Assembly (NCBI GenBank): GCA_963693365.1
Contig: CAVNZM010000006.1
Span: 7,047,264 to 7,111,263, forward strand
DNA: 64,000 nucleotides
Source: Amoebidium appalachense
Lineage: Eukaryota; Protista; Ichthyosporea
Direction: 5' to 3'
Shown piece by piece: positions 1 to 64,000 of the stretch. A program made the position numbers and the translations under genes. The notes beneath the pieces were generated by a model, which worked only from the letters and a program-made list of their open reading frames with translations, was not told where the DNA came from and made no database searches. The number at the start of each line of letters is the position of its first letter. Within the stretch, counting starts at the first letter, position 1.

Positions 1-903
1 CGCAGGGAGCTCCTCAAACTGCTCTGCAACAGCCCAGTCCCCGTTGGACTGATCAGCAGTCTGCACAGCCAGCAGACGGCGCACACCAACTTCCACAGCA
101 GGTGACTCCTTGCGGGCCTTAGGGTCGGTGGCCAGCAGCAGATCCAGCATACGGGCAAGCGTCAGAGCCTCCCGTTTGTTGCGGTAGCTGACCCAATCCG
201 CCGCGTGGACAGCCGCAGTGACCGAGGCCTGGTCAGCCAAGGTGCTCTTGAGGTAGGAAGGGGCCAGACGTTCTTTGACGCGCAGGTTGACTTTGGCGCC
301 GCTGGAGAGCAGATAACGGCTGGGGTTGGTTTTGGAACGGCCAGAGGAACGACGGCTGCGAGAGGAACGACCGTAGCCACTGCTGCTGGAATCAGAATCC
401 TCACTCGACGATGGGGTGTCTTCACTGCCGGTGTCGTACGCATAGACAGGCTCCTTGCCCTTTGCCCGCGCAGACAGCGTGCTCAGCAGGCCGCCGGCAG
501 AGGGCTTCTTGGGGCGACCAGACTGGGCAACAGAGAGGGCTTGCACTTGGGCAGAAAGCGTCTGCAGCTGCTCTTGGACGCCCACACCGTCAGAACGCCG
601 CTGGGGAGAGGGCGACCCAGGTGGGGGGGAGGCACGGCCGCTGCGAGGAGTGCGACAGTGCAAGTGCAGCTGGTCGGTGACTTTCCAACCGACCATCTCA
701 GGGTCATCAAAAGCCACTGAGCGCGCCTTGAGGGCTGAAACCACACTGTTGACTGTTTCTGCCGGCAGGCTGTTCCAAGGGAGGGCGTTGGACTGCAAAA
801 CGGCCAGACTTTTGAGACTTGCGTCGTCCGCATCGGTAGAGATCTCCAAAAGCTTTTCGAGGAGAGCGGCCCCCTTGGCGACCAGAGCAGGAGGAGGGGC
901 CAT
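1..903 (-). CDS. Gag-like ORF1 of a DIRS/PAT-type (tyrosine-recombinase) retrotransposon, 3'-truncated by the window edge
   Basis: Translated by hand from the ATG at 903: 301 codons open to position 1, intronless (MAPPPALVAKGAALLEKLL...). It ends in NKREALTLARMLDLLL...EVGVRRLLAVQTADQSNGDWAVAEQFEE, resembling the E..TLA..LD / E...RR..AV..A...G.W..A..E motif of DIRS/PAT Gag. It is absent from the ORF track because there is no stop in the window. Confidence 0.7.
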   Translation of the reverse strand, partial: MAPPPALVAKGAALLEKLLEISTDADDASLKSLAVLQSNALPWNSLPAETVNSVVSALKARSVAFDDPEMVGWKVTDQLHLHCRTPRSGRASPPPGSPSPQRRSDGVGVQEQLQTLSAQVQALSVAQSGRPKKPSAGGLLSTLSARAKGKEPVYAYDTGSEDTPSSSEDSDSSSSGYGRSSRSRRSSGRSKTNPSRYLLSSGAKVNLRVKERLAPSYLKSTLADQASVTAAVHAADWVSYRNKREALTLARMLDLLLATDPKARKESPAVEVGVRRLLAVQTADQSNGDWAVAEQFEELPA

Positions 904-1488
904 TGCAATGCTTACAAACCAGACTAGAGCACGAAAACTTGAAAACGAAGACTGGAAAATGCAAAAACGCGGGAAAACCGACACCGCAAAAAACGTCCAA
1001 AAACCAGCTAAAACGCAACGGCGCGCACGCAAAACTCTTACCAGATGCTGCCGAAGCTAAGCGCGCGCTCCTGGGCAAAAAAAACTAGAGAAAAAACGAA
1101 CAACAGCGCGAAAAACGGGGACTAGAGTTGCAAAAACTAAGCTAAAAAATTGGGCCTAAAGAGACCTAAACGCGCTCAGTAGCGCCGCAACTGACCTCCC
1201 TGGGGCCGCGCAAGCTCATTATAGAGCGCAGCCCACATTTTTGCCTATGGAAATATGAAGAAATGACTTAGAACCTATCAAATCCATGAAATCTACCAAA
1301 ATGGAATTCTTGCTGCACATCAACCAATGAAAAAATTTCACAAGTGGCTAAAACCCCTAGATCATAAAGACCAAATCGATTGCCGCCCATTTCGGACTAG
1401 ATATAACTCAAACTCATCAATATATCCATATGGCATATCCCACAGAACATAAAAACAGCTACAGCTCCCTAAATAAAAATGCTAGCAG

Positions 1489-2095
1489 TGTCGTGGCAAC
1501 AAACAGAGTGTATATGAACTACTCTAACTATCTGCACGCTTAAAGGGGCTCGAAACTGTGTATACGTATAAACTTTTCTTTGAGTTGGGTGGGAAGCGAG
1601 CTTTTCGTGTTCTCAGAAGAACTTCCAAAAGCCCGCGACCCCGCGAGACACTTCACAGACACGCGGCCCACTGGCCAGACAAATACCACAGTGACATTCA
1701 GCCAATCACAACACTCCCTCCCCCACAGACTACACGCACTCCACACCATTGGCTACCGCCACCTCAGACACCCCTACAGCACTACAACACGTACACACGT
1801 TTACTCACAATACATATAAGCATACACACACGCGAGCAGGCAACATGGGTCTCGCCAAGCACACAGCAAGAAGCAATACAACATTTAACATGGAGAGTAC
1901 GCAGAGGCATGGTGCATGCACGCGCGCACCTTTAACAATCAGCCGCCGCCGCATCAGGTTCTCCCCATACCACTGATTAGTCTCCTCATACCCCACTTAG
2001 ACCCCGGCATCACTATGCAAGAAAACCCCCAAAATTCACTCACCAAAACACGAAATATAGAAGCAAACTAATACGAATCAGCTCAGCACATGACA
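1489..2095 (-). repeat. 3' LTR
   Basis: Direct repeat of 3588-4194, preceded on the minus strand by a polypurine tract. Confidence 0.93.
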
Positions 2096-3083
2096 ACTCC
2101 CCCCTCGCACAGAAAATAACTGAGTTCCACCTCAGTAAAAACTACCTAAAAACAAAATAAAGTTATGTGCTGAGCGACTACAACTACCGCTACCCATGCA
2201 GGAAGCAACATTTAACATATAACATAAAACATATACATGCATCCACACACCACCCCACCATGGTTAATACCCAACCCAACCCCAAAACAAGGATAATTAT
2301 GAACCGCCACTGACGTTGCCCTGTAGATGCACCTCTGCCCCCGTCCACAACCTGCACCCAAAACCCCATGCCCCTGGCACAATGTTATATCGAGTGGAAC
2401 ATAGCAACAGACATGATAACAGACACCATCCATACAACCACACTCAGCATGCCCCATCCACAAAGAATTCCTAACACAACCAAACATGCCATGACGAACA
2501 CCTCCAGACTCATGTGACGTACACCTTCAGACTCTCTTGCTGGCCATTCCTCTACCCGACAAAGACTCCTACTACGTAGGTCCCGGTGGTTTGGGAATGC
2601 CTCCGCCCCAACCGTGCCCTACACAGCGGTGTGTCTAAGGCCTACTGCTGCACTGGGCACCACAACACTACTCAACAACACTACGGGCAGCCACTCCAAA
2701 GGGCCTCAACACCAGGCCCAGGGCAGCCACTCCAAGGGGCCTCAGCACCAGGCCCTTTGACGACGGGGGTTCACAACAGTGGGGGCCTGCCACTGCCATG
2801 ACTACACTTCGACCCCCCCCCCAGCCCCCTCGTCAGAGGGCCGAGCTCCCAGACAGCAGCAGGACTTTCTATTCCACTAACCCTAACCACACACGTCGCC
2901 AACACAGGACTCATACACACGTCGAAAACGCCAGGCACCAGTAGAAAACTCAGCGAAATAAAAACACCACACAACTCCCATACAACAACAACTTGAACAA
3001 CCCAAGAGACGGCCTACCCCCTAATAAAACCTTCATACCAGCAACACGGTCACCGACGTCCCTGCCCCCAACGACGGGGCTGT

Positions 3084-3365
3084 TTACACCACGCGTTGCC
3101 CCCGCTCCTTGCAGTTGTCGCAGGTGCCTGGGAAAGAGCCTGGCGCCGGCTCTTGCTGTCCCGCGCAAAGACGCCAGCCTGGCCCATCTGTTATCCCGTT
3201 GTGGCCGTGGCTGGTAGGGCTGGTAGCGCCGTGGGGAGGGTGACCGCCGCCGGTCCCCTCTGAGGCCTCTGCTGGGCAAACGGCCCTGAGCTTGCTAAGC
3301 CACCTAGGGAGGTCAAGGTCCTTAGTGAGGACTAAGTCCCCTGTGATACTAGTCTTACTGCTCAT
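3084..3365 (-). pseudogene. Gag remnant of the LTR element
   Basis: MSSKTSITGDLVLTKDLDLPRWLSKL... followed by FPGTCDNCKERG, a truncated Copia-type FxGxCxxCxxxGH zinc knuckle. No protease, integrase or RT is seen. Confidence 0.6.
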
Positions 3366-3474
3366 GTTGCCTATGCCAACTGTGGCTAGCTGTAGCTGTG
3401 TGTGTGCGTATGTTTCTTCTACCTCTAACCGTTGAAAAAGTCCTAAGCCAAACCACTCATAACCGCTAGGCGTG

Positions 3475-3505
<31 letters not shown>

Positions 3506-3587
3506 AGGGGTGAAAGCAACAGCCCAGAAGGACAACAGTGCGTGTGCCCCCTCCCTGCAAAAAACTGCAGAGAAAGGGGGTGTAGCT

Positions 3588-4194
3588 TGTCGTATCTACA
3601 AACAGTGTGTATATGAACTACTCTAACTATCTGCACGCTTAAAGGGGCTCGAAACTGTGTATACGTATAAACTTTTCTTTGAGTTGGGTGGGAAGCGAGC
3701 TTTTCGTGTTCTCAGAAGAACTTCCAAAAGCCCGCGACCCCGCGAGACACTTCACAGACACGCGGCCCACTGGCCAGACAAATACCACAGTGACATTCAG
3801 CCAATCACAACACTCCCTCCCCCACAGACTACACGCACTCCACACCATTGGCTACCGCCACCTCAGACACCCCTACAGCACTACAACACGTACACACGTT
3901 TACTCACAATACATATAAGCATACACACACGCGAGCAGGCAACATGGGTCTCGCCAAGCACACAGCAAGAAGCAATACAACATTTAACATGGAGAGTACG
4001 CAGAGGCATGGTGCATGCACGCGCGCACCTTTAACAATCAGCCGCCGCCGCATCAGGTTCTCCCCATACCACTGATTAATCTCCTCATACCCCACTTAGA
4101 CCCCGGCATCACTATGCAAGAAAACCCCCGAAATTCACTCACCAAAACACGAAATATAGAAGCAAACTAATACGAATCAGCTCAGCACATGACA
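3588..4194 (-). repeat. 5' LTR
   Basis: Direct repeat of 1489-2095, upstream of the gag remnant on the minus strand. Confidence 0.93.
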
Positions 4195-7100
4195 AGCAGC
4201 CTGAAACTTTGCACACACATCAAACACACCATGGCCTACAACATTATACTACCACGAAGTTTACAGCACACTCGCAACACACAATTTCACTCCAACGGGG
4301 CTATCTAATTCTCCTGCAAAGAAAACACGTTTACAAACTTAATAATATATCCATATGGCATATCCCACAGAACATAAAAACAGCTACAGCTCCCTAAATA
4401 AAAATGCTAGCAGCCTGAAACTTTGCACACACATCAAACACACCATGGTCTACAGCATTATACTACCACGAAGTTTACAGCACACTCGCAACACACAATT
4501 TCACTCCAACGGGGCTATCTAATTCTCCTGCAAAAAAAACACGTTTACAAACTTAATATTAGTCTTATCATAGTGCCAACATCATCTTTACCAGCCCCAG
4601 CAAGGGGGGCATGAGCCGGTGTAGCGTGGGGCAATCTCACAACCAGGTACAGGTCTACCACTCCCTACCTGGTGTCGCGGAGGAACAAACCCTGCTGTGC
4701 GTGCCACTTGACGCAGCGCTGCAGCCCAGATAACTTGAGGGGCGACACAGGCACCCAAACAGTAAGAATAAAGGATTCCGGCTTGTACATACCGACAGCA
4801 GGAAACACTGAGGTGATCTCCACACACATTGTCCATTTGTCTTCACGGAAATACTTCTGGACATAGTCTCTAGAGGCACCCCCATGGCAAAAGCTGTGAG
4901 GGTTTAGGGTATGGAACCCATACTGTTTGAGGCCAAGGGGGTTGCATGGAGCTTGGCCCCCGGGTCATGGTAATATAAAGGCAACAGCTGCACAGAACTG
5001 GGGGGGCACCACGGAACCAGACAGGATGGTGTCGTATCCTAACATGTGTGTAATAAGAGACGCGGCACTCTTCTAAGTGAACACACACGGAAAGGAACGA
5101 ACGTGTACGAGAAAACTGCAAAGTTTCTTACTAGGCCTGACTCCGACGGGCAACCTGAGATCCAAACGGAACCAAGCTAAGTCACAACTGCGGCCATCAA
5201 GGCCGTGCCCCCAAAGATCATCATCACCAGGCCCCCCCACGATGCCACATTCCATACATTCCGATCTAATGAACTCTATCGTCGCCTGCACGAGCTAAGT
5301 CTATTGGCTCACTCTAATATACATATCTTTGTCTCTCCCCTCTCCCTTCCCCTAGTGGCACCGTGGAGTCTAAGTCTACATTTCATACTACCTCCCCCCC
5401 CCTCCCCCCTCTACTCCTTCCTGTACATCAAAATATATATATACACGTTTGGCAGATTATACTATCAGAACTTGCCAATATTTGCCAGGGCATCTTATTG
5501 CATTCCTAAGTCCTCCTAAGATCTATCCTATACACTATTTCTAATTCTAATATTGGTCGGCTGCTGCAGGCTGATGTGGTCCTGCCTGCGCCTGCAGAGA
5601 CACGATGCCCGCAGCTGTACAGCTGATCTTGAGGCCCCGGACTTGATCTTGATGACCTGTGGACCCGGGCCAACCCCGCCCCCCCCCCCCCCCCCCCCCC
5701 CCGCCCCCCCGGATCTTGATCTTTGACTTATGATGATCTGCTGAGACGGATTAGTATATGTCAGATGGCCAAGAGGGACAAACGGGCGATATGGACAAAC
5801 TGGTTTGGGCTGGCCTGGTGTCTGTCAGGCGGATGCGGCCCGTGCTGGCTGGCATGTGGTGGGGGATTAGGCCGTTAAACAAAACAAAGTCTGTGTGGAT
5901 AAGCATAAGCAGCTCATTCATAGGATGTTGAAAAAACACTCAAACCCTAGCAAAGCAGCATACCAAACAAGGGGCCGATTATTGAAGGCAAATCATGATG
6001 GCCAATGACGGGACCAATGAAAACAGAAGCGGGGGCGTCACGGTGGTCTATGCTGGAACAAGCCGATTCCAGCCAGTGCAAGCTCCGTTGTGCGGGTGCA
6101 GGTGCGGACCAAGACTTGGCAGGAAATGCCTGTTGCCTGCAGCTGTGTTAACACAGCGCGGATGCTGGCCATGCGACGGATCAATGTCGTAACATTAATC
6201 AAAACATTAATGACCAGGAGGTCGTCCAGAGTCTGCGAGGGACTTGGTTTTTGGTGGTGAGTGCCAGGAGCCCACGAATCCAGGTATTCATCAAGGCATC
6301 CCGGTAAGCCTTCCAGAGGTTGGGCTTTTTTTGGCCTGGTCAGCCACTGGCAGAAAACCGCGAGAATGAGACCATCTGCTGGTTTGTGGGCTGATGGTAG
6401 CCACTGCGATAAAAAACAAATGAATGTCAATGGCAAGCAACGCAGTCCAATCAAGGATCCACAGACGGTAGCGGAAGCCCCGGGCAGCAGTGTAGCACAC
6501 CTAAACCACCAAGACGCAGGAGCAGGGTTTCCCCCTTCAGAATGTTGATGCGATCAGAGCAACACCAACAACGGCTGATGTTAGCCTACTTTTGTCCACC
6601 ATGGCACCAACAGCTGCCAAGGTAGGGGCCGCTCCCAGGGGCGGGGCAGGGAGAGGGGGCGGGGGGGGAGGGGGTTGGGGAGGCTGGCGGGCCCGGGCTT
6701 GCCAAGTGGTTTACGCACAGGACCGGACAGCTGGAGGTAGTGGCCACAGCGGTTGCAGTAAGGCAGCACTTGGCCGGGAAAAGCATGGCTGGAAGCACCC
6801 GGACAGACCCATGGATGGCCATTGCACAACCCAACAAAGAAGCATCAGTGAAAACATGCTGCTAGCAAAACTGGATCGCATGCATTACTAGTTTCATTAC
6901 CAGGAACAAGGGGAGAACTCGGGCCTTCATGTTCAATGCACACTCAGTCGCCACACTAACATGATCACTTGGTAAGCGCTTCGCACCTCAAAGTTTCAGC
7001 TTTGAAGTGTTGCTACTGAATAATGCTCCGGAGTCCATTTAAGCTATTTTATTAGCACGCTCCATAATTTTCATACAACCAGCGTATGCGCCGAGCGGCT

Positions 7101-8800
7101 GCCAGGCTAAACCAAGAAGATTATATGCAAACAAATCCAGTGACCGTTTGCGTGCAGTGTGCCACAACGTTTCCTGGACACTCGGAGTTCGTTTGACAAT
7201 GTGTGCTCGTCACCGTGACGTTTGTGACCGTTTCCCATTGCAGGTTCACGTTGCGTACATCCTTCAAGTTGAGACTGTGAAGAAGGAGAATGTGTTTAAA
7301 CGTATTAAAGGCAAGATTGATGCCATCATGGCTTAACCTCTTTCCTGCAGTTCTGGAGATACGGATCGGCGCACCCATGTGCACGTTTAGTGAACAAGGC
7401 TTCTTGGGCTATCGTATCCAGATAGGACATGGCGCCTCCTCCACTTTCGCCTTGCCATTATATATTTATTACCAACTGGCCCGAAGGGCGCAACTGTGCG
7501 TGTTGCAGATGAGCCACCCCACCACACCACCACGGCAATACCAGCAACCACCCTCCCCTTGACCATCTGCACCCAGACACCGTGCACATCACCCACAAAC
7601 ATCACCTGTAAACAACCCAAAACTCCTCCAAAAAAACCACAAAAACAAAAGGCCTTTCAAAGTTTTCGAAGGCATCCCTTAGTATTCCAACACAGTCACC
7701 AGGCTCAGTCCCTGTGTCTATTGCACCCTTCACACATACACTAGGGCCTCCTCCCACCCACCTACCCTGAAGAATGAATATCACGACATCATGAGTCTTT
7801 CTGCACGAATGCACCCCTGCCCCTTATAAAGGGCTGAAATTGACAGGCCATGTGTGAAGTCCCTCCCCCCCCCCATCAGCAAACATCTCCCATTTCCCGT
7901 CTCAAACCACTCTGGGACATCCTAAACCCGTAACCCATCCTGAACTATACCCTTTATAACCGTTATTAGTTAGAGATGACTCCAAGCTATCCCTAACCCG
8001 TCCGGCTTTAGCAGGCGCTATTAAAGACATCTCTGTAAGTACGTCCTTATTGTACCTTTAGCATATCTGTAACCCGGCGAAACCCTATCCCGTGTTCCAT
8101 CTGTTTCCTCCCCGAAGCATATCTTAGAGCCGTCTTTGTTATGTTTTAAACAAATCTATAAAAAGACAATATTTATGAACTTTTACTAAACAGATATCCC
8201 CAGCATATCTGTAAGCTATCGGTCAGCCGTCTACAAGAGCGCTTTTCGATCACCAATATCCATCTTTAATACTACTTTTTGTAATTCAGACGAATATATA
8301 TGGCATACTTAACACCTCTTGAAGAATTTTGCAGAGATATATTACAGATATGTTGTGGTTAACCTAAATGTATCCTTAAAATGTAGTTATGTAATATGTT
8401 ATTTCAGTCTAACACGAGTTGCCGACTTTAGGACGTACTAAAAGCAACTCACCGATTGGCTAGGGATATTTTTATTGGTACATAGTGACACAAACAAGAT
8501 ATGCGTGAGACGTATTTACGTCATAATATAGATTCATCATCAATTGAGGAAAAGACACAATTAATATACACTTTAGACGGCTTTAGGACGGCCTAACGTT
8601 ATATATGGTCGCTCCCATAGATAGAATAATTATATATTCATAGTTCTGGTAAGAGCACCGGAAGATTTCTTGATGCAATTTTAAAGCCATCTTTCAGGAT
8701 GTTCTAAAAGTCACACTAAAAAGACCGTCGTCATCCTTAAAGTCATCTGTTGGATGGCTGGAGGATGTCGTGATGATATCTTAAACCCCCACCTCCCACC

Positions 8801-8836
<36 letters not shown>

Positions 8837-8890
8837 GGACCACCACCCACCCCACATGAACCTTTGACGATCGATGATGACGACGAGGTG

Positions 8891-9190
8891 CCAGACCCAC
8901 AGGGTCTTGCCTCCATACTTTATTTACCTTAACAGGACAAAGAGCCGGTACCCACCTATGGGTGCTAAACATGCACATGATCATTCATGTGCTATAAGAG
9001 CAACACAGAAACGAAACACGGAAACAACAGCAGCCATAGGACAAAGAGCCCCAGACCCACAGGGTCTTGCCTCCATACTTTATTTACCATGCACAGATCA
9101 AAGACCAGTCATCGTGCACATGTAAGAGCAACACAGAAACGAAAAACGGAAACAACAGCAGCCATAGGACAAAGAGCCGGTACCCACCTC
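8891..9190. repeat. Interleaved local duplications of ~40-60-bp blocks
   Basis: ccagacccacagggtcttgcctccatactttatttacc occurs twice. taagagcaacacagaaacgaaa..ggaaacaacagcagccataggacaaagagcc occurs twice. Confidence 0.8.
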
Positions 9191-9767
9191 TAGATGATAA
9201 CGTAGCCTTATAGCTGCTGATGACTTCATGGGCCAACCTTGGCAAAACCTCTAAAGGAACTCGAGCTAAGAATTAGCTCATCCTACTTGTGAGAAGTGGG
9301 GGGGGGGGGGGGGAGGGGGGGGGGGACTGAGGGGGCTGACTGAGAGTGGCAAAAAAAGAGTCGACAGAACCAACCTCAAACATAGTAAGGACGGAAACCT
9401 GGACCAGAACTTATGAAGTCTAGAGAAGCAGAAAATAGCTTGAACGATTGATGGAGGGGATGATAGCTATAGTGCTAACAGCAAAAGTAGTGCCCACAGT
9501 CGCTGGTTCATGAACGTGAAAAGGCAACGTGCATCTGCAGCCAGCAGACACACGCACACGCACGCACACACACACACACGTATATATATACACACACACA
9601 CACAGACACAGACACAGACATAATCACAGGACGGACACAGACCAGACAGACAAACGCCATATGCACAAAAGCAGGCAACACAAAACTAACCTTCAAACGG
9701 CCTTTCAGCCGTTAGGCGAAGAAGCTGCAGCATGCAGCATGGTCGAAACCATTCAGCACGGTGGCTG

Positions 9768-9885
9768 CGCGACCTGCGGAGGGGACCTGTGACCAGGCGA
9801 CCTGCGGGAAGGGAACTGCGACCAGGCGACCTGCGGGAAGGGACCTGCGACCAGGCGACCTGCGGGAAAGGACCTGCGGACCTGC
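9768..9885. repeat. ~29-bp GC-rich minisatellite
   Basis: About 3-4 copies of gcgaccaggcgacctgcgggaagggacct. Confidence 0.8.
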
Positions 9886-10341
9886 TGGAAGGGGGAAGAG
9901 AAATGGAGCAAACAATGTGCGTACAGGCTTAAACGGACAAAAAATTGCAAACCGGATTGGGTTTAGCCAATCACTATTTGCTATGGACCGGTTTAGTAAC
10001 CGCCGCGCCTGATTAGGGAAAAGATAAAAATAGATTTCGGCTCGCGCGCGCGCGTGCATCAGCTTGGTGCCCTTATCGGTACCCTTAGTGCCCTTAGTCA
10101 CAACTATCAGACTATAGTTACGTGTCCTCCACTTCTTTGTTCTTGACCATTTTTTCGGCATGAAAGGGTTTCTGTTACTTCTTGCTGTCCTTCTTAGCGT
10201 GCTTGCTTGTCTTTTTTTCAACATGGGTGTCACTGGCGCTTTCGACTTCTTTGATATCACACGTGTACGTGGACACAAGCACGAATGCATACACCCACAC
10301 CCATACTCACACTCACACCCACAGCTCATGCTCACACTCAA

Positions 10342-10407
<66 letters not shown>

Positions 10408-10992
10408 CACACACACACGCGCGCGCACGCACACACACTCACACATGCACACTGCACACACACACACACACACACGCACACACACAGGCGCGCACACACA
10501 GGCGCGCACACACACACAGGCGCACACCTCCACAACACACACAGCACATGCACACACAAGCGCACACACGCACACACACTGTTATCCCTGATCATGATGC
10601 CCCCTCCCCCCCTCCCTCTTCCCCCCCCGCGCACCCCCCCCCCCCCCCCCCCCCCCCACCCCACCCACCCACCTACAAAGACGAAAACGTTTATCTGTGT
10701 TCCAGACCGTGTGCGCTCTACTCCTCTCCCCTCTCCCGCACACAACGAGCCCCCCCTCTCCCCCCCCCCCCTCCCCCCCCCCCCCTCCCTGTGCATGCAG
10801 GAACGCACACATATGCACACGTGCGCATACATCATATATATGGCGGTTGAGTCACAACCCATTTGCAAACCACACACGTGTGCACGCATGGACGTCGCGC
10901 ACACACACAACGGCACACACACATAAATGCTCGCGCGCTCACAGCACACATGCACACACACTCACTCACAAACACGCACACACACACACACA

Positions 10993-11027
<35 letters not shown>

Positions 11028-11808
11028 TCTCTCTTCTCTTTCTCTTTCTCTCTCTCTCTTTCTCTTTCCCTCTTTCTCTGATCTGTCTCTCTCTCTCCCT
11101 CTTCCTTCTCTCTCTCTCTAGTAGTGGCAAGTGGAAAGAAAAAATAGGTGATACCCCACTTGGTTTTTTTCTTCTCAATTCTGTCTAAATCTCATCATGA
11201 TAGGGTATTTTTGGTTTACGTATACACTTGGCTCAGCTTGCATGTACGGGAAACACAAGTTAAGCATGTTAAATAACGATACATTGACATATTTCAACCT
11301 GTTGACTATCAGTATGCATCATGGGCTTAGTGATTACGACCCCGTCTCAACATTGACATCGTAAAAACTAATAAACTATCTGATCCAAATCACAATGGAA
11401 CCCAATATCGTGCCCCCCCCCCCCCCCCCCTAAATATGGAACTTTCATGGTGTTACACGAACTATTTAAAAAAAATATAAAAAAATAAAGAATAAAAAAT
11501 AAAAAACTCTCATATACTCTTTGAACTCGCAAAGAACCAATCCCTAATACTTGTACATGTATTGCATACATAAATATACTCGCACATATACATACACACA
11601 TTCACTTTAATCTTTCAGGCTACATGTGCAATAAATTATGCACAGTCGATAGAGTTCGTTGTGAAACCCCCCCCCCCCCCCCCTCCCCCCTCCTCGTTCC
11701 CCCCATATGCAATGGGGATAATAATGTTTCCCGCTATTAATTAAAAAATCACCGTTCTAACTTCCTAAGACCAAACCACTTGTAACACCGACAGTTTCGG
11801 TTGTGTGG

Positions 11809-11845
<37 letters not shown>

Positions 11846-12007
11846 CCCACCCACCACCACCTTACCAATATACGTTACGTATTGGTACAATATCACCAAT
11901 ACTAATTAAATATCGTCACGTGTGATGGTGATGGCATCCATGTAGCTCTGCAGCAGTGTGTGTGTGTGGTGCGTGTGTGTGTGGTGTGGAGAGGCCTGGG
12001 GGGGAGG

Positions 12008-12042
<35 letters not shown>

Positions 12043-12514
12043 GGGGGGGAGGGCCGGGTGGGGGGGGGGGGGGGGGATAGGCAAATACCAGACAGTGATG
12101 CATAATTGCACATTCTTTTGCAGCTACAGTGGATGATATTTACCCGCCGTGTGCACCACTTGTGACCCCAGTCTTCCGAGGTGGTGTCACAGGTGGGCGC
12201 CAACACCAATAAATTGACTGGTGACGGGCGTACAACCAAAGAAACTCAGCAGCCCATATAACAACGTTGATGCTATACCCTGCCTAGCTAACGTAATAAT
12301 TAGTGCACCATCGCACGCGTGACCCCCCCCCCCCCCCCCCCCCCCGGGGGGGTGTTTTTGCCGCGCGGTACCCCTGATATTGTAGGTGTACACTGCCCCC
12401 ACAACCCCAATTGTGTGCTGAATATCCCGTGCTAGGAAACCAATAACGTGAAAGTAACACATCATTGCCGCATAATATATTATATATATGGTACAAGGGG
12501 GGATTTCAATCCGG

Positions 12515-13531
12515 GCTACAATGTTGTGTTTTTTTCGTGTGACCCTCGTACTCCAGAGGCACATTCACCATCCCCCCCATAAACTTTGTGGTAAATGTCT
12601 CGTGCTAGAAGCTGTTCTGTGGGTAGTTATTGAAAAAACCAATAATGTGTAAGTAACACATGGACATATACTATGCTACAAGGGGGGTCTATTCGAGCTA
12701 CAACATTGTGTTTTTTTCATGTGACCCTCATACTCCAGGGGCACATTCACCATCCCCCCCTATAAACGTTTTGGTAAATTTCTCGTGCTAGAGGCTGTTC
12801 TGTGCGTAGTTATTGAAAAAACCAATAATGTCTAGGTAACACATGGACATATACTATGCTACAAGGGGGGTTCTATACGAGCTACAACGTTGTGTTTTTT
12901 TCGTGTGACCCTCGTACTCCAGGGGCACATTCACCATCCCCCCCATAAACTTTGTGGTAAAGTTCTCGTGCTAGAAGCTGTTCTGTGGGTAGTTATTGAA
13001 AAAACCAATAATGTCTAGGTAACACATGTACATATACTATGCTACAAGGGGGGTTCTATATGAGCTACAACGTTGTGTTTTTTTCGTGTGACCCTCGTAC
13101 TCCAGGGGCACATTCTCCATCCCCCCCATAAACTTTGTGGTAAATTTCTCGTGCTAGAGGCTGTTCTGTGGGTAGTTATTGAAAAAACTAATAATGTGTA
13201 AGTAACACATGGACATATACTATGCTACAAGGGGGGTTCTATTCGAGCTACAATGTTGTGTTTTTTTCGTGTGACCCTCGTACTCCAGGGGCACATTCAC
13301 CATCCCCCCCATAAACATTGTGGCAAATCTCTCGTGCTAGAGGCTGTTCTGTCGGTAGTTATTGAAAACCAATAATGTCTAGGTAACATATGTACATATA
13401 CTATGCTACAAGGGGGGTTCTATACGAGCTACAAAGTTGTGTTTTTTTCGTGTGACCCTCGTACTCCAGGGGCACATTCACCATCCCCCCCATAAACTTT
13501 GTGGTAAATGTCTTGTGCTAGAAGCTGTTCT
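12515..13531. repeat. ~183-bp tandem repeat, ~5.5 copies, plus a diverged copy from ~12345
   Basis: The unit gctacaacgttgtgtttttttcgtgtgaccctcgtactccaggggcacattcacc...gctacaaggggggttctatacga recurs every ~183 nt. Confidence 0.92.
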
Positions 13532-13713
13532 GTGTCTGATGTGTGGATGTCTGTGTATGTTGTGTGTGTGTGCATGTCTGTGTGTGTGTATGTGCTCAGT
13601 TGAAGGGAAGGGGGGGGAGAGGGGGGATGCACCGTGTGGGTGCATGTGTGCACGTGTGTGTGTGTGTGCTCTGTGGAGAGGGAAGGGGAGGGGGGAAATG
13701 CACCGTGTGTGTG

Positions 13714-13744
<31 letters not shown>

Positions 13745-13912
13745 CTGTGTGTATGTGTGTGTGTGTGTTGTGTGTTTGTGTGTGTGTATATGTCTGTGTG
13801 CATCGTGTGTGGTGTGTGTGTGTGTGTGTGCATGTCTGTGCATGTGTGCATGTGCTCGGTGGAGAGGGAAGGGGAAGGGGGGGATTCGTGTCCGTGCATG
13901 TGTGCATGTGTG

Positions 13913-13955
<43 letters not shown>

Positions 13956-14030
13956 ATGTATGTGTGTGTATATGTGCTCAGTTGAGAGGGAAGGGGAGAG
14001 GGGGGATGCACCGTGTGTGTGCATGTGTGC

Positions 14031-14542
14031 ATGTTAATGCAAAGTACACACGGGGGAGTCCGTAGAATTTTTTTTTCCGACGGAGGGGGGGGGGGACGTG
14101 ATCGGGGAATTTCAGTGTTTTCTCCAGTCCCGCATGCAACATACCAGCCTTCGTATCCAAAAAACCCAAACACCCTTTCCTTTAGCAAGCAGCTGACTTT
14201 CTCACCACCAAACGTAGATGGGGGTGGGGGGGAGTGCCCACGTTCACCCACACATCCCCACGGGCATTTGCCGGCCCATCAGGGGGGGTCCAAGAGGGGG
14301 GAGGGGGGTCATTCTATAGTGTGCATGTGTTGTGGAGGGAAAAAACGTGCAAACACCCTCAGAATGGACGGATTTCGATGCAGTTTTTTTTGTTTTCACA
14401 ACGGGAAGGTATGTTAATGCAAAATACACACGGGGGAGTCCGTAGGATTTTTTCCCGACGGAGGGGGGGACGTGATCGGGGAATTTCAAGAAGAAAAACC
14501 TAAAATCTCAATATCTCCCAAAACCCTCCGAATGGACGGGAG

Positions 14543-14576
<34 letters not shown>

Positions 14577-14710
14577 GGGGGGGGGATTGGGGGGGGGGGG
14601 AGGCATCAAACGTGATGGCTCACACACCCCCACTGAAATTTGCTGGCCCCATAGGTGGGGTCCATGGGGGGGGGGGGGGGGGCATTGTATAGTGTGTTTT
14701 TTTTTGTGGG
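14031..14710. repeat. Imperfect ~380-bp tandem duplication
   Basis: atgttaatgcaaa.tacacacgggggagtccgtag...gacgtgatcggggaatttca occurs at ~14031 and ~14411. accctc.gaatggacgg occurs twice. Confidence 0.7.
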
Positions 14711-16826
14711 GGGGGGGGGGGGGGGGGTTTACACATTGGTTGGTTATCTCCAAGGCAATGGGCAACGTCCCCCCCCCCCCCCCCCCCCTCTCCCCGGCGG
14801 GCCCGCCGCTGCGCTGCGGAAGATTATTCTGATCCACTCGAATCCTTTTGTCCCAAACACAGGCTTGCAGGATAAGAAAGGCCTGCACCTTGCAAAGCTG
14901 GATGCCTATTTTGCATCAGAAGGGAACTTCGACCCCAGCCCCAGGCTTGAAGGACGTGGCAATTGCCTAAAGTTCCTGCCGCTACAGCTGCAGTTGTTCC
15001 TAGCGGGCTTAACGCCTGCTGAAGCACGGGGGACTCCACGGGGGGATCTGCCTCTTCCAGTGAAAAGAAAATATTCCCATACAACAGCTGCTATATTCGA
15101 CTGCAAGAAGGTGAGGAGGGAGTGTATCTTAAGGTGGTGGGGTGTAAGGAGTTTTATGGTCGGCGATCCGCACTGCAGTTTCAGGTATGGTTGGCGTATT
15201 TATTCAGGACTTACTGACAAAATAGTAAGTATAGCTCTAGTATAGCGTGAGGATATTCTTAGGAGCTTCCTAAGGTATGCGATATATATCTTTGCGTTTT
15301 TTTTTGCGTTTTTTGTGCATTTTTTATTTTTATTTTTTATTGTGTTTATTTAGGGTAAATTCCACGCACCGGCCACTTGCTCCGCGCAGGCATTGCACCG
15401 TTTGCCAAGGTATCTCGCCTAATTTATAGGTACCTTAAATATTATTATAACTAAAACTTCTGTATTTGGCAGTTGAATGCCCCAGTTTTACTTACATTAG
15501 ACGGATCATGATTGTAATGATAACAGTGCTTCGGATTCTGTTTTGCACCCCTCCAGTAAATCTTTGTTTCCATTGGCTATCAACGCCTCGCGCGCACCTG
15601 CGCGACGCCTTCATGTTTCATGTTTCAATAAAAGCGTACCTTGTGACGCCTTCATTCAATTTGTGAATGCAGTGTGAAATTCGATCCTAAAAAACAACCA
15701 ATCAAAAACGTTGGAGTGATCTATCCCACAATCAAATGCGCAATCCCTTTTCCCGCCGTATATATTGAGCTAACCCGCGCATCATGGATCGTGGTCCTGG
15801 GTAATCGGCATTGACCGAGGGGTGAAGAGGCCGTGGCTGAGGATAGCGATACGTGCTTTGCTTTTCTATCCCAGGGAACACTTAAATATCATATAAATCG
15901 ATCCCATTAAACCCTTAAAGAGGTCCTAAAGTAATCCTAACACAATACCTAATTGCAACTCTGAACATCTTTAAGCTACCCCAAATAGGACGTGAAGATC
16001 GCAGAAAGGTATCACCAATACTTGCCTTAGACTGCGTTAGCATATCACATGCACAGACATGGCCTGTCTTGAAGATATAATTTGGATGGCCAATAGCGCT
16101 ACAAAAGAACTCTCCAAAGATCTCCTTAGATGATCCATTGCCTAGCTGTGATATATCCTGACGACATCCTAACGCAATCAGTTCGTTTCGCACATGTTGC
16201 ATGGTACATACGGGATTAAGAGAGGATAAAGATTGTACTAAGATCTCCGCAGTATATCTTTAACATATCTCTACGCCCACCCCACGAGTGCCTTATGTCA
16301 ACTTACTTGCGTGTATAATGCATCTTACACACATCTATATAATATGTATCGGTATCTCTCATAGACATCCTGTAGAGTGAGTGCAGACGTCTTTAGGACA
16401 TCTGTCAACTACCCCATGTTCCGGGATGATAAAAATATGTCCTCAATCCGTCCAAGATATCATTAAGAAGTAAAAGACATGAAAACCCGAAAGACGTCTT
16501 TCATATATCCCGCATGCATCCGCAACCCATCGGACAATTTAATGGGGGGTAAGGACATCCGGACTTGTGCTGATGGGTATAAGTGCACTTCCAGGTGTCT
16601 GTATGACATCTTGTCAGACGACTTTACTATGTCTTGCAGATGTCCACTGTCTTGAATCCGTGCCAGACGTATTTAATATATATGGGATGTGTTTCAGACG
16701 CCTTGCCATCCTGAAATTCCGGGTTATCCTAAACCCGTCCTAACCTATCTCTTGGATATCTTAACGACGATAGGACGTCATAAAGTTGTACTGGACAGGT
16801 TTCGGATGGGGGGTGATCTTTGCTGA

Positions 16827-16878
<52 letters not shown>

Positions 16879-17919
16879 ATACACAACTTGAAACACAACC
16901 TGAAACGCACGCACAAACATACACATAACCTACCTTGTTCCGTACCGTTTTGCGTCATCGAGTGTGTTGGGGATATTTAAGATACACTGTACTAGCAAAT
17001 TCTTGGGCATATGGGGCACGGTTCACTGGTTAGCCAGGTCAAACTTTTCATTTCCAAAACAATTTATTTGCTGTGCTGTGGCTGGCTGCAGCATACACAC
17101 CTAAGAAGCACCCACGGCGCACGCAAGCACGTACGCACGAGTACGATCACGCCTTACATACACCTACTGTCATGTTGAACTACACTCGGCCAGGTAGAGT
17201 CTAGATCTAGATCTCGCACAGGCGTGCCGCATGCCTTTGTTTTCTGTAAGCATGCCATCGGACTGCGCCTTCGGGCGGGCCGCCCAAGCGCTTTGCTGGA
17301 AGTCTTGCTGGAAAAAAAGCCTTTAAGTTTACTGTGTTCTTTATAATTTCACGTATTACGATGCCAAAATGTACGGGGTAACTCATATACCATAGTTTGG
17401 TTTAAAAAAAAAGAATATCCTGAAAGCATTAGATTGCTGTCACTGTGCGTATTGATTGGTTGAAGAGCGCCGTCAGTCCCAAGCTGCTGACTTTCCACCA
17501 ATCGCACGAGCCTCAGTAAAGCTGCAGGGAGGCAGTGAGGCTGAGCCTCATTGATTTGAGGGCATGTACTGTAAACATCTGTTACACCCGCACACACTCA
17601 CGCGCGTAGGTACACATACACACATGCATATTCACACAACACGCGCGCAGCATGAGCAAGCACACAGGCACTCACTCACTCACTTACACAACACTGCACA
17701 TACAGCCACATATGTGCACTATCTCAGTAGATTGTGGATCTAGTAAGTAATGCGACACGACTCTCAATCCTAGACTACTGTCAGATCTTAGACTATATTA
17801 GATCGGACACTGTGTGACTAAAACCCAACGCTCTGATACACACTTTCCGTAAACCATTGGTGCGAAAGCCTTTCGTTGGTCACAGCATCATTCTAAGACT
17901 TAGTACATGTACACTATAA

Positions 17920-18627
17920 GGGGGTGTTTGGCAGTGCATATCGTGTTTTCATCGTATTCGTATTTTCGCGCAATACCACGAATACAAATTTGTGTCGTGC
18001 CAAACCGTGGCACGCCGCAGAATTCTATCTCGCGAAAAGACAATGGGATCGCTTTAATACCGTCTTTTTGAAAATCACCATCGGACTGGTGGTGATTTTT
18101 GAAAAGACAATACAACTTTAAGCCAATCATAAGCGAAATAAGCTTCTGTCGGATCCATCCGATCCAATCAAAGTTTTTAGAAATTCCTCAAACCACTTAT
18201 GGTTATTTTGGCTTTGAGCTGGTCGAAACTGTCTGTTCTTTTCCAAAAATGCTGTTTTTTACAATAGAAATAAAGGGAAAAAAACAATTAGAGGTGTAAA
18301 TTACTGTGTGAATAAAATAGATATAAAAACTTGTGCAAACTATGCTTAAATTATAACTTTTAATTGCACTTCGAAGTATTAACTGGATAATTATCAGTTT
18401 ACATCCTTCGCCCAATCAAACACCTGAAAAATACACTTTTAGCATTCCATTGAAGAAACCTAAATGCGATCGATTGAACATATCTTGCGTGTTTAGGCGT
18501 GTTTGGCGCGCCATAATCGTATTATGGTCCCTAAATACGCACACCTCAAAATGATTTTATGAGTACGAGTAATCGTCTTTTCACACAATCATATGAATAC
18601 GATTATTTTTGGCTGCCAAACACGCCC
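17920..18627. mobile_element. PIF/Harbinger (Tourist-like) MITE, 708 bp
   Basis: TIRs GGGGGTGTTTGGCAG / CTGCCAAACACGCCC (14/15). TAA on both sides (17917-17919, 18628-18630). AT-rich non-coding interior. Confidence 0.8.
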
Positions 18628-19445
18628 TAAAACCATCAGACGGTATTTCCGATACACACACACACGAGATATGGCGGTGACATGCTCTATAGAGCGTCAA
18701 CGCCAAGCAGCAGAACCAGGCAGATTTGCAGCCTTGAAGCACCTGTAGGTGACCAAAACTTTGCAACAATTTCTTGAAGGCATGTCTGCAACAATTTCTT
18801 GAAGGCATGTCTACCAAATATACTATCTTCACGGTCGTATTAGGGTTCATTGACGAAGAACTATGAGGTCGTGGAGATAAATGTAAATTGTGAATAAGTG
18901 TCGACATTGCTGTCGGCTCTGTTATCTGCCCCGGACGGTGCATCATGTGCCCATGTACATCATATGCCCATGTGCATTGTGTGGGCCGGCATGTACATCA
19001 TTTCCCATGTACATGTTGTGCCCACACTCACTATGTGTCCATTTACTTAGGCCATCTCTGACTTGTCTGGTTCGAGGAGCACGTCCCTTTCAATTGACCG
19101 CGCGGCCCATGACAGAAGGCTCACGTTCGGTTGGTCTTACGTGAATCTGATCAGCAGTGAAATCACAGGAAAAGTGTGCCGAGCCTTGTGTTCACTTTGG
19201 CACGAACCGTGAGAGGCTTTAGAATAAAGAAACGGTAGGTATACCTTCAAGAAATTGCTGCAAAAAGTTTGGTGCCAATTCTACAGGTGCTTCAAGACTG
19301 TGGATCGGACTGGTGCCGCTCCAAGCAGCGTTGACATTCTATAGAGCATTTAGTACCGCAATTTCTCGCTGGGGTGTGTGTATCAGGGATATGTGCCAGA
19401 CTGATGATATACTATTGTATGTACAATACTTATACCCAAGAATTC

Positions 19446-19630
<185 letters not shown>

Positions 19631-20357
19631 GCACACACACCCACAAGTCAGCATGCTTTGACACAAGAACACAAGAGAATGCATAACCCCATCCGCACAA
19701 TGTGTATTTTATTCACATCACTTTTTAAGATAATACGGTGCCACGCTTTATTTTAGTCTTGCAATTGCGCGTGACCCATTCTGTAGCTGGATGTATAATG
19801 AAATGGTAGTACCGTACAACCATGGCATACGTACCATAGGCCTGTGTTGGCCGCAACCACCATCAGCCGAGCCACTGAGCCACACAAAGCTCCTATCCTC
19901 ATATCATGCTATGGTTTAGCTTTTCCTTATTGCACTTGCCCGAGTGGAAATGCCTATATGGAGTGTATTCGCTCACCTACAGTTCGACCTGCAACACAGA
20001 TATTTGAGTGGATGCATGCAGCCACACAAAGTCTTCTGAGATAACAACCATCATGGTGGCCCCACCACTCGAAAAGCAAAAAGCAATTTATTTCCATCAT
20101 TCAATCTCTTTTGTCCGTGCCACACTTAGAACACAACACATTCACGTCTAGAGCTGGTGGCCAAAAAACAACCAATGTGTGCTTCGCTCCCCCCTCCCCC
20201 CCCCCCCCCCCCCCCCTCCCCCTCCCCACTCCCACCCAACCCCCCTCCCACCCACCCCTGCGGCTGTGTGCTTGCTGTGTAGGGCACTGTGTGCGCATGG
20301 CAGCACTCTGCATGGGCCCAGGGCCAGCCTGGAGCCCCTCTGCCCCCCTCTAAGCAT

Positions 20358-26257
<5,900 letters not shown>

Positions 26258-26524
26258 CCTCCTGCCAGCCCCAGCCTAAAGCCCCCCTTGGCTGCTAGCG
26301 CGCCACCCCTACAGATCCCAACACTACTATAGCTACTGTGTTTGCTGTGTGCCTGCGGACTCAAGGGGGTGTTACGTGATGTGGTTGGCTTTGATTACGT
26401 GATCCGCCTGGCTGCTAGTCTGTCTAGACATGACGTCATCACCCAGACTTCAGGTCACTACTCGGCGAAGAAAAATGTGTTGGCTTGGTTCACAAGTTGG
26501 CTCAGGGTTGGCTCTCCCCCCCCT

Positions 26525-26575
<51 letters not shown>

Positions 26576-26845
26576 AAAAAAGGCCGTGGGGGAGGGGGGG
26601 TGGGGAAGGGGGAGGGGGGCTATCTGTCTTTTGAACAACTATTTGGCTCAGGTTGGCTCCCCCCCCCCCCCCCCCCCCCAAATTAAAAAGGAAAAAAAAA
26701 AAAAGGCCTTGCCCCCTCCTCCCCCCCCCCCCCCCCCCCTTCATCCCCCCCTCAAAAAAAAAAAAGGCCTTTGGGGGGAGGGGGGCGGGAGTTGAGGGGG
26801 GGCTATCTGTCTTGTGAAAAACTGTAAATGTACATCATAAGTAAA

Positions 26846-26984
<139 letters not shown>

Positions 26985-28075
26985 TGTGTGTGTAGATAAG
27001 CATATTGTGCATATACGTATACTTCGATCAAGTAGCATCGGTATTTTATTGAGTAAATCAGATATTATACTGATCATCTATAACTTTAATCATAAGCAGC
27101 GATGGACAGACTAAAATATTTTACATCCTCGGCATGGCATGGCCCATGTACGGCCATTAGGCCATTCCAACAGGGCTATCGCTCTATCTCCCCCCCACCA
27201 AACCACCCCCACCCCCGACAACAACAAGCAAATACGCCCATGCACACCACCACCAACCTCCTCTTCCATTCAGGAACCCCCAACATCAAGCTGCACCTCC
27301 CCCCCCCCCCCCCCCATAGATATCTAGACAGCAGGCCACATGTCCGCCATGCCCCAGCAACCCCTGGGCTTACTTTGAGCCCTTGCCTCTGGTGCCCACC
27401 CCGGCAAGCTCACTCCATGGGGTGCCATAACACCTGGCATGGCCCTGCTGCCACATTTGCCAGAGTGACCCCTCCCAGGCCACCACCAGACCCACGTGCA
27501 CCCGTGCATATGGCACCCTTGCTCTCCCCTACATATACCGCTTAGTGCACGTGACCAGCATGCATCGTGCCACGTAAAGGGCAGTGACCGTCCGGCGCTC
27601 ACTCCCAGTCCGGGCCGAGGCTGTGACTGTGACTCGTGACTGTGAGCCACTTGCATACCTTGCATGCAGGGTAGGAAACATGAAGCATATTTGCCATCTA
27701 TCTGTTGTTGTAGTTGCATGCATGCCAGATATTATGATATTTCACAAAAGAAAATAATTATTTTTGGTGTCCCTATTTTTTTTCGGTTTTATTCAACTAC
27801 GACCATACAATAGGCACAGTGTTGACTTGCACGACTTGGCAACAAGTTGCCAACAACATATGGGGCTCCAAATCAACAATAAAGCCAGTGTGCCGCATTC
27901 CAATCCGTATGTCAGCCAATCAGATCGGGGCACGCCTGATTCATTAAAAACGCCATAGGAAAAAAAATCCTCATCAAACACTCAGGACTGTGCCTGTGCT
28001 TTTGCCAGGAAACGTGGGTGTATACCTGGAAAACAAACGAGATAGGACACCTACGGGCAAGAAAACACAGCAACC

Positions 28076-31000
28076 ATGTCGCAGGATGACTCGTCCATCC
28101 CCGAGAGGTAGGCCACCCGCCTTTCTCCTTCAGTCATACTGGGCCAGGCAGGGGCTGACAGGGCCACACAGAATTGGGCCCTACAAGGTGCTGCGTGTGA
28201 TGGGCGCAGGGTCCTTTGCCCAGGTCAGCGTGGGTGAGCACGTCGAGACGGGCGAGAAGGTGCGTGCCTGGGGGCGGCCTGTGCACGGTTAGGGGGAGGT
28301 AGAAATTTGTGGTTGTGGTTTGGGTGTTGCTTGCTTAAGCAAGGGACCGGGAGACTTGTGCCTCTGGATGGAATGTGCTTGGTTAGGGAGCATGAACGTG
28401 TGGCTGTGGTTGGCTGGGCCCGGTTAGTTGGCGGGGAGATGTGTGTACTTTGTTGGGGTACATGGTCTTTGGGTCGGAGGGTGCATGGTTGACGGTGGGG
28501 TGTGCATCCTTAGAGGGGAAGAGGGTGTGTGTGGTGGCTGGGGGGTGGAAACACTGGGACCAGTAACATGGGGCTTGTGTTCTGTTGGTGTTCTGAAACT
28601 AGGGGGGTGTGCTGGTGTTGATGCTCAGAGACTAGGGGAGGCTTGCGGCTGTTTGGGTTCAGAGATTAGGGGAGGTTTGCTGGTGTTGATGCTCTGTTAC
28701 TAGGGGACTAGGGGGGGTTTTTTCTGGTGTTGATGCTCTGAGACTGAGAGACTAGGAAGGGGTTTTCTGGTGTTGATGCTCTGATACTAGGGGGTGTTTG
28801 CGGCTGCTGGGATTCTGAGACTAAGGGGGGTTTGCTGCTGATGTTTTTCTGAGACACGAAGGGGTTTGCTTCTGCTGTTGGTTTGAGACTTAGGGGATTT
28901 TGCTGGTGTTGATGCTCTGTTACTAGGAGACTAGGGGGGTTTGCTGCTGATGTTTTCCTGAGACACGGGGGTCACCACGGTCCTGCTGTTGGTCTGAGGC
29001 TGTGTGGGGACGGTTAGGTTGCGCTCAAGGTGGTCAACACGGCACTGTGGAACGACAAGAACAAGGCCCGGCGCACGACCCTCCTCAAGAGAGAGATCCG
29101 CCTGTGTCGCCTGCTGCACCACCCCAATGTGCATATGCCCCCCCCCCTCCCCCCCCCCTCCCCCCTCGCCTCCCCTTTCTTTCCCCCCACTCCCCTCTCC
29201 CAGAAAGGGTTGCTGCACACACACAGCACACAGCTGCTGGGCAGAGGGCACTGGCATGCCAGACAGGGCACTGACTGGGCCACGGTGCAGGTTATCCGCA
29301 TGATTGGCACCATGCAGGATGGGCCTAAGGTCATCCTGGTCATGGAGGTGCGTGGGGGCAGGCCCGGTGGTGGGGGGAGGGGGTGGGCTGGCGGGGTCTG
29401 ACTGTTTGTTGCAGCACGGGGCTGGGGGGACCTTGAGAACTTCATCTATGCACAAAAGCACCGCTACCTGAGTGAGCCCAAGACGAGGGACTTCTTCCGG
29501 CAGATTATCAGCGGGGTGGACTACCTCCACAAGAACTACATCACCCACAGAGACATCAAGCCCGCAAACATCATCCTCGACAGCAAACAGACCACGCCCA
29601 AGCTGATAGACTTTGGCTTCACAAACATCTTTGACGAGGTGGGTGTGGGGGCTGGCTGGCAGGGACACGGGGCTGGTGCATGGTCTGTGTGCGTGCCATG
29701 CCAGTAGAGCACCACCAGGAGATATGGTCGTGCGTGGGTCTGACCGTGGGGGGGGGGGTTGGTGCTGCAGAAAGAGAAGTTGGCATCGTTTTTGGGGTCT
29801 CCGCATTTTGCAGCCCCCGAGCTGCTGACAGGCACCAAGTATGAAGGCCCACAGGTGAGAAACCGGGGGCAGGGAGGGAGGGGGGTTACATGGTTACAGG
29901 GGTACTGACGAGGTGTGCAGGTGGATATCTGGAGTCTCGGGGTGACGCTGTGAGTGTGGCTTGCTGGGTACATGGTGGGTGGTCTGTGCTGGGTGCTGAC
30001 TGGGCCGCAGGTATGCCTGCCTGACTGGCCGACTGCCTTTCCAGGCCAGCACCATGGAGAAGCTCATGGACCTCATCGTCAGGGCTGACTTCACCTTCCC
30101 CCCCCACGTCTCGGACGGTGCATCACCCACACCCCCCCACCCTCCCCATAGTTTTTAGGCCATGTGTTTTTTGCCGGGGGATAGGTGGGGAAGTTGGGGG
30201 GGGAGGGGAGGAGGAGGGGGGGGGGGGGGAGGGTCAGCTCTCCGTGGTCTGTCTCACAGAGCTTGCTCTCCGTGGCCCTTGTGCCACCACATGAAACCTG
30301 TTTTTCGGCTGAGTAGGCTCCCACTGTGACACTTTATCCTCCATCCCCCCCCACACACCCTTTATGTGACTCATCATACCTCAAAGTCCTTCCGGGTGCT
30401 GACTGGGGGGCTGCAGAGGCGCAAGATCTGATCCGCAAGATGCTGACGGCAGACACGACATACCGTGCAACAATGGAGGTGGGTGGGCCCTCGGCGTCTT
30501 TTTTGTTCTTCGGAGGAAGAGGGGGAAAGGGGGGGGGGGGGGGGAGGGGGGGGGGAGGGGGGGGGAGGGTAGGGGGGGCAGAACTGACAGCAGAGGCAGG
30601 ATGTGCGCCAACACCCCTGGATGAACATCGGCTACCCCACAGCACCCCCCGACCTGGCCATCCCCAGAGATGCTGCTGTCATAGACGTGGACGAGACGGT
30701 GTGTGTGTGTGTGTGTATGTGTGTATGTGTGCTTGTAGTGGTATGGTGTTGTTTGTGTATGTGTAGTCTATGTGGGGTGGGGTCTATATGTGTGCGTCTA
30801 AGTGTATGTACTGGCATGTGTATGTGTAAGTGGGGGCGGGGAGGGGAGAGAGTGTTGGATATGTATTGTGTGCTTGTGTGTACGTGTGTGTGTAGGGGGG
30901 GGGGGGAGAGGGGAAGGGGGGGGGGGGGGGGGAGAGGGCAGAGTGGAGAAATCATGGGTGGGGATGGGGGTGGGTGTACACGTAGGAAGTTGGATGTGTG

Positions 31001-32902
31001 TGGGTGACTGTTAGCAGCTGGGCACCCACGTGTGTTTATGGAATAAGTGGGTGGTCCCGGCGGAAGAGTGAGTGGGGGGAAGCTTACGTGTATGTGCATT
31101 TTGTGGGAATGGAGGGAAGGCTAGTCTACTTGTGAGTGTGCAGGGGGGAGGGGAAGGGAGGGCAAGACGTGTATGCGTGTAGGGGAACCGGGGGGAGGGG
31201 GGGGGGGAGGGTGGGGGGGGAGGGAGAGGGCTAAGGGGGAGAAAGTGTACGTATGTGTGTGCAGGGGAGAGGGGAATAACGGGGAAGTCTAGGTGTGTAA
31301 AGGTGAAGGAGTGGAGAGAGAAAAGAATGTTTGTGAAGTCTGTGTGTGTGTGCAGGTGGAGGTTTCCTGCTGACCGGGGGTGCAGGTGCTTGCGGCGCTG
31401 GGCCCGTACGGGTTTGAGGACAAGGAGGCCAACCGCCAAGCAATCACGGTAGGGCCCAGCCCCAGCACGGGGGAAGACTAGGGATTGCAGGGTGCCCGCA
31501 CGCATCCAGCCGCAGTGGCCGGGTTTTCGTGCTTGTTTGGTTTTCTTGGCCTGCATGCTTTGCTTGTTTTATTTTTGCCCCTGCTTGTGCTGCTCGTCGT
31601 CCACACATTCGAGCCCCTCCCTCTGCTTGCACACCTTGGGAGCTAAGTGTTGGGCAGAAGGAGCCCAAAGCCAGTTCCCCTGCCCCCCGTGGCTATACTA
31701 TACCCGGATGGGGTTTGGCACGGGAGGTGGGTTGTTGGGTGACCATGAAGGAGCGTGGGCCTCCTAAGGCCTCTGTCTGTGCTGCATGCTGTTGGCGTTT
31801 CTCCGTACACAGCTCGGTGGAATCTCCACAGGTAGTTTTGGTGCTTCTCTGCCACCCCGTGTTAGGCTCGTGTCTGCCCTGGCCGGTGCCTGGGGGTGTG
31901 GCCGTGGGCACGTGGCTGTGTGTGTGCTGACACGTGCTGCAGAGCCCAGGCACGAGTGTGGTCAAGGTGGTCTACTGCCTGCTGCTGGAGGCCAGGCAGA
32001 GGGAGAAGCAGCGCCAGATGATTGGTGGGTGCCAGGTGCTTGCAGATGCCACTCATGCCAGTGCATGCCTTGAATTTCCCTCCCCTCCCCCCTCCCCCTC
32101 CCCCCCCCCTCCCCCTCCTTCCCCGCTCCCCATTCCTTCTCCCTCGTCCAGAGTTTCTGCTTGCGGCCCTGTCGCTGGCCTTGACGTTGCACCCTCACCG
32201 AGCTCTTCAAGGTGTTTTCGGTTGCCAATATTGTTTGCCCGCCCCCTAACCACCCCCCTCACCCCCCAGAGCAAGCCAAGCACGCACCCCCTTCAGCAGC
32301 AGCACCTGCGCCAGCAGGGCAGACGGGGGCCAGCGCAGCGGAGGGTGGGGAGGGCAAGGACCACCTGACGCTGGCTGCGGCCATGAAGAACCTGTTGAGC
32401 CCCATGATGGGCCGCAAGGGCAGGAAGAGGGCCGTCAGCGAGCCCGGAAACCCGGAAGGTGTGGACCGCAGAGGGTTTTGTAGGGAGGGGGGAGGGGGGG
32501 GGGGGGAGAGAGAGAGGGAGGAGGGAGGGGGGGGGGGGGGGGGGCAGGTTCTGACTGAAAAGGTTGGGTTTGCAGGCTACATCGCACCCTCCACGCACCA
32601 TTCCGTTGGCCAGGGCGCACAGCAACCCCGCCCACCACCCCCGGTACGTGCCTGCACAGCCTGGAGGAGGAGGAGGAGGAGGAGGGGGGGGAGGGGGGGG
32701 GGGGGGGGGCTGTTGCGGTTGGACGGGTATGGGTTGCTTCAGGCACCGGGCTGACGGTGGGGACGCAGGCACAGCAGGACGGGGCCGTGCGCAGCGGCAA
32801 CGGGGACCAGACAGACCAGCCGGCAGACGGAGAGATATCAGTCCCCGTGCCTGGTGCGTGCTGCTTGTAGTTTGGTTTGCCTGTGTGTGTGTGTGTCTGT
32901 GC

Positions 32903-32937
<35 letters not shown>

Positions 32938-33184
32938 CGCGTGCGTGCTTGTGTGTGTGTGTGTGTGTGCGTGCGTGCGTGTGTGCGTGCATGCGTGCGT
33001 GTTGGGGGGGGGGGGGGGGGGGGAGGGGGGGAGGGGGGGCTTACGTGCGTGCGTGCGTGCCTGTTGGGTGGGGGGGGGGGGGGGGGGGGGGGGGGGGAGG
33101 GGGGGGAGAACCAGGAAGATCCATCCATGCAGTTGCTGACAGGGTGGCCCCACAGCGGCAGCACGGACCCACCACCAGGTCTAG
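28076..33184 (+). CDS. AMPK/MARK-related (CAMKL) Ser/Thr kinase with a UBA-like domain, multi-exon
   Basis: Spliced motifs: IGPYKVLRVMGAGSFAQV, VALK, HRDIKPANI, LIDFG, GSPHFAAPE, VDIWSLGVTLY, HPWMN, then UBA-like VLAALGPYGF..VVYCLL. One apparent -1 frameshift in a G run at ~29425. The C-terminal exons are less certain. Confidence 0.88.
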
Positions 33185-34429
33185 GCCGGAGGCAGACCAG
33201 ACCGGCACGAGGGGTGATAGAGCATGCAGCATGCAGCTATAGCCGAGATATATATACACGCCACACATAGATAGCACGTAGTGATGATAGAAAATAGAAA
33301 CCGCGCAGCCTTTATCATGCAAGTAATGTACAGCGTAACATTGCCAGGGCAGAGCCTTGGGGTATTGATTGAATAAGTAAAGTGGGGCCACACGTACGAC
33401 CAGTTGTTCCTGTTTCTGGCTGGCACCTGGCTGGTTGCCCAGGTGCCGTGCTTTCAAAGCCCCTTATGTGCGATAGGAGGCTATGGGTTGGCCTCGGCGC
33501 GTGTCGGCACAAGCGTGTGGAGGTGATCAAGGAGTGAAGGAGGCCTAATTTGTTGCCACCGTTCAAGGCCTCATCGAGTTGCTGTTTTGGTTTGTTTGGG
33601 CTTTTGGCGCCTCATCCGAGGGTGATCCAAGCAAGGTGCAGGGTTAGCCATCACAGAGCTGAATGCCGCTATTACGGTATTTACATATCCATATTCCGAG
33701 TAGATCGATTTCTGGGGTGGCCCAGCCCTACTTAGGCTACTAGGCTGTTTCAGCTCAGAGATGAGAAGAAAAAAATTATATCCATCTACTGTTTTGTATT
33801 TTGTTGGATGGACGCACTTTTTTCACCCTCCAACACAAACACACAACGACCACCACCACCACCATCCATCACAATACCTACCCCCACCACCAGTCGACCG
33901 TGCACCATCACCCCCCAAAAAGGTGATAGTTGGCTCAACTAGATTCTAACCCAGCTGTGGTGCGCTGTAAGCCAATGACCAGCAGGTCGACGAAATACAC
34001 ACACGGTAGTAGCCTTGTTGGTCAACCGTGGCTTGACTCGGCAGCTGAGACTGATGAGACCGTGTCCTACTACGAGTTTTTGCTGTGCCTACCCGTACCA
34101 TTTCCGGCTGACGATGGCCTTTGATTTGTAGTAGACCTTCAAACTGTGCATGGATAGTGGCGGTTGAAGCTGATCAAGAAATAGAAAATAGTATAGGAGC
34201 TGCATCTCTGTCACTGAATACACGAGGGGTTAGCCTACGGTATACGCCTCAGTCGTACAGATTGTGCCAGCTCTCGAGTGGATGGTGCCCCCTTCGGCCG
34301 GATTTCGTGCCTGGTAACACGATTACACCGGTGCCACGCACTAGGCTGCTGGCCTGGTTTGCTGTGCTATGCCGCTGTGGTGTGCAGCCACCCCCCCTGA
34401 CTGCCCACCCACCCTCTTCCTTCCCCACC

Positions 34430-36900
34430 ATGGGCACAACCAAGTCGCGCCACCGGCCACAGGCCCTCACTCAGCCCCAGCCTGCCAGCCATGACCAGCC
34501 TGCCACACTGCCCAACCCCCCGCTACTCGCTGCGCACACAGACTTTGCGCCACCCTCGCCTAACCCTGTCGCAGGCACGCAACTGCGGGCCACAGGGCCA
34601 GGGTGTGTGTACGTGGCGCTGTTCGACTATGCCGGGCAGGAGGGGGACCTTTCGTTCCGCAAAGACGACGAGTTTGAGGTTGTGGCCGCGCCTGAGGCGG
34701 ACTGGTGGCTGGCGCGGTCGCTGCGCACGGGCCAGCAGGGCTACGTGCCCAGCAACTTCCTGGTGCCGCACACAGCCTTCAGCACCGAGCCGTGGTTCCA
34801 TGGGGAGCTGGGCCGGGCCGAGTGCGAGCGGCTGCTGCTGCGGTTCAACAAGATAGGCGCTTACCTGGTGCGCCAGTCCAGCAGCCAGCACCCCTACACG
34901 CTGTCTGTGCGCGACCAGTATGACGCCGTCAAGCACTATGCCGTGCGCACAGGCCCTGAGGGCGACTGGTTCCTCAGCCCCACACGAAGGTTCAAAGGGC
35001 TGGCGCAGCTGGTGGCGTTCTACAGCCAGTGCCCTGAGGGCCTGTGCACACGCCTGACCGTGCCCTGCCCAAAGGCCGCACCATACCTGACCGACGTGTC
35101 CCATGCCACCAGAGACAACTACGAGATACCGCGGTCGGCAATAAGGTCCGTGTGCTTGGCTGGGTTGAACCCCCGTAGTGGTATCGGGTGCATAGTTGTG
35201 TTATGAGGTGCTTGCCCACCGCTGTTCTCTAATGGTTGCATGACTTGCACTAACACTGTTATCAGTTCTGTATACCGCTCGTATCAACCTAGCCCTCTCT
35301 TTCCCACTTCCCCAGTCTCCCGATCACGTCATTGAGAGCATTAGCTGCAGTCTCCATATCGTAACCTTGAGGATCGGCATTCACCCATTGCGGTTTACGA
35401 TCCGATTGACTATTGAAATGGGTACATGCGTCCATCCGTACATACAAAAATACGCACGCGCACGCACACAAACACAGGCACACACACACACACTGTATGT
35501 ATAATAAATGTATATCATAGTGTGTTTGTATATAGAAATGTATGCGATATGTAATCCTATGATGTATCTTGAAGTGTGTGGATATCTGCACACACTTACA
35601 GTATTACACATATGTAAGTACAGTACAACTGTATAAGTGTATCGATGTATGTGTTGCATATCTATGTCTGTGATACAGCCATGCATGCCTACTTGTGCCC
35701 CGGCAGTATGTGTCTATCTTTGTACATTTTGCTGCCCCTAATTGTTGTTGCAGGCTTGGGGCCAAGCTAGGGGAGGGCAACTTTGGTGCAGTGTACCGGG
35801 GCACGTTCAATGGGGTGACGGAGGTTGCCGTCAAGGAGCTCAAGCCCGGCACCATGGGCCAGGCCGAGTTCCTGCGTGAGGCGCAGCTGATGAAGCGCCT
35901 GCAGCACCGCCACCTGGTGCGCCTCTATGCCATCTGCACGGCCCAGGAACCAATGTACATCGTGCTGGAGTACATGGCCAGGGGCTCCCTGCTGGGCCTG
36001 CTGAGGGCTCAGGGCCAGGACTTCAACTGGCGGCAGAGGGCAGACATGTGTGCACAGGTGGCGGCAGGCATGGCTTACATGGAGGGCCAGCAGGTGCTGC
36101 ACAGGGACCTTGCAGCCAGGAATGTGCTGGTCAGCGAGCAGTGGCTGTGCAAGGTGGCTGACTTTGGCCTTGCACGCTGTCTGGCCGACCTGGACGGGGG
36201 GGAGGAGGTCTATGCGGCCAGAGAGGGCACACAGGTGGCCGTCAAGTGGACCGCCCCAGAGGCCCTCTTCTTCAACAAGTTCTCAACAAAATCCGACGTG
36301 TGGTCCTTCGGCATCCTCATGTGGGAGGTGGGTGGCCACACACCACAAGTGGAGCGCAAGGGTGGAAGGCTCTCCGCAAAGAGGGGGGGGGGGGGGGGGG
36401 GGAGGGGGGGGGGGAGGGGATGCGGGGGGGCTCAGCACAAGGAAATAGCCAAGAGCACAAAGGGACGACCACCAGTACCACAGTGTAGCAGAAACATAAA
36501 AGCAGACCTTATGGTCAGGGGTCCCGCCCGGGGAGGGAGGGAGGGAGGGAGGGGGGAGGGGGAGGGGGGGGGGAGAGGGGGAGGGGCCCCCGGGGGGGGG
36601 GGGGGGGGGGGGGGGGAGAGGCAACCTCCTTCGGAGTGTAAAAGCGTCACGGACGTTTGTTTGACTGCTGGGGGGGTGCAGATGGCCACACACGGGGCCA
36701 CGCCGTACGCAGGGCTAAGAAACAAGGAGACCATGGACGAGCTCCGAAAGGGCTATCGCCTGCCCAGACCCGACGGCTGCCCCCAAGACTACTGGCTGCT
36801 GGCTGCCGGCTGCTGGGCAGAGGCCCCCGACCAGCGCCCGGCCTTTGGCAGTCTGCAGGGCCAGCTGGAGGCCCTGTTTGATGCCCCCCGTGCAGCATAG
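34430..36900 (+). CDS. Src-family non-receptor tyrosine kinase (myristoylation-SH3-SH2-kinase), 3 exons (~34430-35145, 35754-36327, 36682-36900)
   Basis: MGTTKS start. SH3: ALFDY..DLSFRK..WW..GYVPSNF. SH2: WFHG..YLVRQS. Kinase: GEGNFG, VAVK, HRDLAARN, DFG, KWTAPE, SDVWSFG. GT-AG introns in phase. Confidence 0.95.
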
Positions 36901-37025
36901 CAGGGGGGGTCTATGCACGTAGGCCCTGTTTGATGCCCCCCGTGCAGCATAGCAGGGGGGGTCTATGCACGTAGGCCCTGTTTGATGCCCCCCGTGCAGC
37001 ATAGCAGGGGGCGGTCTATGCACAT
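36870..37025 (+). repeat. ~52-bp unit containing the Src stop codon, 3 copies
   Basis: ggccctgtttgatgccccccgtgcagcatagcagggggg.tctatgcac repeated three times. Confidence 0.9.
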
Positions 37026-37249
37026 AGGACCCCACGGCACGAACGAAACACTGAGTCTGGGTGGCTGCCAGCGCCAGTCATATTCTTTGTATCTAAAATC
37101 TCGTAGTCCGTATAGTATGTTTGTAATCAGTAAAGTATTCATGTACTCAGCAAAAATAAACCTTCACATTGCCCACATTCACCACCACGCCAAGCTCTAG
37201 TGTCTCAAAGGGGCCGGGAAACCAGCCCGGGCCTACACCTCTCCACGGC

Positions 37250-38221
37250 TCATCGCTTGCTGACGTGCAGCAGGCAGTCTGTGAGGGTGACCACCCCCAC
37301 GGGCCTGCGTTCGTTGTCGACCACAAAGACCCTGTACTGCCGCTGTGTGTGCAGCATGGCCACCACCTGCCGCAGGGCCGTGTCGGGCCCACAGGTGAGG
37401 GGCGGCCTCTCTCCCATCAGTGCCCCCACCGTGGCCGTGCGCAGCGCCGCCGTGTGCTCCTCGTCCAGGGCCCTGACCGCCGCCAGACTCAACTCCCCCA
37501 CCAGCCGGCCCTGCCCGTCCACCACCCCCAACCCGCTTATGTGTGCGTCTCTGAGCCGCTGCAGGGTGCCCAGGGCCGGGTCAGTGGTAGTGCACGTGAC
37601 CAGGGGCTTAGCCGCCAGGCCCAGGGAGGCCAGGGTGGCTGCGGGCTGGTCATAGAGGTCGTCCACGTTCTCGTGCAGTATGCGCAGCAGGCCCATCTGC
37701 GTGATAACCGCAACCACGGCCCCCGCTGGGTCCTGCACCAGCAGGCGGTGGGCCCTCCTCTGCTTCATCAGCTTGACCACGTCCCTGAGGGTGTCTGTGG
37801 TGCGCACCTTGAGGGCGTCGTTGGCGTCATACAGGCCCAGTATGCGGTGCAGGGGTATGGCCAGGCCGGCCTCGGGTGCGTCCCTGTGCTCGTCCTGGTA
37901 CCACAGCAGGTAGTCGGCCAGGTCCACCAGGCTCAATATGCCCAGGTACTCCCCCGTGGCCGACAGCACAGGCACGCTCTGTATGCCCCGCTCGTTGAGC
38001 AGGGCGCGTGTCTCGCCCACGGTTGCTGCGGCCGTGGTGGTGATGAGGGGCTGCTGCGTGGCCACAAAGTCCGCCACCGTCACCGCCCGCAGTGAGAAAG
38101 GGGCATCTGGGCGGTCCTCGGGGGCCGCGTCTGGGCCGACCTCCGCCCTGCGCTGGTGCTGCTTGAGCCGCCGTGCGTGCTCACTGTGGCTGAGTGTCTC
38201 CTTGCCCTGCGTCTGGCCCAT
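37250..38221 (-). CDS. Intronless CBS-domain protein (two CBS pairs; AMPK-gamma/SDS23-like), 323 aa
   Basis: Single ORF with repeated CBS motifs (SVPVL..GEYLGILSLVDL; HRLLV..VVAVITQMGL; GLGVVD..GRLVGELSL; RVFVVD..RPVGVVTLTD). Confidence 0.88.
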   Translation of the reverse strand: MGQTQGKETLSHSEHARRLKQHQRRAEVGPDAAPEDRPDAPFSLRAVTVADFVATQQPLITTTAAATVGETRALLNERGIQSVPVLSATGEYLGILSLVDLADYLLWYQDEHRDAPEAGLAIPLHRILGLYDANDALKVRTTDTLRDVVKLMKQRRAHRLLVQDPAGAVVAVITQMGLLRILHENVDDLYDQPAATLASLGLAAKPLVTCTTTDPALGTLQRLRDAHISGLGVVDGQGRLVGELSLAAVRALDEEHTAALRTATVGALMGERPPLTCGPDTALRQVVAMLHTQRQYRVFVVDNERRPVGVVTLTDCLLHVSKR

Positions 38222-38467
38222 GGTGCCGTGTGCCTGTGTGCAAGTGCGTGTGTGCGTGTGGCGTACGTCTCATAAAGTAAGTCTCAAGTTGTGACTGCCC
38301 GTACACTTGTCCTCACTGTCAGACTCTATGGGTTTTTGAACTTTAGGCTGCCGCACTGTACAAATATTTAAACCGCCGGGGCCGGCGCCGGGTGGCTCAC
38401 AGCCAGCACTGCCCAGCAGGTGCCGGAATTTTCGAACAGCCGCCGACCAGAGCTCAGACAGACACGC

Positions 38468-38512
<45 letters not shown>

Positions 38513-38734
38513 TGGGTTGCGCACGGGGTAGCGGGAGGTGCCGGGTAGCCAGAGGTGCAACGGCTTATGCACGAGGGCACACATACACACGCACAGTCAC
38601 ACGAACAGCCACACAGGCCGCAACCGCGGCATACCTCCACTTGCTCCCTCCCACCTGGGAGACTCTCGAGCACGTGCACGCATATGTACACACGCAGAAA
38701 AAGCTGCACACATGCATCCTCCCCCTCTCTGCCC

Positions 38735-38788
<54 letters not shown>

Positions 38789-38830
38789 TCACCTGGATCT
38801 CCTCCCGCCCCTCCCTTTCTTCCCTTCCTC

Positions 38831-38923
<93 letters not shown>

Positions 38924-38951
38924 ACAAACACGCACACACACGCGCGCGCAC

Positions 38952-39000
<49 letters not shown>

Positions 39001-39373
39001 CACGCACACGCACACGCACACGCACACGCACACGCATACGCACACGCACACACACACACACACACACGCACACACACACACACACACACGCACAACCATA
39101 CCGCCTCACCCACATGCTGACACTGGCCCACCCACCCAAGATCGACACACTATTTCCCTCCAACCCCCTCCCCCTAACCCCCTCCCCCTCCCCCCTCCCC
39201 CCCCCCCCCCCCCCCCACATGGCCCACCCACTCGAGATCGACACATTTATCCTAGCTCCCCTCCCCTCCTCTCCCACCCACCCACCCGAGCGCGCCCACA
39301 AAGAAACACTTACGCACAAGCCCGTGCAACCACACACCTACATACCTACCTGCCCCCGCCACCCCCCCCCCCC

Positions 39374-39405
<32 letters not shown>

Positions 39406-39537
39406 ACCTCACGCACTCACATACAAATGCGTTAGACACAGGCCCACCCACCCAGCTTAGCTCTCCCCCCCCCTCAACGAAAAGCCGTGCATACCGACGG
39501 ACCCTAGCACAGCCCTACCCCCCAGCACCCACACAAC

Positions 39538-40986
39538 ATGGCAGGGGACTGGACACTGGCCACTGCACCCGAGTTTCTTGAAAGGAAAGGAGACGGGCAG
39601 GCAGACAGGCTGGCAGGGGTGCAGCAGCTACTGGGGCCATACAGTGCCCTAAGGGTGGTGGCAGACAGGGAGGGGGGCTGCTACGTGCTTGCGGCCTGCA
39701 ACCTGAGGGCGGGGGACCTGGTGCTGAGGGTGGAGCCTATGGCCCAGACGGTAGACAGGGACTATGTCAAGAGTGCCTGTGACTACTGCCTCAAATACAT
39801 CCTGCAGGGTAGCCTGCCCCTAAACTGGTGAGGGGGGAGGGGGGGGGGGAAGGCAAGGAGGGCTGATTCCCGAAGCAGCCGCTGACTTTTTTTTTGCAGC
39901 ACGGGCTGTGAGTTTGTGCGGTGGTGCAGTGCAGAGTGCAGGCAGCAGAGCCAACAGACACACACAGGCACAGAGTGCATGCTGTTCAAAAGGTTCAAAG
40001 GGGCACAGATGGATGCTATAGACAAGGAGAGGGCACGCCAGATCATACGCATACTGCTGGCTCCTGAGGACCAGAGAAGGTGGGTGGGTGTGTGTATGCA
40101 TGTGAGGTGGGGGGGGGGGGGGGGGGTTGCAGGTGTGTGGTGGTTCTGACATGTGAGCAGGGCAGTGGGGCTGCTGTGCACCAACAGAGACAGGGCAAGT
40201 GCGCTGACCATGAGGGCACTGGGGGAGGTGGTGGGGTCCATGCGAAGACTTATTGAGAGGAGGAGGCTGCCCAGTGAGCACCGGCTAGTGGATCTTTTAT
40301 TGGCCACAAACAGCAACCAGTTTGGTATAGTGGATACGAGGGGTGAGGCCTATGCCGGTGCCCTGTATCTGCCTGCTGCCTTCTTCAACCACTCATGCAG
40401 GCCCAGCATGGCTAGGGTCCAGGAGGGCCGATGCCTGGCCCTGTATGCTGCTAGAGACCTGAAGGAGGGGGACCTGCTGACCGTGTCGTACGTGCCCTGT
40501 GTGTGCTTGTGTGTGCCTGTGCCCTGCGTGTGCCTGTGCCTGTGCCCTGTGTGTGCCTGTGCCCTGCGTGTGCCTTTGTATGCCTGTGCCTGTGTATGCC
40601 TGTGTGTGCCTGTGCCCTGCGTGTGCCTGTGCCTGTGCCCTGTGTGTGCCTGTGCCCTGCGTGTGCCTGTGCCTGTGCCCTGTGTGTGCCTGTGCCTGTG
40701 CCCTGCGTGTGCCTGTGCCTGTGCCCTGTGTGTGCCTGCCTGTGCCCTGCGTGTGCCTGTGCCCTGCATGCGCCTGTGCCTGTGCATGTGTTGCCTGTGC
40801 CCACAGACCTGACCTCTCACACCCCAGCTACCGGCCCGTCTACACGGGGCCTGACCTCGACCTGCGTGCAGTGAGACGGCAGGAGCTGCAAGACGAATAC
40901 CACTTCAAGTGCATGTGCCCTGCATGCAGTGCACTAGATATGGTGCCTCCAGGCCCAAACCCGGCAGGTGGGTGGGTGGGTGGTTG

Positions 40987-41024
<38 letters not shown>

Positions 41025-41242
41025 TGTGTACGTGGGCGAGGGGGGGGGGGGGGGGGGGGCAGGAGTGGAGTCAAAGGGGTGCATAAAGGGCACCGGACGA
41101 AGGGGAGGGTTCGGGATGATGCTGAATGTTGTGGTTGTGTGCAGGGGTGCAGGTGTGTGTGGAGTGCGAACGTGTGGTGGTGGAGGGGGACCCATCTAAG
41201 GGCTGCATCTGTCGCAATGCAAACTGCTTGGATGGGGCCTGA
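39538..41242 (+). CDS. SET and MYND domain lysine methyltransferase (SMYD family), 5 exons
   Basis: Split SET with a MYND insert (CDYC...CTGC..WCSAEC..H..EC), FFNHSCRP, LTVSY and post-SET FKCMCPAC. Exons splice in frame to TGA at 41240-41242. AATAAA at ~41317. Confidence 0.88.
40495..40800. repeat. Intronic (GTGCCT/GTGCCC)-type microsatellite
   Basis: Degenerate hexamer array filling SMYD intron 3. Confidence 0.85.
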
Positions 41243-42308
41243 CAGTCCCCCTGTGGGCCCCAGCAAGCACCGTGCCAGCCACAGGCATATGCATGGTGGA
41301 TACTGCAGTGGCAGAGAATAAAGCCCAGCGCCCAGGGGGGCATGTGAGGGCCACACCGTCCACTCGTAGCCATGGGGCTGGCTGGGGGTCATAGTGGGCT
41401 TGAATGGCCCCCCCCCCCCCCCCCCCCCCGTTAAAGTTCCACCCGGTCAGGTGCACTGCCCCCCAGTGGCATGGGTCAAACCTATTGGTTTATTACGTGG
41501 GGTAACCCTCTAATAAAGCAATAGTTGCCAGGTTAAGTTTCCCCCCCTGTTTTCTCTGTCTCCATGTCCCCCCCCCCCCCCCTCCCCTTTTTCCCCCCCC
41601 CCCCATCCCCTCTTCCCCCTCCCCCCGCCCCCTTCCCCTTCTCTCTCCCCCTCCCCTCCCTCTCTCCCCCTGCCCCCCCTCCCCCCCCCCCCCCCCCCCC
41701 TCCCCCCTCCCCTCCGGGGTCGAAACTCAGACGCAATTGATGACTTGGGTCTTCGCTGAGGATGGGCTCTGCTTATGACACATACTGTGCACATGGCTGA
41801 TGTTGCATACTTGAAATTTTGCCTTGCATGTGTCCTGCACCATGCTTCTCGTCGTGTATGCGTACTTCGTACCGTGTTCCGCATTCAAACCCCCCTCCCC
41901 TCCCTCCCCTTCTCTATAGGTTAGGGAGTCGGGGAGCTTTGTAGAAGCCCGGCTTATGCTCTATCTCTCTGCTTGCTTTCTTTGTTTTTTTGTCTGCTTG
42001 CAGATTTTGTAGGCTCTGCGTTCTTAGATTGCTGCTCCTTGAACAACCCTGCTCGTCTTTGGCCAAGACGGGTGGACTCGCCTATTGCTGTTGAAACAAA
42101 GTATGGGTTGGGAACCACGTGCGAGAGGTTAAAGAGTCGAAACCCATGCTTTTGTGGAGGCATAGGAACCCCCCTGATGATGGGCTCTGTTCAAGTGTCT
42201 TCTGCCTGCACGCTTAAATTGTTTGATTTTGGATTTCCCGCCTTTGTGACGCTTTGTTGTTGCTCTTTGTTGTCTCCTCCATATTTCCAACCCTCTAACG
42301 CATACATC

Positions 42309-42391
<83 letters not shown>

Positions 42392-43328
42392 ACCACCACC
42401 ACCACCACCACCACGCACCCATACACACACACCACCACCACCACCCATCGCTTTCCCTTTTCGATCCCTCTCCGGCTTCCCCTATCTTCTTTTTTTTTTT
42501 TTTCCTGGGGTGGTGGTGGTGGTGGTGGTGGGGGCGGGGGAGGGGGGGGGGGGGGGGGGAGAGGGGAAGAAGGGGACGGGGACATGTTTTAGTCGAAGGT
42601 AGAGAGGTAGGAGAGCGAGTTGTGTTGGAGGTTGACCCATGCAGGGGGCTGGCCTGGTGCCTTTTAGGTGGCTCTTAATTTAAAGGCAGTCTACTTTCCT
42701 ACTGATAATGATCACGTGCCTCTCCCACCCTTCAAAAATACATAGATCTATGTACTATGATCTAATTGGAGTGCATGGGTTGTTATTGTGGCTGCAGGCT
42801 ACAGTCAGGACGTGGCATATAATTACAAATAGGCCTGGCAGAGCGGTGCAGTGCATTCACCCCTGCTAGCCCCCACATTGCTTGCATATGCATGTGCACA
42901 GACACAACACCGACACACGCACACTTGCAGGGCATGAATATGCCCACCTTGTTTACATGAAGACCCACCCGGCCAGTGGCCAGCCACCGTGCCTGGGTGG
43001 GGTCTGTGCCTTTACTGACGTCTTTACTGGCACATATCACACATGCCCTCTATAATAACAGACGTGCCCTAGCTTCTCCCAGATTCGACGTTGCACTAGC
43101 TACTGATATTATGAATAGTACACACACCTTCCTCACTTGGTTACATACCCTCTCTAATGGCCCATATAAGCTACTTGGTGGCCCACATATACCCTAACTA
43201 TTAGTGGCCCACATTTCCTCTCTAATGGCGCGCACACATCCTCCTTAGTGCCACAAACACCCTCCTTAATGGCGCACACATCCTTCTTAGTGCCACAAAC
43301 ACCCTCCCTAGTGGTGCATACATCCTCG

Positions 43329-43772
43329 CTAGTGGCCCACGTACACGGGCTTGCGCTTCTCTCTGAATGCGGCCAACCCTGCAGCAGCCCACCTGGTCAG
43401 ACCTCTCACACAGACACCACCTGACAACACCCCACCTCCATCCCCATTTCCACACCTAGAACCCCCCTTCCTCCTGGCATCTCTAACTGCCCCTAACCCC
43501 AGCCCCCGCCTTCGCCCCCACCCGACAACCACCCATACACGCACAGCAACGCTTCCACCGCCATTCCCCCCCCCCCCTCCCCCCTCCCCCCTCTTCCCAA
43601 AGGCACTCCCCCACCCGGCCCGTACTTCAACCAACCCCCCCCCCCCTCCTCCCACCCCCCTGTGCGCCGTGCTCCCACCTTCCAATCTGTCCTTTGTCGG
43701 GATAACCTGTGCGTAGCATGCCTGCTCCAGCATCATCCCTGCACCTCTGCACCCCCCTGCTTGTCAGCATCC

Positions 43773-43805
<33 letters not shown>

Positions 43806-45653
43806 TCCCCCTGCTCCTCGTACCCACCTCTCGACCTCAGAGCCCTGGTCGATTGCTATCTTGGCCATGCGCAGTGCCACTGGCCCTGTGCCCACACCCT
43901 GTTAGCCATTGCCCCCCGCCCCCCCCCCCTCCCCCTCCCCCTCCCCCTGTCCCTTACCGCTGGGCAGGATCTCCTGGGCCAGCTCGAGGGCCCTTGGGAA
44001 CGGGTCACCGTGCACGGCATAGTTGACCAGCCCTGCGCATGCACGTGTGTGTCGGTGCCGTGCAGCCACTCACATATACACATGTCTGGCCATGCACCCC
44101 ATCCTTCCCTCCACCTATCGTCTACTGCGCCACCCATCCACTCTACACACTGGACCACCTATCCCTCCCTGGGGCCACACCCATCCTCTCACGTCACCCC
44201 TATCCCTCTAGTGTTCCACCCATCCCCTCTACTGCCGCACCCCTCCCTCTCTAGTGTCACCTTCATCATCCCCCTTGACCCACCCATCCTCTCCCAAGTC
44301 ATCCTCTATCCACTCCCAAGTCATCCTGTATCCCCTCCCAAGTCATCCTCTCTCCTCTCCAAAGTCAACCCCATCCTCTCTACTGTCCCACCCCTCCTCT
44401 CCCAAGTCAACCCTATCCTCCCTCGTGACCCACCTATCTTCTCTGCCTCTGGCCCCGTCAGCACCCTTGCCGTGTAGATCAGCTCCTTAGCCTTGGCAAC
44501 ACCAATGATCCGTGGCAGCCGCTGCGTGCCCCCGGCCCTATAGGGTGGTTAGGGCAGAATGACTCCTGGCCGCCTGGCTCTAGCAAAATGCCATTGGTGA
44601 AATCCAGCCAATGCCTTGGCATGGTTTTTGATTGATACCGGTGCTCGCCACTCAGGCTGGCAGCTCATGATGACTGATCGCCATCCCAGGCAAACCAATG
44701 ATGCAAAACATGCTCCACTCATGAAGAGCCCCCAGAACCGAAAAGAATAAATTATCTCTCAGAAATGTGGTGTGCTTTGTTCTCTAAAATGCATCAGGGA
44801 ATTAGGCAGGGCTTAGCGCGTTCCACTTCCGCGGCTCAGCAAACTGGGATCTTGAGTCAAAAGATATCGACGCCAACCAATCAGGCATGCAGAACACAAT
44901 GCTCCAGATGATTTTCCGTCTCATACCACCCCAGTGTACCCAGCCAGTGCTCAGCCCCATGGCATGTACTGTGTGCACTGGGGCAGGCCACCTACCCGGG
45001 GATGATGGCCAGGCGTGTCTCTGGCAGCCCCAGCTTGGCCCCGGAACCTGCCCCCCATGAAACTCAGCATTTTACACCCATGAAACTGAGCACTCTGCCC
45101 CCATTAAACCTAAGCACTCTGCCCCCATGAAACTGAGCACTCTGCCCCCATTAAACCTAAGCACTCTGCCCCCATGAAACTGAGCAGTCTGCCCCCATTA
45201 AACCTAAGCACCCTGCCCCCATGAAACTGAGCACTCTGCCCCCATTAAACCTAAGCACTCTGCCCCCATGAAACTGAGCACTCTGCCTCCATTAAACTTA
45301 AGCATTCTGCCCCATGAAACTGAGCATTTTACACCCATGAAACTGAGCACTCTGCCCCAAAGAAGATCCGCACCCATTTCAGCCCTTTGGCCCCACCAAA
45401 TGCAGCACGTGCACTGTCGGATGCAGACTATAGATAGACAGCTGAGTGCATCGTGCCCCCCCACCCCCCATCCGCCACACACCTGAAAATCTAACCTTCC
45501 CCCCAAACTCCCCCCCCCCTCCCCCGCCAAACACACACACACACATGCACACATGCACAGCCACCCACCCATCCGCCACACACACAGGACAACCTACTCC
45601 TTTTCTCCCCCCTCACCTGCCACACACACTTGGCCACCTAAATTCCTCCCCCC

Positions 45654-45711
<58 letters not shown>

Positions 45712-46064
45712 ACCCCTTCCACTCCCCACCTGCCACACGCATGTCGCAGGCCAGGGCCATCTCCAGGCCCCCACCGAGTGCTGCCCCGTCCACAGCCGCA
45801 ATCGTCGGCATGGGCAGCGTCTGGGCACCCAACCGTCACTACACCATCCCAACCTCCCCCCCACCCCCCTCCCCATCCCCCCCCCCTGCATACCTCGAGC
45901 TCGCTGAAAGCACTGCGCAGTTGGTGCACAAAGGCGGCTACCTCGGGGGGACTCATCTTGGCTCGTTCCTGGGAGGCATGTCAGAACCGGCCCGAAAAAA
46001 GAGACACACGTGCCTGCGGGCATGCAGGGGCATGCAGACACAGACACACCAACGTGGTTGGTAT

Positions 46065-46107
<43 letters not shown>

Positions 46108-46141
46108 CGCGTGCGCGCGCACACACACACACCCACACACC

Positions 46142-46197
<56 letters not shown>

Positions 46198-47265
46198 TCC
46201 ACACCTTGAGGTCTGCCCCAGCACAGAAGACCCTCTCCACGGAGCTGCGGAGAATCACCACCCGCACAGACCTGCAGCCCAGTCAGCAGCCACACAGCCA
46301 CATAAATAACTTAGCAGCCCTAACCCCCAGGGGGGAGCAATGGCGGCAGGGGCCCAGGCCATTATGCCAGTCAAGAGACAAAGAGTCCTGATCAAAAGCT
46401 AAAGAACTTTTCAGGTAGTTTCTCCAATCACTTTAGACTTGCAGGTGTGTTTTCGTGGTGCATGTGTGCTTGTGTGGGGTCTGTGTATCTGTGTGTGTTT
46501 GTGTCTGTGTGTGTGTGTGCATGCGTGTGCGTGTGTGCATGTGTGTGTGTCACGGTGTGTGTGTGCGCGCCCATGCGTATGCGTGTGTGCGGTTGCCTGT
46601 GTCACCTTGGGCACCTATGCACCACCTCCACACTGTAGCTTTTAAACAAACCTCCGGCTCAAGAGCCGAAGTTGCTTCCCGATACCCACCCACATACATA
46701 CATAGGCCTTTCCTCCTTCTCCCCCCCCCCCCCCCCCCCAAATATACACACACAAGATACAATCTTTCCCGCTATCATTCCCCCCCCCCCCCCCCCCCCA
46801 ATAACGCCTCACTCCATCCCTCCTACCCCCCCCCCCCCCCCCCCCTTCCCCACACACACACACACACACACGTACGGGTCAAAGCGCAGGTCGTCCATAG
46901 CAGCTCTCAGCTGGCCCAGGAACTCCTTCCCGAGGGCATTTTTGGCCTCGGGCCTGTTGAGCGTCAGCACGGCCACCCCTGCAGCGCCCTGTCAGCGCCC
47001 CCTACCCCCTACCCCCCACCCCCTACCCAGCCACATACCTGCGTTGGCTGCGTCAAGCCGCTCAGACAGCACCTGTGTCTGGGCAGAGTGTCAGTCCCTC
47101 TACCCTCCATCCCTCCCTGCCTATGCACGTACACCCAGACGGACACTCACCTGGGCAGTGGCATAGCCGCGCCACACACAGCCTGCCTGGGGACATAGTC
47201 AGCAACTGCAAGGTGCACAGGGACACAGGCACACAGACACAGACACATGCACGCACACACGCGCG

Positions 47266-47359
<94 letters not shown>

Positions 47360-47365
47360 TACACA

Positions 47366-47401
<36 letters not shown>

Positions 47402-47502
47402 CCCACAAGCAAACAAGGAAGCACAGATGTCAAAATGAACACAGGCTAGCATGCACACATATGCGCACACGCACACACGCGCGCGCACAAGAGATTGAGA
47501 GG

Positions 47503-47535
<33 letters not shown>

Positions 47536-47887
47536 GGGGGGGGGGGGAGAGAGAGAGAGAGAGAGAGTGTGTGTGTGTGTGTGTGTGTGCGTGTACACAA
47601 GCACGCTCTTGCACCAGCACCACCACGACTTCAGATGGGTAAGCACAGGCACGCGCGTACACACTAGCACACATGCGCGCACGCAAATAGACTCACCTAA
47701 ATAGACTGACACACAAATAAATGCACTGCGCACGCACACCAATACTCACGAACACACGCACCCTGCTGGCCAGAGAGAAGGCATAGAGGGACACGGGCAC
47801 CAGCTACAAGCAGACACGTACCAAGTTGACTTTGGCAGCGGCACGCACTGTGCGGGCAGCAGGCCGCAGGAGGGTCAGCACGGACAT
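43329..47887 (-). CDS. AUH: Methylglutaconyl-CoA hydratase (crotonase family), mitochondrial, multi-exon
   Basis: Presequence-like [19 protein letters not shown], then [116 protein letters not shown]. The small N-terminal exons are uncertain. Confidence 0.92.
45049..45360 (-). repeat. 23/24-bp alternating tandem repeat resembling the adjacent 3' splice site
   Basis: Plus-strand units gcactctgcccccatgaaactga / gcactctgcccccattaaacctaa. On the minus strand each ends ...atggggcag, like the true acceptor. Confidence 0.85.
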
Positions 47888-48586
47888 GTTGGCGGTGGGG
47901 TGGTGGCGCAGGTGGGGGGAATGGGAGGCAGTGTGTGTATGAAAAAGTGTTGCACCTGTACTGCCAGTGACTGTTCAGCCTGCAAAAGTACAAATGACGA
48001 CCATGTTTTTTTTTTTTTCTTCTTTAGGGAAAACTTACCTACTATATATGGGCATGCAAAAGAACCTTATAGATCCCCAAATTTCACAGTTTCCCCTTTT
48101 CTCGATTTCACTCTTATTCGCTGTAAATTGGTTACAAAGAACGCTGTTTTTGTTCATTAATGTGTAGTTTTTTACCTATTAAATACTATATAAAATTTCA
48201 TGTTTCTATATCTAGTTTGTAATAGAATAGAGACTAGTTCTTTTATGTGTTTACTGCAATAACTGCATTTGATGGCTTTTAGAAATGCAGATTTGCCCGA
48301 AACTCTACTGATCTAAGGGGTACTGCCTGTTCCCGCGCTTGCGATTAATGCACCAATCAGCATTTATCAGCGTAGCCTTATCTGCCCAATAGCCGGCAGC
48401 CAGGCTCGGTGCCAGTGCCCAGCCCGGCAGCGAGCTTGCACACCACTTTCTCGGCGATCGGATCAAAAATGGGACCAAGACCCATTTTTTTGATCATGCG
48501 CACGCCAGCGGCAGTCTAGTTTTTTTTTTTTTTTTGCGACACTTTTATGAACGTACACTGCAAAAACACGTTCGTGTCTTAATAAA

Positions 48587-50678
48587 ATGGGTGTCGATGA
48601 CTTCTGGAGGTGTTGTGTTGACTATGAGTACTGTTCTGCGCGCCGTAGTGTAGTTGCGAAGGAGGAACTGAAGAGCTCTCGGGTGGGAATAGACACATCC
48701 AACCCCCTGTTACAGTACGCTGTTTGCACAGGTTACTCGGTACCAATCTGTCTAGCACAAGCAGGGATAGAAGCACTACCTGAAAAAGTAGTAACTGACA
48801 GAGTGACAACTGTTGCCAAAAAGCTCCAGACTATTACGGTTGCGACCATCGTTCCTTTTTGTGTTTTTGATGGAAAGAAACTGCCCGGTAAAACGAGAAG
48901 GAATAGAGATGAAGAAAAGGCAAGCAATCTACGCCTCGGCGTGGAAAGTTACAAAGCAGACAAAGAAAGGAATAAAAATCAGTACACGAAACATTTCAAA
49001 GCCGCCCTTTCCATACCAGACAAAGTGACAGCTGCCGTAATTGCGTACCTGAGGGCCAAAGGGTACAACTACGTGGTGGCCCCCTTACGAGGCCGACTCG
49101 CAGCTTTTGTATTCGCAGAAAACAGGAACGATCGAATACATTTGTTCGCTAGAGAGCGATATGCTTATCGCAGGAGGGGATAAAGTGGTTGCTGCGTCTG
49201 GCATGCTGAGTGCATACAACGCTGCAAGCTACGGCACTATTGTGTTGCGGGAGGACCTGTTGGGCAACAACGACCCACCCCCCCCGGGTGCAGTTTAGCC
49301 TGCAGGGTTGGACGGATACTATGCTACGACGGTTTGGAGTACTGGCAGGGTGTGACTATTTCAAAATGAAAAACGTGGCAATAAAGAAGGCACACCAAGT
49401 TGTTTCGGCTCTGGGAGAGTCTGTCGCAGACACGGACAAAGTTCGGGAGTTTTTGGGTAGGGTACCTCAGGAAACCAATAGAGGAGAGTTTCAACAGTGA
49501 GTTCGAGCGCGCGGAATCTTGTTATTTGTACGGGTTCGCGTTTGACATGGAAAAACGAACGTTAGTGCGTTTGAATGCTGTACCAGACAGCTTTCCTGAG
49601 CACCTCCTGTCTGGCACTGGGGACGCCACGGTGTTCCAAAACGATGAGTATTTGTTACGGCACGTACAGGGGTTGATTAACCCTCACACAGGGGAGGACC
49701 GGCAGGCAGTTATGTCTGTTGAGCGCAGTATAGTAGTTCCAGACGCCTCGCAGGATGTGAATAAGGCGTTAAGGCAAGTTGGTCTCCCTGCAGACGGATG
49801 GGAGTATGGTGAGAGGCGGCTACATGGAAAGATTCCCCCAGTTAGTATGGAAACAATCGTTGACTACTTGTATAGGGATGAGTTGCGCCGGGGAGAGGTG
49901 GTGAACGAGAAGGCAGCAATGTTGCGGTGGCTGAAGGAGGAGAGGCGGAGTCTTTCTCACGACCGGCTGGATACTTTTGGGTTTCACTACGGCAGTATTG
50001 AAAACGAGAGAGAGGTGGGTGAAGGAGCGGAAAAGAAGAAACAGAGATTGCAAGGTATTAGGCTGAATATGCTACGTAGCATGGAAACGGGGCACCACAT
50101 CGTTTTTGTGTCGTTTTGGGTAGAAGATGCAGTGCCTAGTTTTGAGGTGGCCAGTAATGCTATGTATTGTGGTGAAGTTAAGGAAATCAGCACGGCATAC
50201 TGCTCCTGCAAAGCTGGGGCCTCTCGTGACTGTGATCATGTTTGTGGTCTTCTTCACATCTTGCACATGATTGAGTTCCTTAACTCTGAAAAGCTATTGC
50301 CTTGTACAGCTGTTCGGAATAGCTGGTTGGACCCAGGTGGGCCACCCATAAGCAACACGCGGCCCTTGTCTGATCTTGATTTTGCAAAACCACTGCTTAC
50401 CGGGAAACAGGAGAAACGGGGCTGGGAGCGCGAGGGTGCTGAGTCTCTTAAACTAGAAGCACCAGCCGACAGTGCACATAGTTGAGGAACGGTTGGCTAA
50501 ACTGAAATCTCTGGGTGTGTCCACTATGTGTTTCAATCCAGTGGTTGCAGCACAGAAGCTAAGGGAGGAGAAAGAGAGGTTGAGCTGGGCGCAGAAATAT
50601 TGTATAACATGTTCATTCGTGGTGGCCAAGAGGGGGCTCAGTAGTAGCACTACCCTTGTGATGTATGAACTACAGTGA
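48587..50678 (+). CDS. Exonuclease-1-like (XPG/FEN1 family) nuclease fused to a SWIM zinc-finger module; intronless, ~4 frameshifts (pseudogene or assembly error)
   Basis: Joined across frames: MGVDDFW, GIDTS, VFDGKKLPGK..R, VVAPYEADSQL, ESDMLI, GCDY, IKKAH and the Exo1-type tail FERA..Y..FD...LVRLN..GLINPHT. Then CSCKAGASRDCDHVCGLL..PCT...W..P (SWIM). Shifts at ~49082, ~49285, ~49452 and ~50475. AATAAA at 50698. Confidence 0.85.
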
Positions 50679-50830
50679 CTTAAAACCCTCGGAGAGTAAT
50701 AAAGGATCAAAGCCACAAGCTGGCTTCAGTAGTGATGCTGCCGTGCACTGGCTATATCCCCCCCTCCTGACCCCGTTTCAGTGGTGCACATCTGTGGGCA
50801 GAAAGAGGGAGTTAAACCTTTAAGAGAGAT

Positions 50831-50862
<32 letters not shown>

Positions 50863-50873
50863 GTAGTGCGTGC

Positions 50874-50920
<47 letters not shown>

Positions 50921-51095
50921 CGCGCGTGTGGAGAGCCTGCAGAGATAGATAGGCTCTGTCTGTGGGTTCGTGTGGGTTTGGTTGGGGGGAGGGGGAGTAA
51001 GGCAAGTCATGCTTGACGAGCTATGCTTGGACACAGTGTACATGACACTTGCTTCACGAGCTATGCTTGGACACAGTGTACAAGTTTAGGCTTTA

Positions 51096-51457
51096 CTACT
51101 CGTCTTGTTTTAGGGGTGGCTGAAACCAGGTCAGCCTAGCACAAACATCAAAGATATCATCGAGCAAATACAACATAGAGATGGGGAAAGGACCCCTCAA
51201 TATCTTAAACTCTTTGATGCGCCTGATTGCACGCTCAATGTGAATACGAACTCTAGTCACCCTGCGGGTAACTTAAAGGCCTACTTGCTCTGCCGTGAAC
51301 TGTGCCTTATCCTTTTGTCTATTCTGCCTATTTTCTCAAACCACTGCTCTCGCAAAACCTGTCGTTTTGAGGAAGTAGCTTTATACTTGGGAATCCTTAC
51401 TGAACCTTGCCCTATTTTTTGGTTGCACCAGTTTGCGGCGCAAGAGCAGCCTGTCAT
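51096..51457 (-). pseudogene. Internally deleted ISL2EU transposase: THAP N-terminus joined to the DDE_Tnp_4 C-terminus
   Basis: From the ATG at 51457: MTGCSCAANWC..RIPK..RQVLREQWFEKIGR (THAP, truncated before its CxxH). After a junction near 51310, another frame reads KAQFTAEQV..TRRVTRVRIHIERAIRRIKEFKILRGPFPISMLYLLDDIFDVCARLTWFQPPLKQDE*, matching the Harbinger/ISL2EU C-terminal block with the third catalytic Glu. One in-frame stop lies just before TRRV. Confidence 0.88.
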
Positions 51458-51999
51458 TGGTACATACTGTGCCACAAACTACTTCTACTAAACGTGTTTA
51501 GCTCTGCAAAACAAATAACTACCAATTATAGAGGGGTAAGTGCCTAAAAAGTGTAGGAAACCCTGAAAAAACCGAGCGAGGTTTTCACGTTTTTCTTATC
51601 GGTTGGTTACCATAGGTGGTCTGATCGATCGGTTGGTCCCATTTTCGCGCCACCCGGCCCTCATATGATTGGAGAAAGTGGTCTATTGAAAGTGAGCCGC
51701 AATGCCGTTCTCTAAATGGGGTTTACACTAAATATCTAAAAGTCTGCAGAGCAGTTTAGAAACTGAATTATCGAGATCATAGATCGCAATTCTATTGGAT
51801 AAGAAATATTTAAGCGAGTTCCACGGACCAATCGTCTCATCCTAGACATCTGGAAGACCCCCCCCCCCCCCTCTTCCAGATGCGCTCATGTGGAAGAGGG
51901 TCGAAATCAATCTAGATTTGTGCAAACTTTAACATTTAATAAATCGATCGGATTGCGGAAATTTTATACGTAAATTTAACAATCTAGATAATTAGATCG

Positions 52000-52583
52000 C
52001 AGTAGGCCGTCGAATGTGGCTGGGCCTCCGGCAATGTCCACGCAATAAAAAGTGTGTAAACCCCAATTTAGATCAACGCGAAACGGCTCAGTAAAGCTTT
52101 TTTTCAAGAGAAACCCAAAGCACTGCTGGGTCCTGTGCCACGGTGGGGTGGGGCGTGTTCATGTTCATGATGATGCATTTTTCAGTGCCAGCTATGGCAG
52201 CCACCTGCTTGCAGGCTCCTGCTTGCTTGTCCAGCCTTCCACTGATACCGGCATGCAGCACACGATTATAGACGTGCACTTTGCTGCACTTTGCAGCATC
52301 GTGCTGGGCCACCCAGCCAGCTACATGCGCAAGGTCCACACGCTGAGTGGCACTCACAGGTGCCTGGGTGTTCATAAGTGCATTCGTGTTCTGCGCAAAA
52401 ATTATTTTTTTCAAAAACTCCTTCCTATTATACCGGCGGCCACCAGCCGGCCACCGCGCCTCAAGCGGCAGCCGGGAAGGGTACTTTGTTGGAGTAACTT
52501 GGGGAAGTTTATTAGTAGGGGGTTTACACACTTTTTATTGCGTGGACATTGCCGGAGGCCCAGCCACATTCGACGGCCTACTG
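52000..52583. mobile_element. MITE with perfect 65-bp TIRs
   Basis: 52000-52064 (CAGTAGGCCGTCGAATGTGG...GTAAACCCC) is the exact reverse complement of 52519-52583. Flanked by CG on both sides. Confidence 0.9.
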
Positions 52584-52679
52584 CGTTTTCCAGCACAGCC
52601 AATCAAATGCAGCCAGTGACATATGTACATGCTAGGCAACAATGAGCGCCATCGTAGGATCTGACACCCCTATTACATA

Positions 52680-53207
52680 TTATGGGTAAGCAGATGCTAG
52701 CATCGGTAGCTCCGACAGAAAGTTAAGGCACCGGATCACAATATCATACTGTGCAGCATTAATAAGGTGATCTAGGATAGTCATCTTAAAACGGATATAT
52801 TGAGGAAGAGATGAAGAAAAGAGAATAAAACCGCCAATAACCTCCGGTTCTAATACATTAGCTAACAGGTTGCATTTATTGATAGATATGCAGCCGCGAG
52901 TAAACCGCCCCCCACACATATTACACATACGAGCAGGAGACACCAGAAACCGATTACACCGCCAAGCCATAATCATCTTTGCGTTTTTACACCACACCAC
53001 ATTACGAATAAACGAATCTATGTATGAACGAGACTCTCTAACCGTATCCGCCATATAGGCTACTAGTAGTTGGTGTTTGTGCGGTCCTAACACCGGAAGG
53101 GACTCAACACGTAGAGTAAAAAGATATCTATCAGCCATAGACTTGAAACTATTCATATTCACACTATGATCTAGCCGTACCTCCGGGGGGGTCGCCAGCC
53201 ATTCCAC
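52680..53207 (-). CDS. Hypothetical intronless protein, 175 aa
   Basis: Non-repetitive ORF, more AT-rich than host exons, with a CxxC (CNMC). No family recognised. Confidence 0.4.
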   Translation of the reverse strand: MEWLATPPEVRLDHSVNMNSFKSMADRYLFTLRVESLPVLGPHKHQLLVAYMADTVRESRSYIDSFIRNVVWCKNAKMIMAWRCNRFLVSPARMCNMCGGRFTRGCISINKCNLLANVLEPEVIGGFILFSSSLPQYIRFKMTILDHLINAAQYDIVIRCLNFLSELPMLASAYP

Positions 53208-54051
53208 ATAGCGCTCGGCAATGGGCAGAGACGATGGGGAAGGGAAGAGGTACAGGGGCGAATCCGGCGGGGATGCGTGTAGCCGGAAGAGCGGGTGGTC
53301 CGGGGCACAAGCGGTTTATTAGTAAATTTTTCGTTTCGCGGGAAACCGATGCCCGGTTTTTCCGGAATAGCGCCAGCGATTTCCGCTGAAAATATCAAAA
53401 TCGACCAATTTGCGCGTCGATAGCGCGCAAGATTGCAGCATTCAGATCTTGCGGGGCGCAATAAATTTGGACCCCGCCGCCAAATCACATCCCGTACCTC
53501 GCCTTAAAGACACTCTGCATTACAACCAGGCACCAAGCTCGCGTAACTTTTCCTTTTCCTGTATGTAAACCCTGAACACTCTCCAACAGGTACAACACAA
53601 AGCCCAGGTTAGCTGGGTGCCATAACCATGGGCACGTGTTTGGCTGGATATATTGCAATATTTTTTTTTAAAAAAAATGTACAAAATACAACGCCCAAGT
53701 AAAACATCGTACACGTCTGACAAAAAAAATACTATAGGTAGTATGCAACTGTGCACAGTGGTGTGACAAAGATAGCGTATTCCACAAAATATCTACGTGC
53801 TATCACCTTGGGATATGGCCAGAGACACCTATGTCTTGCCGTGCTAGCACGTTGCAGGACTACGTAGCAGTTTCTCCATACAGCACGGGCAACGGCTACA
53901 TGAATGATGTGCAAATCCACACAGGGGCACTGGGTGGGAGGCAGTGCACGTGGCCTCCTTCTGCCCCTGCAGTGTCCATATATGGGCATACCAGTGCCCC
54001 TGAGCGTGCAGACACACTAACAGGCTGCACGTATTGGGTTGCCTTAACCCC

Positions 54052-55327
54052 CTACGTGCGGTGTTCTGTGCGTGGCTGCAGGGCCCACTGGCAGGCCAAT
54101 CCCACGGCATTGATCACCCCCAGAGTCACCACCAGCCGCCGGTGCACAGAGTTCTGCACACACGTGTCAGAGAGCCTCCTTGCCAACCCCCCTCCCCCCC
54201 CCCCCCCCCCCCCCCCTTCCCCTCTCCCTTCCCTTCGCTCCTCGCCACCTTCTTTCCGCAGAACACGCACCTTGTTCTCTGGTGGCAGCAGCAGCACGTG
54301 CAGCAGGGCCATCAGCAGCACTGCCACGTGCACGGCCATGACCAGTGCACGTGGTCTGCGGCCCACAAACACCACCACCAGCAGCAGCACACAGTTGAGG
54401 CCCTGGCTGAGGCCCAGCACCGTGTACTGCTGCACGAGATAGGCACGTAGGCCCCTGCAGTTGAGGGTCAGTGCCCTGGCCACGTGCTAAACGTGCTGGG
54501 TGGGGTATACATACGTAGATATACACTTGTGCGTGTGCGTGTGCGTGTGCGTGTGCGTGTGCGTGTGCGTGTGCGTGTGCGTGTGCGTGTGCGTGTGCGT
54601 GTGCGTGTGCGTGTGTAATATGTGTGTGTTTATAATAGTACTTTAACATCTTTTTATTTTATTTATTTTTTTTTGGTGGGGGAGGGGGGGAGAGGGGGGG
54701 TAGGTCACACACTGGGCATATGAGCAGGTGTCCAGGGCCTGACTGAGGGTCAGTCCAGGCGGCAGGTTGGCCACACGGGCGTTGCTGGTGCCGTCCAGCT
54801 GCCACGGCTCAGCCTGCGGCCACAATAGTGGAGGGTGTAGACACGCAATAAGGGGTGGTGGCAAGGTGGTAAGGGCAACCAGTCAGGCACCCCACAGTCA
54901 GAAAACCACAGATCTTTGCTCTCCACAGTCAGAAAACCACAGATCCACAAGCAAAGATTTGTGCTCAGGGTGCAAAAAGGCAAATCCTGCTGCTTGAACC
55001 CGCAAGACCGAACAGTGTGAAAGTAGGTGGGCTTTAATATGGCAGTCTCTGTGAGCACAGCACATGTCCCTTCCATGGCAACTCAGCGTTACGGTGTTTG
55101 ATGCAAAAGAAGACCAGGGAAGGGCGGCGGGAAGGGGGGGGGGGGGTGGGGGAGGGGGGGGGGGGGGGGGGGGAAGGGGGGGGCATCTGGAGCGCAGGTA
55201 AGGCTAAGGCGGTGCTTGCCTCTCCCCAGTAGAGGCCCAGCACAAGCAGGCCGCTGGCGCCCGACACAAACAGCGCCCCGTAGGACGCCCCCTTGCGGCG
55301 GCTGGTGCGGGGGGCGGGGCTGGCCAT
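54052..55327 (-). CDS. Hypothetical small multi-pass membrane protein, ~4 exons
   Basis: GC-rich exon blocks with host-like splice signals (first donor AG|gcaagc). Hydrophobic segments GALFVSGASGLLVLGLYW, LNCVLLLVVVFV, LVMAVHVAVLLMALLHVLLL and LVVTLGVINAVGLA. Confidence 0.6.
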
Positions 55328-55594
55328 GGCCGTGTGGTCGGTGGATGCGGTGGCTGGGTCTCAATGTGACACCCTCCCAGGGCCACTATTAGTACGGCTA
55401 CAGCTGCATACACACAGCACACTGTAGCCTCCTGGGACTGTACCCGCTAGCTTACATATAGGCCGGCCTATACTACGCTGCGGCTACATACGTTATATGC
55501 AAGGTATACATGAGAGAGGCCGCCGGAGACAGCACCACAGTGACTAAGCGCACTGGGTGTTTCAAGAAGAGCGGCTGAAAAAAGTGCGGGTGCC

Positions 55595-55650
55595 ACCAGA
55601 TGACGTCACCACATTTTGGCGCCAAGACGGGATTGCGAGCCAATCAGCGC
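55595..55650. promoter_or_regulatory. Putative bidirectional promoter core (CRE, E2F-like and CCAAT motifs)
   Basis: TGACGTCA at 55601-55608, TTTGGCGC at 55615-55622 and GCCAATCA at ~55639, between divergent genes. Confidence 0.4.
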
Positions 55651-56055
55651 ACAGTGCACCACGGGACTGCGTGAAGTGAAAATCTGCGCAAGGCAAGAAA
55701 CTTTCGTGACAGGAGACACAGTAGAGAACTGGGGTAGAGGTGAACAACTTTGGAAACAGGCACGCATAGACGTAGGCTAGCATACATCTTGGCACGCTTA
55801 AGGACGTGCGTGGCTGGCGAGGCAGGCACACGCAACAAACGACTGCGGCGGTGACTAGTGCAACAGGCATAGGGGCCTGAGAGACAGGGCAGGCACACGG
55901 GCAGAGACAGACACTTCGTGCACACAGCCAGGTGCGCAGGTGAGTGCACGAGCAGTGTGTGTACGTACTGGCGTGCTGGTTGTTGCTGTGGTTAGCAGGG
56001 CTGAGAGCCAAGGGCGGGCACTCACAGTGCATTACAGGCACACAGATAGGCCACG

Positions 56056-57177
56056 ATGAGTGAGAAGCTGACGTTCAACGACATATGCCACAGCACGCCC
56101 CTGCACCCGGCAAACGTACGTGCACGTACGCCCCTGCCTGCCCTCTCTCTCTGTTCACTGTTGCTGACTGCCTTTGCTGCAGAACCATGGCACCCTCAAG
56201 GTGGCACAGACCGGTATGGCGTGGCGGCACAACCAGGACAAGGAGAACATCTTCACCATTATGAAGGAGTGCGTGCTTGGGGTGTGGGGGAATGGGGGGG
56301 GGAGGGGGGTATGGGATGCTGACGTATGCACGCAGCAACCTGGCGTCAGCGCAGTGGCGCAAAGCAGCCAACGGCTACGAACTGAAGTGTCTGTGCAGAG
56401 ACAACAACTACTACAGGCTGGACGGCTTCGAAGAGCAGGTGCGCACAGAACATAGAAGGGGGTGGAAGTCGGGTGGGGTTGCACATTGCAAGCTGAACGA
56501 GCGCATGTTTCGGGGTAGGATGATAGGGTTTTACTATTCGGACAAGGTGTGGATGAGGCACAAGGGGAGGAAGATTGAATACAAAGGTAGCTCCAATTCT
56601 AGTGAGAAGCAAGGCTGGGGTTGGTTAAAGGGTTGGGTGAGGGGTAGGGTTTAAGGAGTGGGTAGCCAGAACTATCTTCCTGTGCACATACACGAACAGG
56701 TGCACCTGGTCAAACATATATGCAAGCGGGTGTGCACATGTGTGCGTGCGCGTGCACACACACACACACACACACACATTCATGGCATGCTCGTGACTCC
56801 GCAAACACACACACACACTCACACACACAAGCACACGCACACTCACACACACACACTCACACACACACACACATCGACACACGCGCTTGCACACACACAC
56901 GCATACACACACACACACACGTGCACACACACACACACACACACACGCGCGCGCGCACAGGCACACACACACAGGCACACACCCACAGACAGACAGGCAC
57001 ACAGGCACATGCACACAAGCAAACACACACACACACTCAGACACACAAGCACACACACACTCTCTCACACGCACACACAGACACCCGCGCATGCACACAC
57101 TCACACACACACCCGCATACACACACGCACGCACACACACACAGGCACACACACACACACACACACACACAAAACAG

Positions 57178-57228
<51 letters not shown>

Positions 57229-59816
57229 CGCACATGCACTTTCTCACATGTATGTCTCAGGACCTGGGGACGCTGCAAAGGTTCTTCAAAAAGAACTACG
57301 ACGTCGACATTGGGGTTGTGGAGCAGGCCATCAAGGGGTTCAACTGGGGGGACCTGGAGGTTAAGGGCAACTTTGTGTCGTTTCTGGTGGACGGCAAGGT
57401 GGCCTTTGATGTGCCCATTAGTGAGGTCACACAGAGCTCCCTCAGTTCCAACAAGATGGAGGTGGCTGTGGAGTTTCAGCAGCCGCACGACAAGCCCGTA
57501 TGTGCAAACACGGGGGGGGAGGGGAGGGGGGGAAGGGAGGGAGGGAGGGGGGGGGAAGGGGAGGAAACGGGGCAGGGGGGGGGGGAGGGGGGGGGGGATG
57601 GAGGAGGGGGGAGAGGGAGGGGGGAGGAGAGCATGGTTGCTGAGTGGTGGTGTGCAGGGCAAGCACGAGATGCTTTATGAGATGCGATTCTTCTTCACCA
57701 AGGACCAGGAGAAGGAGGCTGCGGGGGAGGAGGATGAGGAGGGGGGGCTGCAGCTGTGGAGACACGGGCACAGGTGAGTGGAGGGTGGTGGCGGTGCGGG
57801 GGAGCAGGGGGGGGGGGGGGGGGGGGGGGGCACGTGTATGAAAGGGGGTCCAGGGACAGGTGGGCATGTGTGTGTGTGTGTGGGGGGGGGGGGGGAGGGG
57901 GGGGGGGAGAGAGGGAAGGCACGTGTTCTGGGGAGGGGGAGGGGGGGGGGGGAGGGGAGCGCACACATGCAGGAGGGACCTTAAGGCGACATGGACACGG
58001 GGAGGGGGGTGTCAGGAGATGCATATGACGGTGAGTGAAGGTGGGAGCGGTGGCGATGGGGTTGGCCCCCGGGGGGGGGAGGGGGGGGGGGGTAGACTGT
58101 AGGGATACAGGGGCAGAGAAGTCCTGGACAGTTGTGGTGGTGAAAGGGGGGGGCTGCATACAACACGGGTGGCAGGTGGGGGCAGTGGGGGCACAGGGTG
58201 TGTGCGGTGGGTCTAATCTCGGTACTGCAGCGGTTCCAAAAGCGGCTGTCTGAGCGCACAGACAAGAGCAGATTCAGCGGCGACTCGGTGGCCACATTCC
58301 CGGAGTTCCTCTTCCTCACCCCCAGGTAACTGCTGTGCCCTGTATTCCCCACTGTGCCGTGTATTCTCCACTGTGCCGTGTATTCTCCACTGTGCCCTGT
58401 ATTCCCCACTGTGCCCTGTATTCTCCACTGTGCCCTGTATTCCCCACTGTGCCCTGTATTCTCCACTGTGCCCTGTATTCTCCACTGTGCCCTGTATTCC
58501 CCACTGTGCCCTGTATTCCCCACTGTGCCCTGTATTCTCCACTGTGCCCTGTATTCTCCACTGTGCCCTGTATTCCCCACTGTGCCCTGTATTCTCCACT
58601 GTGCCCTGTATTCCCCACTGTGTCCTGTATTCCCCACTGTGCCCTGTATTCTCCACTGTGCCCTGTATTCTCCACTGTGCCCCGTATTCACCATCTACTG
58701 ACACACCCACAGAGGCAAGTACCAGCTGGAGTTCTTCCCCAAGTTTGTCAAGCTGCATGGGCCCACCCACAACTACAACGTTATGTACCAGCAGGTCCAG
58801 CGCATCTTCCTGCTGCCAAAGCCGGATGGCTTCTTCTATGCCATGGCCGTACGTGCACACAAAAGAAAAGGGGTGTTGGCTAATGATGGGGTGCTGACAC
58901 GGGGGTGTGTGCACAGCTGCAACTGGACCCGCCCGTGCGGCAGGGCCAGACCATGTACCCGTTTCTGATCGTACAGATCCCAAAGGACGAGGAGATCGAT
59001 CTGGAGTACAACATGACCCCGTACGTGTGTGTGTGGGGCGAGGGGAGGGGCGGGTGGGCGGGTGCGGGGGAGGGGGGGGGGGGGGGAGGGCAGAGAGAGG
59101 GGGGGGGGGGGGGGGGGGACCTTACATCTAGGGAAGGGGGATATTTAATTTGGTGGATGTGGTGTGCGTTAAACGAGCCGGGTGCATGCGGGTTGATATA
59201 GTAGTCGAGGGAAATACCCCCCCACCTCCCACCTCCCCCCCCCTCCCCCCCCCCCCACCTCGCCACCTTTTTAAGGGTGGGGGGGAGGGGAAGGGGGGGG
59301 GGGGGGGAAGACATGTGAGTCAGTGGGAAGGGGGGCTTTTGGGGAAGGGGGGAGGGGAGGGGGAGGGGGGCGCATGTGGGACATTAAAGTGGGGGGAGGG
59401 AAGGGGGCGGATGCATGTGGGGCAGTAAAGAAGGTTGGGGGGGTACACCAAATGAGCCAGTAAGGGGCAGAGGGGTAGAGTGGGAGAGAGGGAGCGGTAG
59501 AAGCAGGGGAAGGGGGAAGGGCAGGGGGGGGGGGGGAGGGGGGGGTTAGATGCGTTGGGTAATTTGGGATTGGAGCAGTAGCATCTGAGGTATGCGTGGA
59601 GATGAGAGGTGTGACACGTGGGTGCCTGGTGGGTGGGTGTTGACATGTGGGTGCAGGGAACAGCGGGAGGGCAAGTTTGAGGGCCGACTGACCGATGACA
59701 TGGTGAAGGGCCTGACCATACAGGCACTGCCAAAGCTACTAAAGGCACTAACAGGGAGGAAGGTCGTGCTGCCTGGTGACTTCAAAGCGTACGTGGAGGG
59801 GGGGGGGGGGGCGGGG

Positions 59817-59857
<41 letters not shown>

Positions 59858-59981
59858 CATAAGCTGAGCGGAGGGGATGCAGGGTGGATGAGAGCAAGTG
59901 TGTCAAGTGTGCTTACAAGACATCACATGGGTTCCTGTACCCCCTGGATAGTGGGCTGCTGTTTATCCACAAGGTGGGTGC

Positions 59982-60029
<48 letters not shown>

Positions 60030-61812
60030 TGTGAATGTGTGTCCTTGCGGTGTGTGTGTGTGTGTGTGAATGTGTGTCCTTGCGGTGTGTGTGTGTTCGT
60101 GTATGTGCGTGTGTGTATGTGCGTGTGTGTGTTTATGTTTGTGTGTGTGCTCGTGTGCGGGCGTGTGCATGAGTGTGTGTGTGCGCGCGTGTGTGTGTCC
60201 TTGTGCGTGCCCACACGTGTGTATATGTGTAATAGTATATGCTCCTGTGCTGTGAATGGGAGTGTTGTGGGCATTTGTGTGTATGTGGGTGCTTGGTGCT
60301 GGCGGGTGGCGTGTGTGCTTGTGGGGTGTTGTGTATGGCTGGGCATGCCACAGGTTGTGCTGTGCACATGAGCAGGGGGTGGGTGGGTAGGTGTTGTTGG
60401 CGTGGTTTGGTGGCAGCAAGTGGCGGAGCTTGTGCAACAGTTAGAGGGTGTGCGTGTGCATGCATGTGACCGTGGTTGGATGAGGCCGTGTGGGTGTGTG
60501 CGCGTGCATGCATGGGTGTGTGCACGTGCATGCATGTGTGTGCACGTGCATGCATGGGTGTGTGCACGTGCATGCATGTGTGTGCCTGTGCATGCATGGG
60601 TGTGTGCACGTGCATGCATGTGTGTGCACGTGCATGCATGTGTGCGTGCACGTGCATGCATGCATGTGTGCGTGCACGTGGCACACACACATGCACGCGG
60701 CTGCATGTGTGTGCATGTGCCCCCATACTGACATCACACTGCAGCCAGCTATCTATGTGCGCTACCAGGAGATCATCCTAGCCACCTTCGACCGCCAGGC
60801 TGGCTCCGGCATGCGGTCCTTTGAGCTCATCGTCAGTACAAAGAACAACAAGTACTCATTTGCTAACATCAGAAGGTAAATATAGATAAAAATATATATA
60901 TACAAATACATCAGAAGGTAAATATAAATATATATACAAGTACATCAGAAGGTAAATGTATATATATATATATACACAATTATAGCTTTGCTAACATCAG
61001 AAGGTAAACATATATAAACATATATATACGAGTATAGCTTTGCTAACATCAGGAGGTAAATATACATATACAGGTACAGCTGTACTAACATCAGAAGGTA
61101 AATATACATATACAGGTACAGCTGTGCTAACATCAGAAGGTAAATGTACATATACAGGGGACAGCTGTGCTAACATCAGAAGGTAAATATATATATACAG
61201 GTACAGCTTTGCCAACATCAGAAGGTAAATATATATATACAAGTACAGCTGTGCTAACATCAGAAGGTATATGGAACAATAACAAGGATATAAGGTAATA
61301 AAAAGGACGGCTTTGCACACATCAGAATTAAAAGGGAGAATAAAACGATAGAAGTGAAATGGAAAAGAAAAGTGAAAGTTACGTTAGATGCTAGAAGATG
61401 ATTACTTTCTTTGATATATCGATAGTAAAAGACAGAACATTGCGTACCGCTTTGCAAACACCATGCTGACTGGTGGGGTTGCAGAGAGGAGTACCCCGGG
61501 CTGATCGATAAATTCAACGCAAAAGACGTCAAGTGTGAAGAGACGGAGCCGGTACGTGCACTGGAAAGGGGGGGGGGGGGGGGGGGGGGGAGGGTGGATC
61601 AGTACTAACATTAGGCCAGCAGCAGGGCAGCTACAACTTCAGTATGCAGGCAGGCAACGACCACGACGGTTACCTCAACAGGGTGCAGGCAGAGGGGGAT
61701 GATGATGAATCGGGTACGTGTGTGTGTATGGGTGGGTGTGGGTGGGTGGGTGGGTGGGTGTGCGTGTGTTTTGGATCGTACGTGCGTGTGTGTGTGTGTG
61801 CGTGTGTGCGTG

Positions 61813-61853
<41 letters not shown>

Positions 61854-61891
61854 ATGGTGTGGGTGTGGGTGTGGGTGTTGTGTGTGTGTGT

Positions 61892-61927
<36 letters not shown>

Positions 61928-62237
61928 GTATGTGTGTGTGCATGCATGGTTTTTGAAGGGGGGAAGAGGAGGGGGGGGGGGGGGGGGGGGTGCTGGTTTG
62001 TGCTGACGGTTGTTGGGGAGCAGAGGATGATGAGGACTTCAAGCCAGTCAGCGAGTCAGATGTGGAGGAAGAGTGGGTGCCCCATGCACGTGCACACAGG
62101 GCTAGGAACAAATGCGTTCATAGACACGGACACACCTGCAGCAAGGAGCATGCGCTGCCACTGGCATTATTTGTTTGAAAGTGCACATCACGTGCTTGAG
62201 TCTTACGAGTGCTGTGCACATGAAGGTTGCAGGCAGT

Positions 62238-62322
<85 letters not shown>

Positions 62323-62537
62323 CACATGCACATGCACATGCACACACATGCACAGGCATGCACATAAAAGCACACACCCCACCGATCATCACGCACAACC
62401 CACATGCACACCTCTTGCACGTGCAACATGTCTCCTCCCCCGTGGCTGCCCGTGGCTGACCGGTTGGGTGCAGGTACGACTCTGAGGCCGGTGGGGACTC
62501 GAGTGGCAGTGAGAAGGAGGGCGGGGACGACGCAGAG
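56056..62537 (+). CDS. SSRP1: FACT complex subunit SSRP1/Pob3, multi-exon, 3' end beyond the window
   Basis: [102 protein letters not shown] and the acidic tail [15 protein letters not shown]. One apparent G-run frameshift at ~57745. Confidence 0.96.
58333..58690. repeat. 19-bp intronic minisatellite, ~19 copies
   Basis: Array of ctgtgccctgtattc(c/t)cca. Confidence 0.95.
60858..61270 (+). repeat. ~42-bp tandem repeat made of the SSRP1 exon end plus 5' splice site, ~10 copies
   Basis: (gcta)acatcagaag|gta recurs at ~60862, 60906, 60940, 60990, 61042, 61083, 61126, 61169, 61211 and 61254. Confidence 0.9.
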
Positions 62538-62634
62538 GTGGGCATTGCGTGTGCACGTGGATTGGGTTTGCGAGTGTGTATGTGTGTGTGTTTGTGCGCG
62601 GGTGTACGGCTATGCCTGCCATTTGCCAATGGGT

Positions 62635-64000
62635 GTGTGTGTGATGCATGTGTGTGCGTGTGTGTCCGCTATTGCATGATGCATGCCTGCATGTGTGTGC
62701 GTGTGTGTCCGCTATTGCATGATGCATGCCTGCATGTGTGTGCGTGTGTGTCCGCTATTGCATGATGCATGCCTGCATGTGTGTGCGTGTGTGTCCGCTA
62801 TTGCATGATGCATGCCTGCATGTGTGTGCGTGTGTGTCCGCTATTGCATGATGCATGCCTGCGTGTGTGTGCGTGTGTGTCCGCTACTGCATGATGCATG
62901 CCTGCATGTGTGCCAGGGTCTGGTATTGCATGATGCATGCCTGCATGTGTGTGCGTGTGTGTCCGCTATTGCATGATGCATGCCTGCATGTGTGTGCGTG
63001 TGTGTCCGCTATTGCATGATGCATGCCTGCATGTGTGTGCGTGTGTGTCCGCTATTGCATGATGCATGCCTGCATGTGTGTGCGTGTGTGTCCGCTATTG
63101 CATGATGCATGCCTGCGTGTGTGTGCGTGTGTGTCCGCTACTGCATGATGCATGCCTGCATGTGTGCCAGGGTCTGGTATTGCATGATGCATGCCTGCAT
63201 GTGTGTGCGTGTGTGTCCGCTATTGCATGATGCATGCCTGCGTGTGTGTGCGTGTGTGTCCGCTACTGCATGATGCATGCCTGCATGTGTGCCAGGGTCT
63301 GGTATTGCATGATGCATGCCTGCATGTGTGTGCGTGTGTGTCCGCTATTGCATGATGCATGCCTGCGTGTGTGTGCGTGTGTGTCCGCTACTGCATGATG
63401 CATGCCTGCATGTGTGCCAGGGTCTGGTATTGCATGATGCATGCCTGCATGTGTGTGCGTGTGTGTCCGCTATTGCATGATGCATGCCTGCATGTGTGTG
63501 CGTGTGTGTCCGCTATTGCATGATGCATGCCTGCATGTGTGTGCGTGTGTGTCCGCTATTGCATGATGCATGCCTGCATGTGTGTGCGTGTGTGTCCGCT
63601 ATTGCATGATGCATGCCTGCATGTGTGTGCGTGTGTGTCCGCTATTGCATGATGCATGCCTGCATGTGTGTGCGTGTGTGTCCGCTATTGCATGATTCAT
63701 GCCTGCATGTGTGTGCGTGTGTGTCCGCTACTGCACGATGCATGCCTGCATGTGTGTGCGTGTGTGTCCGCTACTGCACGATGCATGCCTGCATGTGTGT
63801 GCGTGTGTGTCCGCTACTGCACGATGCATGCCTGCATGTGTGTGCGTGTGTGTCCGCTACTGCACGATGCATGCCTGCATGTGTGCCAGGGTCTGGTATT
63901 GCATGATGCATGCCTGCATGTGTGCCAGGGTCTGCTCTTGCATGATGGATGCCTGCATGTGTGCCAGGGTCTGCTCTTGCATGATGCATGCCTGCATGTG
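62635..64000. repeat. 43-bp minisatellite with interspersed 39-bp variant units, running to the window end
   Basis: Main unit gcatgatgcatgcctgcatgtgtgtgcgtgtgtgtccgctatt; variant ends ...gtgtgccagggtctggtatt. Confidence 0.95.

What the first reader, a model, noticed from the sequence alone, without database searches (positions are those of the whole stretch)
48440..51684. ISL2EU-type transposon whose accessory nuclease is an Exo1-SWIM fusion instead of SWIM-YqaJ
Seen: bipartite TIRs enclose two convergent genes. One is a THAP plus DDE_Tnp_4 transposase remnant (RIHIERAIRRIKEFKIL). The other is a ~690-codon intronless gene with an N-terminal XPG/FEN1-family domain followed by the SWIM module (CSCKAG..CDHV..LL..CT...W..P). 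The nuclease keeps nearly all acidic active-site positions (GID, VFDG, EAD, ESD in place of DSD, GCDY) and has the Exo1-specific tail. No YqaJ motifs are visible between SWIM and the stop/AATAAA. Established: ISL2EU elements pair a THAP-DDE transposase with a second SWIM plus YqaJ (lambda-exonuclease-like) protein, and both YqaJ-type enzymes and Exo1 are 5'->3' exonucleases. Inference: an unrelated 5'->3' exonuclease has replaced or supplemented YqaJ. That would imply end resection is a real step in this family's transposition or donor-site repair. I do not know of a described transposon with this architecture.
Basis: partly seen in the sequence, partly recalled or inferred. Interest (0 to 1): 0.88.

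Follow-up and report, generated by a model that had tools for sequence, protein, structure and literature searches.

The report
Transposon carrying its own Exo1-like nuclease
This is a dead, internally deleted copy of a two-gene jumping DNA element whose second gene encodes an Exo1-like DNA-trimming enzyme where its animal relatives carry an unrelated one, which suggests that this kind of transposon likely gains from chewing back the broken DNA ends it leaves.

Summary
Observation confirmed, with corrections. Window 48440-51684 has bipartite inverted ends, a deleted DDE_Tnp_4 transposase (minus strand) and a convergent gene encoding an XPG/FEN1-family nuclease, closest to EXO1, in front of the SWIM module of ISL2EU ORF2. 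No YqaJ. Public runs show several decayed copies. The three internal frameshifts and the odd ESD are each absent from other copies, so the family had one reading frame with all seven acidic active-site positions. Intact fusion proteins exist elsewhere (P0001, collinear, 26% identity; P0005, P0009), so this is no one-off chimera. Two canonical SWIM-YqaJ elements fetched here put the nuclease after the module; here it sits before. Not shown: THAP by profile, an AT target duplication, transposase linkage in relatives, any activity. The host is a holozoan (Src kinase). The scan noted this architecture before on other DNA (algae, diatoms; unchecked AI notes). I found no paper describing it; Repbase could not be searched; Kolobok is a precedent for exchanged accessory nucleases. 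Most likely role (inferred): resection of the donor break, favouring gap repair and copy gain. New variant of a known kind; interest 0.6.

The parts
48440..48477 (+). Left terminal inverted repeat, bipartite (11-nt and 12-nt exact blocks)
   Evidence: other copies diverge from this locus exactly at 48439/48440
48481..48486 (.). Likely deletion junction in the left subterminal region; other copies carry other sequence after 48481 and before 48486
   Evidence: loose ends in runs X2, X7, X13; deletion is inferred
48587..49464 (+). XPG/FEN1-family nuclease domain (XPG_N, XPG_I, GCDY), EXO1 the closest solved relative; one-base breaks near 49080, 49278 and 49465
49465..49790 (+). Nuclease tail and linker, collinear with P0001
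49790..50400 (+). ISL2EU ORF2-type module ending in SWIM zinc knuckle (CxCxxGx4CxH, CTx5WxxP)
50401..50703 (+). Unconserved tail; stop at 50483 (or 50676 if a fourth shift near 50450 is real); AATAAA at 50698; no YqaJ
50818..50930 (.). TG microsatellite between the two gene ends
51099..51312 (-). C-terminal piece of DDE_Tnp_4 transposase with RIHIER (last catalytic Glu); 35-40% identical to a canonical ISL2EU transposase
51313..51457 (-). N-terminal piece of transposase, THAP-like by recalled motif only; joined to the C-terminal piece by a deletion of most of the gene
   Evidence: (related copies go on with other sequence at 51313)
51634..51684 (-). Right terminal inverted repeat, followed by ATT

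Best explanation
This is a dead, non-autonomous copy of a two-gene ISL2EU-type DNA transposon whose second protein joins an EXO1-like 5' nuclease to the SWIM module, and that nuclease likely resects the double-strand break left at the donor site so that homology-directed gap repair would restore a copy there. Shown: anatomy, multiple copies, one ancestral frame, intact relatives, absence of YqaJ. From established knowledge (recalled): DDE transposases excise and insert; EXO1 and lambda-exonuclease/YqaJ-type enzymes are unrelated folds that both degrade the 5' strand of a DNA end and leave a 3' tail. Inferred steps: (1) the transposase binds the bipartite ends and excises the element; (2) the SWIM module recruits the nuclease to the transposase or the ends, as the Myb-like partner does in Harbinger; (3) resection steers repair away from end-joining toward copying from the sister chromatid, turning cut-and-paste into net gain. 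I put the identity of the element at about 0.9 and this particular role at about 0.45.
For: Ends and genes. One frame in other copies: one base fewer at 49080, 49278 and 49465 in run X13 (all three) and X7 (two); DSD in X13 and X7. Intact fusion relatives: 2 of 6 hits of the HMMER search, plus one cluster mate, have XPG_N + XPG_I + module and 0 of 6 have YqaJ; the X-bridged window protein aligns with P0001 over residues 1-601, 26% identity, E 8e-44. EXO1 outranks FEN1 and Rad2/XPG (6e-13, 1e-7, 9e-4; same order). Module homologous to ISL2EU ORF2 (hhalign 96.8%, E 2e-10, 64 columns); 2 of 2 canonical loci fetched carry module then YqaJ with a convergent transposase. Mobile behaviour: three different left flanks, two right flanks, and a deletion derivative joining 48765 to 51248 in 2 of 4 runs. 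Harbinger partner binds its transposase (PMC9179366, passages). The common denominator of two unrelated nucleases on one module is 5' to 3' resection (inference).
Against: No activity, binding or requirement was shown. Transposase linkage was not seen for any intact relative: no locus for P0001, P0005 or P0009 could be fetched. Spy, sister to ISL2EU, mostly has a single ORF (PMC4122938, passages) and is reported active (PMC11304231, listing), and hosts have their own EXO1 (recalled), so the nuclease need not be essential. Copies here decay near neutrally: 10 of 32 listed substitutions synonymous against 23% expected. No AT duplication: 0 of 3 left flanks end in AT (one ambiguous by a base) although 2 of 2 right flanks start ATT. 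The 48765-51248 joint has only 28 letters on its short side. EXO1-class assignment rests on search rank, not a tree.
Confidence: 0.5

Rival explanations
1. Two-subunit transposase: the DDE enzyme nicks and joins the 3' ends and the accessory nuclease removes the non-transferred 5' strand or flap, as TnsA does for TnsB in Tn7 (recalled).
For: FEN/EXO1-family enzymes cut 5' flaps, and YqaJ shares the PD-(D/E)XK fold with TnsA (both recalled). All seven acidic positions are kept in the family. The missing duplication at the left junctions could reflect extra trimming. An earlier unchecked note (e1-9936364) reports relatives with half the transposase fused to the nuclease.
Against: Lambda-exonuclease-type enzymes act on free duplex ends rather than flaps (recalled). 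Single-ORF Spy elements are the sister group (PMC4122938) and are reported active (PMC11304231, listing).
Confidence: 0.25
2. The module is the functional partner and the nuclease serves element fitness outside the transposition reaction (for example degrading rival or excised DNA), or is tolerated cargo.
For: Accessory proteins vary widely within Kolobok (DEDDh, lambda-exonuclease-like, His-Me, RecQ, KolX; PMC9587614, passages) and in PHIS (Myb, TET; PMC9179366, PMC12730594, passages), including nucleases of opposite polarity.
Against: Active-site motifs are kept across proteins only 26-29% identical, and two unrelated 5' nucleases sit on the same module.
Confidence: 0.17
3. One-off chimera: a host EXO1 retrocopy or a separate insertion landed in a decayed ISL2EU element.
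For: The gene is intronless in an intron-rich host; transposase linkage in relatives was not seen here.
Against: Intact collinear fusions in other organisms; two Atlas clusters of like length with XPG domains at 0.92 and 0.91; one frame in other copies; the five fusion-type modules fall on one side of a branch, support 91/94, not starred.
Confidence: 0.04

Closest known systems
ISL2EU group of the PHIS superfamily (Han et al. 2015, PMC4482050; PMC4122938; PMC9179366)
   Same: Two ORFs; DDE_Tnp_4 transposase with RIH(V/I)ER; convergent layout as in loci L001 and L002; shared ORF2 SWIM module; short TIRs; ATT at the right flank.
   Different: ORF2 has an XPG/EXO1-type nuclease before the module and no YqaJ (or PHD fingers) after it; ends start AC/AG, not the usual GG; no AT duplication in this copy; the 25 families of the 2015 survey were all from animals.
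Kolobok lineages KolobokD, E, P, H (PMC9587614)
   Same: A transposon superfamily whose lineages carry different accessory nucleases.
   Different: Different transposase superfamily; none of the accessory proteins named in the passages read is XPG/FEN-family (0 occurrences of XPG).
PIF/Harbinger
   Same: Related DDE_Tnp_4 transposase with a second ORF that binds the transposase (PMC9179366).
   Different: Partner is a Myb/SANT DNA-binding protein, not a nuclease; 3-bp TWA duplication.
Human EXO1 (PDB 3qea, 5uzv)
   Same: Best solved relative of the nuclease domain; acidic active-site motifs kept.
   Different: No SWIM module; host repair gene; match covers only about 200 residues.

Membership tests
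ISL2EU | DDE_Tnp_4 transposase with ISL2EU-type residues | tested here: met
   Pfam E 2e-10; 40% identity in alignment to L002 transposase with R-I-H-x-E-R kept. Only the last 58 residues can be tested; no transposase tree.
ISL2EU | THAP and HTH domains in the transposase | tested here: inconclusive
   No THAP hit; N-half-like motif only (recalled pattern); HTH region deleted.
ISL2EU | Second ORF with YqaJ exonuclease | tested here: not met
   No YqaJ in the element or in 6 of 6 HMMER hits; controls L001 and L002 score YqaJ.
ISL2EU | ORF2 SWIM module (seen in fetched canonical loci; not named in the papers read) | tested here: met
ISL2EU | AT target duplication within A|AT|T | tested here: not met
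   This copy: left GC, right ATT. Other junctions: right ATT 2 of 2, left AT 0 of 3 with one ambiguous. No empty site seen, so later damage is not excluded.
ISL2EU | TIRs, usually starting GG | tested here: inconclusive
   TIRs present but start AC (left) and AG (right).
PIF/Harbinger | Myb/SANT partner and TWA duplication | tested here: not met
   No Myb hit; flanks do not fit.
XPG/FEN1 5' nuclease superfamily | XPG_N and XPG_I domains with seven acidic active-site residues | tested here: met
EXO1 subfamily | Groups with EXO1 rather than FEN1, GEN1 or XPG | tested here: inconclusive
   EXO1 ranks first in three PDB searches; no host EXO1 sequences were available for a tree.
EXO1 subfamily | 5' to 3' exonuclease activity | not testable with these tools
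   needs an assay

The most novel reading that the evidence does not exclude
An undescribed, pan-eukaryotic PHIS lineage (holozoans, green algae, diatoms) in which the SWIM module is a universal socket that plugs either of two unrelated 5' nucleases into the transpososome, making these the first eukaryotic transposons with a Tn7-like two-enzyme transposase or a built-in resection step.
Probability: 0.25. Interest if true: 0.85.

Novelty: new variant of a known kind. Interest (0 to 1): 0.6.

Why it matters
The YqaJ protein of ISL2EU has no tested function in the papers I read. A sister lineage that carries an unrelated 5' nuclease on the same module is a natural substitution experiment: it points to 5' strand degradation as the selected activity and makes it testable by swapping the two nucleases. 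It would also add XPG/EXO1 to the accessory enzymes of eukaryotic DNA transposons, extend ISL2EU-type elements beyond animals, and warn that some 'EXO1' paralogs annotated in protist genomes are transposon genes.

Tried and rejected
No own genome is held. Word-indexed protein searches found no further relatives; one search covered only 932-2660 residues and was uninformative. Locus scans: viral contigs gave no fusion or transposase locus (empty; one search gave 2 XPG-type loci, neither matching the module or transposase at E 0.05); prokaryote genomes gave none; the one metagenome scan gave 2 loci of 126 pattern matches, both canonical SWIM-YqaJ elements. Two AlphaFold models were too poor to use (pLDDT 42 and 39), so no fold search was run. 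Complex prediction of the L002 transposase with its ORF2 module gave no answer (score 0.31, mark 0.34). No RNA holder was listed; contigs of X1 and X2 stop at 50716 and 50735 just past AATAAA while X6 and X7 go on, a weak hint only. I first took all breaks for homopolymer assembly errors: rejected, since short-read contigs match this copy without gaps and the break at 49465 is not in a run. The module tree (9 rows, long branches) is not decisive. Depth ratios (1.3 to 4.4 times the unique flank) are not copy numbers. Look-ups of earlier findings by place and sequence were empty; one search gave unrelated notes.

Full report
Observation. The element is at the stated coordinates. Its ends share two exact inverted blocks of 11 and 12 nt, each found once per strand in the window; random low-complexity-free window pairs gave two or more such blocks in 7 of 5000 trials. 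On the minus strand, 51099-51272 matches DDE_Tnp_4 at E 2e-10. On the plus strand, from ATG 48587, fragments match XPG_N (E 0.023) and XPG_I (E 0.001), both under the curated cut-offs, and the best solved relative of the first fragment is human EXO1 (E 0.024). Bridging the breaks with X inside a script gives the motifs GID, FDG, PYEAD, ESD, GCDY, CxCxxGx4CxH and CTx5WxxP in order. YqaJ domains from two real ISL2EU loci find nothing in the element. THAP was not confirmed by profile. A Src-family kinase exon at 35752-35925 (E 7e-17) marks the host as a holozoan; I did not narrow this further.

State of this copy. Contigs of public runs were laid on it (six different runs of 24 listed). Short-read contigs match this copy without gaps across the breaks, so the frameshifts are real. 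Other copies lack one base at 49080, 49278 and 49465 (X13 all three, X7 two), so the family had one frame from the nuclease into the SWIM module. X13 and X7 hold a copy with Asp in place of the Glu of ESD, so the family kept all seven acidic positions; these other copies have lesions of their own, and 10 of 32 listed substitutions are synonymous against 23% expected, i.e. near-neutral decay (one search hid 79 further rows). Most of the transposase is deleted at 51312/51313, where related copies in X1 and X2 (97% alike) go on with other sequence; whether those carry the nuclease is unknown. Left junctions at 48439/48440 show three different flanks (this one, X3, X7); right junctions show two, both starting ATTG. 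A derivative joins 48765 to 51248 in X6 and X7 (short side 28 letters; a 63-letter loose end agrees). The left junction of this copy is single-copy and identical in X6 and X7 and also present in X13. So this is a small family of dead, formerly mobile elements. An AT duplication is not seen: 0 of 3 left flanks end in AT, one ambiguous.

Relatives. HMMER over 1.84 billion representatives with the C-terminal 366 residues gave 6 hits. P0001 (656 aa) and P0005 (780 aa; cluster mate P0009) have XPG_N, XPG_I and the module; P0003 and P0004 are N-terminally shorter members of the P0005 group; P0002 and P0006 are module fragments; none has YqaJ. The bridged window protein aligns with P0001 over residues 1-601 at 26% identity, E 8e-44. 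For P0001, EXO1 (6e-13) outranks FEN1 (1e-7) and Rad2 (9e-4) (same order for a two-sequence profile). In the ESM Atlas the nearest clusters to P0001 are eukaryotic XPG proteins of 658 aa (111 members, diatoms commonest among 13 with a phylum) and 804 aa (55 members, chlorophytes among 3), scores 0.92 and 0.91 (leads, no alignment). The metagenome scan returned two canonical elements, L001 and L002, with module then YqaJ and a convergent transposase. The module is homologous between the two types (hhalign 96.8%; alignment), but it is N-terminal to YqaJ there and C-terminal to the XPG domain here. I could not fetch a locus for any intact fusion, so transposase linkage outside this host is untested here; eight earlier AI notes (15 findings in at least 4 genomes) claim it for Ostreococcus, other algae and diatoms and remain unchecked by me.

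Mechanism. Shown: anatomy, family structure, intact catalytic motifs in relatives. Recalled: EXO1 and lambda-exonuclease-type enzymes are unrelated folds that both degrade 5' strands of duplex ends. From print: the Harbinger partner binds its transposase (PMC9179366). Inferred: the SWIM module recruits the nuclease, which resects the donor break after excision and so favours gap repair from the sister chromatid and net copy gain (about 0.45 for the role). The main rival is second-strand or flap removal as in a two-subunit transposase (0.25); single-ORF Spy elements argue against an obligatory role. A role outside transposition gets 0.17, a one-off chimera 0.04.

Comparison with print. ISL2EU is defined by a THAP-HTH-DDE transposase, a YqaJ ORF and AT duplications, with all 25 families from animals (PMC4482050: parts 1-2 of 4 read; its supplements searched, XPG 0 and YqaJ 13 occurrences). 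YqaJ and the duplication were tested and not met, so I call this ISL2EU-type, not a member. Passages only were read of PMC4122938, PMC9179366, PMC9587614, PMC5718144, PMC12730594 and PMC10045372; PMC11304231 was seen as a search listing. A supplement search of PMC12730594 found no ISL2EU text, so its tree file was probably not visible. Kolobok lineages carry DEDDh, lambda-exonuclease-like or His-Me nucleases (PMC9587614), a precedent for accessory-nuclease exchange that lowers the surprise. Searches for this architecture found nothing relevant. The library lacks most subscription papers and Repbase Reports, so cataloguing there is not excluded.

Verdict. Real feature, dead copy, undescribed variant as far as I could search; new variant of a known kind; interest 0.6.

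Noticed in passing
window 45956-47888 (minus): Host enoyl-CoA hydratase-family gene (Pfam ECH_1); a contig in run X1 ends at 48317, so the element may sit about 120 bp upstream of its 5' end.
   Followed up: partly
window 51720-52620: Very high-copy repeat with a perfect 67-bp inverted pair (51998-52064 / 52519-52585); a related copy of the element in run X1 is flanked by this same repeat.
   Followed up: partly
window 35674-36897 (+): Src-family tyrosine kinase exons, marking a holozoan host.
   Followed up: partly
window 1528-2068 and 3627-4167: Near-identical duplicated segment of about 540 bp, 2.1 kb apart.
   Followed up: no
window 51010-51082: 33-bp direct repeat, 97% identical, just past the transposase stop.
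   Followed up: no
window 52683-53315 (minus) and 53738-54442 (+): Open frames of 211 and 234 codons with no Pfam hit, next to the high-copy repeat; possibly another mobile element.
   Followed up: partly
window 57984-58694: Tandem repeat of about 60 bp units; SSRP1-like exon at 58702-58965.
   Followed up: no
L002 1894-7399: Canonical ISL2EU element: SWIM module, YqaJ, PHD fingers and a further C-terminal domain, convergent with THAP-HTH-DDE transposase.
   Followed up: yes
window 49112-49851: Another deletion derivative with a 9-base filler in runs X1, X6 and X7.
   Followed up: no
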